From Promethearchaeota archaeon (GTDB taxonomy: Archaea; Asgardarchaeota; Lokiarchaeia; Sigyniarchaeales; SOKP01): a stretch of DNA of 64,000 nt. Position numbers and translations under genes: made by a program. This document shows positions 1 to 64,000 of this stretch, one piece after another. Under the pieces are notes generated by a model. The model was not told where the DNA came from. It made no database searches and worked only from the letters and a program-made list of their open reading frames with translations. The stretch lies in the NCBI GenBank assembly GCA_016840165.1, contig JAEOSU010000029.1:1-64000 (forward strand), written 5' to 3'. Position 1 is the first letter of the stretch. Each line of letters starts with the position of its first letter.

Positions 1-561
1 CAACCCTTCAATCAATTTCCTCATAGTAATCAAAAGGAGTCAATTTGTTTTTTAAACGTAAGTCAACTTCATAAAAGTATGATCAATTTTAACCAATTTG
101 CCTCAATTGTGAATAATGACACGAATATACAAGCTTTAGGAATCTCTCTTCCGATATTAACTACTGATGAGTTATTATGGCAATATATTAACGATTTTCA
201 AATAATCCCAAGAGACATAGAAGAATATTTACGGGATATCGTGCTTACTTTGGCTTGCGAAAATATCACGATTAATAAAAACCATCTTACATTCTATAGA
301 GAAGGGATTGAGCCATATAATGCACACTTTTACTTTACTGAATTTGGTAAAGTTGAGAATGTAATTATTCAAAATTCAGATGGAGATTTAATTTTTGAAA
401 TTGTTAGTTTCTATCCAAAAATTCATTTTTTGATAATTACTGGAATTTGTATAGGGATTTTTGTTGTCTTAATTATATTTTATCGTATGAGAAAAAGAAG
501 AGTTCTTCGAAAGTTGAACAAAGATCGCCTTAGTAATGTACAAGAGAAAGAAAAGGCTTAA
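1..561 (+). CDS. C-terminal part of a membrane-anchored protein (5' end outside window)
   Basis: Frame 1 is open from base 1 (QPFNQFPHSN...) through the listed 79..561 ORF. Ends in one hydrophobic helix (LIITGICIGIFVVLIIFY) and a basic tail (RMRKRR). Confidence 0.75.
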   Translation, partial: QPFNQFPHSNQKESICFLNVSQLHKSMINFNQFASIVNNDTNIQALGISLPILTTDELLWQYINDFQIIPRDIEEYLRDIVLTLACENITINKNHLTFYREGIEPYNAHFYFTEFGKVENVIIQNSDGDLIFEIVSFYPKIHFLIITGICIGIFVVLIIFYRMRKRRVLRKLNKDRLSNVQEKEKA

Positions 562-974
562 ATACTGAAAAGGGAAAATTCAATTCTATAAGATTCAACG
601 AACGGTGAAGAAATATTGAAAAATTTTAAATCTTTAATCGACAGTAGCTACTATATTAAATTAATATACGAAAAATTATATATTATCGCTTCTTTATATA
701 TAGTAGTTATAGGAAATATTTGATTCTCTTATCTCTAAAAATAAATTAGAATTTTAAAAGGATATTGTCCCCTATAAAAGAGATTTAATCAATACTATGA
801 ATTTTTTCTTTTCTATTAAGAATTGAATTTGATATGCAAATTGCGTGATAAGAGAAGAAATTGAAAAAATTAGCCTAAATAATTTATTTGAGGTATTAAA
901 AAGTTGAAAAAATATTATTGCATAAAATGTAAGAGATATCATCATCGTGGTAAAATTTTTACGAGTGATTACAT

Positions 975-2282
975 ATGAGAATAAAAATCATTGAAAAACT
1001 TATTCCTATCAAACAAATTTATTCGTCGGTACAAAAAATATTTAACTCTCAATTAACCATTTCTAAGAACTCTCTCATATCTGAAGATTCTCTTCTCATC
1101 TTAGGTATTAGCGAAAAAGGGTTAATTCTGATAATTCATGCCTCCCTTGATAATGAGTTTGAGAGAACTTATTTTTCCGTTGTATTATTTAATATTCAAT
1201 CTTTAGCTGATATTTTTGAAATTCATTATGAATCAATTAAAGATGTTAAATTAGTCGAAATGATACTTCTCCAAAAATTAAAAATTGGGGATAAGAATAA
1301 GATTTATTATCCATTTACCGAATTTTCAGAGTTTCAGATTGAAACTGACCAAAGAAAAAGAAAGATTTTCAGCCTTGAGAGTAAGATTATTTCAGCAATT
1401 ATCAACGATCTTTATAAGAAGCTTGATTATTCCGATGATATTATAAAGTTTCCTTTTTCTATAACCTCTACTAACGGAAATTGGGTGGAATGGGAGGAGC
1501 TTTATCATCCATATCTTAATTCAATCGAAAATGGAATAAAAAATTGTGGAGTAGAATATACCAAAATATATCGTAATTATGATTTTGCGCTTGAAACTGA
1601 TATCTTCCAGCGAATGTTTGATCTAGTTTTGATCTCAAAACAAGAAACTAATCCTGATGTCTTAACCCAACTTAATGAGGAAGGTCCTCTTTATGATTAT
1701 GAAATTACCTTTATCTATTGTAATCGCTCCTTTAATCCCTATTCTTATATGGATTTACTAAAATTTATGAATGAAATAAAAAATTTTTCAAGCAAGTTTA
1801 AAGCCGAAAAGGAAAAGGTATGTTTTAACATCAGAATGAACCTAATTTTAATTTCCGCAGCGGGATATTCACCCAAAATTAATAAATATTTAAGAAACCA
1901 TCTTTATCGAGAAATTCATTATACTATTCCCCTCATAGTAGTACCACCGATGAAAGATGATGTATGGCATAACTTTTTTGAGTATGAAGAGCTCATTGAT
2001 TCTAAACAAAAAAAGAGAGAAGAATTAGGTAATATTATTCGTATTAGTAAAATACACGAAGTTTCTCCTTCCTTTCGAGTTACTCGGTTAAAGGATGCCA
2101 AGAGTGAATATGAGGAAATTATTGAAAGGGAACGAATGGCAAAAATCGATAAAAATTATCTAACTAAATGGTTTTGGATATTGAATATTCCTAAATCGAG
2201 TGATATTTTATCTCAAGAGAGAAAGGATAAACCAGATGATGAATCACCAAGGATAATTTCAGAGAAAATTGAAATACTCTAA
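975..2282 (+). CDS. Hypothetical protein with possible degenerate PD-(D/E)XK/Mrr-like domain
   Basis: 435-aa ORF. RMFDLVL...YEITFIYCN...LILISAAGYS resembles the restriction-endonuclease-like core, but there is no clear ExK/QxK. Confidence 0.6.
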   Translation: MRIKIIEKLIPIKQIYSSVQKIFNSQLTISKNSLISEDSLLILGISEKGLILIIHASLDNEFERTYFSVVLFNIQSLADIFEIHYESIKDVKLVEMILLQKLKIGDKNKIYYPFTEFSEFQIETDQRKRKIFSLESKIISAIINDLYKKLDYSDDIIKFPFSITSTNGNWVEWEELYHPYLNSIENGIKNCGVEYTKIYRNYDFALETDIFQRMFDLVLISKQETNPDVLTQLNEEGPLYDYEITFIYCNRSFNPYSYMDLLKFMNEIKNFSSKFKAEKEKVCFNIRMNLILISAAGYSPKINKYLRNHLYREIHYTIPLIVVPPMKDDVWHNFFEYEELIDSKQKKREELGNIIRISKIHEVSPSFRVTRLKDAKSEYEEIIERERMAKIDKNYLTKWFWILNIPKSSDILSQERKDKPDDESPRIISEKIEIL

Positions 2283-2340
2283 TAAAATTTAATCTTTAGT
2301 TCAATCAACGAAAAAAAAAAATAAATAATTACTATTTATA

Positions 2341-2739
2341 TTATTGCTTATTTTCTCGTAAGTAAGCATAAATATTGAGGGCAATAAGGACGAAAATAAT
2401 GATTACATCCATTACTTCTGAAGTGAAACTCGTTACTGTATGACTAGGATCGAATAGATAAATGAGATTTAAGATATTCATTCCAATTAACCAAAGTATA
2501 GAGAATTCAAGAAGTATTTTTAATTGTATCCAATCATTCCGTAAGAGCCCGATAATTCCCATAATTCCCAATATAAAACAACTAACTCCCCAAAGTCTCC
2601 AGAATTGAAGGCTAAAGGATGGGGACTCAATCATTACCGCATAAATTTCGGGAATAAATAGATATAGTACTCCATAAATTAGCGCTGCGAGAATGTTAAT
2701 GATTAAAACAATTTTAAGAAATTTTGATAATTCAGCCAT
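2341..2739 (-). CDS. Four-helix membrane protein of unknown function
   Basis: Four hydrophobic segments. ATG at 2739 preferred over GTG at 2748. Confidence 0.75.
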   Translation of the reverse strand: MAELSKFLKIVLIINILAALIYGVLYLFIPEIYAVMIESPSFSLQFWRLWGVSCFILGIMGIIGLLRNDWIQLKILLEFSILWLIGMNILNLIYLFDPSHTVTSFTSEVMDVIIIFVLIALNIYAYLRENKQ

Positions 2740-2891
2740 TTTTTGCACGTTTATTTGTGGATTTCATTAACTTATAGTTAATAATTTGAGTTAGTTTTTA
2801 ATTTGTATATAAATTTTCACAATTAAGTCTAGATAATTTAAATTACTCATACCTGTAATGGCGAAAATCTTTTATCTATCGATTAACTTAT

Positions 2892-5477
2892 TTAAACCAT
2901 TGTATGTTCTGTTCTAGAGATAACTTCATCCTGAATCTCTTTCCCTAAATCCGTAAAATAAGCCGAATAGCCTCCGACTTTAACAACTATATTTCTATAA
3001 GGTTCTGGATTTTGTTGAGCAGCTTTTAATACTTCCGTAGATACTACTGTTGGTTGAAGCTGTTGCCCTCCTAAGCTAAAATATGTTTTGATAAGAGATA
3101 CCCATTTGTTTCTAGCCTCTCTTGTTTTTCCAATTCCAGAAGGATGCATCCTTATATTAACTGCACAGCCACAAACCTCTGAAAAATCTAGAGCCGCAAC
3201 AGATCGCATTACGCCCGTTGGTCCATTTTTTTCTACATTATATGGATTACAGCTTGCAGCGAACGGTTTTCCAGCCAATCTCCCATCTGGTGATGCAATT
3301 CCGATTCGACCATCATACGTATGAGAAGTCATTGAGATAATGAACGGAGCGTAGACTCCTCCTTTATACGTCTTATATTTATAAGTCTCTTCAAATATGT
3401 GGCTGGTAACTTCTCGAGCAAGGTCATCGCATTCGGAGTAGCCATTCCCCCATTTTCCCTCAACATCCAAAACCATTTGATGGATTGATTGATATTCATC
3501 AGTGAAATTTTCATCAATTGCCTTAAGTAACTCCTTAAAATTGAATTTTTTTTGTTCGAAGATGAGTTTTTTAATAACATATAAAGAATCTACTATATTG
3601 GCAATACTATTCATTAAGAGAATTCCTTCCGCATCGTAAAAGGCGCCTCCTTGCGTGACATCTTTTTTATTTTTAAAGCATCCTCCCATGAATGCAGAGA
3701 TGAAAGGAGCGGGTAAAACTTTAGCAAATAATTTATCCCGTATATAAGTCGCTTCGACAATTTTTTTAATTACAAAATTAATTTGCTGATAAAAAGCATC
3801 GAGAAACTCGTCAAATGAATTAAAATTATCGGGATCTCCTGTTTTCAACCCCACATCTTCTACTAACCCTCCAATAGTTAAACAGTTACCATTTCGAAGC
3901 GTCATATCTAAAGTTCTACATAATAATAAGGCCGAAAAACTAATTCCTCCAGTTTTTCCAGGACTGCACATATCAACGCATCCTGTTATTGAAAAAGCAT
4001 TTGCATCCTTTTCTCTAATTCCACGCTTCTTTAGAGCCTCAATACACACTTGGTCATTTAATAATGAGATACTAGAATAACCATTATATTGTATTTCAGC
4101 TACCTTCAAATATAATTCTTCAGGAGTATTTTCATGATACCGAATGGCAAAATTTAGAGAGGCTTTTGATCGATCTGCTGCTTCTAAAATTACATAGGTA
4201 AGATCATTTGTCGCATCCTCTCCCTCTTCATTTAAACCTCCAAGGGTCACTGGTTCTGAACCCTCAAACCTTTGACTAAAATCGCTTACAGCATTAGAAT
4301 AAGGACGGATATTATGACTCATAATATTTAAAACTAATTCTTCAAAGAGTTCTCGTGCCTCTTCTCGAGTTATTAGGCCTTTTTTAATATCTGATTGGTA
4401 AAAATGATAAAAGATTTGGTCTAATCGACCGGGACCATGAACATTAAACGGAACAGCTAAATCAACTACCGTTTTAAGCACCCAAAATGTTTGTATTGCT
4501 TCACGTAGCGTTGTTGGAGGAGAAGTTGGGATTTTATTACAAGCATCATACATTATTGCCAAACATCTTTTCCTTTCCGGATCGCTGGTATTTTCAAGTT
4601 CTTCTTTTAATTTTTCTGCCAGTCGACGTGAAAATATCAATACTGCCTCTAGGGTGATTTCAATAGATTGTAAGAACTCTTTTTGTTCGGTGGTTAAATC
4701 TTTATAATTTTCTCTTTCTTCTTGAACTTCCTTGAGCATAGCTAAGAAACCCTTCTTCAAGACAGTTTTATAATCAAGTACTAAATGACCCTGCCATGTT
4801 CCAATCACCGCACAAGGAGAAATAACAATATCATTTTGAGCAGTCTTTAAAGGTAAATGAGATAAAAATTCATATGCCTCTCCAGTATATACAGTAGAAT
4901 TTGCATATTCTTCTTCAAGCATATCTGCGAGGGTTTTATTTTTCCAATATGGGATTAATTGCTCTAAGAGCACTTTTTTATCTTTCTCTCGTATATGATA
5001 CGGATTAATTCTTCGTTTATCAAGAGTATCAGTTCCAAGAGTTGTGATAGGTGCCCCTATTTTCTTGGTATTTTCCAATAATTCACGGAGTCCATCGGGG
5101 CCTATCTTGTTTGTCATATATGCTAAGTAGTTATTATTGCTTTCTTTCATGTATCTTTTCATTGTTTTTGCGTCAAGTTCAATTTCAAAAACATTGTTCC
5201 ATATTCCACGTTCTACGTCGACGGGGATTCCAATAAAATTTTCCGTCCATTTCCCCGCGATTCTATCATCAGGATCTATATAAAGAGTCATATTTTCTAG
5301 AACATTTTTCATTGAAAGTGCAACTCTTACTCCAAGAGATAAGCCTTTATTTTCAGTTTCCTCCCATTTCTCTGTATATAATTTAGCTCGCTCAATAGAA
5401 ATGATAGCATTTTCATCAAGGAGTCTTCTCCTTATTCTTTTTATCCTCTCGCTTGCATTATCAATTAATTCTAACAT
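2892..5477 (-). CDS. Glycyl radical enzyme (PFL2/glycerol dehydratase-like family)
   Basis: 861 aa. ISIERA N-terminal motif, GRLDQ, TLGG, Cys loop GCVD, ASPDGR and C-terminal VKVGGYSAYF...QDEVISRT. Confidence 0.93.
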   Translation of the reverse strand: MLELIDNASERIKRIRRRLLDENAIISIERAKLYTEKWEETENKGLSLGVRVALSMKNVLENMTLYIDPDDRIAGKWTENFIGIPVDVERGIWNNVFEIELDAKTMKRYMKESNNNYLAYMTNKIGPDGLRELLENTKKIGAPITTLGTDTLDKRRINPYHIREKDKKVLLEQLIPYWKNKTLADMLEEEYANSTVYTGEAYEFLSHLPLKTAQNDIVISPCAVIGTWQGHLVLDYKTVLKKGFLAMLKEVQEERENYKDLTTEQKEFLQSIEITLEAVLIFSRRLAEKLKEELENTSDPERKRCLAIMYDACNKIPTSPPTTLREAIQTFWVLKTVVDLAVPFNVHGPGRLDQIFYHFYQSDIKKGLITREEARELFEELVLNIMSHNIRPYSNAVSDFSQRFEGSEPVTLGGLNEEGEDATNDLTYVILEAADRSKASLNFAIRYHENTPEELYLKVAEIQYNGYSSISLLNDQVCIEALKKRGIREKDANAFSITGCVDMCSPGKTGGISFSALLLCRTLDMTLRNGNCLTIGGLVEDVGLKTGDPDNFNSFDEFLDAFYQQINFVIKKIVEATYIRDKLFAKVLPAPFISAFMGGCFKNKKDVTQGGAFYDAEGILLMNSIANIVDSLYVIKKLIFEQKKFNFKELLKAIDENFTDEYQSIHQMVLDVEGKWGNGYSECDDLAREVTSHIFEETYKYKTYKGGVYAPFIISMTSHTYDGRIGIASPDGRLAGKPFAASCNPYNVEKNGPTGVMRSVAALDFSEVCGCAVNIRMHPSGIGKTREARNKWVSLIKTYFSLGGQQLQPTVVSTEVLKAAQQNPEPYRNIVVKVGGYSAYFTDLGKEIQDEVISRTEHTMV

Positions 5478-5601
5478 TTTTTACCATATCCTAAACAAAA
5501 CGGATGCTATTTTGAGTTTTAATAAAAGAATTGAATATAAGTTATATCTTAACAGATTCAATTAAGAATTATAACGGAGAAATATTTATAATTTACTTAT
5601 T

Positions 5602-7014
5602 TTAATGAACTTTAACACCTTGTTTTATAAGATGGTTTTGAACTTCTAAAATATTAACCATTCTACTTGGAACATTTTCTTTAAGAGAAATTGCAGAAGC
5701 AATCCCCACACCTTGACCTGTCACAATGCAGCAGCACATTTGACGGGTTGCAGCATGCGAGATTTTATCCCCTGCTACACACCGTCCCGCAACAAGTAAA
5801 TTTTCAACATTTTGTGGAACACATATTCCAAAGGGAACATGAAAATATCGACCTTTTTTAGGTAAAATTGCTACACCATATCCATCTATAAATTCGGGGC
5901 ATATACCAATAGAATCCTTGAATCGTGCTTGGTTTCTTACCTCATGTTCATTAATATTATATGTTCCGATAATTTTTCTTGACTCTCTTGTTCCTAAGGA
6001 TGTTCCAATGGTTCTTAACTTTGCTTTTTTGAATCCAGGGGTATATCTTTTCAATGCATTGATGGCATCCAAAACTCTCTTTCTTCCTTCAATTTCTGCG
6101 GTAGTAAGATCCCACACATCAGTTGGGTCAATATTATAGAGGTGGATCCCATCCATTGAAATGATCTCTCCCTCATCGGTATAACTCGACCAATAGCTTT
6201 CAATTTTTATATTATCCATCATTCGAATTTCACCTGCTTCCTGGGCTTTACGAAATGGTTCTACTAGATAGGTACTGAATCCATCTTTATCCGCAGTCTC
6301 CCCCCAATCACTTAATTTTCCAGGATTCAAATACACATACATTAAAAACTTTCCAATATTTACCCCTTTACATCCAAAATTTACTGTTGTCTCCATTAAT
6401 TCATGTTTTGGTTTTTTTCTAAATGGAGCACCAGCAAAATGTGCCATATCCGCATCTCCAGTAGCATCTATGACTCGTTTTGCTAATATTGCTTGCCTTC
6501 CAGACTTACTTTCTGTAATAACACCAGTTATAATATTATCTTCCATAATTGCGTCTACTACCATGCAATGCAATAAGACTTTTACTCCCGCCTCTTCAAG
6601 CATTTGATCGATTAAGCATTTGAACATTTCTGTATCCAAAATCTTAAATGTAGGTTTTCCATTAATCATCAATCCATCTGCTTCTAAAGTCTTCACCATG
6701 TCTTTATTCTTGACTTTTCCAAGTACATCAATTACAGCATCCATTTTTTCTGCTCGTTCTTCAAACTCTTTAGCTATCCCCTCAGCATCGACAGTATCGG
6801 CATATCTATACCATGCAGTAGTCCCAATCATGGATTGGGTAATAACACCTCCACAAAAACCATATCGTTCTATGAGCATAGTGTCGACACCTTCTCTAGC
6901 AGCCGCAATTGCCGCAGAGATGCCCGCAGGTCCTCCTCCTACAACTAGAACCCCAGTCTCAGCAAAAACCGGAATTTTTCGCGAAGGTTCTGTAATTAAT
7001 TCAATATTGTTCAT
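5602..7014 (-). CDS. FAD-dependent oxidoreductase (FAD_oxidored family)
   Basis: VVGGGPAG Rossmann motif, IDATGDAD, RESRKI, LLVAGRC. Confidence 0.9.
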   Translation of the reverse strand: MNNIELITEPSRKIPVFAETGVLVVGGGPAGISAAIAAAREGVDTMLIERYGFCGGVITQSMIGTTAWYRYADTVDAEGIAKEFEERAEKMDAVIDVLGKVKNKDMVKTLEADGLMINGKPTFKILDTEMFKCLIDQMLEEAGVKVLLHCMVVDAIMEDNIITGVITESKSGRQAILAKRVIDATGDADMAHFAGAPFRKKPKHELMETTVNFGCKGVNIGKFLMYVYLNPGKLSDWGETADKDGFSTYLVEPFRKAQEAGEIRMMDNIKIESYWSSYTDEGEIISMDGIHLYNIDPTDVWDLTTAEIEGRKRVLDAINALKRYTPGFKKAKLRTIGTSLGTRESRKIIGTYNINEHEVRNQARFKDSIGICPEFIDGYGVAILPKKGRYFHVPFGICVPQNVENLLVAGRCVAGDKISHAATRQMCCCIVTGQGVGIASAISLKENVPSRMVNILEVQNHLIKQGVKVH

Positions 7015-7044
7015 GATATTTGTTCCAAAAAATATAGATATAAT

Positions 7045-7785
7045 TTAGGAATATAATATAGAATCTGGTTTAAACTTACTTAATTTCTTGCTTAATAACT
7101 CTATAGAAAAATCTTTTCCATGTGCTGGATATATCCGTTTCCCTTTTAAGTTAACATATTGCTTCCAGCTCTCAAAGATGAGATTCAAATCCTGAATAAA
7201 AAGGGGTCTTTTTTGTAATCCAAGGATATTAAAATACCATGCATTCATAGCATTATCCCCAGGAAATACAGATCCATCATCCAAAATAATCGAAATACCA
7301 TCCTCTGTATGACCTGGTGTATGAATGATAACTCCTTCTAATCCTATGTCCCTTAAAACCTCATGATTGTCCTGAGATCCTTTTAATCGCTTAACATTAT
7401 CATAGGGAATAACTGGGGGATATTGAAATTCATGAAATTTATTAAAGAATCCAAAAACAAATCTTACTCTTCGGTTTAGTGGCCGAGACTTTATCTCTGA
7501 TAGTCCTAATTTTAATCTCTTGAGCGCATTTTCATGGACAATCAAACTCGCTTTTGATTCTTCTAATAAATTTGCTGCGAAACCTGCGTGATCATCATGA
7601 TGATGAGTAAGAATTAGATGTGCTATTTCGTTAATCTCGATATTATATTTCTTTTTTAATCTTTGCTTGTATTTCGAATAATCTTTTGGATATCCCGTGT
7701 CTATTTGGAGATAGCCATCTTTACACTCTAATAGATAGCAGTTAGTAAAACCTACTTTTACAAATTGATGTTTAAATTTTCCCAT
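7045..7785 (-). CDS. Metallo-beta-lactamase-fold hydrolase
   Basis: IDTG, THHHDDH, TPGHT, GD, PAHG. Confidence 0.9.
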   Translation of the reverse strand: MGKFKHQFVKVGFTNCYLLECKDGYLQIDTGYPKDYSKYKQRLKKKYNIEINEIAHLILTHHHDDHAGFAANLLEESKASLIVHENALKRLKLGLSEIKSRPLNRRVRFVFGFFNKFHEFQYPPVIPYDNVKRLKGSQDNHEVLRDIGLEGVIIHTPGHTEDGISIILDDGSVFPGDNAMNAWYFNILGLQKRPLFIQDLNLIFESWKQYVNLKGKRIYPAHGKDFSIELLSKKLSKFKPDSILYS

Positions 7786-7954
7786 ATTCGTATTTTTATA
7801 TTATTTATTGAAAAATATATAGATCATCTTTAATAATGATTGGGAACCAGTAATAATAGAAAAATTGGACTCTAGAAATTTCATATTAAGTATGAATTTT
7901 AAGATAATTGAGTTCAAATAACTTGGAAATTTAATTAAATTAGTGATTAAAATT

Positions 7955-8416
7955 ATGAATAAAATATGGATAATACATAATTCTGAGCATGGAAATTCTG
8001 AAAAGATTTCACACCAACTTGCCGAGGGTTTGAAAGATGAATATGAGGTAACTGTCAAGAGCATTAGAGGACTTACTCCTGAGGAAGTTGCTAAGGAAGA
8101 ACCCTATGGATTAATTGTTGCCCTCCGAGTTCTTGCTTTTAGAGCCGATAATGAAATGCGAGCTTTTTTAGTGAAATTAGATAAACTAATACAGAAACCG
8201 ATTTCTAAAATTGCTTATTTTTTTACTCATGCATTAAAATGGAAGAAGCTCTTCGCAAAAGGGATGGACAAAACTCTAAAGAAAATTGGTTGTGTAGAAG
8301 AAATCTGTCCAGAGTTCCTGGAAGTAAAAATGGAGAAGGCTGAAGGTCCCGCTGTAGAAGGTTCTGATGAAAAGATCAATGAGTACGTTTCAACGTTAAA
8401 GAACTTTTTAAAATAA
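7955..8416 (+). CDS. Flavodoxin-like protein
   Basis: IWIIHNSEHGNSEKISHQLAEGL phosphate-loop-like N-terminus; ~150-aa alpha/beta pattern. Confidence 0.75.
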   Translation: MNKIWIIHNSEHGNSEKISHQLAEGLKDEYEVTVKSIRGLTPEEVAKEEPYGLIVALRVLAFRADNEMRAFLVKLDKLIQKPISKIAYFFTHALKWKKLFAKGMDKTLKKIGCVEEICPEFLEVKMEKAEGPAVEGSDEKINEYVSTLKNFLK

Positions 8417-8494
8417 AATAACCCATAAATTACTTTTTATTTTCTTTTATTATATTTTTAATGATAGACCTAAAATCATTACCGTGGATGGAAT

Positions 8495-9334
8495 ATGGGA
8501 AAAATAAAGGATGAAAAATATAAAGAAAAATATGGAATTCAAATTGGATTTTCTGAAAATGGTCTTCCATATGCTCGAATCGGAAATAGTGCAGAAGTAT
8601 TACTAAATATTGAAGCTTTATCATTCACCAATGAGCCTCCTTCAGGCTTCATGTTAAAACAGTTCATGAGATCAGCTAAAGAATTCTCAAAAGAATATAC
8701 TGTATATCTTGTTGGGCGTAAACAAAACTTACCTGAAAATTATTCTTTTGATAAAATGGCTTATGATTATGCTGAAATGATCCGAAAGGAATTTAATAAG
8801 CCTGTTAATATAATAGGAGCATCAACAGGAGGACAAATAGCACAATTTCTTGCAGCTAATCATCCTGATGTCGTAAAAAGACTTGTAATTATTTCTGCCT
8901 CATATAAAGTAAGTAAAAAGGGAGCAGAAATCGAGAAAAGAGCAGCAAAATATTTTAAACAAGAAAAATATGGAAAAGCGCTCGCAACAATATTAGATTT
9001 AATTATTTCCTCAAAAATCACCGGAGCTTTCCTAAAATTCTTTACGCGATTATTAGGGAAGAGATTTATTGGGGAGATAAAATATCCAAATGATTTCTTA
9101 AATGAAGTCCGGGGAGATGTTGAAATGAATTTCAAAGACAGGTTAAAAGACATTAGGGCACCAACTTTAGTGTTAAGTGGGAAATTGGATATAGAATATA
9201 CACCTGAACTCGTACGTGAGACTGCGGAGGGTATTCCTAATTCTAGATTAATCCTTTACGACGGTTATGGACATAATCTTGCAGGAAGATGGAAAGTTAT
9301 TAAACAAGATATCCTTAATTTTTTAAATAATTAG
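8495..9334 (+). CDS. Alpha/beta hydrolase
   Basis: Nucleophile elbow GASTGG, PTLVLSGKLD, GYGH. Confidence 0.88.
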   Translation: MGKIKDEKYKEKYGIQIGFSENGLPYARIGNSAEVLLNIEALSFTNEPPSGFMLKQFMRSAKEFSKEYTVYLVGRKQNLPENYSFDKMAYDYAEMIRKEFNKPVNIIGASTGGQIAQFLAANHPDVVKRLVIISASYKVSKKGAEIEKRAAKYFKQEKYGKALATILDLIISSKITGAFLKFFTRLLGKRFIGEIKYPNDFLNEVRGDVEMNFKDRLKDIRAPTLVLSGKLDIEYTPELVRETAEGIPNSRLILYDGYGHNLAGRWKVIKQDILNFLNN

Positions 9335-9359
9335 AATTATCTATTTTAATAGTAACTCA

Positions 9360-9571
9360 ATGTATCTGGTTTATTTTATTCCTAAATTGTACGGTATTAC
9401 TTATCCCAAGTCGAAAAAAACTTTTAAATTATTTCTTTTCAATTACAGTCGCCTCTGCTTCCTCAAGCTTGGTAGCCATCATATCAGGAGTACTACTACC
9501 TGTTATTCGTGCGCTTCCGCAATCTTCTTGGTTCTCCCCGTCTGTGTGTAATATACAATTAAAATTTTCAT
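9360..9571 (-). pseudogene. Flavodoxin pseudogene remnant
   Basis: ATG at 9571 reads MKILIVYYTQTGRTKKIAEAHE then stop (classic flavodoxin N-terminus). A shifted frame continues TGSSTPDMMATKLEEAEATVIEKK then stop. Too short for a full fold. Confidence 0.7.
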
Positions 9572-9761
9572 ATTTTTGGTCTTATTCTACTATAATTTCT
9601 ATCAAAGATGACAACAAATTAAACCTAGAGAGGGATTTGCATTAGGATTTTGGCTCCCGCAAATCCCAATCCAGATGACGAAATAACCCCACAATAAATC
9701 ATTAGAAGTTATTTATTATTAAATTACTATAGTCCAATTTTTAATATTAATTAAATTATGC

Positions 9762-10256
9762 TTATTCTCGAAGGTTAGATCCACATTTGGGGCAAGTTAC
9801 TGCGGAATGTTCTATTCTGCTGCCACATTCTCGGCATATGATTAAGAGTTGATCCTCTTTGATCTTCTCTAAAAACTCAGCAATCTTCATATTGATTACT
9901 TTACGCTTAGTAGGTATTAAATGATATTGATGTCGATAGAATAAGAAAGTAAATAGGACAAGAAAAGTAGCAGGTATGAGAGATAATAGAATGTTCGTCA
10001 AAATTATGGGTAAAATTGTAAGTGGGATCAAAACAACATAAATTATAATTAACATTACAATGCAGCTCTTAGAACTGTTATTGACAAAAGTCTTCAGCTG
10101 ATTTTCAAGGTCACACTTTTTACAGTATTCATTTTTTACACCATTGACATACTTTTCAACTTTACATTGAAGACAGATATGCTTTCCACATTTCTCGCAT
10201 ATACCCGAGGCCTTTACATTCGGGTGATAGGCGCACTTTAAATTTCCTTCATACAT
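9762..10256 (-). CDS. B-box-like zinc finger + two TM helices + zinc ribbon protein
   Basis: CAYHP...CEKCGKHICLQC...CKKC, a hydrophobic hairpin, and CRECG...CPKCG. Confidence 0.8.
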   Translation of the reverse strand: MYEGNLKCAYHPNVKASGICEKCGKHICLQCKVEKYVNGVKNEYCKKCDLENQLKTFVNNSSKSCIVMLIIIYVVLIPLTILPIILTNILLSLIPATFLVLFTFLFYRHQYHLIPTKRKVINMKIAEFLEKIKEDQLLIICRECGSRIEHSAVTCPKCGSNLRE

Positions 10257-10280
10257 ATTAATCCAATGACGATTAAAAGT

Positions 10281-10742
10281 CTATTGATTTATATTTTCTT
10301 TTCTACTTTTTCTTTGCATTATGAGATAATAGATTAATACTCCTAAAAATGCCCAGAAAAAGAATGAAACAATCCAGCCTATAGCATTATCGATATAAAG
10401 AGTCCCGAACACATATGAGAAACAGGCAGCATATTCTAAAAGTATGTAAGGTATATGAAGATTGATCTTTGAGCGAAAATCTATTTTAAAAACCGTGTCT
10501 AGTAAAAACTCTGCCAATAAGTAGGTAGTAATTAATAATGTATAGATAATAAGCCTCAGATCTTTACTAACAATGATAAAATTAATCATTATCACAATTA
10601 CTACAATCATCAATGCGAAAAGAACCCAACCAAATATTCTTACTGTCTTAAATTTTTTATTTGCCATTAATAATAGAGCACTAATCATCGAAATAAAAAA
10701 GATAAAGGCAGTTATGATAAATAATCCTTCAACTAAATCCAT
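10281..10742 (-). CDS. Multi-pass membrane protein
   Basis: About five hydrophobic segments; 24 nt upstream of the next gene on the same strand. Confidence 0.75.
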   Translation of the reverse strand: MDLVEGLFIITAFIFFISMISALLLMANKKFKTVRIFGWVLFALMIVVIVIMINFIIVSKDLRLIIYTLLITTYLLAEFLLDTVFKIDFRSKINLHIPYILLEYAACFSYVFGTLYIDNAIGWIVSFFFWAFLGVLIYYLIMQRKSRKENINQ

Positions 10743-10894
10743 GGCGAATCAATCCTCTGATTTTAAGAATTATTAGTATTTAATTTTATATTAAGCTTTT
10801 ACATATCTTCAAATGAGAAAAAAAAAACCTCTTATATGAAATTATCTTCATTTAATATTAATTACATCTTTGTGGAAATTTAGTGGGTTGAAAT

Positions 10895-11581
10895 TTGCTT
10901 AATAGAATAGATCTCAAAGGATTCAAAAAAATTCAAGAAGAGTACAAGAAGGATCGCTCTAAATGCAAGAAGAAGTTAGAAGTTAAGGGAAGATGGCGGT
11001 TAGATGTTGATTATGGGCCACAGTTTGAAACTATCGTAAAAACTGAAAGAGCAGGTAATATTACAGTACAAACTGACGAAACTATAATTTTAGGTGGTGG
11101 TGGAACTGCGGTTCATCCTGTTCATTATTGTATGGTTGGATTTTGTGGATGCTTCTCTGCAGCTTTTGCTAAATGGGCTGCTATGGCAAATATTGAATTG
11201 ACGAAACTTGATATAAGGATTGTTGCCGATATTAATCTAACTACAGGATTTGGAATAGAGGATGGTATAGATGCAGTAGATGATTATAAACTTGAAATTT
11301 TTGTTGAAAGCGATGCTCCCATTGAAAAGTTAAACGAGATTCTTGAATATACCAAAAAACGTTGCTTTTGTATGTACTGTATAACAACACCTATTATTCC
11401 TAACATCGATATGATTGTAGAAGTTCCCGAAGAGAAGATCGAAGAGGCAGTGTTTATCTGTCCATCCTGTTTTAACAAAACGATGGTATTTTTGGATGAT
11501 AATACTCAGAAGTGTACAAATTGTGGTACTATTGGCTATTTTACTCGACCTACTAAAACCGGAAAAGTGTCTCAAAAATAA
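10895..11581 (+). CDS. OsmC/Ohr-family protein with C-terminal zinc ribbon
   Basis: DETIILGGGGTAVHPVHY...CGC and KRCFC (OsmC Cys positions); C-terminal CPSC...CTNC. Confidence 0.85.
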   Translation: MLNRIDLKGFKKIQEEYKKDRSKCKKKLEVKGRWRLDVDYGPQFETIVKTERAGNITVQTDETIILGGGGTAVHPVHYCMVGFCGCFSAAFAKWAAMANIELTKLDIRIVADINLTTGFGIEDGIDAVDDYKLEIFVESDAPIEKLNEILEYTKKRCFCMYCITTPIIPNIDMIVEVPEEKIEEAVFICPSCFNKTMVFLDDNTQKCTNCGTIGYFTRPTKTGKVSQK

Positions 11582-11660
11582 ATAATAATAATTATATAAT
11601 ATATTAGAATAAAATTTACAGAAAAGTAAAGAATCTAATTCAAAGGTGGAATGAGATTTT

Positions 11661-11873
11661 ATGACTGAGGAATGGCCTTTTGTGTCTGATAAGGACAATT
11701 ACGTCAAGACTTTAGAAAAGGATTTGAAGAAAGTGAAGAATCAATTATATCAAACATTACTCAACGCAAATAAAACGGTAATTGAGAACCAGAATTTGCA
11801 GAATCAATTAAATAAATGTCAGGAAGAGAATCTACACTTAAAATCTCAAATTGAAGGCTTAACCAATAAATAG
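11661..11873 (+). CDS. Small coiled-coil protein
   Basis: Heptad Leu pattern; AGGTGG SD-like sequence upstream; within a co-oriented cluster. Confidence 0.7.
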   Translation: MTEEWPFVSDKDNYVKTLEKDLKKVKNQLYQTLLNANKTVIENQNLQNQLNKCQEENLHLKSQIEGLTNK

Positions 11874-11902
11874 TAAATTATATAGAAAAGAGATGTGGTG
11901 AA

Positions 11903-12703
11903 TTGACTTTAGAAGGGAGTAAAGCAATGGAAGGAAAGAAAGCAATAGAAAATTATGTTGAATCTATTTATATATATGATAATGCCGGGGTTTGCTTAAC
12001 TAGTATTGGCTTAAAACCAGAAAATCTAGATGAAAATATTGTCTCAGGATTCTTCACTGCAATCAAAAAATTTGGGCAGAAATTAATTCCTGGTACGGTA
12101 GTTAAGTCTTTAATAATGAGTGGGCATAAACTTTTTTACAATAGCAATGAAAATATTACGTTTTGTATTCAATGTTATGATGATTTACCAAATCAAGTAA
12201 TAGAATACATCTTAAATGAAATCTCAAATAAGTTTTTAGAGATATATCAAGATCAACTTCCAATACGAGATGGTAATATCAGTTTATTTTCAGAATTCAA
12301 CGTCTATTTATCCCAATTCATGGAACGCCCACTTATTGAGAGCTTATTAGAAGATTTTGGTTATAAAGTTCTTTCAGAAGGAGTTATATTATTTGATGAG
12401 AATCAAGAAAAGATAATGTTTGCTAAAGTCCCAGAAGAATATTCCTCAAGAAAACAGATCTCTATGAGTGGGATGTTAATTAACTTTGCAAAAAAGTTAT
12501 CCTTGGAATATCAAGGAGGAGATGTACACAGTATATTAATTTCTTCTGAAAATCGATGGATATGTGTTTCGAAACGAGAATACATTTACATCATTGTATT
12601 ATTTTCAAAAACTAAAAATATAGCACTTGATATAATTGTAGAGAGAACTGAAGAAATTTTAGATAATATCTTAAAGATGTTAAGGATCGAAATAAAAAAG
12701 TAA
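11903..12703 (+). CDS. Longin-like + roadblock/profilin-like two-domain protein
   Basis: IYIYDNAGVCL...IVSGFFTAIKKFG is a longin-type signature; second domain starts EGVILFD. GGTGA SD precedes the TTG start. Confidence 0.8.
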   Translation: MTLEGSKAMEGKKAIENYVESIYIYDNAGVCLTSIGLKPENLDENIVSGFFTAIKKFGQKLIPGTVVKSLIMSGHKLFYNSNENITFCIQCYDDLPNQVIEYILNEISNKFLEIYQDQLPIRDGNISLFSEFNVYLSQFMERPLIESLLEDFGYKVLSEGVILFDENQEKIMFAKVPEEYSSRKQISMSGMLINFAKKLSLEYQGGDVHSILISSENRWICVSKREYIYIIVLFSKTKNIALDIIVERTEEILDNILKMLRIEIKK

Positions 12704-12741
12704 TTATTATAAGGCTAAACTCTATGTTAAATTTAACATAA

Positions 12742-13299
12742 ATGTTTAAAACTATAAAGGGGAGACCGTTGAAATTTGTATTTAAAATTACGATAATCGG
12801 AGATGGTGGAGTAGGTAAAACCTCTCTGATTAAAAAATATACACAAGGTACTTTTGAAGATGACTATATCTCCACAATAGGAGCTCAATTTTCTTTATAT
12901 GATCTAAATATTGATGGAGATGAATGTAAACTATACTTCTGGGATATAGCTGGCCAAAAAGAGTTTGAATTTTTACGATCTGATTTTTACGAGGAAAGCA
13001 AAGCCGCTATCATTGTCTATTCTCTTGAAAATAGTGATCTTGGAAAGCAAAGCCTTGAACATGTAATAGATTGGTATAATGATATTAAAAACCATTGCGG
13101 AGATATTCCTGTAGTTATTTTTGCTAACAAGGCAGATTTAGTAAAGGAAGGAAAATCAGAAAATGACTTCATCAAGGATTTACTTGAGAAAGATAAAATA
13201 ATAGATGTATATCGCACTTCTGCAAAAACTGGAAAAATGGTACCTGACGCATTTTACAGAATAATTAAAGAGTTGCACGATAAATACAAGGGTAATTAA
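12742..13299 (+). CDS. Rab/Ras-like small GTPase
   Basis: GDGGVGKT, STIG, WDIAGQ, NKAD, TSAK. No C-terminal Cys motif. Alternative TTG start at 12769. Confidence 0.95.
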   Translation: MFKTIKGRPLKFVFKITIIGDGGVGKTSLIKKYTQGTFEDDYISTIGAQFSLYDLNIDGDECKLYFWDIAGQKEFEFLRSDFYEESKAAIIVYSLENSDLGKQSLEHVIDWYNDIKNHCGDIPVVIFANKADLVKEGKSENDFIKDLLEKDKIIDVYRTSAKTGKMVPDAFYRIIKELHDKYKGN

Positions 13300-13366
13300 A
13301 TTCGCTAGTGTGAGTAGCAATCGTTAAAATAAAATGATTTTAATCAATAAGGAGGAATAAATTGTC

Positions 13367-13684
13367 TTGCAAGCTGAAGGAGTTATTATTTTCGATGATC
13401 TTGAAGGTAAAATTATTTTTTCCGAAGTTCCATCAGAATTTGCCACTCCGCGTCAGACATCAGTGGGTGGGATGCTGATTAATTTGGTTAAAAAATTTTC
13501 CAATGAATTTAAAGCAGGTGAAGTAAAAAGTTTAGTTATCTCCTCAGAAAAAAAAATAATTTCTATCTCAAAACGAGAACATAAGTATATTATTGTTTTA
13601 TTTCCGATAACCACTGTCATCGAACATAATATTATTTTACAAAAAACAGAAGAAATTTTTAATTCCGTTATTAATAATGGATAA
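13367..13684 (+). CDS. Stand-alone roadblock/profilin-like protein, paralog of the C-terminal domain of 11903..12703
   Basis: Ungapped alignment to that domain; AGGAGG SD before the TTG start. Confidence 0.8.
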   Translation: MQAEGVIIFDDLEGKIIFSEVPSEFATPRQTSVGGMLINLVKKFSNEFKAGEVKSLVISSEKKIISISKREHKYIIVLFPITTVIEHNIILQKTEEIFNSVINNG

Positions 13685-13700
13685 GTAAAAAGTTAATAAG

Positions 13701-14216
13701 GTGAATATAATAGGTTTAAAACGAAAGTTAATGGATAAGATGATGCCAAAAGAGTTTGGCTTTATTTCTGGCTTATTCCATGTTGGGGTATTTACTCTAC
13801 AAACAGGGATTGATGAAACTTTAGGAAGAATTGGTTATAATGATTACATTTTTCCTGCGGTGAAGGAATCGATGGAACAAGCAGAAAAATTGGGAATTGA
13901 GCCCATGATAGGAGAAAATGTTGAAGATTTTGGAGAGCGTTTCATAAAATTGTTAAAAACGTCATTATTAGTCGAAAATGCCTCCCTGAAAAAGAAAGCA
14001 GATGGTGCTTATGTATTTTCTTTAAACAACTGTTTTATGGCTAAAACGGCTCATACCGTCGCTGGAACTAAGGGAGTATGCCCGATGGCTATGGTAATGG
14101 CGGCTATGATTGAAAAATATGTAAATAAAGAAGTAACAGTGAACTATTCAGATTTAACTCCAAATGGAAGTATTACAGTCATAACACCAACTAATAGCGA
14201 TTTTGAAAGAAAGTAA
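13701..14216 (+). CDS. V4R/MetOD1-like ligand- or metal-binding protein
   Basis: YVFSLNNCFMA...H...GVCPMAMVMAAMI plus C-terminal beta hairpin; start codon uncertain. Confidence 0.65.
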   Translation: MNIIGLKRKLMDKMMPKEFGFISGLFHVGVFTLQTGIDETLGRIGYNDYIFPAVKESMEQAEKLGIEPMIGENVEDFGERFIKLLKTSLLVENASLKKKADGAYVFSLNNCFMAKTAHTVAGTKGVCPMAMVMAAMIEKYVNKEVTVNYSDLTPNGSITVITPTNSDFERK

Positions 14217-14303
14217 AAAAAAGAATTATAATAATTTTCGAAAAGTTATTTGAAATCTGGCGCAAATATCTAAAAAGAATTTTTTAGAAAAAAATTCTAT
14301 GAT

Positions 14304-16088
14304 TCAATGAATGCTTTGATGCTCAAAATATTGCTTATATAAGCTTGCATACTTCCCACCGTCAGCAAGTAGGGAAGCATGCGTTCCTTCTTCCACAATC
14401 CTTCCATGGTCTAAAACAATTATTCTATCAGCATTAATAACCGTTGATAAGCGATGGGCAATTATGATTGACGTTCGATTTGCAAGTAATTTTTGAAGTG
14501 CTTCTTGAATTATTGCTTCGGTATATGCATCCACACTTGAAGTTGCCTCGTCAAGAATAAGAATTTTTGGATTACTTAAGACAGCTCGGGCAAAACTAAT
14601 TATCTGTTTTTGACCCACTGATAACCCTTTCCCTCTCTCTCCCAATCTTGTATTTAAACCATCTGGCAAATACTTAATAATTTCTTCAGCATGAACAGTT
14701 CTAATTGCCTCATTTAGTTCTTCTTGTGAGGCATTTGGGTTCCCATAACGGATATTTTCTTCTAAAGTGCCTGAAAATAAGAAAATATCCTGTTGAACCA
14801 TCGCAATATTGTTTCTATATGAATCTAATGTCATGTCCCTGATATCAATTCCATCAATTTTAATTGATCCCCCTTGAAATTCGTAAAATCGTGCTAAAAG
14901 AGAAACTAAAGAGGTTTTTCCAGCTCCAGTATGGCCAACAATCGCCAATTTTTCTCCTTTTGATATCTTGAGATTAAAATCTTTGAAAACACCTTGATTA
15001 TCATTATACCGAAAGTTAACGTTTTGAAATACAATCTCCCCTTCAAGTTCTCCCACTTCGATAGCCTTATTGTTCTGGATAACTGAAGGTTGAGCATCAA
15101 GAATCTCTAAAATTCTTTCATATGCCGCCATACCCGTGCTTAGTTGGGGGAAAAAGGTAGCTAGAACGATAATTGGTCTAAAAAAGCTTTGTAGATAAAG
15201 AATAAAGGTTAGCAAGGTTCCAGTAGTTAAATTTCCCTCAAGAAATAATTGAGTTCCATAATAAATTACGATTAGAATTGTAACTGAGGCAATTATGTTT
15301 AAAATATGCCTCCACATATGGGTTACAGAGGTCAATTTAAAAGTTGAGCGAAAATAATCCTTATTAATCTGACTAAAGTGATAAGAGATATTCGATTCTT
15401 GTCCATAACTTTTAGAAACATGTATTCCTTCAATAGATTCTACCATTGCATTGTTTACATTTTCAATTGCATTTCTATAACTTCTACTTACGACTCTTGC
15501 CCATCTTCTTAGTGAGAACATTAGCAACAATACGATAGGGACTGCAATTAGCACGATTAAAGCTAAAAAGGGATTCAAAATCAGCAATATAGTGAAAGTC
15601 AATAAGCTTATAAGAAAATTTCCCACAGTTTCTGCAATTAAGGAAGTTATATCTCCAAAATCTAATGCATCATTAGAAACTCTGGTATTTAAAGCACCAC
15701 TTTCATACTCATCAAAAAAGCTTATACTTTGCCGCTGTAGCTTATCGAATATGTCCATACGCAAGTATTCTAAAAAGAAGGGAACAAACTTGCCGTATTC
15801 TCTCCTCCTTAAAGAAAACATTAACCATTGAATAGCAGAGGCAATAACATAAGCTATTCCAAAAAATATTATTATATTAAACTCAGTTGATAATGGAGTT
15901 TCTAGATGATCGACAGTAAATCCCACAACTAAAGGACCCAGAATTTCTACAATGGTTGCTATAAAGATAAATAATGCAACCATTACAATATTTTTTTTAA
16001 AGGGGGCTAATCTTTTTACATATCTGCCGAATAATTCACGATCAGAGTATTTTCGTTTCGGTTTCTCTTTCCTTATACTTCTATACAT
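14304..16088 (-). CDS. ABC exporter half-transporter (TMD+NBD), consensus Walker B subunit
   Basis: GHTGAGKT, LSVGQKQ, ILILDEATSSVD, IAHRL. Confidence 0.95.
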   Translation of the reverse strand: MYRSIRKEKPKRKYSDRELFGRYVKRLAPFKKNIVMVALFIFIATIVEILGPLVVGFTVDHLETPLSTEFNIIIFFGIAYVIASAIQWLMFSLRRREYGKFVPFFLEYLRMDIFDKLQRQSISFFDEYESGALNTRVSNDALDFGDITSLIAETVGNFLISLLTFTILLILNPFLALIVLIAVPIVLLLMFSLRRWARVVSRSYRNAIENVNNAMVESIEGIHVSKSYGQESNISYHFSQINKDYFRSTFKLTSVTHMWRHILNIIASVTILIVIYYGTQLFLEGNLTTGTLLTFILYLQSFFRPIIVLATFFPQLSTGMAAYERILEILDAQPSVIQNNKAIEVGELEGEIVFQNVNFRYNDNQGVFKDFNLKISKGEKLAIVGHTGAGKTSLVSLLARFYEFQGGSIKIDGIDIRDMTLDSYRNNIAMVQQDIFLFSGTLEENIRYGNPNASQEELNEAIRTVHAEEIIKYLPDGLNTRLGERGKGLSVGQKQIISFARAVLSNPKILILDEATSSVDAYTEAIIQEALQKLLANRTSIIIAHRLSTVINADRIIVLDHGRIVEEGTHASLLADGGKYASLYKQYFEHQSIH

Positions 16089-16114
16089 TCGCTTTTCTTT
16101 TCCCCTTATTTATT

Positions 16115-17884
16115 TTATACTTTTATATCAGGTAATGGGAGGAATCTACCGAAAATTCTTCTATAATCTTCTGATCTCTTTAATAAGTTTTGGTGATCGC
16201 CTTGGGCTACAATTCTTCCCTCCTTAAGAACTAAGATTTTATCTGCGGATCGTATCGCATTTAAACGATGTGTAATAATTATAGTCGTCCTTTTCTGTAG
16301 AACATTTTCTATTGCTTTTCCTATCTTTTCTTCAGTCTCACTATCTACAGCTGAAACAGAATCATCCAGAATTATGATATCAGGGTTAGTTAATAATGCG
16401 CGAGCAATTGCTATTCTTTGACGCTCTCCTCCCGATAGTTTTGTTCCCCGCTCACCTACAATAGTATCGTATCCTTCCGCAAAATCTCTAACGAAATCAT
16501 CTACTTGGGCTAATCTCGCCGCTTCTATAATTTCCTCATCAGAGGCATCAGGATTGCCAAAGGAAATATTTTCCTTAATGGATCTAGGAAATAGATAAAT
16601 ATCTTGCTCTATATAACCCACCCGTTTCCTTAATACTTCAAGAGGATAGTTTGATATCTCTAAATCATCAATATAAATAGAACCATCTTGGGGTTTATAC
16701 AAGGATAAAATAATTTTCGCTAAAGTCGTCTTACCACATCCCGTTGGACCTACTAATGCAACCTTTTGGAGGGGGTCAATTACAAAATTAAGATTCTCGA
16801 AAACGCGTGTGCTTCTATTATTTTCATTCTCATAAGAGAAGGATACATTTTTAAACTCAATTTTTCCTTTTAATTTTTTAAAGGACACCTTGGAACCTGA
16901 ATTAACATCCTCACTTTCACCCTTAGAAAGGGCATCAAAAACCCGTGAACAAGCAGCAAATCCACTCATCATATCATTTGTTGCCCAAAAAATCAAATTT
17001 GTTGGATCTATTAAAGTAATTAAAAGTAGATTAATAGCGGCTAATTCCTCAATTCTAAGAGAGTTAAAATATACGAAAAAGGCGCTTATTAAGAACAATG
17101 TACTGATTGCGAGGTAAATAATAAGGAGAGGATAATATTTTGATTGGACTCTATTTTCACCAATCCAATTATCTCTAAACGCTTGAACAACCGATTGAAA
17201 TCTTTTACTTTCAAATTTTTCTGTTGTAAATAATTTTATGACTTTCGTACCGCTTATATTATCTTGAAGAGTTATTGCTATATTTGAATGTTTTTTCATA
17301 CGTGCTCTCACATATGGAGCAAGTTTCCTCCGATAATATAAAATAAAATAGCAGTACAATATAAGAAATGGTAGAAAAAATATAGCAACTCTTATGTCTA
17401 AATTATTAAAGATTACAATTATTACGATAAATACTTGAATAAAGGGATATATATAGAATGCTCCATGGGAGATCATAGTGTTGACAATTCGTAAATCATA
17501 AGTTGCAAGTGCTTGTAAATCTCCTGTTCGCACACTGTCATGGTATTTTAATGATTTCGATTGGATGATATTGAAAAATTCCGTTCGCATATTTTTTTCG
17601 ATTTTTAACCCTAAAAAATGGCCTACCATCATGGAACCATAATCTAAGGCGATATTTGTAATATAAATTGATAATGCTATAAAAATTAGGGGCAAAATTT
17701 CGGTTAGTGTACCAATTGTGGAAATATTATATGTTATTTCTCCTAATATTAATGGAATTAATGTTCTCGTGTAGGTCACGAGGAAAATTCCAATGATTAC
17801 GCAAAAAACTAAATATTTTTGTTTAAAAAGATGATGAGAAAGCCACCATAAATAATTCTTATACTTTTTACTTTCGATGTTCAT
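16115..17884 (-). CDS. ABC exporter half-transporter (TMD+NBD), degenerate Walker B subunit
   Basis: GPTGCGKT, LSGGERQ, IIILDDSVSAVD. Confidence 0.95.
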   Translation of the reverse strand: MNIESKKYKNYLWWLSHHLFKQKYLVFCVIIGIFLVTYTRTLIPLILGEITYNISTIGTLTEILPLIFIALSIYITNIALDYGSMMVGHFLGLKIEKNMRTEFFNIIQSKSLKYHDSVRTGDLQALATYDLRIVNTMISHGAFYIYPFIQVFIVIIVIFNNLDIRVAIFFLPFLILYCYFILYYRRKLAPYVRARMKKHSNIAITLQDNISGTKVIKLFTTEKFESKRFQSVVQAFRDNWIGENRVQSKYYPLLIIYLAISTLFLISAFFVYFNSLRIEELAAINLLLITLIDPTNLIFWATNDMMSGFAACSRVFDALSKGESEDVNSGSKVSFKKLKGKIEFKNVSFSYENENNRSTRVFENLNFVIDPLQKVALVGPTGCGKTTLAKIILSLYKPQDGSIYIDDLEISNYPLEVLRKRVGYIEQDIYLFPRSIKENISFGNPDASDEEIIEAARLAQVDDFVRDFAEGYDTIVGERGTKLSGGERQRIAIARALLTNPDIIILDDSVSAVDSETEEKIGKAIENVLQKRTTIIITHRLNAIRSADKILVLKEGRIVAQGDHQNLLKRSEDYRRIFGRFLPLPDIKV

Positions 17885-17978
17885 ATAATTATTAAATTTG
17901 TAATAAAATAATTATAATTTACTAATTCCCATTAAACATTTATAGCCTAATGATTCTAAATTCCTCTAGGGTGTAAAA

Positions 17979-18932
17979 TTGAACGAAAAGTGGCAAACTA
18001 AATTTTTAAATACGATTGTACATGGCGATTGCCTTAATCTAATAAAAGAGCTTCCAACTGAAGTAGTTGATTTGGTAATTGCCGACCCTCCTTATTTCAA
18101 AGTAGTAGGAGAGAAATGGGATTACTCATGGAGAACTTTAGATGATTATCTCGATTGGTCTTACGAGTGGCTTAAAGAAGTCTCACGCATATTACGTTTG
18201 GGAGGAAGTTTCTATCTATTTGGCTATATTCGTGTACTTGCCCACATTATTCCAAAACTCGAGAATTATGGGTTGGAATTTAAGCAACAAATTATTATAG
18301 ATAAAGGGATGCAAGCCGTCTCGGGGAGAGCAACGAAGAACTACACAATTTTTCCAAATACCACTGAAAGTATATTATTGATAATTAAAGACAATAAAAA
18401 ATGGCTTAAGCAATTCTTAAAGGAGAAACAACGAGAAAAGGGTTGGTCATCAAAACAAATCAACGATAAATTAGGAGTTAAAAGCAATGGAGGAGGAATG
18501 TGGAGTATCTACACTGGTAAGAACGTATGTGAACAATTTCCGACAAAGGAACGTTGGTCACAGTTTCAAAACTTATTCGATTTTTCTTTAGATTATGAGA
18601 AAGTAAGCCAAACATTTAACCCTATCATGGGATTTACTAATGTATGGACAGATATTGATTTTTATAAAGAAAAGAGAATCCATCCCACTCAAAAACCTTT
18701 AAAACTCGTTCAGAGATTAATAGAAGCAAGTAGTAATCAAAAAGATCTTGTCGTAGATCCATTTATGGGAAGTGGTACAACAGTAGTGGCGGCGAAAATA
18801 CTAAACCGAAAATATATTGGTTTTGAAATTAATAAGGATTATGTGAATCAGATTAGGAAGAGACTCATTAATCTTGAAAATGAGCGTGATTTGACGAAAA
18901 GAAAAGACGTACCCTTAGATGACTTTCTTTGA
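17979..18932 (+). CDS. Orphan beta-class N6-adenine/N4-cytosine DNA methyltransferase
   Basis: DPPY precedes HPTQKP and DPFMGSGTT (beta motif order). Confidence 0.92.
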   Translation: MNEKWQTKFLNTIVHGDCLNLIKELPTEVVDLVIADPPYFKVVGEKWDYSWRTLDDYLDWSYEWLKEVSRILRLGGSFYLFGYIRVLAHIIPKLENYGLEFKQQIIIDKGMQAVSGRATKNYTIFPNTTESILLIIKDNKKWLKQFLKEKQREKGWSSKQINDKLGVKSNGGGMWSIYTGKNVCEQFPTKERWSQFQNLFDFSLDYEKVSQTFNPIMGFTNVWTDIDFYKEKRIHPTQKPLKLVQRLIEASSNQKDLVVDPFMGSGTTVVAAKILNRKYIGFEINKDYVNQIRKRLINLENERDLTKRKDVPLDDFL

Positions 18933-18977
18933 TAAATAAGAAAAAAATAATAAAATTAATATTAATATCTCCCACCC

Positions 18978-19358
18978 TTATAAACCAAGAGCGGTGAGAG
19001 CTTTATCTATGTTATCGACACCTAGTACAATACGATTATTTTCCGCTAAATAGATAGTATCAATATTAACTCCCGCATTTCCAATTTTACGGGCTAATTT
19101 TCCCCCTGAACCTGCTTTTCCCGCAAGATCGGCAATATCAAGGACGATAACATCCCGTATAGCGCTTACCGAGAAACCCTCTTGTTCAAGTATATATTTA
19201 GTAGTAGTATCATCTTCTACAACGATATGCAATACACTCTCATCATTTAAGGGAATTCCACACAAACCCTCCATATTGATGTTATGTTTTCCAAGTATTT
19301 CGCCTAAATCTGCGAGTATTCCTGGTTTATTTTCCAATATTATGGTTAAATCTTTCAG
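18978..19358 (-). CDS. Tandem ACT-domain protein
   Basis: LENKPGILADLGEILGKHNINM and GKAGSGGKLARKIGNAGVNI. Frame extends to CTG at 19358, preceded by GGAGGT. Confidence 0.88.
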   Translation of the reverse strand: MKDLTIILENKPGILADLGEILGKHNINMEGLCGIPLNDESVLHIVVEDDTTTKYILEQEGFSVSAIRDVIVLDIADLAGKAGSGGKLARKIGNAGVNIDTIYLAENNRIVLGVDNIDKALTALGL

Positions 19359-19510
19359 GATAATATACCTCCAATATTAATTATTAATAGCTCTACAGAT
19401 AGAAAATAAATATTCGCCATTATAATGCAATGATTATTTATGTCGATCCTCTATTTAAGATTTCTTTTAAATCTTAATTTGTCAAATTTCATTAAAAAAG
19501 AATTTATAAA

Positions 19511-21736
19511 TTATAAATTGAGTTTCTTTTTCCAGAACTCAATTTTATTTGCAGTGCTTTGCTGTAATGATAAAGGAATTAATCCCTCATTTACATTTAA
19601 TTCAATAATAGTCATTTCTATTGGATTTAATAGACTTATGTAACCAATATCATTTAATATTCTATTTTTCACATTCAACAAGATGCTACCTAACTGTTGT
19701 CCGGTTTTTGTAGCTAAACTGTCTCGTATGAAATCTAACTGTTGAGCTATTGTAAGATCCTTAAAGGATTCAGTAGTAGGTTTAGAAATTGTAGGAGAGG
19801 TTTTTGGTACCTGAGGTGAGGGAGGAACGAAGGTTTGCGCAGGTTTTACAGGGGTAGGTTGTCGATCCTCCTTAATTATAGGTTCAGATAACTCTGCCTG
19901 CAAGCCATAATTCTGAGTTGATTCTACTGACTTTACGGGGGTTGATTGTACGTCACTTTGTTTTGGGGGTATAAATTGACTAGTTGATGGAGACAGATCA
20001 GGAGTAGGGGTTTTTAGCGTTTTTTGTACATAAGATGCCCTAATAAGTGGAGCTGTTGCCTTTTGAGCTCCAACCCAAGCCTCTTCTAATACAGGTACAA
20101 ATATTTTGATATGTTGTTGAACAATACTTCCAATGCCTCCAATTTCTATTCGTTCTTGATTTCCTATCTCCGTTTTAGACAATATGCATAAAATTACTTC
20201 TTCATAATCTCTGTTGATTCCAAATAAATCTGCTTCAGTTCGATTTCTATAAGATACATTCTGCATTCCATCAAGTTGCTGCAAGAGATCCAAATGCTCA
20301 GGAATAGTTGCATCAATTTGTGTCGCAATTCGTATGTTTACATGTTTAGGTAAAGATTGTAGAAGAGAAATTTTTATTTCAGAGAGATCTGGTGCTACAA
20401 TTAATAGCCTCATCTTAGTTTTTGCAATTTCTTCATTAATATGAGCCCTTGCTCCCTCAAGGGAACGAATAAACCATATATCCTTCATGGACATTAATGA
20501 TTTCTTTTTTGCTTGATCCCAGAACTCCTTTGTGGTTATTTGACTGATTTCCAATCGCTTAAGAATTTTGATTAGTTCTTGATTTAGAGTATTAACTACC
20601 CTTGAAGAGAAAATATTTCGCAAATCTTCAAAGGAACTTAGAATTTGATTCGAAATTCCCTCCACTTTTTCTTCCGCATAAATCACGCTGTTACTAAATT
20701 CCTTAATTACCGTTGAAAATGTTTCTTCCAATGTTTCTCCTGTTTTAGCTGATGTTCCTATAATTTGATTCACATTATCGACAATATCTTTAATAAGGTC
20801 TCTAACCTTTACGATTAACTTTGTATTAAATCCTTCTACGATGATTTTCATCCGGGCATTTAATACACTATCGATGATTTGATGAACTGTCTTACTAATG
20901 ACTCCTAAATGCAACTCCTTTAAATTGTTTGCAATCATTTGCTTTATTTCTTCAAATTGTTGTTCAAGATCTTTTACTTGATCATCAATAATTGTCTTAG
21001 TATCGTTCTCAAGATTAGAGATAACTTCATTAACTTTTCTTATCTGCCCTATTATTTTGATTGCATTATCTACTTCTACTTTTTGCCCCTCTATTTGTGC
21101 TTCAATTTTGTCTTTCAAGCTTTTGATAAAATTTGTGTACTCATTAAGTTCATTAATCCCTTTACTTTTTGCTTCTAGTTGGGAAAATGATTCATTTAAT
21201 TGAGCGGGAGCAACTTCTTTTATCTCTCGGATATATTCATCAAAATTAGAAAGTTGTTTCATTAATGCTGCATATGGTGGTAAAGGAGCATAATGAGGTG
21301 TTGCACCAATAATTTCCCTATATAATCCTTTTTCTACAAATTTGTCCGCAATTTGTTTACACTCTTCTTTGTTTTTATCGATAAGTAATGATATCTCTCC
21401 CAATGATACCGCATCTCTTCCTGTAGTTAGGAAATACAATTGTATCTCATCTTCATTTAGTTGGATATCGCTTAATACTTGATAGGTTAATTCTTTAGAA
21501 TATGATACTTCTTTATCAATAAGCTCCTCAACCTTAAATTCACTAATTTCTAAGTTTTTGTCGAAATATACCACTAATCTATGAGGAGGTGTTCCATGGA
21601 TAGATTCCTTAATCAATGGAAATCTTGAGGTTTTTTGATATTCAGCTAGTGTAACAACAAATTTGACTTCAGATAAACATACTTTGCAGGTGGTACGTAT
21701 TTCTTTTTCGGTTTTATCTTGAAATAGGAAAGCCAT
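19511..21736 (-). CDS. TrmB-like wHTH + long coiled coil + PLD-like/TrmB sensor domain + Pro-rich linker protein
   Basis: LNEDEIQLYF...SLGEISLL...KFVEKGL...YAPLPP (TrmB-type HTH), heptad region, then IWFIRS...HINEEIAKTKMRLLIVAP...RDYEEV. Confidence 0.7.
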   Translation of the reverse strand: MAFLFQDKTEKEIRTTCKVCLSEVKFVVTLAEYQKTSRFPLIKESIHGTPPHRLVVYFDKNLEISEFKVEELIDKEVSYSKELTYQVLSDIQLNEDEIQLYFLTTGRDAVSLGEISLLIDKNKEECKQIADKFVEKGLYREIIGATPHYAPLPPYAALMKQLSNFDEYIREIKEVAPAQLNESFSQLEAKSKGINELNEYTNFIKSLKDKIEAQIEGQKVEVDNAIKIIGQIRKVNEVISNLENDTKTIIDDQVKDLEQQFEEIKQMIANNLKELHLGVISKTVHQIIDSVLNARMKIIVEGFNTKLIVKVRDLIKDIVDNVNQIIGTSAKTGETLEETFSTVIKEFSNSVIYAEEKVEGISNQILSSFEDLRNIFSSRVVNTLNQELIKILKRLEISQITTKEFWDQAKKKSLMSMKDIWFIRSLEGARAHINEEIAKTKMRLLIVAPDLSEIKISLLQSLPKHVNIRIATQIDATIPEHLDLLQQLDGMQNVSYRNRTEADLFGINRDYEEVILCILSKTEIGNQERIEIGGIGSIVQQHIKIFVPVLEEAWVGAQKATAPLIRASYVQKTLKTPTPDLSPSTSQFIPPKQSDVQSTPVKSVESTQNYGLQAELSEPIIKEDRQPTPVKPAQTFVPPSPQVPKTSPTISKPTTESFKDLTIAQQLDFIRDSLATKTGQQLGSILLNVKNRILNDIGYISLLNPIEMTIIELNVNEGLIPLSLQQSTANKIEFWKKKLNL

Positions 21737-21945
21737 CTTAAAAATTCAACTCAGTAATAAGTTTATGATTTTCATAGCCTTTTATTAAACAATAATAGAA
21801 CTAATTAATAAAATTATTTGATATACGGTTTTAGAGGTACTAATATTTTCTAAAACAAACTTTTTAATATTAAATTAAAGATATTTTAACTAAATAAAAA
21901 CTAATAGTGGTTTTAACTTAATTTTAGCAAGGATTGGGATTTTCT

Positions 21946-23574
21946 ATGGTAAAAAAGAAGTTATTTGAAAATTTATTCAATAATTTTCTCAATCAAAATA
22001 CCGAAGTTGAAGCATTAATTGTTTCAGATGAAGAGGGGCTTGTCATTGCAGGGGAAAAACGATTAGATATAGACATCGAAATAGTGTCATTTCTAACTGC
22101 TGTAATTAACCCCATTATTGAAAGAGTGAGAGAAGAATTTTCGTTTAAAAAATTTGGGACTGCAAGTATTGATACAGAAGAACATAGGTTGTTATTTATT
22201 TTAATTAATGAAGCAACTACATTAAGTTTAGTTATGAAAAGTATGGGTTCTATAGATGATATTGCCCCTTATGCTTATTTCCTCGCAGAAAAAACAGCTC
22301 AAATCCTTGATGCTGACGAAACTGAATTAGTAGAAATTGATATTCCCGATTTTAAATTTGCAGGAGGAATATTTGATTCAACTGAACGAATAAAAAATAT
22401 TATATATCAATCTAAAGTAGAACAAGGGGGAGTCTACAGATTTAAATTTATTGTGCTCGGGGATCATGAAGTTGGTAAAACATCAATTATTAGAAGATTT
22501 GTGGAAAATAGCTTTTTAGATAAATATCGAGCTACGATCGGATTAAATATATTATCTCATGATTTTGAAGCATTTGGAAATAAGATTAGTATCATGCTTT
22601 GGGACATCGGAGCTCAAAAATTTTTTAAGCGGTATCGTAAAACATATTATAATGGAGCCCAAGCAGCATTTATTGTATTTGATTTGACAAATAGAGAATC
22701 ATTTAATAATGTAACGTACTGGCATAATGAACTGAAGGAATTTATAGAGTATATAGATTTACCCATTATAATTGTGGGAAACAAAACAGATTTAGCCGAG
22801 CAACGAGTTGTAACCCAAGAAGAAGGCATTCAATTAGCAACAGACTTATCAAAATTATCAGGTCTCGTGGAAAGTACAACTTTATCTGATTATTCTGATC
22901 TTTCTAATCTTTCTGCTTCACAAACAAAAATTTCTTATATTGAAACAAGTGCAAAAACAGGTAACCGCGTCCAAGATGCATTTAATCTGATCTCCTATAA
23001 TTTTATTCTGGTATGTGAGGAGAAGGAACAACAACTGCTAAAAGAAAAAATCTTAGATGAGATTAACTCAATTATAGATATTAATAAAAGTCTTACCCTT
23101 ACTTTTTTAAATAGTTCCGAACTTTGGAATCCAACTTTACGAATTCTCTCTGAAATTGATGGTTTAGGAAAATTATCAGAAATTAAAGATAAAAAGAAAC
23201 AAAAGCAATATGAATATAATAGTGGATTAGTTTTGAAAAGCTTTATCTTTGATTCTTATAAAGTTGTCGATTCTGATGGTGTAGTTTGTATTTTCGATGC
23301 TCGAGAGAGAAAGAGTATAGATGAGAATTGGATAAACATCCTTTCTGATATTATTAATAATTTAAAGAAAAATAAGGTATTATCAGTGGGGATAAGGGTG
23401 TCTGATGAGAAAATTTGGTCGAAATTAATTGAAAGCTTTAAATTAGACGAAGAAGCCGAAGAAAGACTAGTTTCATTGTTATTTTTTCGGATTCAAAACG
23501 ATTCTTTGTTAGATGTTTATGAATTACTCTCTGCTACATTGAACACAATAAAAAATCTTAGTTTTAGCTATTAA
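21946..23574 (+). CDS. Roadblock + Rab-like GTPase + degenerate G-domain fusion
   Basis: VEALIVSDEEGLVIA (roadblock); GDHEVGKT, ATIG, WDIGAQ, NKTD, ETSAK; C-terminal DSDGVVCIFDA. Confidence 0.88.
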   Translation: MVKKKLFENLFNNFLNQNTEVEALIVSDEEGLVIAGEKRLDIDIEIVSFLTAVINPIIERVREEFSFKKFGTASIDTEEHRLLFILINEATTLSLVMKSMGSIDDIAPYAYFLAEKTAQILDADETELVEIDIPDFKFAGGIFDSTERIKNIIYQSKVEQGGVYRFKFIVLGDHEVGKTSIIRRFVENSFLDKYRATIGLNILSHDFEAFGNKISIMLWDIGAQKFFKRYRKTYYNGAQAAFIVFDLTNRESFNNVTYWHNELKEFIEYIDLPIIIVGNKTDLAEQRVVTQEEGIQLATDLSKLSGLVESTTLSDYSDLSNLSASQTKISYIETSAKTGNRVQDAFNLISYNFILVCEEKEQQLLKEKILDEINSIIDINKSLTLTFLNSSELWNPTLRILSEIDGLGKLSEIKDKKKQKQYEYNSGLVLKSFIFDSYKVVDSDGVVCIFDARERKSIDENWINILSDIINNLKKNKVLSVGIRVSDEKIWSKLIESFKLDEEAEERLVSLLFFRIQNDSLLDVYELLSATLNTIKNLSFSY

Positions 23575-23596
23575 AAAATGAAAAATTAAGTTATTT

Positions 23597-24850
23597 TTAG
23601 AGAATTACTTTCTCAGGATATGCAATTTCAAGTAATTCCAAGGCCAATTTAGCCACCTCAATCGGGATCTTTTTAGAACTGTCTTCGCTATGTAAGGCGT
23701 TTGTTATATTATCTAATAGGTATTCAGGAAAGAAAATTATCGGTTTTATGTCCGTTAATAGAAGTAACCATTCTTTCCCTTTCTGATCCTTAATCTCAGT
23801 TATAATATTAAGTTGAATTAAATCATCCAGAATCAGATCAATATCGGCAAACTCAGAAAAGATATTAGGAATTTTATCTCGTGGATAGAATTTTTGTCTA
23901 AGTACTGCAAAAAGATCATAAATATCTGGATTAAGTAAAATAGATGAAATCTTTTTTCTCTCCTCAATTGTTTGGTCTTTTGGGTTGTAGTTTGAGAAAA
24001 AGTCGACTACTTTTGATTCATATCTAGTTAGCAATTCATTTTTTGTCTGCTTCAAATGATCTAATAGTTCATAATTAGGGATTCGAATTAATTCTATATC
24101 TTTTGTTAAAAATAGATATTCTCCTTGGTCTTGTATTAATCCTGTACGTTTATCCCTTTTTCCTTTAATCCAGTCACGACGTACAAGATTCAGTTCTAAA
24201 AACGGCTCAAGTAAAACATCCATATTAGGATTTTCTTTTATCTTTTCTAAATCTTCTCTTACATCCTTTTTAGGTTTAGGGCTCTCTCGTAAAATTTTTA
24301 AGATTTCTAAGCGTTGATAGTTATTAAATATTAATGCCGCTTTCTGAATCTTATCAAGATTGGTGAGCCTTTTGATCTGAAATATCGTATATTTTAATTC
24401 ATTTTTAATATTATCATGAATCTTACTTATCAACGAGACTTGATTGGTTTTCTTAGAAGTCTCGAATGTTTCAAATAGGTAATACATTTTTTTTGATAAA
24501 TCTTTGATAATATCTTCATATTTACCTAAATCCTCATCAAGAGTGAAAATCAAAATAGTTAAATATTGAGTCCCACTCTCTGCTTGCATAAAGTATGAAC
24601 TCACTTGATATGATGTTTCTTTGAGTCGTCCTTGATAAAAGTTACTAAATCCTCCTACAATTTCATGAATGCTAGTGGTGTGATGGTAGAGTATTGAGAA
24701 TAAATCGCTTGTTGTGATTAACTCAGAGAAATTTTCCGCTGAAAAATCCCTATTTTCAAAAGCTAAAACGATAGGTTTAAAATCAGGTTTTACCTCTCCA
24801 GTAGGTTGCTGAATCAATAAAAATTCAAAGCTTAATATTGCTTCAATCAT
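23597..24850 (-). CDS. Putative longin/uDENN-like + tandem winged-helix protein
   Basis: N-terminal beta-beta-alpha-beta-beta-beta-alpha pattern; LEILKILRE...LLEPFLELNLV and LFAVLRQ...ILDDLIQLNII are wHTH-like. Confidence 0.6.
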   Translation of the reverse strand: MIEAILSFEFLLIQQPTGEVKPDFKPIVLAFENRDFSAENFSELITTSDLFSILYHHTTSIHEIVGGFSNFYQGRLKETSYQVSSYFMQAESGTQYLTILIFTLDEDLGKYEDIIKDLSKKMYYLFETFETSKKTNQVSLISKIHDNIKNELKYTIFQIKRLTNLDKIQKAALIFNNYQRLEILKILRESPKPKKDVREDLEKIKENPNMDVLLEPFLELNLVRRDWIKGKRDKRTGLIQDQGEYLFLTKDIELIRIPNYELLDHLKQTKNELLTRYESKVVDFFSNYNPKDQTIEERKKISSILLNPDIYDLFAVLRQKFYPRDKIPNIFSEFADIDLILDDLIQLNIITEIKDQKGKEWLLLLTDIKPIIFFPEYLLDNITNALHSEDSSKKIPIEVAKLALELLEIAYPEKVIL

Positions 24851-25092
24851 AATCTTTTCATTTTTTACTCATTTATTTGAAAAGAATAAAAAAGAATTCA
24901 TATTTAACTCTTATTCAAATTAAATATTTGAATTATTAAACTCTAAAATTTTGAAGAATTAGAGTCCGAAAGCTTATTTCTCACATTATTATGAATATTT
25001 CATAACTTGAATGTTATAGTACAAGCAATTAAATTCTAGTTATATTTTGATATATTTAATTAAAATTTTCACTACAACTTGAGGTATATCAA

Positions 25093-28000
25093 ATGAATCT
25101 TAAGAATAATAATAGAAAAAAAATGCAGAAAATCTTAATCCTCATGGTTCTATTTACCAGCCTTTTTTTAATTTCCTTTCCAAGAAACAATAACTTTGTT
25201 ACTTATGAACCTAAGTTTAGCGAACAAATTATTATGAATGAAAAACCAGAAACTAATGATTTGTCTTCTGAAAATAGTTTCACAGGTATTGGTGCACCTT
25301 GGAATGTGACTCATTATGGAAACCGAACAAAATCTGATTTGACAGTAAGCTTTAATAACAATTCCTATGATGATACTCATGCCCAAGTAGAACTATATGG
25401 ATGGGATGGGTACCAGTTAAATTCTTCAATATCAAACTTATACGATACACGAAACTGGGTTAACGGGACGTTTCACGCTGGTTCTTTTGGTGGTTCTCCT
25501 TCTGGCTCTGACGATAGTGATTATCTTGTTAATTGGACATTCGTTGATGGAGATATCGGACCAAATAATAATCCAACAAGCGGTAATTATTTTGACACAT
25601 CTTCGGGTAATTCTGACGGACAAGATTGCTTAGAGTTGAGGATTGATGCTGATTCTGGGGATTATGATGTTGGGGACGAATGTTCATGGGAAACTTCCGT
25701 TGATCTTGATAGGGGGGACGTTGAAGAGGCAAGGTTAAGTTTTTCAACCCGAGCATATTATAGTGATGGCTTTAATAATCATATGGTTTTACAAGTATTA
25801 GTTAATGATAAAGTTTTGTGGGGTAACGGTCTTGCATCAATTTTGGAAGCAAGCGGTAATCCTAGCTCACCACAATGGGGAGATTGGTACAAACCTCCAA
25901 CTATTTTATTAGATGTGAATGATGAAGATATCTTTCCCACAGGAGTTAAAAACTTGAATGTGACTTTTCAATTTAAAAGAGTCAGTGGAACTGCATCCGG
26001 TTATGCGGATTACTATACTGTCCTTTTCGATAATGTTTCATTAATCATAAAAGCGAAGGCAAAGCCAACACAACTTGAATTACAATTAAATAATGAAGAT
26101 ATCAATGATGGTTCAAATTATGGTGAAGGAAATCTTGGTGTTGTAGGTAATTGGAACGGAAGCATCCAATCATCTGTAGTTGCGAATTTCAGTAGCAATG
26201 CCAATTGGCCACTAACTTATGATGATAATGGAAATATATTAAGTTATAAAATTGAATTAGAAACCGATTTAAATTTATTCGCAACCAAATTAACCCCCGA
26301 ATCATATTATACTGCTGATCCTAGTATAGAATTTCAAGGATCTTCATTTAGCTCATCTAATAATAGTAATACTAGTTGGACTACCTATGCCCATATGGAA
26401 GTACCCGCTGGATATGAAGAAACTAATATGACAGTTGAATTTCCATCTGATTATAGTTTAACGGGAGTATTTTTCTCGCTAAATCCGAATTCAATTTCTC
26501 AAACTTCAATAACTACCTATGGAAATAAAAAAGTAGTGAATATACCCGTGAGTTCAATCACGAGTAATACCAATGGGTTTTGGAGGTTAACAGCTTTATC
26601 CCCAAATTATTGTGAAGAATTAAACATATATAACAATAATACTGGTGATTGGGAGCTTGATACACAATTTTTAAGTGGAGAATATATAAATATTACGGGG
26701 AAAATCAACAATTCTCTTGGTTATATTCAACAAACCAAAGCTCAGCTTCAAATAAGATTTCCAAACGGTACAATTTGGATAGAGCAAAGTCAATGGCACT
26801 CTATTGAGACTACCGGATGGATTTATTTCGATCCTATAAGGATACCTAGTGATATCCCTTTTTACGAAGTGGGAGAGTATGAAGCAATCATTACATGGAA
26901 TAATACATATTCCTCCTTTGGTCTAAATGAGTCTGGAGTCATTTACAAGACGTTCACAGTTATCCATGATTCACTCCTTTATCCCGACCAAGGTACTTTT
27001 TTCATAGATAATGTACTTGATGATAGAATCATTAATATAAAAGTCTCATTTAACGATTTAATAGATAATACAGCAATAGATTACGCATTAGTTTATACAA
27101 ATTTTACTGGAACAGTTGAAACATTAGATAGAATAAGTCCAGGTTTTTACCTATACGAATTTAATGCTAGTAAAGCTAAACCGGGAAATAATACTGTAAC
27201 AATTTATGCTAATCATTCATTTTATCTTAACAAGGCTATCGATATTACAGTTTATGTCATTGCGCAAACCATTCTTACAGCAGAGGAATATCCAAGTTTA
27301 GAAGTTACCTGGAATAATAATTTTATTGTCCATCTTAATTACACTTATGAATCAAATGGGACTGGCATTGAAAATGCGGATCTTACAATTGAGTGGAACG
27401 GAGAGCAATCACTGATGTCAGGTAATGGATTGTATAATCTTACGCTTAATAGTTCACTTTATGAGATAAACAAGGTATATAATCTCATAATAACATTCAA
27501 TAAAATTGGACATGAAGAGCAAACAATGATTATATCCATTGGAATAGTACCAAGAGAAACTGAAATTGCGAGCATTTTTATCAACGGTATAGACTGCACA
27601 GCTAACAAATCTTATAATATACGATCTGGACAACTCTTAAACTTTAACATCACATATAATGATCTCGAAGCTTCAGGTTCCTTTATTAAGGGCGCCATAG
27701 TTACTCTAAATAAAACTACTGAAATTGGGGAAATTTTTGATGAAAATCCTACATATTATAACTTAACCTTAGACTCGATATATTTAGGAGTTGGGACATC
27801 GTTTATTAACATAATAGCTACAAAGACAAATTATACTTCTACAATTGTACTTCTTACTATAAATGTTTTTGAAAGGAGTACAGATTATAAAATCTATTTG
27901 GATGAAGAGGACTATACAACCAATCCTGCAATAACAACATATCCCGATCAATTCATTAACCTTACCGTTTCCTATATAGATACTATTACAAGCCTGTTTA

Positions 28001-30708
28001 TAAGTGGGGCAACCGTCGATGTAAACGGTTCTGGCGTGTCAAAAGAGCTTATAGAGAGTTATAGTAATTATACGACCATATTAGACACAAGTGAATTAAA
28101 CTTTGGTATTAATTTTCTGACGGTTTATGCTAGAAAAGACGGATACGAGCCCCAATCGATTACACTTGCAGTTCAAATAATACAAATAGAGACCGAATTA
28201 ACCTTATACCTAAATAATCAAAATAAAACCTCGAATCCTGCAATAACAACATATCCCAATCAATTTATTAATCTTACCGTTTCTTATAAAGAATCGGTTT
28301 CGATGCTGGTTATAAGTGGGGCAACCGTCGATGTAAACGGTTCTGGCGTTTCAGAAGAACTTATAGAGAGTTATGGTAACTATACTGCCTTGTTAGACAC
28401 AAGTGAGTTAAACTTTGGAGCGAACTTTCTAACGGTTTATGCCAGAAAAGACGGATACGAGCCTCAAACGATCATTATCACAGTTCAAATAATTCAAATA
28501 GAGACCGAACTAACCTTATACCTAGATGATCAAGACAAAACCTCGAATCCTGCAATAACAACATATCCCAATCAATTCATTAATCTTACCGTTTCCTATA
28601 AAGAATTAGCTTCAATGTTGCTTATAAGTGGAGCAACTGTTGATGTAAATGGTTCAGGCGTTTCAGAAGAACTCATAGAGAGTTATGGTAACTATACAGT
28701 CATGTTAGATACAAGTGAGTTAAACTTTGGAGCAAACTTTCTAACGGTTTATGCCAGAAAAGATGGATACGAGCCTCAATCGATCATTATCACAGTTCAA
28801 ATAATTCAAATAGAGACCGAACTAACCTTATACCTAGATGATCAAGACAAAACGTTGAATCCAGCAATTACAACTTATACCAATCAATTCATTAATCTTA
28901 CCGTTTCCTATAAAGAATGGATTTCGACGCTGGTTATAAGTGGAGCAACTGTCGATGTAAATGGTTCAGGAGTTTCAAAAGTTCTTATAGAGAGTTATGG
29001 TAACTATACAGTTATGTTAGATACAAGTGAATTAAACTTTGGAGCGAATTTTCTAACGGTCTATGCTAGAAAAGAGGGATACGAGCCTCAAACTATCTTA
29101 ATCACAATTCAAATAATACAAATAGAGACCGAGTTAAGCTTATATCTAAACAATGAAGACAAAACATTGAATCCTTCGATAACTACATATACCAATCAAC
29201 TAATTAATCTTACCGTTTCCTATAAAGAATTAGCTTCAATGTTGTTTATAAGTGGAGCAACTGTTGATGTAAATGGTTCAGGCGTCTCAAAAGTTCTTAT
29301 AGAGAGTTATAGTAACTATACAGTCATGTTAAATACGACTAATTTTAGTCTTGGAGCGAATTTTCTAACAATTTATGCTAGAAAAGAGGGATACGAGCCT
29401 CAATCGATCATATTCACAATACAAATGATAGAAATAAACACCAATTATACTCTATATCTAAATACTCAAGATAAAACGTTAGATAAATCAATTAAAGTTA
29501 CTATTGGTGAATTTGTAAATATTACTCTCATCTATGAGGATCATTTAGGAACTTTCCTTGATAATGCAACTGTAATCATCTTGGGAGAGGGAATTTCTCT
29601 AAATTTAACTAAGCATTCAATGTATGATCGGTATTATGTATTACTGGATTCAAACGATTTAAATTTTGGAATAAATCGGCTTACTCTCTACGCCCATCAA
29701 GATAACTATCAGCCACAGACGTTCATAGTGAATATAGAAATAATTGATAAGGATACAGATTTACATATATATATGGAATATGGTGGTGAAACCTACAATA
29801 AGACCATTGATAGGACACTTTCAATTACAATTCGAAAGTTATTAAATATTACAGTGTTTTACTTTGACATAGAAACTGGAACTGCCATTGAAGATGCTAC
29901 GGTTCAGTTAGTGGGTACAGGCCTTTCTTTAAATTTTTCAGAAAGCCTACTTAATCATCAATACTCGATTATTGTCAACACTAGTCAAATAGGTCTAGGT
30001 GTAAAATTTTTAACAATATACTGCTCACGTCCTAACTACCAATCCTATTCTGCACTTTTCAAAATTGATGTGAAAACAATAATAATGAATGTTACCACAA
30101 TGACAGGAAAAACTGTGTTTAACCTTGATCCAAGAGATGATTTTCGATTAAAAATTAGGCTCACGGATTTGGCCTTCAATATGAGTGTACTAAATGCACA
30201 ACTCCAGTATACATGGGCATTTGGTCAAGGGTATCTTACGGATGAAGATGATGATGGTATATATGAAGCTTTATTAACAGAGCTCCCTATTGGAACATAT
30301 ATCGTTTCAATAACCGTATACGCTGGAGATGATTATGAATTTACTCATTTTCAGGTAACAATGAATATAATACCACCTGCTGAAGACGTACTTCTATTCC
30401 AGATTCTAACGATTGTAGGAATTACTGCTGCCATTGGTGTTTCAGGCTATTTGATCGCATATCAAAAATTCTTGAAATATCCTAAACAAGTCCGTATGAT
30501 ACATAAGTACAAGAGTAAGTTGAAGAAGAAAAAACCATTAACCCTAGAAGTGTCAAACAGAGAGGAAATAATTCAAAAACACTATTCTGAGGAAATTAAT
30601 GCTTTGGAAAAACAGATAAAGAGAAAATTAACTCCTAAATCAGATATTACAGATACTCCTGATGAAATAATAGAGAAAACAGAAAAAACTGAATTAAATT
30701 CTCTATAA
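25093..30708 (+). CDS. Giant cell-surface glycoprotein with Ig-like repeats and C-terminal membrane anchor
   Basis: N-terminal signal/TM, many NxS/T sequons, repeated beta-sandwich units, and C-terminal TM followed by YQKFLKYPKQVR and a basic tail. Confidence 0.9.
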   Translation: MNLKNNNRKKMQKILILMVLFTSLFLISFPRNNNFVTYEPKFSEQIIMNEKPETNDLSSENSFTGIGAPWNVTHYGNRTKSDLTVSFNNNSYDDTHAQVELYGWDGYQLNSSISNLYDTRNWVNGTFHAGSFGGSPSGSDDSDYLVNWTFVDGDIGPNNNPTSGNYFDTSSGNSDGQDCLELRIDADSGDYDVGDECSWETSVDLDRGDVEEARLSFSTRAYYSDGFNNHMVLQVLVNDKVLWGNGLASILEASGNPSSPQWGDWYKPPTILLDVNDEDIFPTGVKNLNVTFQFKRVSGTASGYADYYTVLFDNVSLIIKAKAKPTQLELQLNNEDINDGSNYGEGNLGVVGNWNGSIQSSVVANFSSNANWPLTYDDNGNILSYKIELETDLNLFATKLTPESYYTADPSIEFQGSSFSSSNNSNTSWTTYAHMEVPAGYEETNMTVEFPSDYSLTGVFFSLNPNSISQTSITTYGNKKVVNIPVSSITSNTNGFWRLTALSPNYCEELNIYNNNTGDWELDTQFLSGEYINITGKINNSLGYIQQTKAQLQIRFPNGTIWIEQSQWHSIETTGWIYFDPIRIPSDIPFYEVGEYEAIITWNNTYSSFGLNESGVIYKTFTVIHDSLLYPDQGTFFIDNVLDDRIINIKVSFNDLIDNTAIDYALVYTNFTGTVETLDRISPGFYLYEFNASKAKPGNNTVTIYANHSFYLNKAIDITVYVIAQTILTAEEYPSLEVTWNNNFIVHLNYTYESNGTGIENADLTIEWNGEQSLMSGNGLYNLTLNSSLYEINKVYNLIITFNKIGHEEQTMIISIGIVPRETEIASIFINGIDCTANKSYNIRSGQLLNFNITYNDLEASGSFIKGAIVTLNKTTEIGEIFDENPTYYNLTLDSIYLGVGTSFINIIATKTNYTSTIVLLTINVFERSTDYKIYLDEEDYTTNPAITTYPDQFINLTVSYIDTITSLFISGATVDVNGSGVSKELIESYSNYTTILDTSELNFGINFLTVYARKDGYEPQSITLAVQIIQIETELTLYLNNQNKTSNPAITTYPNQFINLTVSYKESVSMLVISGATVDVNGSGVSEELIESYGNYTALLDTSELNFGANFLTVYARKDGYEPQTIIITVQIIQIETELTLYLDDQDKTSNPAITTYPNQFINLTVSYKELASMLLISGATVDVNGSGVSEELIESYGNYTVMLDTSELNFGANFLTVYARKDGYEPQSIIITVQIIQIETELTLYLDDQDKTLNPAITTYTNQFINLTVSYKEWISTLVISGATVDVNGSGVSKVLIESYGNYTVMLDTSELNFGANFLTVYARKEGYEPQTILITIQIIQIETELSLYLNNEDKTLNPSITTYTNQLINLTVSYKELASMLFISGATVDVNGSGVSKVLIESYSNYTVMLNTTNFSLGANFLTIYARKEGYEPQSIIFTIQMIEINTNYTLYLNTQDKTLDKSIKVTIGEFVNITLIYEDHLGTFLDNATVIILGEGISLNLTKHSMYDRYYVLLDSNDLNFGINRLTLYAHQDNYQPQTFIVNIEIIDKDTDLHIYMEYGGETYNKTIDRTLSITIRKLLNITVFYFDIETGTAIEDATVQLVGTGLSLNFSESLLNHQYSIIVNTSQIGLGVKFLTIYCSRPNYQSYSALFKIDVKTIIMNVTTMTGKTVFNLDPRDDFRLKIRLTDLAFNMSVLNAQLQYTWAFGQGYLTDEDDDGIYEALLTELPIGTYIVSITVYAGDDYEFTHFQVTMNIIPPAEDVLLFQILTIVGITAAIGVSGYLIAYQKFLKYPKQVRMIHKYKSKLKKKKPLTLEVSNREEIIQKHYSEEINALEKQIKRKLTPKSDITDTPDEIIEKTEKTELNSL
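27870..29430 (+). repeat. Five tandem 312-bp (104-aa) intragenic repeats
   Basis: The AATCC anchor (NP codons) recurs at 27922, 28234, 28546, 28858 and 29170. ISGATVDVNGSGVS and YARK(D/E)GYEPQ occur in each unit. Edges approximate. Confidence 0.93.
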
Positions 30709-30811
30709 CTTTTAATTAGATTTTATTAAATCTTTTTTATTAACTTCTTTTTTATTTTTTCCTTTTTTATTTTTTATAAAACAAACTTTTTATTAACCAA
30801 GTTAAATCCAA

Positions 30812-31225
30812 ATGTATATGTCAGACTTAAAAACAAAACCGACAGATAAGAATGTAGTAGAATTTTTAAATAAAGTTGAGAATCCCAAAAAGCGAGAGGA
30901 TTCATTTAAAATCTTAGATCTAATGCGTGAAGTGACGCAAGAAGAACCCATTATGTGGGGAGACAGTATTATAGGATTTGGTAATTATCACTACAAGTAT
31001 AAGAGTGGGCGGGAAGGAGATTGGTTCTTGATTGGATTCTCCCCTCGCAAGCAGAGTCTCACATTATATATTATGTCGGGTTTCGATAATTATGAAGAAA
31101 AACTCAAAAAACTTGGTAAATTTAAAACAGGGAAATCATGCCTTTATATAAACAAACTTGAAGATGTGAATATCTCTATTCTAAAAGAATTAATTGCTGA
31201 TTCAATTAATTATGTAAAACGTTAA
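30812..31225 (+). CDS. DUF1801/YdhG-like protein
   Basis: MWGDSIIGFGNYHYKYKSGREGDW...GFSPRK...GKSCLYI. Confidence 0.88.
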   Translation: MYMSDLKTKPTDKNVVEFLNKVENPKKREDSFKILDLMREVTQEEPIMWGDSIIGFGNYHYKYKSGREGDWFLIGFSPRKQSLTLYIMSGFDNYEEKLKKLGKFKTGKSCLYINKLEDVNISILKELIADSINYVKR

Positions 31226-31348
31226 TTATCTTTTTTTATTAATAATGAATATTCATTCATAAAGGTTAAATACTGAAAAAAATAAGGTAACATAGCTTTA
31301 AATAATGAATAATAATTCATAATGAACCTAAAATAAAAGGTAATTTTA

Positions 31349-31534
31349 ATGGTAAGCTATCAACTAATAATTAAAGATGACAAGTTCGATAAGGAAGATT
31401 CATATTTTGTAGACGCTAAAATACCCAAAATGTGTTGGGGATGTGAAAAGAAATATCAATCGGGTTATATGGTAAGAGATGTGACAAAATCACGTCGAAT
31501 TTTTTTCTGTAAGGAATGTTATGAGAAGCTATAA
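31349..31534 (+). CDS. Small zinc-finger protein
   Basis: CWGC...CKEC; AAGGT SD-like sequence upstream. Confidence 0.7.
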   Translation: MVSYQLIIKDDKFDKEDSYFVDAKIPKMCWGCEKKYQSGYMVRDVTKSRRIFFCKECYEKL

Positions 31535-31556
31535 TCTTTGAAAGTAGACTCGTCTC

Positions 31557-33113
31557 TCATTTGTCAAATTTACCTCTACCATAGAGTAGGCTCATAGAGG
31601 TTAAATCATCACTAAATTTTTTATTTAGTTGTTCCCAAGTAAATCGCCACTTCCAATTTTCGCTTGTCGTTCCTGGAACATTCATTCTAGCCTCATCACC
31701 TAATCGTAGAAGGTCTTGAAGTGGTATTACTGCCATTTTGGCAACTGAACTCCAGATAAGACGGATCAAGTCTCCTACTATATCTTTTCCGTCAGAGCCC
31801 GTATAATCAAGGATATGTTTTTTCACTCTTTTAGGTAAGTCGTCGAACCATGCTGTCGTGGTCTGATTGTCATGGGTACCAGTATAGGCAATTGAATTTT
31901 GGTTGTAATTATGAGGAAGAAATTTATTATTAGCATGATCCTCGGTTTTCTCTTCAAATGCAAAATGTAGGACTCTCATTCCTGGATATCCTGTATCATG
32001 AAGTAATTTTTCGACTTTAGGAGTAATTAAACCTAAATCTTCAGCAATAATTGCTAAGTTTCCTAATTCTTGCTGTAACTTGCGAAAGATGTCTATTCCC
32101 GGACCAGGTTTCCACTCTCCTATTATTGCAGTATCTTCAGAGGCAGGAATCTGCCAATAGGATTCAAATCCACGGAAATGATCGATACGCAATATATCTA
32201 CAATTTGAAAACAATGTTTTATACGTTGGATCCACCATCTATAATCATCCTTTTTCATTAGATCCCAATCATATAACGGATTGCCCCATCTTTGTCCTGT
32301 TTCCGAAAAATAATCAGGGGGAACGCCGGCAACATATTTTAATTTTCTTTTCTCATCAAGCTGATAATATTCGGGATAAGACCATACGTCAACGGAATCA
32401 TACGCTACAAATATCGGAATGTCACCAATGATCTTGATCTTTTTTTTGTTAGCATATTCCTTTGCTTCATTCCATTGTTTAAAGAACAAATATTGAGTGA
32501 ATTTCTGAAATTCAATTTCACTTTCATGATTTTTGGTCCAGTCTTCAATAGCAGAGGTTTCATAAAATCTTAAATCCTTCTCCCATTTAATCCAAGCCCT
32601 CAAATTGTTTTCCAACTTGATTGACATGAATACGCTAAAATCATCGAGCCAAAACTTATGTATGTTGACAAAATTATTGAACTCCTTTTGAATAATGGAA
32701 GATGTATTTTTTTTATATTCATTAAATGCGCGCTCTAGAAGGCTCCATTTATATTCAATTATTCTCCCGAAATCTACATAAGAATCAGGAAAAGGTTCAT
32801 TTGTTTCACATTCTTTTTCCGAAAGTAATTCCATTGTAATTAATTTCTCAAGACTAATAAGCATTGGATTCCCCGCAAATGCAGAAAAACTTTGATACGG
32901 AGAGTCTGCATACCCCGTTGGGCCTAGAGGAAGGATTTGCCAAAGGTTTAATTTAGATTCATATAAAAAATCAACAAATTTATATAGCCCAGGACCAAGG
33001 TCTCCTATTCCATATTTAGAAGGTAAACTAGTAGGATGAAGCAATATTCCTCCATATCTTTCAGTAAGAGTGGAATCTTGATTTAATTTCTCCTTATCAT
33101 TTATTGAAAGCAT
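31557..33113 (-). CDS. malQ: 4-alpha-glucanotransferase (amylomaltase, GH77)
   Basis: GILLHPTSLP, GDIPIFV, GVPPDYFSETGQRWGNP, RIDHFRG, AEDLG, GTHDN, RMNVPG. Confidence 0.96.
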   Translation of the reverse strand: MLSINDKEKLNQDSTLTERYGGILLHPTSLPSKYGIGDLGPGLYKFVDFLYESKLNLWQILPLGPTGYADSPYQSFSAFAGNPMLISLEKLITMELLSEKECETNEPFPDSYVDFGRIIEYKWSLLERAFNEYKKNTSSIIQKEFNNFVNIHKFWLDDFSVFMSIKLENNLRAWIKWEKDLRFYETSAIEDWTKNHESEIEFQKFTQYLFFKQWNEAKEYANKKKIKIIGDIPIFVAYDSVDVWSYPEYYQLDEKRKLKYVAGVPPDYFSETGQRWGNPLYDWDLMKKDDYRWWIQRIKHCFQIVDILRIDHFRGFESYWQIPASEDTAIIGEWKPGPGIDIFRKLQQELGNLAIIAEDLGLITPKVEKLLHDTGYPGMRVLHFAFEEKTEDHANNKFLPHNYNQNSIAYTGTHDNQTTTAWFDDLPKRVKKHILDYTGSDGKDIVGDLIRLIWSSVAKMAVIPLQDLLRLGDEARMNVPGTTSENWKWRFTWEQLNKKFSDDLTSMSLLYGRGKFDK

Positions 33114-33162
33114 AGCTCTTTTCACCTCTTATTTTCTCTTAATAAAGAAGTTATTTTATTAT

Positions 33163-33477
33163 TCATAAAAAAGCCTTCCATTCATCAATATTTAACTTTA
33201 AAAGATCAATCTCGTATAATTCTGACGTCCCTTTTAATTTACTTTCTAATTCACTTATTTTACTAGTTATAAACTCCTTTATCTTATGAATACTTCTTTC
33301 TTTTTTATTTAATTCTTCAAGAATTTGATCACCGATCGAATTTCTTATCAAATATAAATCATAGGCTTCTTTTGATAAATTTGCAATTAAATTCGGATGA
33401 TACATCTGTTTAAATTTAAAGATTTTTTCTTCCATTTTCTGTAGATAAAAAAAATCATTTATCCTATTATCATTCAT
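33163..33477 (-). CDS. Hypothetical helical protein
   Basis: Start overlaps the stop of the MFS gene (ATGA coupling). Confidence 0.7.
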   Translation of the reverse strand: MNDNRINDFFYLQKMEEKIFKFKQMYHPNLIANLSKEAYDLYLIRNSIGDQILEELNKKERSIHKIKEFITSKISELESKLKGTSELYEIDLLKLNIDEWKAFL

Positions 33478-34883
33478 TTCATCAAATCTCTTTTATTTTT
33501 ATCTAAATAATCTAAATAATTTTTTTCTTTTATCTGATGAATCTTGATAAGTTTATCCTTTTGTTTGAGCCATTCAGGTCCGTCTAAAGGATAAAATAGC
33601 ATAATTAAAGCACCAGCAAATAAAAATATAAAGGGAACAAGAGCGAATGCTGCCATTATCCCTAATTGAGTACTTAAATTCTGAACTTTTTGTTCAGCAT
33701 CAAATCCAAATAAACTAATTATGACTAAAAATAACCAATTTGCGAGGGATATTGCAGGTTTAGTTATTAACGCATTAATTCCCGAATAGGTGGTTTCTCT
33801 TCGTTTACTAGTGCGCACTTCATCATAATCAACGATGTCGGCCACAACAGCTTGATTAGAGAGCATATACCCCGATATACCTGAACCGACAAGTATAAAA
33901 GCAAATAAAGCAAATTGAAAGGTCCATCCGATAAAAAAGATTAAAAAAAAGCTTAGCCCCGTCCAAAATAGTGCTAAAATAAAGGTTTTCTTTACTCCAA
34001 TCTTCCGAATGATTATATTAAACACTCCTATAAATATGAAAATCATTAAGAACACAATAATCAATGGAACTGTTGTAAAAATACCTGTTAATTTCAGTAC
34101 ATAATCAATATAATAGAAGATTGCTGTGGTGAGGATAGTCTGGGCAAATGTAAAAGAAAAATTAGCTCCTTCAAATATGAGGAACGGAGTATTTTTAAAG
34201 GTCTCTTTAACTGCTTTAATAATTGGAAGCGTAGGTTCCATCTGAGTATATTTATTCTCCTTTAAATAAAAACTACTTATAAATAGGATTATTGTAGATA
34301 TGATGCCTACCAATATCATTGCAATCAAAAAGATAAATGGTGCATCCGGAGATTCATTTCCTGTGAGAAAAATAATGGGTAGGATGTATGCTATTAAAAG
34401 CGAGATTGAACTAATAATATTGCTATACATTAACAAGTTTCCACGGGCTTTTACAGTTAAAGCCATCTCTGCGGGGAGAGTATAATTTATAAGGCCAAGA
34501 ATAGTAAAAAGAGTATCAAAAACAAAAAGGACGATAATAAGATTTATAAAGAGAGCAAGTTCATTATTTTGATCTACAAAAGGTATCCAGCAGAGGATAA
34601 ACACTATACCATATATAGGAGCACCAAACCTAATATATGGCACCCGACGCCCATACTTTTCTGATTTGGTGTTATCTTCGATAAATCCAAATATTGGATC
34701 ATTAACGGCATTCCAGAAAGAAAACAGTAACCATGCAATACCAATCAATTCTGCATTTAACCCCAATATAACATTATAGAAAAAAGTAATAGCTGAAAAG
34801 GTGATTTGGGAGGGTAGACTAATTCCTGCCCCCAATCCTCCGTAAGCTAACTTTAATTTAAGGGGTAGATTCTCTTCAACCAT
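33474..34883 (-). CDS. GPH-family (MelB-like) sugar:cation symporter
   Basis: AVNDPIFG...GRRVPY, ADIVDYDE...RRE; about 12 TM; co-oriented with malQ. Confidence 0.9.
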   Translation of the reverse strand: MVEENLPLKLKLAYGGLGAGISLPSQITFSAITFFYNVILGLNAELIGIAWLLFSFWNAVNDPIFGFIEDNTKSEKYGRRVPYIRFGAPIYGIVFILCWIPFVDQNNELALFINLIIVLFVFDTLFTILGLINYTLPAEMALTVKARGNLLMYSNIISSISLLIAYILPIIFLTGNESPDAPFIFLIAMILVGIISTIILFISSFYLKENKYTQMEPTLPIIKAVKETFKNTPFLIFEGANFSFTFAQTILTTAIFYYIDYVLKLTGIFTTVPLIIVFLMIFIFIGVFNIIIRKIGVKKTFILALFWTGLSFFLIFFIGWTFQFALFAFILVGSGISGYMLSNQAVVADIVDYDEVRTSKRRETTYSGINALITKPAISLANWLFLVIISLFGFDAEQKVQNLSTQLGIMAAFALVPFIFLFAGALIMLFYPLDGPEWLKQKDKLIKIHQIKEKNYLDYLDKNKRDLMK

Positions 34884-34918
34884 TAATGATCTTTACATAA
34901 TCTTTAAATATTAATGCA

Positions 34919-35185
34919 ATGGTTTTAAAAACTTTTAGCAAGGTAGCTAAAGATATTTATCTCCCAATTCTCACAGCTATTATTGAGGAGGGTATTGAGG
35001 CGGGTTCGTTTGATACAGAATATTCTGCGGAGACTATAGAATTGCTTTTAGAGATTATGCGTTATTTAGCAGAATTTACAACTACTCCACAGAGCAATAA
35101 GTTGGAGCGAATGATTCAAGCAACGAATAACATTTTCCGTAAATCATTGGGAAGCAAAGATGAGATCCTGATAATCCCATTTTAA
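34919..35185 (+). pseudogene. Fragment resembling a TetR-family C-terminal domain (no HTH)
   Basis: PILTAIIEEGIEAGSFDTEY motif; no room upstream for the N-terminal HTH. Confidence 0.55.
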
Positions 35186-35363
35186 TAATCAATACATCAA
35201 TGAAATTAAATAATATTTGTCTATTGCTAGTAAAATCATCATCATTATCATCACCATCATCTTCAAATCCTGTAAAAGTATTAACAACTTGAGTTGTAAA
35301 TACAATAACAGAAATGGAAACAAAGACAAACATCAAAATTGCAATGATTAACACTTTTTTCAT
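35082..35363 (-). CDS. Small signal-peptide/TM protein with acidic tract (3' end uncertain)
   Basis: MKKVLIIAILMFVFV...FEDDGDDNDDD; starts 5 nt after the upstream stop; tail overlaps the TetR fragment. Confidence 0.5.
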   Translation of the reverse strand: MKKVLIIAILMFVFVSISVIVFTTQVVNTFTGFEDDGDDNDDDFTSNRQILFNFIDVLIIKMGLSGSHLCFPMIYGKCYSLLESFAPTYCSVE

Positions 35364-35368
35364 GCATT

Positions 35369-36001
35369 TCAACCCCAGAAAAGTATTAAAAATTCAGTAT
35401 TTATTAAAAAAATATGAATCCCTAAAAGAAAAGATAAACTGAGCATGATATAATGAACTTTTATAAAATTTTTAAAGCCAAACTTCTTCATCCTTTCCAG
35501 ATCTCTAAAATAAAAAGCACTCAATGCCACCGAAAACATTATTAAGCCGAATAATATCCCTGTCCAAAGTTTTACCATAAATAAAGGATAAGGGATGTGG
35601 TTATATTCCCCATCAAATATGAGATCACCCCACGGATCAGATCCTAAAAGGGTACCGATATGGATTAAAAAAACAGTTATCGTTATAGTTGCATTTAAAC
35701 AGTGCAAATTACGTGCTTTTTGATAAGATTTGAAGCTTTTTGCAATTTTTTTTGTATTTATTCCAAAAATTGAACTCACTATAAACCATACAAAAGTTGT
35801 AAAGCCCAATGCTCTCCCAACTATCCATAAAGTACCATTATCTTCCTCTATATGGTGAAGACAACTCCTATTCTGATTTAAATTGACGAGAAATAACGGA
35901 ATTATAATAGAAATGATTAAAATAATTAGGATAATTACAAGAAATAGAGGATATATCCGAGAAATCTTAACTGAAGATTTAGAATTATTATCACCTTTCA
36001 C
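35369..36001 (-). CDS. Ferric reductase-like (heme b) transmembrane protein
   Basis: GRALG, paired His in TM helices (LHCLN...IHIG; KVHY...GIH). Confidence 0.7.
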   Translation of the reverse strand: MKGDNNSKSSVKISRIYPLFLVIILIILIISIIIPLFLVNLNQNRSCLHHIEEDNGTLWIVGRALGFTTFVWFIVSSIFGINTKKIAKSFKSYQKARNLHCLNATITITVFLIHIGTLLGSDPWGDLIFDGEYNHIPYPLFMVKLWTGILFGLIMFSVALSAFYFRDLERMKKFGFKNFIKVHYIMLSLSFLLGIHIFLINTEFLILFWG

Positions 36002-36108
36002 AATAGTTAATAATTTTGTGCCAATAATATAAAAAATTAATGAAAGAATTATAGAACTTAATCACATTACTTATTAATAAAATAGCATTGGATCTAATTT
36101 GAATTCAT

Positions 36109-36630
36109 ATGCCATGGAAAGAGATATCTAAAGATGCTATAATTTTTGATCCCAAAGTTCAGTCATATTGTAATAATCCGAAATTTATTTGCCCATATTA
36201 TGGTCATTCATGGGCTTGTCCTCCAAATGCCCCATTTCTTGAAGATGAGATTTTGAATTATAAAAAATATTATTTAATTTATACAAAATTTGATTTAAAG
36301 GAGGAAAATCAGAACAAACATAAAAAATCTTTCAGGTATGAATACATGAGAGACAATATGGAACAGGAAATGGAAAATTTCCTCCAAACTCATCAAGAAA
36401 AATTAACAGAATTGAGGATTCTATGGGATGGACATTGTCGTATATGTGAAAAAGAAGATAAGAAATGTAGCATAAAAGATGATGATCCATGTAGATATCC
36501 TGAAAAAATTAGATATTCAATGGAAGCTGTTGGCATAGATGTCACCCAAACAGTAAAAAATGTTAATCTTGATATAGAGTGGCCCCCTCTCAACCATGTC
36601 TACCGGTTTGGATTAGTTTGTATCAAATAG
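36109..36630 (+). CDS. DUF2284 Cys-rich metal-binding protein
   Basis: CPYYGHSWACPP, GHCRIC, CRYP...RYSMEAVGIDV. Confidence 0.88.
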   Translation: MPWKEISKDAIIFDPKVQSYCNNPKFICPYYGHSWACPPNAPFLEDEILNYKKYYLIYTKFDLKEENQNKHKKSFRYEYMRDNMEQEMENFLQTHQEKLTELRILWDGHCRICEKEDKKCSIKDDDPCRYPEKIRYSMEAVGIDVTQTVKNVNLDIEWPPLNHVYRFGLVCIK

Positions 36631-36638
36631 ATATCCAG

Positions 36639-36968
36639 TTATATATTATCTATCTTTGCCGCCATTATAAAGTCATTCTTATGCAAACCTTTAATTGCAT
36701 GAGTATGTAGTTCTAAAAGCACTTTATCATAATATATATAAATATCTGGGTGGTGTCCTTCATTTTCTGCTATATCTGCAACTTTATTGACAAATTCAAT
36801 TGCCTTTATAAAGTTATCAAAATAAAATTCTTTTCTAATACGATGAATTCCCTCCCTTTCTAGACTCCAGCCTTGAACCTCTCTTATATATTCTTCTTCC
36901 TTTTGATTTTCTAATGGTGGAATCCCACCTTCACATGGAACACACTTTTGGTTTATTAAATCAGTCAT
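36639..36968 (-). CDS. phhB: Pterin-4-alpha-carbinolamine dehydratase
   Basis: CVPCEGG, AENEGHHPD, THAIKGLHKNDFIMAAKID. Confidence 0.92.
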   Translation of the reverse strand: MTDLINQKCVPCEGGIPPLENQKEEEYIREVQGWSLEREGIHRIRKEFYFDNFIKAIEFVNKVADIAENEGHHPDIYIYYDKVLLELHTHAIKGLHKNDFIMAAKIDNI

Positions 36969-37155
36969 TCTTAGTATCACAAACAATTCGAGGTTTTTAG
37001 TATTTAATATTGATTTATGAGGTTCATATATTAGAATTTGTATTATAATCCATAAAAAAAAATGAGCTAATTTAAGTTATTTATCCATAATCCTACGGAG
37101 ATTTTTATTTTTCATAATACTGAGCTTTTTTATCTGAGTTTGTAACGATAATAAT

Positions 37156-37737
37156 ATGGAAATAATATTTATTATTCTAATTGTAGTTGGAGTGATTATA
37201 GGATTATGGATTGCGTGGGGAATTATCTCTCCGCATATTTGGGAACAACCAGAATATGAAGTTAAAGAAAAGGAAGGTAAATTTGAAATACGTCGATATA
37301 AAGATGCAAAAATCCTTTCAACAACAACCTCGGAGTTTAATAATGCCTTTTCGGTGCTCTCATCTTATATATTTGGAAAGAACAAAGAAAAAGAGAAAAT
37401 TGCTATGACCTCTCCAGTATTAACCGAGATGGAAACTGATAACACGATGAAGATGGTGTTTTTTATTCCTAAAAAATATAGGAATAAACAGATGCCAACT
37501 CCTTATTCTGATGATATAGAATTTTCCACACAAAATGCACGAGATGTGGCAGTTGTCCGCTTTCATGGTCTTATGACCGTAAAAAAAAGGGAGAAAAATC
37601 TTGATAAACTACTTGAACTACTCACAAGGAAAGAGATACAAACAAAAGGAAGTGCTTTCTATATGAACTATAGTGATCCTTTTGTCCCACCTCCATTGCG
37701 GATTAATGAAATTGGAATTGAAATCTATTCCGAATAA
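37156..37737 (+). CDS. SOUL heme-binding family protein with N-terminal TM anchor
   Basis: EQPEYEV...FEIRRY, LSSYIFGKN...KIAMTSPV, YSDPFVPPPLRINE. Confidence 0.88.
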   Translation: MEIIFIILIVVGVIIGLWIAWGIISPHIWEQPEYEVKEKEGKFEIRRYKDAKILSTTTSEFNNAFSVLSSYIFGKNKEKEKIAMTSPVLTEMETDNTMKMVFFIPKKYRNKQMPTPYSDDIEFSTQNARDVAVVRFHGLMTVKKREKNLDKLLELLTRKEIQTKGSAFYMNYSDPFVPPPLRINEIGIEIYSE

Positions 37738-37833
37738 TCTTTTCCGCAAAAATATATTATCTAACACTTCGAAATTATTTACAAAGGTAAAATAAAATAA
37801 AAAAAAATTAGTTAAAATTATAATCTTAGTTTT

Positions 37834-39924
37834 CTAACTTCTTACCACTTCAAATGCGTAATCGCAAGGTCCTTTATTTGGACTCACTACAGCTAAGATA
37901 TACCCATCTTCTGAAATATAATCTGTGATATCAAAGGTTCCGGTTTCATATAAATCATCAAGAGTCAAGGTTGCAATCATAGTATATGTAAGATCACCAT
38001 CTAAACCGTTAACATCAATTAATGTTACCATAAAATCAATCTCAGGAGGTTCAGGAGCCGTAAAGAAGACGGTCTCATCAGCGTCATCAATGAGTTCTCC
38101 ATTAATATGGATGTTATCAATCCACCATCCTGGATCTTCTGTACCCCAATCCGTCATATATCTGAAGCAAAGTTCAACTTCTTGACCAGCAAATTCTGTT
38201 AAGTTATAACTCATTGTCAACCACTCTTCGCTTGAACCAGTTAGACCGGGAAGGTTATCGATAATTGCAGGATAGGCATCTGGATCATGATCATATGTTG
38301 TATAATCATTCTCGAGTGATACCCAGTTCTCATCTCCTTCTGGCAGGACTTGGACAAACCCATAATCCCACAAAGGCTCGATATCATAATATGTATCGAA
38401 TGTGAGTATAACTGGTGTATCTGAAGGGAGAGTAATTGTCTGGCATAACTTTACATCAGATTCTGGTTTTGCACTCGTTGAATACCATTCAAGATCACCA
38501 TTTCCGTCTTGATCATCTAAGACCCACGTTGGAACCGTTGCTTTATCATCACCATCAAATAGGAAATCAAGTTTATATGTTTTATCTCCAGGAGGATTAC
38601 TGTTTTCCAGTTCTGTAAACTTTATATAATCTGAACCATACGCTCCTAATAATGAAATTTTGGTATTATAATTTAAGTCAGTTCGAGTAAATCCAAAATC
38701 CGAGCCATGTTTTTCTGGTACAATAGGACTTTTTATTTCATACACTCGTGAATCGATAGCCTCATCTCCTCCCAGATCAATGGTAATATAGTTATACTTT
38801 CCATCTCCAATCAGGTCGGTATGAAGTAAATTTGCTAGTCTCCAATTTTGAAAAATATCATTGAATCTATCAGAATAACCATAATGCGCTAAAGCTTCAT
38901 TTAATCCTTGTATTCCGGGAACACCAGTTTGTACGAAATAACTTAAAAATTCAGCTCCTCCATAATGGTCACTTAAATAAATTGCCCAAAGAAGTGCTTG
39001 ACCGTAATCAGCTAGAATATTGATATCTCCTTGATCGCCCCATTTTGTTAAAGAATTATCAGGTGTGAATAGGAAACTATTGATCGAACTCCAATCAATC
39101 GGATAACCGCATAAAGGTTCAGCATACATTGAGCATCCCTCATTCATAAATGTATCGTCATATGGATTATAGTCATCATGGATAAGATGCTGGTACTCAT
39201 GAGCTAAAACTGCTTCATATAGGTTTTTATGACTCGCATCATCTCCAATTCTATTTTCCCAGTCATGAACATCAATAGTAACTATATTTCGGTCATGTTG
39301 CCTCTCTAAATAACCCCAGTAATATCCAACTATATAATATGGATATTTATCATCATAGAACATCTGATCTCGAATATTAGATAATAAAATAACATTTCTC
39401 CCATTTTCTTCATAATAAGAAGCAGTTGTATCCTCTATCTGAGGATCACTTCCATCATGAAAATATGGTTCACCAAAATATTCTACATCAGTCGGATAAA
39501 TATTATTTTCAAATTCAGTAAGATAGTAGTCGATTTGGTTATCAGTTACTATAGGTGTGTCTCGATTATCCTCATATGCTAAATCGTCTTGTAACCAGAT
39601 TTCAGCGCAACTTCCAATCGCTTTTAACTCAAATGAAGATAAAAATACATCTCCTGTGTAATCATCTAGAACTAACCATTCTAAATGATCTCCAACGGTA
39701 TAATAACCTTCTTGTGCTGTTTCTAAGTATGTTATGAATTCATTTTGAGCATTAGAAGCACGGATAGGTAATTCTTTACTTCTTAACGAGTGTCCAATGT
39801 CTAGTGGTAGATAGTCAATCTTTTCAGTGTCTGGAGTTAAGAAGAAAATAGCTCCCATAACGCCTAAGGTCATAGGGATTACTAACAGGAATAGTAGTGT
39901 AAATATTTTATAAGATTTCTTCAT
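37834..39924 (-). CDS. Secreted zinc metalloprotease (M6/M30-like) with immune-inhibitor-A-type beta domain
   Basis: Signal/TM; AHEYQHLIH...FMNEG; YDIEPLWDYGFVQV...FRYMTD...GWWIDNI. Confidence 0.85.
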   Translation of the reverse strand: MKKSYKIFTLLFLLVIPMTLGVMGAIFFLTPDTEKIDYLPLDIGHSLRSKELPIRASNAQNEFITYLETAQEGYYTVGDHLEWLVLDDYTGDVFLSSFELKAIGSCAEIWLQDDLAYEDNRDTPIVTDNQIDYYLTEFENNIYPTDVEYFGEPYFHDGSDPQIEDTTASYYEENGRNVILLSNIRDQMFYDDKYPYYIVGYYWGYLERQHDRNIVTIDVHDWENRIGDDASHKNLYEAVLAHEYQHLIHDDYNPYDDTFMNEGCSMYAEPLCGYPIDWSSINSFLFTPDNSLTKWGDQGDINILADYGQALLWAIYLSDHYGGAEFLSYFVQTGVPGIQGLNEALAHYGYSDRFNDIFQNWRLANLLHTDLIGDGKYNYITIDLGGDEAIDSRVYEIKSPIVPEKHGSDFGFTRTDLNYNTKISLLGAYGSDYIKFTELENSNPPGDKTYKLDFLFDGDDKATVPTWVLDDQDGNGDLEWYSTSAKPESDVKLCQTITLPSDTPVILTFDTYYDIEPLWDYGFVQVLPEGDENWVSLENDYTTYDHDPDAYPAIIDNLPGLTGSSEEWLTMSYNLTEFAGQEVELCFRYMTDWGTEDPGWWIDNIHINGELIDDADETVFFTAPEPPEIDFMVTLIDVNGLDGDLTYTMIATLTLDDLYETGTFDITDYISEDGYILAVVSPNKGPCDYAFEVVRS

Positions 39925-40208
39925 TTTTAATAACCACATTAAATTTGTGTGGTTAGAATTAATTCTTTTGATATAAAAAGAAATAAGGTATAATGTTCCC
40001 CCATTGACAAATATGAAAAATTCACGTTATTGGATTATTGTAAGAATTTATATCTTGATTATTGATAACACTCTTGTATGTATCTTTCAAGGCGTCTAGT
40101 AAAACACGGTTTAAAAAAGTTTTTCAATTAGGGATGACATGATTTCTAAAATCTTTGTTCATTTTGTTTATGATTTTTATACATCATTATTTGTTGTGAT
40201 AAGGTTAG

Positions 40209-40625
40209 ATGGAATTAATAGAAGAAAATTCTGTTGCTGCAGTAGTCTATTACAGAAATGAGTATCTATTGCTTAAATATGGGCTCGGCCATTGGGAATA
40301 TGTCAAAGGCCATATGGAGTCGGAAGAAACTGAAAAAGAAACTATTATGCGGGAGTTAGAAGAAGAAACCAGTATAAAAGAAGCATCAATAATAGAAGGA
40401 TTTAATGAAAAATATGATTATTTATTTACCTCAAAGGGAAAAAAAATCCATAAATTTGTAAGTTGCTATCTTATAAAATCTAATACGAAAAATGTAACAC
40501 TAAGTTTTGAGCATGTTGGTTATAAATGGCTGTCGTTTCAAAAAGCAATCAAACAGTTAACTTATGATAATGCTAAAAAAGTACTAAAGAAGGCTCATAA
40601 CTTCCGTTTGTTAACCTTTGTATAG
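40209..40625 (+). CDS. NUDIX hydrolase (Ap4A hydrolase-like)
   Basis: HWEYVKGHME...RELEEET; LSFEH...W. Confidence 0.9.
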   Translation: MELIEENSVAAVVYYRNEYLLLKYGLGHWEYVKGHMESEETEKETIMRELEEETSIKEASIIEGFNEKYDYLFTSKGKKIHKFVSCYLIKSNTKNVTLSFEHVGYKWLSFQKAIKQLTYDNAKKVLKKAHNFRLLTFV

Positions 40626-40679
40626 AAATTAAGAGAAAAAAGTTGTATAATTATCTATTAATTTATTTAGAAATCTTAC

Positions 40680-40862
40680 TTAATCATCTAAAAGTTCTTC
40701 TTCTCCTTCTTTAAAGGTTTTTTTTATACCTTTTTTAACGCTTCCTTTCTTAACCCCCTTTTTCACACCCTTTCCTACTGCTTCACTTCCCGTAACCTCT
40801 TCAGCAATCCCTCCAGCGACCTTAGCGAAACCTTTTTTGAATTTTTTTCCTAAACCACCCAT
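40680..40862 (-). CDS. 60-aa Lys/Gly-rich microprotein
   Basis: AGGTGA SD upstream of ATG; isolated between AT-rich spacers; repeated (V/I/F)KKG. Confidence 0.7.
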   Translation of the reverse strand: MGGLGKKFKKGFAKVAGGIAEEVTGSEAVGKGVKKGVKKGSVKKGIKKTFKEGEEELLDD

Positions 40863-41072
40863 ATAATCATCACCTTATTTATATCAAGTTCGTTAAATAC
40901 TTTTATTTTATTAGTAAAAGAAATGTTATTTAAATCTCAACTATTATTAAGATTTTTTTAGATTATATCGATGGGGTCCAATGTCTTTATATTACCCTTT
41001 TTAAATATAAGAATAAGTACTATAAGTTGACTATGATTACTTCTATTTTAAAAATAATAAAAGAAATTAACC

Positions 41073-41999
41073 ATGAATAAAGAAACACTATTAGAAAAAT
41101 TTCACACTTTTCTAAAGTCTAAAAATTATGAAGGTAGGATTGTATCTGCGAATCATATCCCTGATATACTTAGTGATATTAAAAAACTCCATGATCATAA
41201 AGAAATTTATCCAGCACTTTATCAACAATATAAAGATCTTTTTGAGTTTAAACCAGAAGCGAGCTTTGGTTCTATAAAGTCTCTCATTATTGTAGCTATA
41301 CCCGTTCCTCAGTTTAAGCTAACCTTTCGATTGAATAATAACGATTTATCAACAATAATTCCTCCAACCTACCTTTATAGTCAAAAAATAATCGATGAGA
41401 CTCAAAAATTATTATATAATATTTTTTCTGCTGAAGGGTATAAAGTTGCTTATGCACGAATCCCATTTAAAACGCTTGCTGTTCGCAGTGGTTTAGCGAG
41501 ATATGGGCGTAATAATATTAGCTATATTTCAAATATGGGAAGTTTTTATCGGTTATGCAGTTATTATTCAGACTTTAAATCAGAAGAAGATAATTGGCAT
41601 GAATTAAAGATGATGAATACTTGCGAAAAATGTTCAGCATGCCGCCTTGCTTGTCCCACAGGAGCCATTTCAAATGATAGATTTTTGTTACACGTTGAGC
41701 GATGCCTTACTTATCATAACGAACAGCCCATTGGGGTGGCATTTCCTCAATGGATTGAACGCGAATGGCATAATTGTCTTGTTGGATGCCTTAAATGTCA
41801 AAGAATTTGTCCTGAAAACAAAATAGTGAAAGATTGGATTGAGATAGGTCCCAGTTTCACACAAGAAGAAACTGAGCTTTTTCTCAGAGAGATCCCGTTT
41901 AATGAACTTCCCGAGCAAACCAAAAGAAAGCTTAAAAAAAGTGAATTGGATGAATATGCCGAAGTATTTGCCCGAAATCTTAAGCCATTTTTAAACTGA
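41073..41999 (+). CDS. QueG/reductive-dehalogenase-like 2x[4Fe-4S] protein
   Basis: KTLAVRSGLARYGRNN, GSF, CEKCSACRLACPTGA, RCL, GCLKCQRICP. Confidence 0.85.
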   Translation: MNKETLLEKFHTFLKSKNYEGRIVSANHIPDILSDIKKLHDHKEIYPALYQQYKDLFEFKPEASFGSIKSLIIVAIPVPQFKLTFRLNNNDLSTIIPPTYLYSQKIIDETQKLLYNIFSAEGYKVAYARIPFKTLAVRSGLARYGRNNISYISNMGSFYRLCSYYSDFKSEEDNWHELKMMNTCEKCSACRLACPTGAISNDRFLLHVERCLTYHNEQPIGVAFPQWIEREWHNCLVGCLKCQRICPENKIVKDWIEIGPSFTQEETELFLREIPFNELPEQTKRKLKKSELDEYAEVFARNLKPFLN

Positions 42000-42157
42000 A
42001 TAGATAAAATTAAGAAATTAATTATCAATATAATTAAATATTTTAAATGAAAATCTGTCTTTAATAATTTAAATAATTTTGAATTAGATTTATTTATATG
42101 AAATATATAAAAGACATGAAAAAGTGTAAAATAATTTTTTGAAAACGAGGATCTAAA

Positions 42158-43372
42158 ATGAGTGAAAACTTAAAAGATTTAATCGATAAAGCGGAGGAAG
42201 ACGAACATTCAAGAGCAGTAATGGAAAAGACAATCGAAAAGTTGAAACTAGAAGTCAAGAGTTTAAATGCTAAGTTAGATAGCAAAAAAGAGCCCTTTAA
42301 ACCTCCCCGATCGCGATTAGAGGAAGAAAGAGAAGACTCGGACGAGATAAAGACATTAAAGGAGATGGTGACCTCTCTTAGAGAGGACCTTAATCAAAAG
42401 GATCAAGAAAAAGACAAATTGAATGAGAAAGTCAGAGTTTTAACAAAAGAAATGGATGAAATGAAAGAAAAGGAATCAGACTCTATCAAAGAGGAGATCC
42501 TTTTGAAAACACAAAACTCTTTGAATAATCTAATTGAGGATTACAGCAGATTAGAAAAGAATAATAAGTTCCTAAAGGAAGAAATTGCGAAACTGCAGCA
42601 GGAGATTGATAAAAGTTCAGAAAAGTCTGAACTGACTCAAAGTGAAGGATTAAAGCAAGAAATTGATATATTAAAAAACCAAATATCAAGTTTAGAAGAT
42701 AAAAATAAGTCTCTTATACACAATATCCAACTTTTAGAAAACAAATCCTCTTCATCAGAAGAACTAGATATCTTAATAGAAAAACTAAAACAAAATAATT
42801 CTCAATTAGAAATGGAAAATAAAAGATTAAATGAAAAATTAGAGGAGTTGAAGCGAGATAAGCTAAGAATCCTTAAATATGAAAAGCAAATTTCAGAATT
42901 AAATATGAAAATTAACCAGCTCGAAGAGGCAAATAAGCTACTAAAAAAAAGAGACTCAATATTATTAGCAAAAACAATAACTGCTATGGAACCCCAAATA
43001 GTAAAAAAAAGTGCTAAAATACAAACACCAGTAGTAAAACCTCTTCAATCGAATATTATTGAGGAACTAAAACCCAAAGAACCAAGTAAAGTAGTAGAAG
43101 AACAAAAAAAGCCAATTTTAGTTTCACAACCAATTAAAGAAGTATTAAAACAAGCACCAATTCCTACATCTGAGGAATACCAAGAATCAATTGAGTCACC
43201 AATAGAGGAAGTTGAGGAAGAAGCAACACGTAAATGGCAGTGTCCTCACTGTGGAAATGCAAATAAAAGCCAAATAAGAGAGTTAGACGATAAAACACGA
43301 TTAATTTATTCCTATCCGAAAATTTACGCCAAAAAATATATTTGCGGGCAATGTGGGAAAGAGTGGAGATAA
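42158..43372 (+). CDS. Long coiled-coil protein with C-terminal zinc ribbon
   Basis: About 260 aa of heptads, a Pro/Glu linker, then CPHCGN...CGQCG. Confidence 0.85.
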   Translation: MSENLKDLIDKAEEDEHSRAVMEKTIEKLKLEVKSLNAKLDSKKEPFKPPRSRLEEEREDSDEIKTLKEMVTSLREDLNQKDQEKDKLNEKVRVLTKEMDEMKEKESDSIKEEILLKTQNSLNNLIEDYSRLEKNNKFLKEEIAKLQQEIDKSSEKSELTQSEGLKQEIDILKNQISSLEDKNKSLIHNIQLLENKSSSSEELDILIEKLKQNNSQLEMENKRLNEKLEELKRDKLRILKYEKQISELNMKINQLEEANKLLKKRDSILLAKTITAMEPQIVKKSAKIQTPVVKPLQSNIIEELKPKEPSKVVEEQKKPILVSQPIKEVLKQAPIPTSEEYQESIESPIEEVEEEATRKWQCPHCGNANKSQIRELDDKTRLIYSYPKIYAKKYICGQCGKEWR

Positions 43373-43394
43373 AGAAGTAGCGAAGGCAATTGTT

Positions 43395-43871
43395 ATGGCG
43401 GAATATCACATTCCTTATAATTTTCGCAAGGATAATCCTATAGAAAAATATGCTGAAGTGAAAAAGAGTCGCATTCATGGATTAGGTTTATTTGCAAAGG
43501 TTCTGATTCCAAAAGGGGCTATTTGGTGGCATGCCCGCCCTCAAGATGTCTTAATTATCTCAAAAAAACAGTTTTTAACTCTTGATTCATCAAAGAAGGC
43601 GAATATAATGGCGAATTTTATGAAATCGCTATTGACATATTCTTATTATGAACGAGATTTAGATGCGCTTATTTTATGTTTGGATAATTCCCGATATGTG
43701 AATCATTCATTTGACGCAAATTCGGGAGCTTCTGAGGATGAGAACGGATTTTTTGCCGTAGCACAGAAAGATATCTCTGCTGGCGTAGAAATTACCGAAG
43801 ATTATTCAAAATATAATCTTTGCCCATGGTTAAAGAAATATAAAGAATATTTTGATCCTTCTTGTTGGTAA
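43395..43871 (+). CDS. SET-domain protein (lysine methyltransferase fold)
   Basis: SRIHGLGLFA, YVNHSFDAN, DISAGVEITEDY; ATG at 43395 preferred. Confidence 0.9.
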   Translation: MAEYHIPYNFRKDNPIEKYAEVKKSRIHGLGLFAKVLIPKGAIWWHARPQDVLIISKKQFLTLDSSKKANIMANFMKSLLTYSYYERDLDALILCLDNSRYVNHSFDANSGASEDENGFFAVAQKDISAGVEITEDYSKYNLCPWLKKYKEYFDPSCW

Positions 43872-44045
43872 ACTATCATTAAAAATTGAAGGAATGGAAT
43901 TAACTTAACGAAATTAACAAATTATGAATGATCATTCTAAATTTATAAGTTTTTGACAATTACTGTGCTCCTAATCTTTTTTAAGGTAAAATATATTTAT
44001 TTGTCTTAATTTACCTAAACAATATCATTCAAATTGAACTTACAA

Positions 44046-44969
44046 ATGGATCTAAAAACAAAATTAAAAGCTTATTTAGATTTAACGCGAGCACATTTTG
44101 CTATTGTATGGCCCTTACTATTTCTATCTGGGTTAATGCTCGCATTCAAGGATTACAATGTATTCTCATGGTCGCTAGTCATTCGTGTAGTTTTTATTGG
44201 ACTTTTCGGGTTTGAAGCAGGTATGGTGCTTAACGATATTATTGACAGAAATATTGATAAAAAAGTAGGAGACAATAAGTTTACTAAGTATTGGCGCCCT
44301 TTTAATGAACGTCCTTTAACCTCAGGAATAATTTCACTTAAAGAAGCACTCTCGGTTTTTGTTTTATTCGTTTTAATTGCCGCATTTTTAATTGCCACCT
44401 TACCATTTCCTAATAATCTCTATGTCTATATTATTATGATATATGCCTACTCAATGGAAGTATTTTATCAAATAGTAAAAAGAAAACAAAATTTTCCAAT
44501 AGCCCAATTATTAGGAAGGACTGATTTAGTCTTGTTTCCTGTGGCAGGATATTTATGTTACGGTCAACCAACTTGCACCATTTTTCTCTATATTCTTTTC
44601 TTGTATCCTTGGGCTCAAGCACATTTGGGAGTGAACGATATTGGTGATTATGACAACGACCAAGAAAAAAACTTGAAAACCATCACAGTCTTATATGGGA
44701 TAAAAGGAAACTTGCTTTGGATATCAATTTTTACGCTAATAAATATCTCTACAGCCATATTTTTTATAATTTTCAGGATGGGCTTAGTTGCATTAGTGGG
44801 ATTTTCATTATCTTTTGCACTCCTCCTTCTATCAAATATATTCTTGCTTAAAAGGAGAGATCCGGATACTGGAATAAAAGTTCTACCCATATTTCATGCA
44901 AGTCTTTTGATTTACATCTTATCAATTATTCTCGATTCGATTTTCTATTATCCTTTCTTAATCAGTTAA
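44046..44969 (+). CDS. UbiA-family prenyltransferase
   Basis: NDIIDRNID...RPL and NDIGDYDND...KT motifs; multi-TM. Confidence 0.9.
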   Translation: MDLKTKLKAYLDLTRAHFAIVWPLLFLSGLMLAFKDYNVFSWSLVIRVVFIGLFGFEAGMVLNDIIDRNIDKKVGDNKFTKYWRPFNERPLTSGIISLKEALSVFVLFVLIAAFLIATLPFPNNLYVYIIMIYAYSMEVFYQIVKRKQNFPIAQLLGRTDLVLFPVAGYLCYGQPTCTIFLYILFLYPWAQAHLGVNDIGDYDNDQEKNLKTITVLYGIKGNLLWISIFTLINISTAIFFIIFRMGLVALVGFSLSFALLLLSNIFLLKRRDPDTGIKVLPIFHASLLIYILSIILDSIFYYPFLIS

Positions 44970-45048
44970 AGAAAAATCTAATAATTCTTTTTTTATCTAC
45001 TTACTTATTCATCATTATTATAAGAATAATTTAGATAGATAGGAAATC

Positions 45049-45603
45049 GTGACTTCTATAGAAGAATGGAAAAGTAAAATTGCGCCTAATGTACTCAAAG
45101 AGATAGGATTTAAACTTGGGCAAGTAATAGTTGACTTTGGATGTGGAACTGGAATTTATGATGTCATTCTTTCAACTATTATCGGACCTAAAGGCAAAAT
45201 TTATGCTATTGATTCAGATGAAAAAGGATTACTCTCTCAACTCTATAGTGAAATTGATAAACTTAAATTACAGAATATTGAGGTTATTGAAACCTCTGGA
45301 GAGATCGAATTTCCTATACCAGATAAGGTGGCTAATTTTATACTAATCTATGACGTTATGCATATAATTAACGAAAATGATAGAGATCCATTAATTAAAG
45401 AAGCATCTCGTATGCTCAAGAAAGAAGGAATTATTTCTTATCATGCGACACATGTTGATGGTAAAAATGATGAGTTTATTCAAGAAATTCATAAATTAAT
45501 GCAAAATAATGGATTTATTTTGTCAGAGACTTTAAAAAAACCGATGTTTCATTGGTCTTGGATTCAAGACTCATGGATCTTTAATTATCGTCGAAAAATC
45601 TAA
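45049..45603 (+). CDS. Class I SAM-dependent methyltransferase
   Basis: VDFGCGTG, IYAID, RMLKKEG. Confidence 0.88.
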   Translation: MTSIEEWKSKIAPNVLKEIGFKLGQVIVDFGCGTGIYDVILSTIIGPKGKIYAIDSDEKGLLSQLYSEIDKLKLQNIEVIETSGEIEFPIPDKVANFILIYDVMHIINENDRDPLIKEASRMLKKEGIISYHATHVDGKNDEFIQEIHKLMQNNGFILSETLKKPMFHWSWIQDSWIFNYRRKI

Positions 45604-45651
45604 ACTATCATAGGATTTTAAATAAAACTATAAAAAAAAAAGTTAATTAAT

Positions 45652-45945
45652 TTAACCCATTATTTTCATTGCATCTCGAGCACTAACTAAAACTTCTAAT
45701 TTAGCTTCAATATGTTCGTTATCAATGAAAGGCTTCATAATCTTGGAGATATCGACAATTGCATCATCTCCATGATTCTTTTCTATGTGAATAATATTAT
45801 ATTGTTTCATTCCCTTTTTCCCATCACCAGTTTGTAAAATTTGCCACTTTTTAACATAATCGGGCATTTTTGGCATTTTTTTGGCAATATCTATTAAATC
45901 TTTTGACATAGATGAAGGATACCATAATATAAAGTTTAAAATCAT
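45652..45945 (-). CDS. Small hypothetical protein
   Basis: GAGGTG SD upstream of the ATG at 45945. Confidence 0.7.
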   Translation of the reverse strand: MILNFILWYPSSMSKDLIDIAKKMPKMPDYVKKWQILQTGDGKKGMKQYNIIHIEKNHGDDAIVDISKIMKPFIDNEHIEAKLEVLVSARDAMKIMG

Positions 45946-46077
45946 GCAAACACACCTCATAGTGTATTTTTAATAACTAGATTTCGCATCTAGTAAGATT
46001 AAATTGATTTACAAGGTATTTAAAAGTTTACATTAATGTCCAAAAAATCATTACACAATTACATAAGATCTTGTTAA

Positions 46078-47100
46078 TCACATTTTTCTGCCACAATATG
46101 GGCAGATTTTAGCCGAAAATTCAACCAATTTTCCACAATTTGAACATTTTACTTTAACAAAACCATGGTTTGATATTTTAAAGCCAGTAGCTAAATTATC
46201 CATAAACTGTGGTATTGAATCATGATCAACCACGACTTCGTCACCATCTACGATGAAATTAAATTTCTTAGCCCACCTAAATATTTTCTCGAAAAATTCT
46301 TTCTCATCCATATCCAATGCTAGTCGCATTGTATCCAACTTAATTTTACTGGATACTGCCAACATTGTTTTAATTTGCTTAATCAACTCTCTTTTTTTTT
46401 CTTCAATTTGTAGTTGTTCAGTTTCTTTATAGTTTTTCGCTTGATTGATTAATTCATAAAGCTTGTCAGTTTTTAATTCATCTTGCTTTATTAAACGTGA
46501 ATTACTCTTCAAGGCAAGATATGAAGTAATTTTCTTCTGAATATTGACAATTTGGATATAAGCCACTGAATCTATTAATTCCCTATGGATATCTTTTATT
46601 TGAGTGACTTTTTCATGATAGACAGAGTTTTTATTGAAAAATTTAAAGCTTAGACCATTTTCCGTAAGAATAAGGAAACCTTCATGTAATTTTGCTTTCC
46701 AATCGACCTCAGAAGGCACCCCTTTCCAGAATGCTGCTTTCGTTTCATAAAGCACGGGATAATCATTTTTATAGGCAGCACGAGTTAATTGTTGAAATAA
46801 ATATTCTGTAAGGGTTTTTGAACTTTTTAAAGAGCTATTTCCCCTCTTATGAGGATAAAAATTATACTTATTAACTTTATCTATAGTTAATTCGATAGTA
46901 TGTAGATTACGCCGTTTTCTTATCACAAAATTATCAATTTCTGAGATATTAATCTGAAAAAGAATTTGGTCTTTGATTGATTTAAAGGAAAAGGTTCTAT
47001 CTGTTAATATGATAGTTCCCCGAGACTTTTTTGAAATTAGGGCAAAATAATTTGCTTCCCCTGAAACAAAATTGCCATATGATTCAAAAAGGATCACCAT
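46078..47100 (-). CDS. Tandem PH/GRAM-like domains + wHTH/PCI-like domain + zinc ribbon
   Basis: RGTIILTDRTFSF and EGFLILTENGLSF repeats; KIKLDTMRLALDM...W; CSNCG...CPYCG. Confidence 0.7.
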   Translation of the reverse strand: MVILFESYGNFVSGEANYFALISKKSRGTIILTDRTFSFKSIKDQILFQINISEIDNFVIRKRRNLHTIELTIDKVNKYNFYPHKRGNSSLKSSKTLTEYLFQQLTRAAYKNDYPVLYETKAAFWKGVPSEVDWKAKLHEGFLILTENGLSFKFFNKNSVYHEKVTQIKDIHRELIDSVAYIQIVNIQKKITSYLALKSNSRLIKQDELKTDKLYELINQAKNYKETEQLQIEEKKRELIKQIKTMLAVSSKIKLDTMRLALDMDEKEFFEKIFRWAKKFNFIVDGDEVVVDHDSIPQFMDNLATGFKISNHGFVKVKCSNCGKLVEFSAKICPYCGRKM

Positions 47101-47356
47101 TTCAAATTCAATAAAAAAGTTCTACCCATATATAATTTTGCATTCCAAAGTATGAAGAATCTCATTTAAAATCGAGCCTACTATGTTGAAACGAAATGAT
47201 ACTTTTAATTTTGCGCAATAAAATAAAAAAAAATACGGAAAACCGAGAATTAATAAAAACCATAAATCTTCCATAAAGAATTTTTACTAATTTTCTATCT
47301 TTTCTCTTTATTCCCTTTATTTAACTACTTTTTGACACTTTTTTAATTACTTAGAA

Positions 47357-47611
47357 TTAATAATCGCGTCTTCGTGATCTATGACTCTTACGTGGACCTT
47401 CTTCAATAACCTTAATGTCTATGGCTTGGGGGCCTTTATCACCCTCAGAAACAGAGAATTCTACGACATCTCCTTCATAGATAGTTTTAAACTCGCCCTC
47501 ATCTCCCTTAATGGCAGAATAATGAGCGAAGATATCACCAGAACCATCATCTTGAGTTATAAATCCGTAACCCTTTCGGGCGTCGAACCATTTAACTTTA
47601 CCAGTTGGCAT
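47357..47611 (-). CDS. cspA: Cold-shock domain protein
   Basis: GKVKWFDARKGYGFI (RNP1), DIFAHYSAI (RNP2), KGPQA; Arg-rich tail. Confidence 0.95.
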   Translation of the reverse strand: MPTGKVKWFDARKGYGFITQDDGSGDIFAHYSAIKGDEGEFKTIYEGDVVEFSVSEGDKGPQAIDIKVIEEGPRKSHRSRRRDY

Positions 47612-47634
47612 TACAAAAAACCTTTGTGTACATT

Positions 47635-47661
47635 AGAGCACATTCAATTACAATGCACTCT
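47635..47661 (-). promoter_or_regulatory. Hairpin in the putative csp 5' leader
   Basis: Sense strand AGAGUGCAUU-GUAAUUG-AAUGUGCUCU forms a 10-bp stem with two G-U pairs. Confidence 0.55.
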
Positions 47662-47776
47662 TCAAGTGATAATAAATTATTGGTATGTAATAAAAATTGT
47701 GGTATTAGAATCAAATTTGTATTACAATCTATGTTATAAGGAAAATTATAAATAGTCCTCAAATAAAAACTATATT

Positions 47777-48598
47777 ATGCCATTTGTAGAAGTTAATGGA
47801 ATTAAATTGTATTATGAAGTTCATGGAGACGGATATCCCTTATTCATACTTCATGGCTACGGAGCGACAAGTAAAGTATGGATTGGTCAAATTGATGCTC
47901 TTTCAAAAAATTATAAAGTCATTGCTTATGATCAACGAAGTTCGGGAAACTCTGACCATCCCAGTGAAGATTATACCTTGGATACCTTAGTAGAAGATTT
48001 AAAAGGATTAATGGACTTTTTGAAGATAGATAAGGCTCATCTTATGGGGCAATCTATGGGTGGGTGGGTGTCTCAAAATTTCGCACTTAAATATCCGGAT
48101 AGAGTAAATAAATTAGTGTTAATTGGTACAAATCATAAAGGAGCGGGATTATATATTCTTAAGAATACATTAATTGACCTTTATGAACTGGCACAAACTA
48201 GTAAGGAAGAAGCATTCTGGAAATATGCGAAATTGATGCATCATAGAAATTTTTTAAAAGAAATGAAAGCAGATCCAAAGAAAAAGTTTTATGGATTATG
48301 GTCAACTGAAGATTTAATGGAAGAACTTACAGAGAATAAGATGACTCCAGATGATTATGAGCGATTCGAAAAAGCAGGTTCTATGCATAACCTTTTAGAT
48401 CGATTACCTGAGGTAAAACATCCAGCGATAATAATTGGTGGTTCTAACGATAAAATGTCTCCTAAGCTCGTTATGGATGAGATGCATGCCAAACTTCCTA
48501 ATAGTACTATAAAGATCTTTGAAAATTCAGGGCATCATGTATTCATCGAAAGAGCACCAGAGGTAAATGATTTAATAATCGACTTTCTAAATAAATAA
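47777..48598 (+). CDS. Alpha/beta hydrolase
   Basis: LHGYG, GQSMGG, GSND, SGHH. Confidence 0.9.
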   Translation: MPFVEVNGIKLYYEVHGDGYPLFILHGYGATSKVWIGQIDALSKNYKVIAYDQRSSGNSDHPSEDYTLDTLVEDLKGLMDFLKIDKAHLMGQSMGGWVSQNFALKYPDRVNKLVLIGTNHKGAGLYILKNTLIDLYELAQTSKEEAFWKYAKLMHHRNFLKEMKADPKKKFYGLWSTEDLMEELTENKMTPDDYERFEKAGSMHNLLDRLPEVKHPAIIIGGSNDKMSPKLVMDEMHAKLPNSTIKIFENSGHHVFIERAPEVNDLIIDFLNK

Positions 48599-48767
48599 AT
48601 TTTTTTTTTTCTAAATCTTCATTTCTGTAAATGAAGGGAAATATTCCTACCAAAACAGTTTTCATTAAATCGATACTTAAGCTTTTTTAAGGCGTATAAC
48701 TAATTTTAATGTAATTATATGTTTTATTATTTGAAATAGTCAATATCTGTAGAAACTGAGAAAATTT

Positions 48768-49313
48768 ATGGCCGATTTAAAAGATCTTACAGTTCCTCTT
48801 TTAGATAAATTAGCAAAAGAATGCTATATTACCTTCAAAAGTGGCGATAAAAAAAAAGATAAAATTAGAAAAATCGATGAAGCAGATATCGACCCATTGC
48901 GGTTACAATCTCTTATAAATAAGTATGCCGGTAAAAGAAAGAAATCAAAAAGAATCTCCTCGGATCAATTTTCCGAATTAAAAGGAAGGATCAAATTATT
49001 AGAGGAACAGGTAAAATTTTTGATGTCAAAAATTTCTTTTAGTGAAATTGAACTACTGGAGGAAGAAAATCGCAATGTCATAACAATATCAAGTGATTTA
49101 GGAGATATTAAACGATTTATCACATCTATCATTTCACCTGGTGAATCAATAACAATTGATGAATTAATCGAAATAAAACAACTTCAAAAAATCCCATTAA
49201 TCACTCTAAAACACGTCATATATGATCTAATTGACGAAAACGTATTTGAGGCAATAGAGGGAAATTCACGACAAAAAATTGGTAATAAAGTTGGAATGTT
49301 AAAAAGGATTTAA
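48768..49313 (+). CDS. Hypothetical protein with short coiled coil and C-terminal wHTH-like region
   Basis: SITIDEL...LKHVIYDLIDENVF pattern. Confidence 0.7.
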   Translation: MADLKDLTVPLLDKLAKECYITFKSGDKKKDKIRKIDEADIDPLRLQSLINKYAGKRKKSKRISSDQFSELKGRIKLLEEQVKFLMSKISFSEIELLEEENRNVITISSDLGDIKRFITSIISPGESITIDELIEIKQLQKIPLITLKHVIYDLIDENVFEAIEGNSRQKIGNKVGMLKRI

Positions 49314-49553
49314 AATCTAAGTGATTATAGTACCTTTGGTATCTTAACTAAATCTTATGTTGAATCTGTCTTACATATATCTCCTAAATATTGTATTGCT
49401 CTTACAGAGGAATATATTAATACAACGATGCAATTTGCTTTGAAACTCTTTGAATTAGGTTATATTGATCAAAAACTCGAAGTAAGTGATATTTTTGAGT
49501 CTAAATTTGTAAAGCAAATCCATCATGAACGTAGCCATTATGGTAATCTATAA
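49314..49553 (+). pseudogene. C-terminal fragment of a NitT/TauT-type ABC substrate-binding protein
   Basis: Start-less 79-codon frame ...VLHISPKYCIALTEEYINTTMQFALKLFELGYI...IHHERSHY; family recognised from memory. Confidence 0.55.
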
Positions 49554-49588
49554 GAAAAAAATTTAATTAATCATACATCTAACAAATT

Positions 49589-50236
49589 ATGGATTTTTTA
49601 ACGATCTTAATTACGTATGGAATCTTATTTGTTGGAGAATTAGGCGATAAAACACAATTAATAGTTTTCAATCTTGCGTTAGAATATCCAAAATTTTATA
49701 AAGTTGGGATTGGCGCGTCGTTAGGGTTTGCTGTCATAGTAACCCTTGGAGTATTTTTTGGGGCGCTCATTACTGCGTTTATTCCTGTTTTCATTATATC
49801 TATAATTTCTGGGATTATATTCATAGTTATCGGATTATTAGAGAGTCGTAATTTGAAATCTCTCTATAAAGAGAATAAGCGAGGTAAATCAAACTCTCAA
49901 AGTCCAGTTAATAATATAAGTTCAGAGGAATCTTTAGAAATTACTAAAAAAAGCAAATTTGCGAAATTAAAAAAAAATCCCTACTTAGCGGGATTTTTTG
50001 CCATTTTTATTATGGAGTTAGGAGATAAAACTCAACTTTTAACAATAACTCTTGCTTCCATATATGCTGCACCAATAGAAGTGTGGCTTGGATCATTTTT
50101 AGCTCTAATAACTGTCGCTTGGATAGGTATTTTATTAGGCGGATTTATTGCGCGAAAAGTTTCAAAGTTTTATTTAAAACTAATTTCAGTAGCTCTCTTT
50201 ATATTTGTGGGGGTATTGATATTATTTACCATTTAA
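49589..50236 (+). CDS. TMEM165/GDT1 (UPF0016) Mn2+/Ca2+ transporter
   Basis: Two ELGDKTQ motifs. Confidence 0.93.
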   Translation: MDFLTILITYGILFVGELGDKTQLIVFNLALEYPKFYKVGIGASLGFAVIVTLGVFFGALITAFIPVFIISIISGIIFIVIGLLESRNLKSLYKENKRGKSNSQSPVNNISSEESLEITKKSKFAKLKKNPYLAGFFAIFIMELGDKTQLLTITLASIYAAPIEVWLGSFLALITVAWIGILLGGFIARKVSKFYLKLISVALFIFVGVLILFTI

Positions 50237-51159
50237 TTAATATTACACGATTTCAGATAATCGTTAGAAACAACTTGAATTGTCGATTCGATGATATTAT
50301 ATTCCTTATGGAGAAATTCATTGATCTCTGAAATTAAATCGACATCTCCACCTTCTTTTTTCTCATTTTTTAACACTATATATGCTGAAAAGACTAGCAT
50401 ATCGGGAGTTATAGTCCATAAATGCATATTAAATAGTTCACTTATTTCAGAGAAATTATTTTTTAAGTTCGTTGAAATAATATGAACATTCATTCCCTTA
50501 GGAGCAACCTCAAGCAATATTCTAGTAGATTCCTTTAATATGCCTATCGCCCAATATAAAATAATAATAGATATTCCAATACTGACGAGTGGGTCTAAAA
50601 TGTACCAATTGGTATAATTGATTATAAACGCAACAGTGACAATTCCAATCGAAGAGGCTGCATCGGCTATCATATGAAAAAAGACACTCTTGACATTTAG
50701 GCTTTTATTTTTGCCTTTACTTAATATGAGTATACTTGAGATGTTTACTGCTAATCCCACAAGAGCAACAAAAAACATATAAAATCCGGCAACTTCAATT
50801 GGATTCAAAAATCTCATAATCGCCTCATATAATATAAATCCAATAATTGGTAAAAGAAAGAGACCATTAATGAATGCCGCTAAAATTTCTGAACGATATA
50901 AACCAAAGGTCTTATGATGACAAGGAGGCTTTTTTGCAATGTAAATTGCTAATAAGCTTATACCAATGGCAAAAGCATGTGTGAACATGTGTCCAGCATC
51001 GCTAATTAAAGCAATACTATATGTTATTAACCCCCCTATAATTTCTACTATCATTACGATTAATGTAATAGTTAATGAAAGGATTAACCTCTTTTTTTCT
51101 ACACTTCGATATTCGAATAATTGACTTGATATTTGATTGAAGTCTTTTTTCTCTTCCAT
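50233..51159 (-). CDS. Cation diffusion facilitator (CzcD/ZitB-like)
   Basis: SIALISDAGHMFTH, TFGLYRSE, HMIAD, ILDP, MHLW. Confidence 0.92.
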   Translation of the reverse strand: MEEKKDFNQISSQLFEYRSVEKKRLILSLTITLIVMIVEIIGGLITYSIALISDAGHMFTHAFAIGISLLAIYIAKKPPCHHKTFGLYRSEILAAFINGLFLLPIIGFILYEAIMRFLNPIEVAGFYMFFVALVGLAVNISSILILSKGKNKSLNVKSVFFHMIADAASSIGIVTVAFIINYTNWYILDPLVSIGISIIILYWAIGILKESTRILLEVAPKGMNVHIISTNLKNNFSEISELFNMHLWTITPDMLVFSAYIVLKNEKKEGGDVDLISEINEFLHKEYNIIESTIQVVSNDYLKSCNIN

Positions 51160-51355
51160 TATAAATATCACCAGGCGTAAACAAGGTAAATTAATGCTCT
51201 AATAAGGAAATTTGTGTTAGAAAGTCTAATAAAAACCAACTTGATAAAGTAAAATTCTATTTAAAATTAAAATTTACTACTAATATAATATTAAGAATTA
51301 TAATAAGAAATATATCAATATTGCATTGATCATTTCTTAAAGAGGATAAGAGATA

Positions 51356-52141
51356 ATGAAAATTGTTGATTTGGAAGAAAAATATAACCAACTTTACTTC
51401 ATGTGCCTTGAAGATTGGTCTGATGAGATGAAAGAAGCAGGAGATCACAAGGAAAAATGGTACCATAAAATGAAAGATAAAGGTTTAGGTGTGAAACTTG
51501 CACTAAACGATAATGAGGATGTGGTTGGGATGATTCAATATCTTCCAATTGAATTCTCCCCTGCTGAAGGAACTCAAGCTTATTTTATCAGTTGTATATG
51601 GGTTCATGGATATGAAGAGGGTGTTGGTAATTTTCAAAAGAAAGGAATAGGAAAAGAGCTATTAAAAGCCGCCGAACAAGATATTAAGAATAGAGAGGTT
51701 TCAGGGATCGCTGCATGGGGTCTATCCTTACCCTTTTGGATGAAGGCATCGTGGTTTAAAAAGCAAGGTTATGAAAAAGTGGATAAGGATGGAGTTGCTG
51801 TCTTATTGTGGAAACCTTTTAATAAAGAGATTAAAATCCCTAATTGGATTAAACTAAAAAAAAAGCCCAAAAAAAACCCTGGAAAAGTAACCGTCACAGC
51901 TTTTTCAAATGGTTGGTGTCCCGCACAAAATATTGTTTTTGAAAGAGCAAAGAGAGCTGCTAGTGAATTTGGAAATACAGTAATATTTCAAGGAATTGAT
52001 ACTTTTAATCGAGATACCTTTAAAGAATGGGGTATTTATGATGGTCTCTTCATCGATGGTAAAGAAATAAGGACGGGACCACCTCCTACTTATGAAGATT
52101 TAGTAAAGAAAATCAAAAAAAGAGTAAAAAAGTTGAAATAG
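51356..52141 (+). CDS. GNAT acetyltransferase with thioredoxin-like (YoaP-like) C-terminal domain
   Basis: FISCIWV...QKKGIGKELL; GWCP...LFIDG. Confidence 0.8.
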   Translation: MKIVDLEEKYNQLYFMCLEDWSDEMKEAGDHKEKWYHKMKDKGLGVKLALNDNEDVVGMIQYLPIEFSPAEGTQAYFISCIWVHGYEEGVGNFQKKGIGKELLKAAEQDIKNREVSGIAAWGLSLPFWMKASWFKKQGYEKVDKDGVAVLLWKPFNKEIKIPNWIKLKKKPKKNPGKVTVTAFSNGWCPAQNIVFERAKRAASEFGNTVIFQGIDTFNRDTFKEWGIYDGLFIDGKEIRTGPPPTYEDLVKKIKKRVKKLK

Positions 52142-52184
52142 ACTATTAAAATAACTTAATTGCATTTATTAAATAAGCAAAATT

Positions 52185-53315
52185 TTATTTTTGTTTTTTT
52201 CTTTCAATCTTTTTTCGCACTACACAATGTGTTGGTCCTGTGAGCATAGAAAGATAGCACGAATTGCAACTTATACACTTAGCTGGAGTGATATCTCCAC
52301 TCTGCCATCTTTTTGGTAAATCCGGTTCATATAATAATGGTCTACTTATCGAAATAAAGTCAGCATTTCCATTCTTAAGGATTTTTTCGGCGGATATTGG
52401 ATTTTTAATGCCTCCTACCATAATTAATTTACTTTCCCCCATAAAGGGTTTTAGTTCTTTTGCTACGGCTAAGAAATAATTCTCGTCATCGGTACTTTTA
52501 ATGATTTTACTAGGATAGGCATTAGGTGTTCCAATTTGAGTTTCACCAATACCACCACTCGGTTCAATAGCATCAAAACCGGATTTTATAATAATTTTCG
52601 CAATATTAATGCCATCATCAAGTATTAATCCACCCGGTATAAAATCTTGGGTTTGAAGCTTAATAATAATTGGAAAACTTTTACCAACTTTTTCTCTCAG
52701 TTGCTCATGTATCATTATTAAGATTCGAGTCATATTTTCAATGTTTCCTCCATATTCGTCGTCTCTTCTATTTGTATAGGGGGATATAAAATTACTAAGT
52801 AGATAACCATGAGCCGCATGTAATTGGACCATATCATATCCACATAGGTATGAGCGATATCCTGCATCGACAAATTTTTTAATTATTACTTCAATTTCTT
52901 TCTTTGATAGTTTTCGCGGTGTTAAACCGGTAATTTTGTCTTTTACAGCAGTGGGAGCAACAGGTGGGTATTTAGGATGAACTCCTTGCTTTCCTGTATG
53001 GCCAATTTGAGCAGCAATTTTTACTTCGGGAATATCATGCACTTTTTCAACTAACTTTCTTTGCCCAGAGATATAGGAATCATTATCTAATCGCGCTTGA
53101 TATGGACTAATTGTTCCTCCAACATCTACTGAAATAAACCCACTTATAATCAAACCTGTTCCTCCTTTTGCTAATTCGTCGTAAAAATTAATCATTTTCT
53201 CTCCAACGCTTCCATACTTTTCAGCTCTTCCTGAAAATGTGGCTGAGCGAACAATTCGATTTTTGATCCGAACAGCTCCAATATAACCGGGGCTAAATAA
53301 CAATTCAACACTCAT
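52185..53315 (-). CDS. NADH:flavin oxidoreductase (Old Yellow Enzyme family)
   Basis: KNRIVRSAT, QLHAAHGYLLSNFISP...RDDEYGG, SRPL, CISCNSC. Confidence 0.93.
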   Translation of the reverse strand: MSVELLFSPGYIGAVRIKNRIVRSATFSGRAEKYGSVGEKMINFYDELAKGGTGLIISGFISVDVGGTISPYQARLDNDSYISGQRKLVEKVHDIPEVKIAAQIGHTGKQGVHPKYPPVAPTAVKDKITGLTPRKLSKKEIEVIIKKFVDAGYRSYLCGYDMVQLHAAHGYLLSNFISPYTNRRDDEYGGNIENMTRILIMIHEQLREKVGKSFPIIIKLQTQDFIPGGLILDDGINIAKIIIKSGFDAIEPSGGIGETQIGTPNAYPSKIIKSTDDENYFLAVAKELKPFMGESKLIMVGGIKNPISAEKILKNGNADFISISRPLLYEPDLPKRWQSGDITPAKCISCNSCYLSMLTGPTHCVVRKKIERKKQK

Positions 53316-53426
53316 TGGTATCGATTCTTCTTAATTTTTAAAACCTAAAAGAAAATAAATATAAATTAATTTTGAATTTTATCCTTATTATTTAATTATG
53401 AATTTGCAGTAAAATTGTGATGAATA

Positions 53427-53828
53427 ATGCTCTTAGACTTTTTCAATGAGGATTGGGCTCAAACTTTCTCTTCAATTGAGGATATATTTTGGTTTCTCAT
53501 TCTTTATCTCATATTTCTGTTGATTATGTCGATATTCCTATCGATTGCAATAAATCTTTTTAGTTCAGCGAAAAACTCAGGTTTTGGCTCTGTGTTTGCT
53601 ACATCCTTTGTGATTACCATTTTTTATGCAGTTATCTTTCTATTTCTCCAAGGATTGTTAGCTTGGATAATTGTCTTAGTTATCGCATGGTTGATCATTA
53701 GTGCAAGGCACCACATAGGATTTCTGGGAGCTATATTGGCCACAGTAATAGCCTTTATTCTTTATGTAATCGTAGCTATTGTTCTTGGAATAATATTTAA
53801 TGTGACACTAATCGTACTCCCATTTTAA
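53427..53828 (+). CDS. Four-TM membrane protein
   Basis: Hydrophobic segments throughout. Confidence 0.7.
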   Translation: MLLDFFNEDWAQTFSSIEDIFWFLILYLIFLLIMSIFLSIAINLFSSAKNSGFGSVFATSFVITIFYAVIFLFLQGLLAWIIVLVIAWLIISARHHIGFLGAILATVIAFILYVIVAIVLGIIFNVTLIVLPF

Positions 53829-53886
53829 ATACTTTTTTTCTTTTTTTTTACATCTAAAAAGAGTTTCAGAACAGATAATTCTGTAT

Positions 53887-55206
53887 TTAGGTCAAGCTTT
53901 GAATACGTTCCTGAAAGATCCTTTCTGTTTCATCCATTTCTTTAATAACATTTCTAAGTACAGGTATCCAAAAGAATGGAATTAAAATCCATGCAAAAAT
54001 AGCTGTCATCATCCCAAGCACATACTCGAAAAGGTCTGCGATGACTGCTCCGATTAATGGACCAATTGCTCGCCCTATAATATCGAAAAAATTGGATGCA
54101 GCCAAAACTGTTCCACGATGTTCCGGAAGATTTAAATCTGCAACGGTTGCATACCAATTTCCATTGACTGCTCCATTAGTGAACATTCCTATCATAAATA
54201 GAATTATCCAAATCAATAAACCAGGAAATATGTTTGGAGGTCTAAATGGGATTATTAAGGCGATAAAAAGAAAGGGGATTGGAAACACATTGCCAAATAA
54301 AGCTAGCTTAACTCTTGCCTTCTTATTTCCTTTGCTAAAGGCTCTATCACCAATGATGCCAAAAATAATCGTTCCCAAAATAATAAATATTAAAATTAAA
54401 AGCATTACAAATATCGTAATTTCAGAGGGTATGCCATGATATTCTTCCATATATGCATACAACAAGAAAAGAATTATCCCGCTAGGGATATTATCCACAA
54501 AATTAATAATTAGCCAGATATTCGCTTTCTTCTTAAAGATTGTGTTTAAATCAGAAAAATTTATACGATATGTATATTCTATTCCGTCCTTCTCTAATAG
54601 ATAAAACTGATCTTTCCCAATTCTAGATGGCTCCTTAAAAAAAATAAAAAGGATCGCTCCTACTAACCCCATAAAACCTATTATAAAAAAAGGAACTCTC
54701 CAGTCTGAGGATCCGATAAACGTTGCTAACCCTGTACCAACAACTATACCAAAGAACGAGGCAATAGAAAAAAATGAATAACCTTTCGAGCGGCTTTCCC
54801 TAGAAATTATATCTCCAATAAGTGAAAATATACTAGGAACAAGAGCGCCATATCCCACTCCCGTTATAATCGTGAGGAAAAAGAATAGAATATATCCTCC
54901 TCCTCCAGATGGTATAACTATTGTTAATAGCGCAAATAATGAAAAGATAAATGCTCCACAAAATACTATCCACTTTCTTGTTATTTTATCCGCTAAATAT
55001 CCAAAAATTAGCATGAAAATACCTGATGCTAATGTAAATGAAAACGTAAGCACACCTAATGGAGTAGTATCGCCACCAAATCCAAAAAAATAGGAAATAG
55101 CAATTAAATTAGGAGATATCATATTAGAAATTGATGATATTAGTGTAGCAATTAGAATAAAAAGAATAAATGATAACAGAGGGAGATTATTCGTATCTTT
55201 TTTCAT
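53887..55206 (-). CDS. MFS transporter
   Basis: GYLADKITRK motif A, DWRVPF, PEHRG; about 12 TM. Confidence 0.9.
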   Translation of the reverse strand: MKKDTNNLPLLSFILFILIATLISSISNMISPNLIAISYFFGFGGDTTPLGVLTFSFTLASGIFMLIFGYLADKITRKWIVFCGAFIFSLFALLTIVIPSGGGGYILFFFLTIITGVGYGALVPSIFSLIGDIISRESRSKGYSFFSIASFFGIVVGTGLATFIGSSDWRVPFFIIGFMGLVGAILFIFFKEPSRIGKDQFYLLEKDGIEYTYRINFSDLNTIFKKKANIWLIINFVDNIPSGIILFLLYAYMEEYHGIPSEITIFVMLLILIFIILGTIIFGIIGDRAFSKGNKKARVKLALFGNVFPIPFLFIALIIPFRPPNIFPGLLIWIILFMIGMFTNGAVNGNWYATVADLNLPEHRGTVLAASNFFDIIGRAIGPLIGAVIADLFEYVLGMMTAIFAWILIPFFWIPVLRNVIKEMDETERIFQERIQSLT

Positions 55207-55284
55207 ATAACATAATGGGATGTGTTACTTTAAAAAGATTCAATTTAATAATTAGGCAAATGTGGTTTAAAAATAAATTATATT

Positions 55285-55731
55285 TTAGCAGAGTTCTCCA
55301 TCTTTTTGATAGCAATCAAAAAGACTGTCTATATTATCGATATAATCGGTCATTTTACGATACCATCTATTTAACAAATCACGAAACTCCTTTTTAATTG
55401 TCTTTAGATCTTTTGCACCATATACGTATAAATATCCTCGTTTGTTTGTTTCATCCGTACCTTTTTGTTGAACGTAATCTTTCAATGACATTGACTTTCT
55501 ATCAATAACATTTAAGTCGTATAGATTTTGTAATGCTCTCTGAATGGAACTTCGATCTTTTTCAAGAGCTTTCGCAAGCTCCATAGTACTTGCATTATCG
55601 TTTTTTAGCAAGTATGAAAATACATTAGTTTCAATTTCATTCAATCCTAAAATACATTTGAATAGGTTTCCACTCTTGAATATTTTCTTTTCCTCAAGCA
55701 TACCCTTCAATTGTTCTGTAATACTTTCCAT
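55285..55731 (-). CDS. Archaeal TrmB-like HTH transcription regulator
   Basis: CILGLNEIE...STMELAKALEKDRSSIQRALQNL...GYLYVY. Confidence 0.85.
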   Translation of the reverse strand: MESITEQLKGMLEEKKIFKSGNLFKCILGLNEIETNVFSYLLKNDNASTMELAKALEKDRSSIQRALQNLYDLNVIDRKSMSLKDYVQQKGTDETNKRGYLYVYGAKDLKTIKKEFRDLLNRWYRKMTDYIDNIDSLFDCYQKDGELC

Positions 55732-55787
55732 TTTACATCCCTTTAAAAAAAATTATTATAATAAAAGAAAAAATACCAATTTTGATT

Positions 55788-56192
55788 TTATATCGAATTT
55801 AAATTTTCTAAAATTTTCTTCATACTGTTATAATTCATTGAACCAACGATTTTTTGAATTACTTTTCCTTCTTTAATGAATAAAGTAGTCGGAATCCCCG
55901 TAATTCCAAATCTTTGAGCGATTGAACCAATTTCATCGACATTCACTTTCGTAAATATAAAGTTTCCAGAAAATTCTTGCTGTAGTTTCTCAAAGACAGG
56001 TGCAAATGCTATGCAAGGTCCACACCATACAGCCCAGAAATCAATAACAACTATCCTATCAGGATAATCAGCTAGCAGTTTATTAAATTCTTCATTACTA
56101 TGAATTTTAATGATCTCTTTAGGCATCTTCTGAAGCTTCATCATCATTTCTACTTTTTTCATGCGGATTCTTTCCAAGTCATTATCAGACAT
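55788..56192 (-). CDS. trxA: Thioredoxin with N-terminal helical extension
   Basis: DFWAVWCGPC, KVNVDE, GIPT. Confidence 0.93.
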   Translation of the reverse strand: MSDNDLERIRMKKVEMMMKLQKMPKEIIKIHSNEEFNKLLADYPDRIVVIDFWAVWCGPCIAFAPVFEKLQQEFSGNFIFTKVNVDEIGSIAQRFGITGIPTTLFIKEGKVIQKIVGSMNYNSMKKILENLNSI

Positions 56193-56232
56193 ATAAATTT
56201 TTCATCCATTTTGGTTATTTCTTTATTAAGTA

Positions 56233-56261
56233 AAAGTTGTGTAAGTTATGTAAGCAACTTT
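56233..56261. promoter_or_regulatory. Candidate operator: AAAGTTG-N15-CAACTTT
   Basis: 7-bp inverted repeat enclosing two TGTAAG direct repeats, about 40 bp upstream of trx. Confidence 0.4.
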
Positions 56262-56350
56262 CTTAATTTAGAATAAAGAAGATTTATTTTTAAATGTCAT
56301 GTTTATGAAAAAAAACTATTTTATATTCTTTGATTGAATTGCTATCTTTT

Positions 56351-56881
56351 TCAGTTTTTCTTCTTTTGCAGTAAGAGTTTTATCAATCCTATGAAAGGAT
56401 TAAGCCGAGGTACCTCTTTTTTGTATACTTCATATTCCTCGCCAAATTTTGCAATAAGTTTTTTATCTTCAGTATAGGTCCATTGATAAATTAAAATAAT
56501 GATTAGAGCACTAAAAAGTATATTAAACCAAACAGGGTTCCATAAAGTAATACTAATTGAAAATAGGATACCGCCTAAATATTGAGGATGTCGAATGAGT
56601 GCATATGGACCATGTTTTACTATTTTTGTAGTATGAAGATAGCTTTTTCCCTTTTCAACCTCCCCTCGTTTCCTAAAAGTGAAAAATGAGATAAATGCAA
56701 AATAAAGACTGAAGATCCATATTACCCATCCACTATAGTACAATAGAGGGATATAAAGTGAGCTTTCAGCAATAAACAATAAGACCACTTGAAAGATAAA
56801 GACTATTGTAAATAGAACAGTTAATAAGATATCTCCTATTGTGAATTTTTGTTTGTTATTTTCAGTTGATTCCTTAATAAT
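56351..56881 (-). CDS. Isoprenylcysteine carboxyl methyltransferase/PEMT-family membrane protein
   Basis: GPYALIRHPQY...EDKKL...FGEEYEVYKKEVPR. Frame is open 31 codons upstream of the listed GTG and adds a TM helix. Confidence 0.85.
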   Translation of the reverse strand: MIKESTENNKQKFTIGDILLTVLFTIVFIFQVVLLFIAESSLYIPLLYYSGWVIWIFSLYFAFISFFTFRKRGEVEKGKSYLHTTKIVKHGPYALIRHPQYLGGILFSISITLWNPVWFNILFSALIIILIYQWTYTEDKKLIAKFGEEYEVYKKEVPRLNPFIGLIKLLLQKKKN

Positions 56882-57069
56882 TTATCACTATCTGATATTT
56901 TTTTCATTGGAATTTCTTGATAGAATAAATTATTGTTTCTCCCTTTTAAATCGGTAATAAAATAATTTTTTTTTTTTTAATTTCAAAATTCAAGATTTAA
57001 CATTTACTAATACTTATAAGATTGGACTTCTATTATTAATTCTAATAGATTTAATGAAAATCATCCATA

Positions 57070-57822
57070 ATGAAGATTCATTCTTTATTCATTCTAAACA
57101 AAACTGGCGCTTGTATCTACAGTAGAAATTTCACAGAAGATTTTAGAAATATCGAACCTAACTTGATTACGCCTTTTTTTTCAGCAATTTTCTCATTTTC
57201 AGAAAACGTAATCTCACAAAAGACACCGGAGGTATTGGAAATGGGAGGATTTCGATTTGTCTTTCAAATAAAGGAAGAATTTATTTATACGATATTATCA
57301 GATTCTAGTGTAAGCTTGCTTTTTATAAAATCACGTTTGAAAACTATTACTAAGGAATTCGAAAATTTTTTGGAACAAAATGCAATTGAAGATTATGAAA
57401 TAGTTCAGAACGAAGAATTTGATGAAAAAATAGACGGAATTATCACGGGGGATGATATCATCACCAATAGTAAAGTTCTTTATAAAAAAATCATAGATCT
57501 TATTAAAAAACTAGTTTATGAAAATGAAATTTTAGGAGCTGCTTTATTTGCTATTAATGGAAAGGTTATCTATACCTCTCTTCCACAAAATATACTATTA
57601 TCCTCTATCAAAGAATTGGAAATTCGTTTTATGGTGGCTAATGAGTTTGATGAGACCTTCTATAGTCTAGAAAACGATCAAAGAGTTTTTTCTAAGCGTA
57701 TTAGAATTCCGTGGAAACTAGAACCCCTAATAATTGTAGTTCTATTTGACTCTGGTGTACCTACTGGTATGGCTGAAGTAAACTTAGATAAAATAGTTAA
57801 AAATATTGAAAATATTATCTAA
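57070..57822 (+). CDS. Longin + roadblock-like two-domain protein
   Basis: LFILNKTGACIYSRNF...LITPFFSAIFSF (longin); ILGAALFAINGKVIYTSL (roadblock-like). Confidence 0.8.
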   Translation: MKIHSLFILNKTGACIYSRNFTEDFRNIEPNLITPFFSAIFSFSENVISQKTPEVLEMGGFRFVFQIKEEFIYTILSDSSVSLLFIKSRLKTITKEFENFLEQNAIEDYEIVQNEEFDEKIDGIITGDDIITNSKVLYKKIIDLIKKLVYENEILGAALFAINGKVIYTSLPQNILLSSIKELEIRFMVANEFDETFYSLENDQRVFSKRIRIPWKLEPLIIVVLFDSGVPTGMAEVNLDKIVKNIENII

Positions 57823-57883
57823 TGAACTCAATTTTTCAATAAAACCAAAATTTTTTTACTGCTTAATATTTACATTCATACTT

Positions 57884-59152
57884 ATGTATGATATTATTGT
57901 AATCGGTGCGGGTATTTCTGGAACTTCTTTTGCTTATAAAAGTTCTAAATTTGCAAATACACTGCTCATTGAGGCACAAGACTATAATACCCAAATTCCT
58001 GAACGAACAAATATTTATGCTGAGCATAATAAACCATTTATCGAAGAGTTGTTTTGGAATGATCGTGAAATATTTCCCCGCGATTTTATTCAGCTTAATT
58101 ATAAAAGCGAACAAAATGATGGTCTTCTACATTCAAAAGAATTTGGAGCTCCTTTAGGTAAAATTTGTCATACTGAAATCTTTTTGAAAAAGTTAATCAA
58201 TCGCTTTAAAGATAATGATGGAGAGACTAAATTTAATGAAACAGTTTCTAAAATTAACCATCATCAAGATTTTATTGAGCTAATTACAAACAAAGGGGAA
58301 ACTATCAAAGCTAAAACACTTATACTTGCGACAGGTTCCCGTGGATTTGAACTGCAAAAATCTTTTGGGTTTGAAACACCTGATTCTTTTAAGGGAATAT
58401 ATTTGAATACCTTTGCTGATGAGGATCTTCTCGATCAAAACTTCACTTTTCAGTATATGTTTCATTTAAATCCAAATATAAGTATGAATGGGCCTTTCTT
58501 CTTCAATATTGGAAAAGGAAGACTTTCTGCTGGTTTTCTTGGTAATTTAGAGTCTCCCAGTCAATTAAAAGATAAGCTCCAAAGAATATTACAGAATTAT
58601 AATAAAATTCAAGATTTTATTAAAGGAATTACCTGGGATTTAAACCAGGTTGTTGTAGGTGACATTTCAAAACATCCAATTAAGAACATGTCAAAGGACA
58701 GAGTGCTGGTATTAGGAGAAGCTGCAGGCTTAGTTACTTCATTTTTCTACGAAGGAATGTTATGTGGTTTAGCAAGTGCCGATATCGCTTCAAAAGTAAT
58801 CCAATCGCTCCTAAATAATGGTAGTAATTTTTCTAAGGCAGAGTTAAACAACTACGATCGCGAAGTCTCAAAATTACTCTTAGAAAAATATTTTAGAAAT
58901 GGGAATGCATGTGAATACCTTTTTTATAAGACCAATGCGAGCACCAGTAAGACCATTTGGGACGCATACACCGATATGTTATTAAAAAATAAAACAGTGA
59001 GACAGTTCGTATATGATGTTCTTTTAATTCAAGATTTCACGCAATATAATACGGATAACGATCGATGGGTCGGAGAGAAATTGTTTGGCAACTTACCAAT
59101 TATTTCTAAAGCTACACTATGGCCTCGCTTTCTCAAGGCAATGAGTTTTTAG
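57884..59152 (+). CDS. Geranylgeranyl-reductase-like FAD oxidoreductase
   Basis: MYDIIVIGAGISG, ILATG, LGEAAGLVTSFFYEG; ATG at 57884. Confidence 0.8.
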   Translation: MYDIIVIGAGISGTSFAYKSSKFANTLLIEAQDYNTQIPERTNIYAEHNKPFIEELFWNDREIFPRDFIQLNYKSEQNDGLLHSKEFGAPLGKICHTEIFLKKLINRFKDNDGETKFNETVSKINHHQDFIELITNKGETIKAKTLILATGSRGFELQKSFGFETPDSFKGIYLNTFADEDLLDQNFTFQYMFHLNPNISMNGPFFFNIGKGRLSAGFLGNLESPSQLKDKLQRILQNYNKIQDFIKGITWDLNQVVVGDISKHPIKNMSKDRVLVLGEAAGLVTSFFYEGMLCGLASADIASKVIQSLLNNGSNFSKAELNNYDREVSKLLLEKYFRNGNACEYLFYKTNASTSKTIWDAYTDMLLKNKTVRQFVYDVLLIQDFTQYNTDNDRWVGEKLFGNLPIISKATLWPRFLKAMSF

Positions 59153-59321
59153 ATTTAAAAATATTTTCTTTTGATCATTTTCTTCTTTGTTAAATAATTA
59201 GATCCACATTATTTGTGTGCAAAAAATTGTGCAATTATATTTTTTGGTAAAAAAATAATGTTATGATGTAACAAAACAATTAAAAAAAAAATTGATTTTT
59301 AAACGAAAAACTTCTCCAGAT

Positions 59322-59333
59322 TTGTATATACAA
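59322..59333. promoter_or_regulatory. Perfect palindrome TTGTATATACAA upstream of the uDENN/7TM operon
   Basis: 12-bp palindrome 8 bp before a TATATAA box-like element at 59341. Confidence 0.45.
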
Positions 59334-59427
59334 CCAGAGCTATATAATAAATATCTAATAACAGGAAAAAAACATTATTTTTAGCTCTTAAAGTAAAAAT
59401 TAAAATCAAAAAGTAGGTTTATTATTT

Positions 59428-59922
59428 ATGGCTTCAGAATATGCAATCCTCGCAAAACTGGGCGGGTTCGTTGGAAGTAATCCTGAAATCGTAAGTTCCT
59501 ATCCTCCTTACACTGCTGTAGGGAACGAAACAGAAATACTGAACTCATGTTTTCCACTTGGTGCAAAAGCAGGAAAGTTTTTTGAAGATAGATTTCGTAA
59601 GTATATAGCGTTATCCTATGTTTTTAAAGTGCGAAAAAGCGCAGAAAGAGATGATCTTTTTTCATTTTCCGTCCTTTTACATAAACGTGACAAGGTGGAA
59701 ATATACAAGAAAGTATTAACTGAACTAATAAACATTTTAGAAAGCAATGGACGATTATCTGAGAGTGTGCTTACACAATATCATCAAAAAATTTATGAGG
59801 GTATAAATTCAGAGTCAGATATTTTAATTGAGGATCTACTAATTGATTTTTCGAGAATTTTTAAAGAAGTTAAAGCAAAAGTTCTTAAACAAAAACCACA
59901 ATTAAAAGGGAGTTTTTTCTAA
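59428..59922 (+). CDS. Stand-alone uDENN/longin-like protein
   Basis: PEIVSSYP...ILNSCFPLG matches the uDENN P-x-I-x-x-x-(F/Y)P...CFPxG pattern. Confidence 0.7.
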   Translation: MASEYAILAKLGGFVGSNPEIVSSYPPYTAVGNETEILNSCFPLGAKAGKFFEDRFRKYIALSYVFKVRKSAERDDLFSFSVLLHKRDKVEIYKKVLTELINILESNGRLSESVLTQYHQKIYEGINSESDILIEDLLIDFSRIFKEVKAKVLKQKPQLKGSFF

Positions 59923-60566
59923 TGGCAGAAGACATATTATTGACAAATTTACAATTCAGTGGATATATTTTAAGTGCTATTATAATACCTTTGGCAACAA
60001 TAATTCTAGGTAGAAAATTATTTAAAGAAAAAGCTATAACAGGATCTTTCAATCACGTTAAGCTAATTACCTTCAGCATTTTTGCTTGTTTCTCAATTAT
60101 GAGTGTGTTAGAGTTGATAGTTGAAATGAGTTGGTTTCCCCTACTCAGCGAAATCTTTGGCTTTAATATTAATAGCGTCAATCTTTATTCAATATTAATT
60201 GGTACCATGGTATCATTAGGTCTTACCTTGGTTTTCTATGCAAATCGATGGGAAATGTTCTATTATACTGCACTTTTTTTTTTTGGTGGAATGGTAATCT
60301 TCTATTATTTTACTGGATTTGATGCTTGGCTTGAAAGTTATATACACTTCGCAGGTCTCTGTAGTTTAGTTTTTATGTATATCACTAGTTTTCGTATTAA
60401 AGATAACGGAGCACTGGGATTGGCAATCTTTTATACACTAGTATTTAGTGTATTAATATGGGGTATGCCCTATTTTACTCAAATTATAATTCTTTCATAT
60501 AATGCATTCCTTCTTATGTTTTCATTTGGACTCTTCAAACCTTTTAAACAGGAGGTAGCAGAGTAA
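59922..60566 (+). CDS. Seven-TM membrane protein A
   Basis: Seven hydrophobic segments; TAATG overlap with the upstream gene. Confidence 0.8.
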   Translation: MAEDILLTNLQFSGYILSAIIIPLATIILGRKLFKEKAITGSFNHVKLITFSIFACFSIMSVLELIVEMSWFPLLSEIFGFNINSVNLYSILIGTMVSLGLTLVFYANRWEMFYYTALFFFGGMVIFYYFTGFDAWLESYIHFAGLCSLVFMYITSFRIKDNGALGLAIFYTLVFSVLIWGMPYFTQIIILSYNAFLLMFSFGLFKPFKQEVAE

Positions 60567-60567
60567 A

Positions 60568-61218
60568 ATGTCAAATTTAGCATATTCTATATGTGAAATA
60601 ATAATTATCATATTTTGTGTCTTGACTCTTTTCCCAATTATTCAATCTTGGCGAGACACTAAGAATAGGATGTATATAGCTGTTTTTACTTTGACACTTG
60701 GAATTATTGGTTATTCGATAGCTAATTTACTAACATATTTATTTGAAATTGACACTACTGCATACTTGATTGGAGGACTTCGATTTGGCTATATCCTTGG
60801 ATATATGCTGGCTACAATTCAGTTCGAATTTATGCTTTACCTAAGGCGACTCATTAAATTATATACTCTACCATTTATAATTGCATTTTATTTGATGTTA
60901 GGAAATATTTTAGTGATTAATAGTATTCCTTTCATTATATACCTAGCATTTATTACTTTTGTCCCAGCTTATATCCTTTTAAGAGATGGAAAAAGAAAAC
61001 ATAATGGATTAGCGTTCGGTATGGGAATGCTTTTTCTGCTATGGGGTATTGGACAAATGTTTCCAATAACCATTGTGATTGCACTATTTCGAACTGTAGC
61101 TGTTTTCTCTTTCTTCTTAGGTACGCGTGGATTTTACGAAAAATACATCTTCCCACGGCAAGAAGAAGAAGAAAAAATCATGGGAACATGGATCTCTAAG
61201 TTAGTAGTTAAAGATTAA
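60568..61218 (+). CDS. Seven-TM membrane protein B with charged cytoplasmic tail
   Basis: Seven hydrophobic segments; 1-nt gap after gene A; GGAGG SD inside the end of gene A. Confidence 0.8.
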   Translation: MSNLAYSICEIIIIIFCVLTLFPIIQSWRDTKNRMYIAVFTLTLGIIGYSIANLLTYLFEIDTTAYLIGGLRFGYILGYMLATIQFEFMLYLRRLIKLYTLPFIIAFYLMLGNILVINSIPFIIYLAFITFVPAYILLRDGKRKHNGLAFGMGMLFLLWGIGQMFPITIVIALFRTVAVFSFFLGTRGFYEKYIFPRQEEEEKIMGTWISKLVVKD

Positions 61219-61398
61219 TCTTATTTTTTCTTATCTCTATTTTTATTTATTATTTTGTTAAATCATCTACTTCTTTTGTGTGCTAAATTAATAATTTGTG
61301 GCAACAGAACAAAAAATGGATAAAAAAGATTATTTTTATAATCCAAATTATACCTTATTTTTAAGATTATAAAATTACGTTTTGAAAAATTATAAATC

Positions 61399-62295
61399 AT
61401 GGCAGTTAAGAGTTTATTACGAAGGATTTTTACCAAAGAAAAGAAGATTGTAATCTGTGGTCTAGATTCAGCAGGCAAAACAACTATGGTATCATTCCTT
61501 CAGAATGGAACCTTCATGGAACACACTCCAACCATGGGAAAAGAGATGACTACCATGGAAATTCAAGGCATAAGGATTAATATTATGGATATGGGAGGGC
61601 AAAAAGATTTCAGAGAGTTATGGACTGGCGAAGCCAATCATGCAGAATGTGTGATATTCATGATCGATGCCTATGCTCGGAAGAGATTTAATGAAGCTCG
61701 AGATGAATTATGGAAATTATCAAATGTTTTAAAAAAAAAACCGTTAGTCGTTCTAGCAAATAAGTATGACCTCCATCCTGTTGCTCAGATTAGTGAGATA
61801 ATTGATGTATTAGAACTTAAAAGATTACCTTCATTCGAAGTTCTACCTATATCATGTAAAACAGGTTATGGGATAGTAAGAGCATTCATGAAAATCTACT
61901 ATAAATTAACTGGAAAGCAACTAACAAGACGCTTAAGTGTTAAAGGAGTGACAGTTTTCGACAAAGCCGGTATTCCACTTACCTCATCCTCAAATCAAGA
62001 TATTTTACAAGGAGGATTATTTACCGCTATCAGCAGTTTTGTACAGGAATCCTTTAATTCAGAACTCAACCAACTAAAGATTGGTAATCATATCATTGTC
62101 TTCAAACGTTCTAAAAACTTATTAGGGTCATTAGTGCTTAGTGATTCAGATAATATTGATCCCCAAGAAGCAGAAGATGGTTTAAGCGAACTTCTTTGTC
62201 ATTTAGAAAATATGTGTCCCGAATTGGGAAGTGATCAATTAGAACCTCAGAAGATAGAATACTTACTCGACCAATATGCTTCAAACTTATTGTAA
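61399..62295 (+). CDS. Arf/Sar-like small GTPase fused to a C-terminal longin-like domain
   Basis: Amphipathic SLLRRIF N-terminus, GLDSAGKTT, PTMG, DMGGQ, NKYD, SCKTG; VFDKAGIPL...LQGGLFTAISSF. Confidence 0.92.
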   Translation: MAVKSLLRRIFTKEKKIVICGLDSAGKTTMVSFLQNGTFMEHTPTMGKEMTTMEIQGIRINIMDMGGQKDFRELWTGEANHAECVIFMIDAYARKRFNEARDELWKLSNVLKKKPLVVLANKYDLHPVAQISEIIDVLELKRLPSFEVLPISCKTGYGIVRAFMKIYYKLTGKQLTRRLSVKGVTVFDKAGIPLTSSSNQDILQGGLFTAISSFVQESFNSELNQLKIGNHIIVFKRSKNLLGSLVLSDSDNIDPQEAEDGLSELLCHLENMCPELGSDQLEPQKIEYLLDQYASNLL

Positions 62296-62343
62296 TACTA
62301 CTTTTTCTATTATTATTTCAATTTAAATTTCCAAAACTAGTTT

Positions 62344-63999
62344 TTAAAATAAAGAGTTTAATTTATTATCAAAGCTTTTGGAAATATTTTCCTTCATATT
62401 TTCTATACTATCTTTAAATTCACTAATATGCCTATTTAACTCTTGTTCTAACCTTGAATCTAAAGATGTTGATTTTTCTAAGCTCTCAACTGCGGAAAAA
62501 TATTCATTTTTTTCTAAATAGCAATGTCCCAAGAAGAGCCATGCCATAGCGTGGTCAGGTTCGATTTCCGTTACCTTCTTATAGATATCAATCGCTTTAT
62601 TAAGTTGGTTCTTCAACTTATAGGCATTTGCCATATTAAAGAAAGCCTCGGTATAGATAGGCTCAATTTCAATTGCTTTTTCATATGATTCAATAGCTTC
62701 ATCATATTCTTTTTTCTTAGTATAGACCAAACCCATGTGATTCCATGATTTTACATGGTTTTTAGTAAGATCTAAAGCTTTCTTAAATGAAGCTATGGCT
62801 TCATCATATTGCGCTTTATGAGAATTTGCTATTCCGATATAAAAGTAAGCATTGATATGAGTACTGTCGAGCTCAAGCGCTTTTTCACAGTCTCCAATCG
62901 CATGATCGAAATTATTAGTTTCAATTTCCTTTTTCGCTTTATTTATCAATTGGTTTTTATAATTAGTCTTAATGGGTACTTTATCCTTATACTCTGAGCT
63001 CTCGATTAAATCGTTTACCCGTATTGCTTTCTCGAAAAATTCGAAGCTATCTAAATAATTTCGACTATCTGCTAACTGATTTGCTTGTTCTACAATGAGT
63101 TTGATTTCAGAATAGTGAACTTCATCAATAGCTAACTTAATTTTATTCATCTCTTCAAAACGGCGTTGTTCATCAACAATAGTTTTAGCATATTCCATTT
63201 TTTTATCTAGCTTCTCTAATTCTTTTTCAAATTTTTTCTGTTCTTCGACTAGATCTCCTCTCCCAACTAAATCTTTTAATTCTGCTTGATAAATTAAACT
63301 CTTTATCTTGGCTATTTCCTCTTCCATTATTTCATTTAAGTACATCTTATTGGTAATATCCATAGCTTTTGTAAAGATTTCCAACGCTTCATTATAATTT
63401 TTTTGAGTAAGAAATGCTTTTCCTTCGACTAAGATTTCATTTATTTGAGATGAAAAAGCTTTATTAACAGAATCCTTTAATTTGTTTAATTCTTCATTTT
63501 CCTCTTCCCTAATAGGGATTTTCTTTGCAATACTAATCGCAGCATATAATTCATTTACAGCTCCTTCATAGTCTTTTTGCGCCAGTTTCCTTAGAGAATT
63601 GTCTCTTAATAAATCAATTCTGGTTAAACACACTTTTTTAATTAAATTTGAAATATTACTTACTTGGGTTTCTTTCTCCTTAGATTCAGCCATGTTTTCT
63701 GCGATATCTAAAGCTTCAGTAAAATCTCTAATTGCTTGATTCACTATGGTAAGATCTTGTGCATAATATTCTCTGCCAGTTAATTCCTTACCTTTTTCTA
63801 TCAAAGGCTCGATTCGAGACAAATAAACTGGATTTAATGCATCAGCAGAGACACTATTGATGTTTCGCATTACTTTCTCTTTTTGTTCTGATTCAAACAT
63901 TTTCCTAGCAACCTCAAGAGCACTTTCAAACTCTTTTACGGCCTCTTTGAAATTATTTTGTGAATAGAGTGATTTACCTTTTTCTAAGAGTGGTTCAAT
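62344..63999 (-). CDS. TPR-repeat protein (5' end outside window)
   Basis: Canonical C-terminal TPRs (AYFYIG, SWNHMG, AFFNMA, AWLFLG); frame is open to the window end. Confidence 0.92.
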   Translation of the reverse strand: MEPLLEKGKSLYSQNNFKEAVKEFESALEVARKMFESEQKEKVMRNINSVSADALNPVYLSRIEPLIEKGKELTGREYYAQDLTIVNQAIRDFTEALDIAENMAESKEKETQVSNISNLIKKVCLTRIDLLRDNSLRKLAQKDYEGAVNELYAAISIAKKIPIREEENEELNKLKDSVNKAFSSQINEILVEGKAFLTQKNYNEALEIFTKAMDITNKMYLNEIMEEEIAKIKSLIYQAELKDLVGRGDLVEEQKKFEKELEKLDKKMEYAKTIVDEQRRFEEMNKIKLAIDEVHYSEIKLIVEQANQLADSRNYLDSFEFFEKAIRVNDLIESSEYKDKVPIKTNYKNQLINKAKKEIETNNFDHAIGDCEKALELDSTHINAYFYIGIANSHKAQYDEAIASFKKALDLTKNHVKSWNHMGLVYTKKKEYDEAIESYEKAIEIEPIYTEAFFNMANAYKLKNQLNKAIDIYKKVTEIEPDHAMAWLFLGHCYLEKNEYFSAVESLEKSTSLDSRLEQELNRHISEFKDSIENMKENISKSFDNKLNSLF

Positions 64000-64000
64000 C

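Follow-up and report, generated by a model that had tools for sequence, protein, structure and literature searches.

A conserved six-gene cluster in a Loki-type archaeon combines a Rab-like GTPase with OsmC, longin-roadblock, roadblock and V4R-fold proteins

Asgard genomes carry dozens of genes for eukaryote-like small GTPases, together with many for longin, roadblock and V4R/TRAPPC3-like proteins, and the question raised by the present locus is which of these proteins serve a given GTPase. In MK-D1 the GTPase genes generally lie outside operons with longin, roadblock or TRAPPC3-like genes, so that partners are hard to predict (Tran et al., 2024, PMC10933270). Few conserved neighbourhoods were found among such Asgard genes (Liu et al., bioRxiv 10.1101/2020.10.19.343400), and operon analysis of Loki GTPases has been named as an open question (Dey et al., 2016). 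A six-gene cluster containing a Rab-like GTPase was analyzed in a window of 64,000 nucleotides (contig JAEOSU010000029.1, positions 1 to 64,000) from a Promethearchaeota archaeon of the Lokiarchaeia. The cluster had been proposed to be a self-contained, redox-coupled GTPase switch built from TRAPP-like parts.

Layout and domain content of the cluster

Six plus-strand reading frames, one after another, were found to span 10895-14216 in the ORF listing of the window (Table 1), separated in order by gaps of 79, 29, 38, 67 and 16 bp. The upstream neighbour (10281-10742) and the downstream neighbour, an ABC transporter gene (14304-16088), both lie on the minus strand; co-orientation, gap lengths and opposite-strand flanks thus agreed exactly with the initial annotation. 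All six of its domain calls also survived testing, including roadblock and V4R-like, both of which are invisible to Pfam. Runs of at least five T were absent from all five internal gaps, and the T6 run past the cluster lies 64 bases from the O6 stop. As a terminator the T6 run is weak evidence because T5-T6 runs also occur within coding regions; the features that speak for co-transcription of the six genes are the short gaps and the lack of T runs within them. The true start of O6 is probably the ATG at 13731 rather than the GTG at 13701, since most O6 homologues are 157-161 aa long, and O6 residues are numbered from 13731.

Table 1. Features of the six-gene cluster and its downstream border
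Feature	Position	Strand	Description
O1	10895..11581	+	OsmC-like domain and C-terminal four-Cys zinc ribbon
O2	11661..11873	+	70-aa coiled-coil protein
O3	11903..12703	+	N-terminal longin domain and C-terminal roadblock domain
O4	12742..13299	+	Rab-like small GTPase
O5	13367..13684	+	stand-alone roadblock-like protein
O6	13701..14216	+	V4R/Bet3/H-NOX superfold protein
T6 run, possible archaeal terminator	14280..14285	+	first intergenic run of at least five T past the cluster

O4 matched Pfam Ras at 7.8e-39 with G1-G5 intact (GDGGVGKT, T45, WDIAGQ, NKAD, SAK), and these motifs were kept across 20 orthologues. The top PDB matches were all Rabs, the best solved relatives being the eukaryotic Rab23 (1.8e-26), then Rab35, Ypt1 and Rab8A. 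A C-terminal Cys (prenylation motif) was absent from O4, which ends in ...HDKYKGN, and from all 20 orthologues (0/20); O4 is therefore described as Rab-like and not as a canonical Rab. The catalytic Gln was replaced by Glu in 6 of the 20 orthologues, so GTPase chemistry may vary among lineages. The genome gave 55 small-GTPase matches, with four close paralogues of O4, two of which have a weak longin-profile gene directly upstream (C88, 8.5e-5; C29, 1.7e-7).

The N-terminal half of O3 was the genome's best match to Pfam Longin (PF13774), scoring 17.7 bits where the cut-off is 26.2, and reached the curated cut-off of neither PF13774 nor PF19036. Using hhalign, this half was aligned with three Fuz_longin_1 proteins of the same genome over 132 columns (99.3%, E 7e-21), and the family formed by O5 and the O3 C-terminal domain was aligned with this genome's Robl_LC7 proteins over 82 columns (96.2%, E 2.7e-9). 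Crossed controls with the longin and roadblock halves swapped gave 47% and 5%, the latter for the roadblock control. The alignment profile matched the Sec22b longin domain over the corresponding region (E 0.11) and PDB 9jue, a Roadblock/LC7 protein (E 0.02). Pfam Robl_LC7 (PF03259), searched against this genome at E up to 1, matched neither O5 nor O3; an O3 paralogue (L040:1991-2734) cleared its cut-off of 23 with 27.9 bits. O5 was recovered at 2.6e-5 by an HMM of the Robl_LC7 proteins of this genome, and the reciprocal HMM of O5 and the O3 C-terminal domain found the Robl_LC7 proteins in return. O5 and O3 residues 158-257 were 49% identical over 100 residues by BLASTP (E 1e-32); judged by this similarity, O5 is a duplicate of the O3 C-terminal domain. 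The longin domain of O3 resembles the MON1/FUZ first-longin type rather than the sedlin/Bet5 type. The O3 family alignment held no family-wide conserved residue hinting at catalysis, such as an invariant Arg.

O1 was assigned to Pfam OsmC (PF02566) with 48.5 bits (1.3e-12; cut-off 27.5 bits) and scored 65.9 bits against the NCBIfam 'OsmC-related (seleno)protein' family, under the cut-off of 95; its best PDB match was the OsmC-like protein 3cje (5.8e-5). The OsmC-like domain (about residues 52-167) is cysteine-rich, and the zinc-ribbon cysteines are C189, C192, C207 and C210. These four residues together with C24, H74, C79, C157, C159 and C162 were invariant in 19 of 19 zinc-ribbon orthologues, and C86 was Cys in 18 of the 19, the remaining sequence having an unreadable X. 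C86 and C157 line up with Cys positions of 3cje, and the peroxidatic and resolving cysteine positions canonical for OsmC are both kept. In O2 a heptad-patterned helix comes after a conserved E-E-W-P-Y/F motif near the N terminus; its only profile matches were weak ones to coiled-coil families, and an alignment of 10 homologues contained 21 invariant columns.

OsmC/Ohr proteins are organic-hydroperoxide reductases or thiol peroxidases. O1 might be an output rather than a sensor, in that the GTPase switch, under the control of the longin/roadblock/V4R platform, would recruit or activate an O1 hydroperoxide reductase held by O2, for example at the membrane against lipid hydroperoxides. The conserved C157 and C86 would fit such a working enzyme, and O6 paralogues that carry an N-terminal membrane helix hint at a membrane setting. 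However, the five extra invariant residues (C24, H74, C79, C159 and C162) and the zinc ribbon set O1 apart from ordinary OsmC enzymes and are more suggestive of an addition for sensing metal or redox state, and a gene for a thiol reductant partner is absent from the cluster. O1 further differs from OsmC/Ohr proteins in its obligatory coiled-coil neighbour and its conserved link to a Rab-like GTPase, and an output role was considered improbable. The association of OsmC with the GTPase cluster is a real genomic linkage; the label 'redox-coupled' would draw on one feature, the conserved cysteines.

No Pfam or NCBIfam match to O6 was obtained, including V4R (PF02830), MetOD1 (PF18546) and TRAPP (PF04051), and the 85 members of the O6 superfamily yielded one weak MetOD1 match (E 0.009). 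An AF2 model was generated from the 85-sequence alignment (pLDDT 91.1, pTM 0.87). The top 49 Foldseek matches of this model were all V4R sensors (PoxR/MopR/DmpR), TRAPPC3/Bet3, H-NOX, BcsD or YslB, and the same superfold accounted for nearly all among the matches listed; chains of PoxR, MopR and DmpR were matched with probabilities of 0.97-1.00. An exhaustive VIA search ranked the V4R protein MJ1460 first (Z 6.7), then Thor-TRAPPC3 (6.3), with YslB at Z 6.6, BcsD at 6.3-6.9, H-NOX at 6.2-6.6, PoxR, DmpR and MopR at 5.1-5.3 and unrelated folds only from Z ≤4.4 down. These scores are moderate (Z 5-7; TM 0.40-0.50 against the PDB).

The family alignment of O6 contained an invariant cluster, H17...C101-x6-H108-x8-C117-P118, which departs in its ligand types and their spacing from the three-Cys cluster of V4R/MetOD1 (PMC5847659). 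O6 is probably a zinc- or ligand-binding V4R-fold protein, with a putative zinc site near the position equivalent to that of Thor-TRAPPC3; binding of Zn at a comparable place is known from Thor-TRAPPC3 and PoxR (PMC10933270). Fusions to receiver, CBS and AsnC-type HTH domains among members of the O6 superfamily mark the superfamily as a signalling module; MetOD1/V4R domains with Cys clusters have likewise been so described (PMC5847659).

The pairing of a longin with a Bet3-superfold protein is a hallmark of the TRAPP core, and the cluster could be read as a true proto-TRAPP in which the O3 longin and O6 are orthologous forerunners of that core and act as a TRAPP-style Rab exchange factor. Alignments of O6 with Thor-TRAPPC3 and with 7b6d chain F, a subunit of the fly TRAPP core, cover 136-140 residues (Z 5.8-6.3), the O6 superfold being shared with the TRAPP core and Thor-TRAPPC3 (PDB 7yh2, 7yh3; ∼136 aligned residues, Z 6.2-6.3); O6 is paired genomically with a longin protein, its probable zinc site would lie near the equivalent place, and Ypt1/Rab1 is among the best solved relatives of O4. 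O6 is, however, as near to V4R, H-NOX, BcsD and YslB as to Bet3 (Z 6.3 to Bet3/TRAPPC3 and 6.7 to archaeal V4R), and its nearest predicted structures are RdxA_C-type and V4R clusters (TM 0.60-0.66). The sequence families do not match, Pfam TRAPP giving no hit, and the cluster has far fewer subunits, with one Bet3-fold and one longin gene where TRAPP has several of each; the O3 longin, moreover, is like MON1/FUZ and not like sedlin/Bet5. The putative zinc ligands of O6 are His/Cys/His/Cys and not four Cys as in Thor-TRAPPC3 (Tran et al., 2024, PMC10933270). Specific kinship to TRAPP, as suggested by the initial proposal of TRAPP-like parts, was not supported, a proto-TRAPP was judged the least probable of the readings weighed here, and 'TRAPP-like' is a label that could be given to the cluster by inference.

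Two modules and their distribution in Asgard genomes

The same six-gene order was found in at least six other species-level Loki-type genomes (genomes with this order: L010, L011, L012, L014 and L015; G177, G233, G247, G241 and G236). The flanking genes of the window were not beside the cluster when L010-L015 were searched, the sole match being a weak ABC-protein match ∼6.5 kb off in L014. An order shared by other species-level genomes indicates more than chance, and the synteny sought in Asgard genomes was recovered with OsmC included.

A survey of 400 Asgard genomes, with O1 orthologues accepted at E below 1e-100, located O1 in 18. In 18 of 18 of these, O2 lay directly behind O1 and an O4 orthologue was present in the cluster (E 1e-63 to 1e-77). 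Three gene orders were seen for this first module, O1-O2-O3-O4, O1-O2-O4 and O4-O1-O2, and a linkage that outlasts rearrangement argues for joint function of O1, O2 and O4. The second module is an O3-like gene adjoining an O6-like gene, as found in 26 of 26 evaluable loci that carry an O6-like gene, from several Asgard families. It occurs in three paralogous versions: orthologues, found in three other families at 47-56% identity in the order O3 then O6; a membrane-anchored group with 22-31% identity and reversed order; and a third group that is longer. A second copy of O6 was not found in this genome.

The two modules are interleaved in this window, where O4 stands between O3 and O5/O6. In L006 one module follows the other (O4-O1-O2-O3-O6), the gene ends overlapping or separated by 4 bases, and in G185, G225 and G212 module 1 is divergently adjacent to an O3/O6 pair of the third type. 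In most lineages neither a GTPase gene nor an OsmC gene lay within ∼7 kb of the O3-O6 pair, and in G141, G143 and G130 the O1-O2-O4 triad had no O3/O6-type neighbour; because the modules occur apart in other lineages, each can work alone. This distribution indicates that the six-gene cluster arose, in its lineage, by the merging of two older, separately conserved modules. Of the self-contained cassette first proposed, the conserved linkage stood; its unity did not, as the cluster is divisible.

Such separate occurrence would also be expected of two independent systems side by side, an O1/O2/O4 unit and an O3/O6 unit with another, unlinked client, whose interleaving is neutral. Asgard eukaryotic-signature genes have, in addition, been described as patchily distributed and readily transferred, lost or duplicated (Liu et al., bioRxiv 10.1101/2020.10.19.343400). 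The modules nevertheless meet in three geometries, in which the pair is represented by two of its paralogous versions, the GTPase is kept between O3 and O5/O6 in each of the species with the six-gene order, and the weak longin-profile genes upstream of two paralogous GTPases point the same way. Independent systems were regarded as unlikely, though the least so of the alternatives considered.

Comparison with known systems and proposed mechanism

In MglA-MglB and related prokaryotic pairs, as here, the gene for a small Ras-superfamily GTPase adjoins a roadblock gene; the GTPase of such pairs is acted upon by roadblock dimers, and MglB is a GAP. MglA carries a variant G3 motif, whereas O4 has an ordinary DxxGQ G3 (WDIAGQ) and is closest to eukaryotic Rabs, and the present cluster contains, in addition, a longin domain, a V4R-fold protein and OsmC. 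Tri-longin Rab GEFs (Mon1-Ccz1, Fuzzy-Inturned, HPS1-HPS4) are heterodimers with three consecutive longin-type domains per subunit. The N-domain of O3 is nearest to the Pfam 'first longin domain of FUZ, MON1 and HPS1', a second domain of longin/roadblock type follows it, and the putative client is a Rab-like GTPase. O3 differs in having two domains, not three, and no Ccz1-like second longin subunit; its candidate partners are the roadblock protein O5 and the V4R-fold protein O6.

O6 stands alone and is linked genomically to a longin-roadblock gene, a context that to our knowledge has not been described for V4R or MetOD1. Points in common with these domains (PoxR, MopR, DmpR; MJ1460) are the best fold match of O6, to MJ1460, and relatives fused to receiver, CBS and HTH domains, as in MetOD1 (Galperin et al., 2018, PMC5847659); O6 also carries a conserved Cys/His cluster of its own spacing. 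The Asgard operon of LAMTOR1-like roadblock, Rab-like GTPase and DENN genes is likewise a conserved neighbourhood of a Rab-like GTPase with roadblock-superfamily regulators and has been put forward as a GEF module (Liu et al., bioRxiv 10.1101/2020.10.19.343400, later Nature 2021), in a paper that mentions neither V4R/TRAPP nor OsmC. The present cluster is without DENN and has instead O3, a duplicated roadblock, a V4R-fold protein and the OsmC-zinc-ribbon/coiled-coil pair.

The cluster is best explained as a conserved, operon-like Loki-type cassette of a Rab-like GTPase with likely dedicated regulators and sensors, built from two merged modules, an account in which about even confidence was placed. 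From the observed genes, folds, domains, conserved residues and linkages, protein contacts, a direction of signalling, a preference between GEF and GAP action and a redox role may be proposed. Module 1 comprises O1 with the small coiled-coil protein O2 as its partner, and the GTPase O4; module 2 consists of the longin-roadblock protein O3 and the V4R-fold protein O6, O5 having been gained by duplication of the O3 C-terminal domain. O3 would pair with O5 through their roadblock domains, an arrangement known from MglB, Ragulator and the Rags, and the O3-O5 platform would set the nucleotide state of O4. Exchange-factor-like action is favoured over that of a GAP because of the MON1/FUZ first-longin type of O3. 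O6, as the constant co-subunit of O3, may bring small-molecule or metal-dependent input, and O1-O2 may tie the switch to thiol/peroxide chemistry, as a sensor or as a controlled enzyme. A more specific form of this scheme, a thiol- or peroxide-gated miniature TRAPP-like exchange factor in which longin-roadblock/roadblock and a Bet3-superfold zinc protein activate O4 under a redox switch formed by O1/O2, was considered decidedly improbable.

Implications for Asgard GTPase signalling

A full-text search of the literature consulted returned no paper joining OsmC, Asgard and GTPase, and thiol or peroxide input to, or output from, archaeal small GTPases was not mentioned in the literature searched. 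The addition made by this window is the OsmC-coiled-coil-GTPase triad and its merger with the longin-roadblock/V4R pair. The cluster supplies a defined, species-conserved set of five candidate partners for one Rab-like GTPase, and the six-gene set is small enough for expression and reconstitution. The conserved OsmC link suggests thiol/peroxide chemistry as an input or output of an archaeal small GTPase. If the miniature gated GEF were true, both the principle of a GEF made of longin and Bet3-fold proteins and the direct control of a Rab-type switch by redox state would have a prokaryotic precedent in this cluster.

Layout of the six-gene cluster and its host genome

The genes O1 to O6 are listed in the table below, together with the features compared with them. 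The initial annotation had described six co-oriented genes with opposite-strand neighbours, and its coordinates were exact. Intergenic gaps are 79, 29, 38, 67 and 16 bp, and both flanks lie on the minus strand, the upstream side carrying two genes for small proteins of membrane or zinc-ribbon type and the downstream side two ABC transporter genes. Runs of at least five T are absent from all five internal gaps; the first intergenic run of this kind (T6) falls 64 bases past the O6 stop. This pattern is compatible with a single transcription unit, which it suggests weakly.

The host genome totals 3.6 Mb over 105 contigs. G+C near the cluster is ∼31%, and a small GTPase finds 55 matches genome-wide. 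Relatives carry the labels Lokiarchaeota, Promethearchaeota or Helarchaeota. Public runs containing this stretch were DNA metagenomes of sediment, marine sediment included, and of soil, with no RNA run among those listed. Elsewhere in the window, home-made roadblock/longin HMMs matched a 546-aa roadblock-GTPase fusion and a 250-aa longin/roadblock protein, and several further GTPase-system genes are present.

Coordinates of the O1-O6 genes and of compared features (unprefixed positions, window; L, compared locus; C, contig of the host genome)
Feature	Location	Strand	Basis
O1, OsmC-zinc ribbon	10895-11581	+	ORF call
O2, coiled coil	11661-11873	+	ORF call
O3, longin-roadblock	11903-12703	+	ORF call
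O4, Rab-like GTPase	12742-13299	+	ORF call
O4 Ser44 codon	12871-12873	+	
O5, roadblock	13367-13684	+	ORF call
O6, V4R fold	13701-14216	+	ORF call
Roadblock-GTPase fusion	21934-23574		HMM match
Longin/roadblock protein	57070-57822		HMM match
O4 paralogue on C3	L002:356-901	-	
Thioredoxin-like gene on C3	L002:17-313	-	
Arf-like GTPase fusion on C14	L111:4375-5403	-	
V4R/MetOD1-like gene on C14	L111:3658-4266	-	
Stand-alone longin (example)	L106:5179-5577		
Double-OsmC fusion (example)	L106:5745-7085		
Version 2 pair (example)	L054:7889-8482 + L054:7116-7892		
Version 3 pair	L065:5878-8128		
Version 3 pair	L096:3671-5979		
Version 3 pair	L097:3593-5901		
Version 3 pair	L098:7741-10036		
Genes following O4-O1-O2 in G246	L101:4819-5800	-	

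Assignment of the encoded proteins

O3 fell below threshold in Pfam and was resolved by profile-profile comparison into an N-terminal longin half and a C-terminal roadblock half. The former matched longin proteins (MON1/FUZ first-longin type) that pass Pfam and are encoded in the host genome, at 99.3% (E 7e-21), and the latter matched Pfam-passing roadblock proteins of the same genome at 96.2% (E 2.7e-9); crossed longin/roadblock controls gave 47% and 5% only. O5 had no match in Pfam or NCBIfam and shares 49% identity with O3 residues 158-257. Since O5 is missing from locus L006, its origin is most readily explained by duplication of the O3 roadblock domain at the time the GTPase gene came to separate O3 from O6.

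O6 likewise had no match in Pfam or NCBIfam, and a PDB sequence-profile search with its alignment returned chance-level hits only (E 0.85 or worse). A poor single-sequence AF2 model (pLDDT 58.8) was replaced by one from an 85-sequence alignment (pLDDT 91.1). Structure comparison agreed with the V4R-like assignment of the initial annotation: the neighbours of the model are almost exclusively V4R sensors, TRAPPC3/Bet3, H-NOX, BcsD and YslB. Against 48,161 chains, compared exhaustively, the first 17 rows are all of the V4R/Bet3/H-NOX superfold (Z 6.7 to 4.6), and other folds begin with the transcriptional regulator CdpR at Z 4.4. The GTG at 13701 is probably unused as a start; most homologues have lengths of 157-161 aa, and their first residue corresponds to the Met codon at 13731 or to a position shortly after it. 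Counted from there, H17, C101, H108, C117 and P118 are invariant in the family, and the His/Cys cluster is read as a putative metal site, similar to the one at which Thor-TRAPPC3 and PoxR are reported to bind Zn (PMC10933270). Receiver, CBS and AsnC-HTH domains occur as fusion partners of O6 relatives, as has been described for MetOD1/V4R signalling domains (PMC5847659). Home-made HMMs found no clear longin-O6 fusion among 143 representative O6 relatives.

Longin and V4R/Bet3-superfold proteins, the TRAPP-like parts of the initial annotation, are both present. The cluster as a strict proto-TRAPP is weakened by an O6 no nearer Bet3 than other superfold members and by the minimal subunit set, and is judged very unlikely.

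O1 passes the Pfam OsmC cut-off (48.5 bits against 27.5) and ends C-terminally in a four-Cys ribbon. C86 and C157 occupy both canonical OsmC cysteine positions (alignment to 3cje) and are retained in zinc-ribbon orthologues, as are C24, H74, C79, C159 and C162; O1 is far richer in cysteine than ordinary OsmC. O2 (70 residues) opens with a conserved E-E-W-P-Y/F motif, after which comes a heptad helix. In several Loki-type genomes (loci L104-L109), tandem double-OsmC fusions (∼446-562 aa, no zinc ribbon; identity to O1 50-66% in each half) lie just downstream of stand-alone 130-134-aa longin genes. These neighbourhoods are a second OsmC-longin association.

O4 is a complete Ras-superfamily GTPase, lacks a C-terminal cysteine and has eukaryotic Rabs as its best solved relatives. 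An MglA-type reading was rejected on its ordinary DxxGQ motif and Rab-like best matches. A search for a redox-relevant cysteine specific to O4 gave no lead, C119 being invariant but common to paralogues and C62 variable. The residue immediately preceding the switch I threonine is Ser44 in all of 20 orthologues and Lys in all four close paralogues, and may be a specificity determinant in partner recognition. These paralogues are in the same genome (54-57% identity). As tblastn found no second copies of O1, O2, O3, O5 or O6 in that genome, they lack the same partner set. Two of the four have a gene with a weak longin-profile match directly upstream (C88, 8.5e-5; C29, 1.7e-7). Next to the C3 paralogue (54% identity), 42 bp downstream and in the same orientation, lies a thioredoxin-like gene of 98 aa. 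On C14, a 342-aa Arf-like GTPase fusion directly precedes a 202-aa protein that matches V4R and MetOD1 below threshold, a predicted second GTPase and V4R-like gene pair in this genome.

Conservation of two modules

The gene order in the initial annotation recurs in other Asgard genomes. Full O1-O6 order was also found in L010, L011, L012, L014 and L015 and in genomes G177, G233, G247, G241 and G236, some of which may be identical genomes under two labels; in L010-L015 none of the window's flanking genes stands beside the cluster.

Two modules were distinguished. The first is the triad O1, O2 and O4. Full-length O1 orthologues occurred in 18/400 Asgard genomes, and each of the 18 has O2 after O1 and an O4 orthologue within the cluster, arranged O1-O2-O3-O4, O1-O2-O4 or O4-O1-O2. 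In G246, which has the last arrangement, the genes after the coiled-coil gene, co-oriented with it, are two of the low-molecular-weight phosphotyrosine phosphatase/ArsC type and one encoding a macro domain.

The second module is the pair O3 and O6. O6 relatives were found in 48/400 Asgard genomes, and an O3-like gene adjoins them wherever the contig permits judgement. Version 1 comprises orthologues (47-56% identity) from three other families, with O3 placed before O6. Version 2 comprises O6 paralogues of ∼190-215 aa (22-31% identity) with an N-terminal transmembrane helix and the reversed order, and would be a membrane-anchored form of the pair; no GTPase gene lies within ∼7 kb. At the version 2 loci L030-L043 and L052-L064 an O3-like longin-roadblock gene is always next. 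Version 3 pairs proteins of ∼355-370 residues, one (∼370 aa) with a Fuz_longin_1-type N-terminus and one (∼355 aa) with an O6-like domain. In G261 such a pair lies near a 345-aa GTPase fusion instead of the triad.

Most O3-O6-type pairs lack a GTPase or OsmC gene within ∼7 kb, as might be expected if two systems merely lay side by side with no joint function. The modules are interleaved in the window, serial in the Helarchaeota-labelled contig L006 (O4-O1-O2-O3-O6), and in G185, G225 and G212 the triad is divergently adjacent to a version 3 pair; mere juxtaposition is considered unlikely. These conserved linkages, directly observed, are the strongest evidence.

Structures of Thor-Rab, roadblock and TRAPPC3 have been solved, and MK-D1 GTPase genes lie generally outside operons with such genes (Tran et al., 2024; PMC10933270). 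One conserved GTPase neighbourhood, LAMTOR1-like/Rab-like/DENN, was described by Liu et al. (bioRxiv 10.1101/2020.10.19.343400), who mention neither V4R nor OsmC, both of which are in the O1-O6 cluster. Among the papers searched in full text, none treats OsmC, Asgard and GTPase together.

Proposed control of the O4 GTPase

Contacts and activities of the six proteins were inferred from the behaviour of the same folds elsewhere. MglA and the Rags are targets of roadblock dimers. In the Mon1-Ccz1, TRAPP and DENN GEFs, as in the FLCN, GATOR1 and C9orf72 GAPs, the catalytic site is made up by longin dimers. Proteins of the V4R/Bet3 fold take Zn and small hydrophobic molecules as ligands, and OsmC/Ohr proteins reduce organic hydroperoxides via two cysteines. 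On these known roles the cluster is read as a control set dedicated to O4.

O3 and O5 would together form a platform acting on O4, for which the MON1/FUZ-type longin makes an exchange-factor-like role the likelier one. As constant co-subunit of this platform, O6 would do the sensing; the O3-O6 complex prediction from alignments A3 and A1 (ipSAE 0.02, mark 0.32) counts neither for nor against binding. O1 and O2 would link the O4 switch to thiol or peroxide chemistry. That OsmC is the output of the switch rather than its input is held to be distinctly improbable. The recurrences at the O4 paralogues, the Arf-like GTPase fusion and the double-OsmC fusions are singly anecdotal; jointly they make it more plausible that the GTPase lineage of O4 is functionally tied to longin, V4R-fold and thiol proteins.

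What the first reader, a model, noticed from the sequence alone, without database searches (positions are those of the whole stretch)
59620..59680. Possible GAP arginine finger in the stand-alone uDENN protein
Seen: ...YVFKVRKSAERDDLFSFSVLL..., with an Arg in the loop before the last predicted longin strand. Known: the catalytic Arg of the longin-domain GAPs NPRL2, FLCN and SMCR8 sits in the equivalent beta4-beta5 loop, and SMCR8-C9orf72 is a GAP for Arf GTPases. Inference: this may be a minimal ancestral Arf-GAP for the neighbouring GTPase, which keeps the switch-II Gln (DMGGQ).
Basis: inference. Interest (0 to 1): 0.72.

Follow-up and report, generated by a model that had tools for sequence, protein, structure and literature searches.

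The report
Candidate archaeal Arf GTPase-activating longin
A small Asgard-archaeal protein folds like the catalytic end of the eukaryotic GTPase switch-off factor NPRL2, keeps the matching arginine, and sits in a conserved gene cluster with an Arf-type GTPase, which makes it a testable candidate for the still-unknown native Arf GAP of these archaea.

Summary
Window 59428-59922 (+) encodes a 164-aa protein, and the quoted peptide is residues 64-84. R74 (59647-59649) sits at the beta4-beta5 turn of a confidently modelled longin fold. It is invariant in 35 close homologs and present in 46 of 47 distant ones. R69 is not conserved.

The best structural matches are the N-lobes of human NPRL2 and yeast Npr2 (VIA Z 13.4 and 13.1), ahead of FLCN, DENND10 and SMCR8. 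Profile alignments place R74 on the NPRL2 finger Arg78, and N18-P19 on its G20-P21 motif. At sequence level this is not significant (E about 0.1).

Gene linkage is the strongest support. Longin, two membrane proteins and an Arf-family GTPase recur as a module in two gene orders. In distant lineages, 10 of 20 paralogous longins are followed directly by a roughly 180-aa Arf.

A complex prediction (ipSAE 0.80, best control 0.29) puts R74-L77 and the other conserved motifs on the GTPase P-loop, switch I and Gln68.

The most likely reading is an arginine-finger GAP for the linked Arf-family GTPase (about 0.6). NPRL2-like longins and an Arg/GP motif in Asgard longins are already published, so the new element is the pairing with a specific GTPase. 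No biochemistry exists.

The parts
59428..59922 (+). Gene for the 164-aa stand-alone longin protein (P0001), the candidate GAP
   Evidence: ORF. AF2 model has pLDDT 86 with longin topology. Best PDB matches are the NPRL2/Npr2 N-lobes, Z 13.4 and 13.1. 59 homologs, all from Asgard archaea.
59647..59658 (+). R74-D75-D76-L77 motif; R74 (59647-59649) is the proposed arginine finger at the beta4-beta5 turn
   Evidence: R74 is 35/35 and 46/47 conserved. It aligns with NPRL2 R78 in local and global hhalign. Residues 74-77 are in the predicted interface with switch I.
59458..59484 (+). L11-G-G13 and G16-S-N-P19 loop between beta1 and beta2; N18-P19 takes the place of the 'GP motif' of eukaryotic longin GAPs
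   Evidence: L11, G13, S17 and P19 are at least 89% conserved. The global hhalign puts N18-P19-x-I-x4-P26 on NPRL2 G20-P21-K-I-x4-P28. Distant paralogs read GPEI or GPKI here. Residues 11-13 and 15-19 touch the GTPase P-loop and Gln68 in the model.
59551..59562 (+). F42-P-L-G45 conserved loop after helix 1
   Evidence: P43 and G45 are at least 93% conserved. Residues 42-48 contact switch I residues 45-47 in the predicted complex.
59922..60566 (+). Multi-pass membrane protein 1 (214 aa); its start overlaps the longin stop (TAATG)
   Evidence: Hydropathy. No Pfam hit. A gene of 210-213 aa follows the longin gene in L001, L003, L004 and L007/L008, and ORFs cut at the contig end follow it in L006 and L009.
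60568..61218 (+). Multi-pass membrane protein 2 (216 aa), 1 nt after protein 1
   Evidence: Conserved in the module in L001, L003, L004 and L007.
61399..62295 (+). Arf-family GTPase (298 aa): N-terminal amphipathic helix, G domain (about 1-176) with GLDSAGKT, PTMG, DMGGQ and NKYD, plus a C-terminal domain of about 120 aa that is probably roadblock/longin-like; the proposed substrate
   Evidence: Pfam Arf E 7e-35. Best PDB sequence matches are 8oun, 8oum and 8oul, deposited as GTP-binding protein and Arf GTPase, and eukaryotic Arf/Arl. It is the best Arf-HMM match in the whole genome. The C-terminal domain has only weak leads: LAMTOR5 E 0.058 and an Atlas roadblock cluster at 0.86.
61600..61602 (+). 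Codon of Gln68 (switch II catalytic Gln)
   Evidence: Invariant in A3. It touches longin residues 11 and 16-18 in the predicted complex.

Best explanation
The 164-aa protein is a minimal, single-domain longin GAP for the Arf-family GTPase encoded in the same conserved module. The proposed mechanism is inferred. The concave face is formed by the beta1-beta2 loop (LGG, GSNP), the FPxG loop and the beta4-beta5 turn (RDDL). It docks on the GTP-bound G domain across the P-loop, switch I and switch II. R74 then enters the nucleotide site in trans as an arginine finger and, together with the GTPase's own Gln68, accelerates GTP hydrolysis. NPRL2 Arg78 does this on RagA, SMCR8 Arg147 on ARF1 and Avl9 Arg116 on Arf1. 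What is shown here is the fold, the conservation and position of the Arg, the conserved gene linkage and a model-supported interface. Catalysis, and the roles of the two co-transcribed membrane proteins (likely anchor or input), are inferred.
For: (1) Fold. The AF2 model is a longin. The best PDB matches are human NPRL2 (8fw5_B: Z 13.4, rmsd 3.3, 145 aligned, model 2-154 on chain 6-164) and yeast Npr2 (8adl_S: Z 13.1). These stand about 3 Z units above the next hit. Foldseek gives E 3e-5 and TMq 0.63. ESM-Atlas NPR2 clusters give TM 0.69.
(2) Arg. R74 is essentially invariant and lies at the beta4-beta5 turn. hhalign, both local and global, aligns it with NPRL2 R78, and N18-P19/P26 with G20-P21/P28. 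The start offsets of the VIA ranges agree with this.
(3) Linkage. The order longin-TM-TM-GTPase occurs in the window and in L001, L003 and L004. The order GTPase-longin-TM(-TM) occurs in homologs of 40%, 29% and 26% identity. In 20 distant paralog loci, 10 have an Arf-family gene (Pfam Arf E 1e-37 to 1e-43) as the immediate downstream neighbour, and one more has one within 700 nt. The genome G082 holds only 31 Arf-HMM matches in 4.1 Mb. All 11 linked longins keep the Arg. The two Arg-less paralogs have no adjacent GTPase.
(4) Complex. ipSAE is 0.80 against a best control of 0.29. That mark was reached by 58 of 80 solved complexes and 2 of 110 mismatched pairs. The runs agree in at least 98% of contacts and the partner pLDDT is at least 87. 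The interface is GTPase 23-24, 41-49, 68-70, 74 and 96 against longin 11-13, 15-19, 42-48, 65, 67 and 74-77. Ten of the 20 best-conserved longin positions fall in this 21-residue interface (p 1e-5). GTPase M46, G47 and D70 correspond by motif to ARF1 I49, G50 and K73, whose mutation reduced C9orf72-SMCR8 GAP activity (PMC8213707).
(5) Need for a GAP. Arf-family GTPases lack an intrinsic finger, and an Asgard Arf showed very low intrinsic GTPase activity (PMC11914678).
Against: There is no biochemical data. Sequence similarity to NPRL2 is not significant (hhalign E 0.12-0.15, probability below 1%), and Pfam NPR2 does not hit the protein or the genome. The R74=R78 equivalence therefore rests on fold similarity plus a non-significant alignment. 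I could not superpose coordinates or measure the R74 to gamma-phosphate distance, and R74 is not among the listed lowest-error contact pairs. The complex pass may reflect the model's memory of solved longin-GAP complexes, and it was run with my own shallow GTPase alignment (6 rows) and riding ligands. All characterised NPRL2/FLCN/SMCR8 GAPs work as longin heterodimers inside large complexes, and no partner longin is part of the conserved module. Most longin and roadblock platforms are GEFs or scaffolds. In the window the GTPase gene is 180 nt downstream behind a T-run, so it may be a separate transcript.
Confidence: 0.6

Rival explanations
1. The longin is a GEF or a nucleotide-state-specific platform or effector for the linked Arf GTPase, like the DENN, Mon1-Ccz1, TRAPP or Ragulator longin and roadblock modules. 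R74 would then be a binding residue, not a catalytic one.
For: Most longin and roadblock platforms act as GEFs or scaffolds (PMC10933270). The gene linkage and the predicted contact with switch I and II fit any switch-region binder. DENND1A/B and Mon1-Ccz1 longins also appear among the fold matches (Z 7-8.6).
Against: The best fold matches are the catalytic GAP longins, well above the GEF longins. The invariant Arg sits exactly where GAP longins carry their finger. The conserved surface matches the GAP surface (P-loop side, Gln68) in a model made with GTP and Mg. The Avl9 preprint reports that conservation of this surface marks GAP-type DENN proteins (10.64898/2026.01.05.697756).
Confidence: 0.2
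2. The longin is a GAP of the MglB type. It stimulates hydrolysis by ordering the switch regions and Gln68 of the GTPase without inserting a finger. R74 would have a structural role, for example a salt bridge with D75/D76.
For: Roadblock and longin GAPs without a trans finger exist (MglB; PMC10933270). R74 is not in the list of lowest-error contact pairs, whereas D75, D76 and L77 are. Roadblock folds appear among the matches at Z 6-7.
Against: The Arf-type GTPase has no intrinsic switch-I Arg comparable to MglA Arg53 (sequence). The fold match to NPRL2 is far better than to roadblock proteins. R74 is more strictly conserved than D75.
Confidence: 0.1
3. The longin works mainly with the two co-translated membrane proteins, as a cytoplasmic subunit or adaptor, and its link to the GTPase is indirect.
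For: The longin stop overlaps the start of membrane protein 1 (TAATG), and protein 2 follows after 1 nt, while the GTPase gene is 180 nt away. The longin-TM-TM block keeps its order in both module arrangements.
Against: In the distant two-gene modules the longin is paired with an Arf alone. There the hmmsearch with the longin and GTPase models showed only these two genes side by side, and membrane genes were not sought. The conserved surface maps to the predicted GTPase interface.
Confidence: 0.07

Closest known systems
NPRL2 / yeast Npr2 N-lobe (catalytic subunit of GATOR1/SEACIT, GAP for RagA/Gtr1; finger Arg78/Arg84)
   Same: It is the best structural match over nearly the whole protein (Z 13.4 and 13.1). 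The Arg lies at the same turn (R74 on R78 in hhalign). The [G/N]-P-x-I-x4-P motif before and in beta2 is shared. The linked GTPase has the Rag-type layout of a G domain plus a C-terminal roadblock-like domain.
   Different: No significant sequence similarity and no Pfam NPR2 hit. It is 164 aa, without the NPRL2 C-lobe. The module holds no NPRL3-like partner and no DEPDC5. The G domain of the linked GTPase is Arf-type, not Rag-type.
Avl9 / DENND6A / DENND11 / Afi1 family of monomeric DENN Arf-GAPs (bioRxiv 10.64898/2026.01.05.697756)
   Same: The catalytic Arg lies between beta4 and beta5 of the longin subdomain. These proteins act as monomers on Arf-family GTPases. Atlas clusters that carry DENND11, Avl9 and Afi1 families are among the structural neighbours (TM 0.58-0.64).
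   Different: The archaeal protein has only the longin part, with no central or downstream DENN lobes and no Pfam Avl9 or uDENN hit. Its activity is untested.
SMCR8-C9orf72 (Arf GAP, finger Arg147) and FLCN-FNIP2 (RagC GAP, finger Arg164)
   Same: Both use a longin fold with a surface Arg finger. SMCR8-C9orf72 acts on ARF1 through switch I (I49, G50) and switch II (K73), which are the positions equivalent to those in the predicted interface here.
   Different: The structural matches are weaker (FLCN Z 9.5, SMCR8 Z 7.5-8.0). They are obligate heterodimers with DENN domains.
Asgard 'FLCN/SMCR8-type' longins with GP motif and Arg finger (Traffic 2025, PMC12290439) and Asgard NPRL2-like longin asCOGs (bioRxiv 10.1101/2020.10.19.343400)
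   Same: The same kind of protein in the same phylum, with the same two motifs. Those authors already proposed possible GAP activity toward ArfR or Rag-like GTPases.
   Different: I could not check whether this family is in their sets, because the supplements are not held. This subfamily reads NP, not GP. The texts read here (passages found by term search, not whole papers) name no partner GTPase and no longin-Arf gene pairing. Tran et al. state that in strain MK-D1 GTPase genes are generally not in operons with longin genes.

Membership tests
Longin-domain arginine-finger GAPs (NPRL2 / FLCN / SMCR8 class) | Longin fold (beta2-alpha-beta3-alpha-alpha) | tested here: met
   AF2 model with pLDDT 86 and topology b1 3-11, b2 19-25, a1 34-41, b3 51-56, b4 59-71, b5 74-85, a2 90-106, a3 112-128. 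NPRL2 Z 13.4, FLCN Z 9.5, SMCR8 Z 8.0.
Longin-domain arginine-finger GAPs (NPRL2 / FLCN / SMCR8 class) | Conserved surface Arg at the beta4-beta5 turn, equivalent to NPRL2 R78 | tested here: met
   R74 is 35/35 and 46/47 conserved and lies at the turn. hhalign aligns it with R78. The alignment itself is not significant, and no coordinate superposition was possible.
Longin-domain arginine-finger GAPs (NPRL2 / FLCN / SMCR8 class) | 'GP motif' at the end of the beta1-beta2 loop, next to the finger (PMC12290439) | tested here: inconclusive
   The window protein has N18-P19 (P19 in 42 of 47; N18 in 34 of 47) at the position that hhalign puts on NPRL2 G20-P21. Distant paralogs read GP or GL. The Gly itself is absent here.
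Longin-domain arginine-finger GAPs (NPRL2 / FLCN / SMCR8 class) | Heterodimer with a second, non-catalytic longin (NPRL3 / FNIP / C9orf72) | tested here: inconclusive
   The conserved module has only one longin gene. A 250-aa longin-like gene lies upstream in close relatives only. Arg-less paralogs exist in other genomes. The oligomeric state was not modelled.
Longin-domain arginine-finger GAPs (NPRL2 / FLCN / SMCR8 class) | Arg-dependent stimulation of GTP hydrolysis | not testable with these tools
   This needs a GAP assay with wild type and R74A.
Pfam NPR2 (PF06218) sequence family | A match to the family HMM above the gathering score | tested here: not met
   No hit at E up to 1 for the protein and none at E up to 10 in the whole genome. 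The C-lobe is absent, since the protein ends at 164 aa.
DENN proteins (uDENN-DENN-dDENN), including Avl9-type Arf-GAPs | uDENN longin followed by central and downstream DENN lobes | tested here: not met
   The protein is 164 aa and all of it is used by the longin plus helices. There is no Pfam uDENN, DENN or Avl9 hit. No homolog longer than 225 aa exists among 1.84 billion representatives. It may work like an Avl9-type GAP but is not a DENN protein.
Arf family (for the linked GTPase) | Arf HMM match, GLDxAGKT P-loop, DxGGQ...R.LW switch II and interswitch, N-terminal amphipathic helix | tested here: met
   Pfam Arf E 7e-35. GLDSAGKT, DMGGQKDFRELW and N-terminal MAVKSLLRRIF are present. The top PDB hits are 8oun, 8oum and 8oul (deposited as GTP-binding protein and Arf GTPase) and eukaryotic Arf/Arl. 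The helix's amphipathicity was read by eye.
Rag/Gtr GTPases (for the linked GTPase) | Rag-type G domain plus a C-terminal roadblock domain that dimerises | tested here: inconclusive
   Gtr1_RagA scores E 4e-6, far weaker than Arf. The C-terminal 120 aa have only weak roadblock leads. The fold was not modelled.

The most novel reading that the evidence does not exclude
The four-gene module would be a self-contained, membrane-coupled Arf switch of Asgard archaea. Two multi-pass membrane proteins act as anchor or sensor. An Arf-type GTPase has a Rag-like roadblock tail. A one-domain longin supplies the arginine finger. Together with the many two-gene longin-Arf pairs in other Asgard lineages, this would mean that the longin Arg-finger GAP mechanism for Arf/Rag-type GTPases (NPRL2, FLCN, SMCR8, Avl9) arose in archaea as a cognate, operon-encoded GAP-GTPase pair and was later built into the eukaryotic lysosomal and Golgi complexes.
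Probability: 0.25. Interest if true: 0.85.

Novelty: new member of a known kind. Interest (0 to 1): 0.66.

Why it matters
Asgard archaea encode many Arf-family GTPases, but their native regulators are unknown. Zhu et al. 2025 searched by structure and found no credible Arf GAP (PMC11914678). The 2025 Traffic paper asked which GTPase family partners the Arg/GP-motif longins (PMC12290439). Tran et al. 2024 noted that the lack of operons makes GTPase-regulator matching hard (PMC10933270). This locus and its relatives offer defined, small, soluble longin-Arf pairs that can be expressed and assayed directly. A positive result would date the longin arginine-finger GAP mechanism to before eukaryogenesis. 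It would also give a minimal model for the GATOR1, FLCN, C9orf72 and Avl9 type of GAP.

Tried and rejected
1. Pfam scan of the longin gave no uDENN, NPR2, Folliculin or Avl9 hit, only sub-threshold noise. A PF06218 search of the whole genome gave nothing.
2. Profile searches of PDB sequences with A1 and A2 returned only chance hits (eL19, a deoxyribonucleotidase and two sulfotransferases).
3. hhalign of the family profile, and of a broader profile that includes distant paralogs, against vertebrate NPRL2 N-lobes gave a consistent register but E 0.12-0.6, so it is not evidence of homology on its own. BLASTP of P0001 against NPRL2 found nothing relevant. I could not obtain diverse non-vertebrate Npr2 sequences to deepen the template profile.
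4. Folding the NPRL2 N-lobe from a 9-row vertebrate alignment, to compare strand registers, failed (pLDDT 35) and was discarded.
5. The supplement of PMC12290439 (the Asgard longin sequences) is not held. PMC6393612 and PMC10050129 are not held either.
6. Membrane proteins: the Atlas gave only unnamed archaeal clusters.
7. GTPase C-terminal domain: the PDB sequence search gave only a chance hit, and the Atlas gave only a 0.86 lead to a roadblock cluster.
8. Neighbours of the Arg-less or unpaired paralogs (L047, L051) showed only a trypsin-PDZ protease and unknowns.
9. The bacterial sigma-70 and terminator scan of the locus was at background level and does not apply to archaea.

Full report
**Observation.** Window 59428-59922 (+) is an open frame of 164 codons. 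The quoted peptide is residues 64-84, and the given coordinates begin at V65. It holds two arginines. R69 varies freely. R74 (AGA, 59647-59649) is invariant in 35 close homologs. It is present in 46 of 47 cluster representatives that go down to 24% identity. The one exception reads KRD and looks shifted by one column. R74 heads an R-D/N-D-L motif. Other near-invariant positions are L11, G13, S17, P19, P26, P43, G45, Y64, F66 and S79.

**Family and range.** Both sequence searches found only proteins of Asgard archaea. One was word-indexed over 5.8 billion proteins. The other was an exhaustive HMMER pass over 1.84 billion representatives. The named records come from Promethearchaeota, Heimdall-, Hod- and Hermodarchaeota MAGs. 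Lengths are 59-225 aa, so the protein really is a stand-alone domain. The family occurs in 92 of 400 genomes of the phylum. It is single-copy in the window's own genome (99.7% complete) and reaches nine copies in one genome. Pfam gives no hit.

**Fold.** An AF2 model made from the 35-row alignment is confident (pLDDT 86, pTM 0.83). It has longin topology, with beta4 at 59-71, a two-residue turn and beta5 at 74-85, so R74 sits at the beta4-beta5 turn.
- Foldseek against the PDB ranks NPRL2/Npr2 chains of GATOR1 and SEAC first (E 3e-5, TMq up to 0.63).
- An independent all-against-all VIA search gives human NPRL2 Z 13.4 (rmsd 3.3, 145 aligned, model 2-154 on residues 6-164) and yeast Npr2 Z 13.1.
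- The next matches are a Lokiarchaeal roadblock-longin protein (10.4), DENND10 and FLCN (9.5), DENND1A (8.6) and SMCR8 (8.0).
- ESM-Atlas neighbours are the protein's own archaeal cluster, then NPR2 and NPRL3 clusters (TM 0.69) and a DENND11/Avl9 cluster (0.64).

**Is R74 the NPRL2 finger position?** I retrieved NPRL2 sequences with a short query and confirmed Arg78 in ...KKYSRNALLFNLGFV.... hhalign of the family profile against the NPRL2 N-lobe gives a single local alignment in which R74 pairs with R78. The global alignment also pairs N18-P19-E-I-x4-P26 with G20-P21-K-I-x4-P28. That is the 'GP motif' which the 2025 Traffic paper describes as spatially next to the finger. Distant paralogs actually read GPEI or GPKI there. 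These alignments are not significant (E 0.12-0.6), so they fix the register but do not prove homology. An attempt to fold the NPRL2 N-lobe for a strand-by-strand check failed (pLDDT 35). No tool allowed a coordinate superposition.

**Neighbourhood.** The longin stop overlaps the start of a 214-aa multi-pass membrane protein (TAATG). A 216-aa membrane protein follows after 1 nt. After a 180-nt AT-rich spacer comes a 298-aa GTPase.

The GTPase is Arf family:
- Pfam Arf scores E 7e-35.
- The motifs GLDSAGKT, PTMG and DMGGQKDFRELW and an N-terminal amphipathic-looking helix are present.
- The best PDB relatives are 8oun, 8oum and 8oul, deposited as GTP-binding protein and Arf GTPase.
- It is the best Arf-HMM match in the whole genome.

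It also carries a C-terminal domain of about 120 aa with only weak roadblock leads. That gives a Rag-like architecture on an Arf-like G domain.

**Conservation of the linkage.** The same four genes in the same order occur in homologs of 52-65% identity, even where the flanks differ (L001, L003, L004). In homologs of 40%, 29% and 26% identity the order is GTPase-longin-TM(-TM).

I then cut out 20 loci of distant paralogs from four genomes of two other families and one further genome.
- Ten have a gene of about 180 aa as the immediate downstream neighbour. It is Arf family (Pfam Arf E 1e-37 to 1e-43, GL[DA]xAGKT, D[LM]GGQ, MSFLLNLF-type N-terminus).
- One more has an Arf gene 700 nt away.
- One of these genomes has only 31 Arf-HMM matches in 4.1 Mb, so this adjacency is far beyond chance.
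- All 11 linked longins keep the Arg.
- The only two paralogs that lack it (NEEA[MI]L) have no adjacent GTPase.

**Predicted complex.** The G domain (1-176, 6-row alignment), the longin (35 rows), GTP and Mg gave ipSAE 0.80 against a best control of 0.29. That mark was reached by 58 of 80 solved complexes and 2 of 110 mismatched pairs. The runs agree in at least 98% of contacts and the partner pLDDT is at least 87.

The interface joins the P-loop (23-24), switch I (41-49) and switch II (Gln68-Asp70) of the GTPase to longin residues 11-13, 15-19, 42-48, 65, 67 and 74-77. These are the family's conserved motifs: 10 of the 20 best-conserved positions lie in the 21 interface residues (p 1e-5). By motif alignment, GTPase M46, G47 and D70 equal ARF1 I49, G50 and K73, whose mutation reduced C9orf72-SMCR8 GAP activity (PMC8213707).

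Caveats apply. Similar complexes are solved, so the pass may be partly memory. It shows likeness, not binding. The ligands are not scored, so the Arg-phosphate distance is unknown.

**Interpretation.** The best-supported reading (about 0.6) is a one-domain arginine-finger GAP for the linked Arf-family GTPase. It would work like NPRL2 on RagA, SMCR8 on ARF1 or the newly described monomeric Avl9-type DENN GAPs, whose Arg also lies between beta4 and beta5 of the longin. The rivals are:
- a GEF or platform role (0.2);
- an MglB-like GAP without a trans finger (0.1);
- a primary role with the membrane proteins (0.07).

**Membership.** The protein is not a member of Pfam NPR2 or of the DENN family. 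It has no HMM hit, no C-lobe and no DENN lobes. It resembles their catalytic longin.

**Prior knowledge.** NPRL2-like longin families in Asgard archaea were reported by Liu et al.. Asgard longins with a GP motif and an arginine finger, and the question of whether ArfR or Rag-like GTPases are their partners, were published in 2025. Zhu et al. found no credible native Arf GAP. Tran et al. found that GTPase and longin genes are generally not in operons in MK-D1.

The finding is therefore a new member of a known kind. What this analysis adds is the recurrent longin-Arf gene pairing, the four-gene module and a controlled interface model that names specific, testable pairs. I found no paper in the held library that describes this pairing.

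**Earlier notes of this scan.** They describe the same module and the same Arg. I verified the gene layout and the Arf-type GTPase. I did not find sequence support for the claim that the two membrane proteins are paralogues.

Noticed in passing
L004:8176-8178: The orthologous GTPase gene in this MAG carries an in-frame TAA where orthologs have Gln56 (CAA). It splits the gene into ORFs of 84 and 236 aa. This is a nonsense mutation or a read error.
   Followed up: partly
window 57070-57822 (+): A 250-aa protein has weak Sybindin and Fuz_longin_1 hits (E 1e-3 and 6e-3). With the FAD-dependent oxidoreductase at 57806-59152 it lies upstream of the module in L003 and L004, but not in L001. It may be a second longin-type regulator.
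   Followed up: partly
L047:3884-4456 (-) and L056:3896-4477 (-): These paralogs of the longin family read NEEA[MI]L in place of the R-D/N-D-L motif and have no adjacent GTPase gene. They are candidates for non-catalytic partner longins analogous to NPRL3, FNIP and C9orf72. The neighbours of L047 are a trypsin-PDZ protease and unknowns.
   Followed up: partly
window 59922-60566 and 60568-61218 (+): Two multi-pass membrane proteins (214 and 216 aa) are translationally coupled to the longin gene. They have no Pfam family and no significant similarity to each other by BLASTP, and the Atlas search of the first (214 aa) gave only unnamed archaeal clusters. Genes of about 210-216 aa in these positions recur with the module (their kinship was judged by length and place only).
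   Followed up: partly
window 61219-61398: The 180-nt spacer before the GTPase gene starts with a T-rich run and contains TATA-like boxes. The GTPase may be transcribed separately from the longin-TM-TM block.
   Followed up: no
window 62344-63999 (-): A long TPR-repeat protein converges on the GTPase gene. A 785-aa TPR gene lies at the same place in L003 and L004, but not in L001.
   Followed up: no
G000 (whole genome): The genome holds 52 matches to the Arf HMM at E up to 1e-10, many on open frames of 300-1100 aa. This is a large small-GTPase repertoire. The GTPase of this module is the top-scoring match.
   Followed up: no
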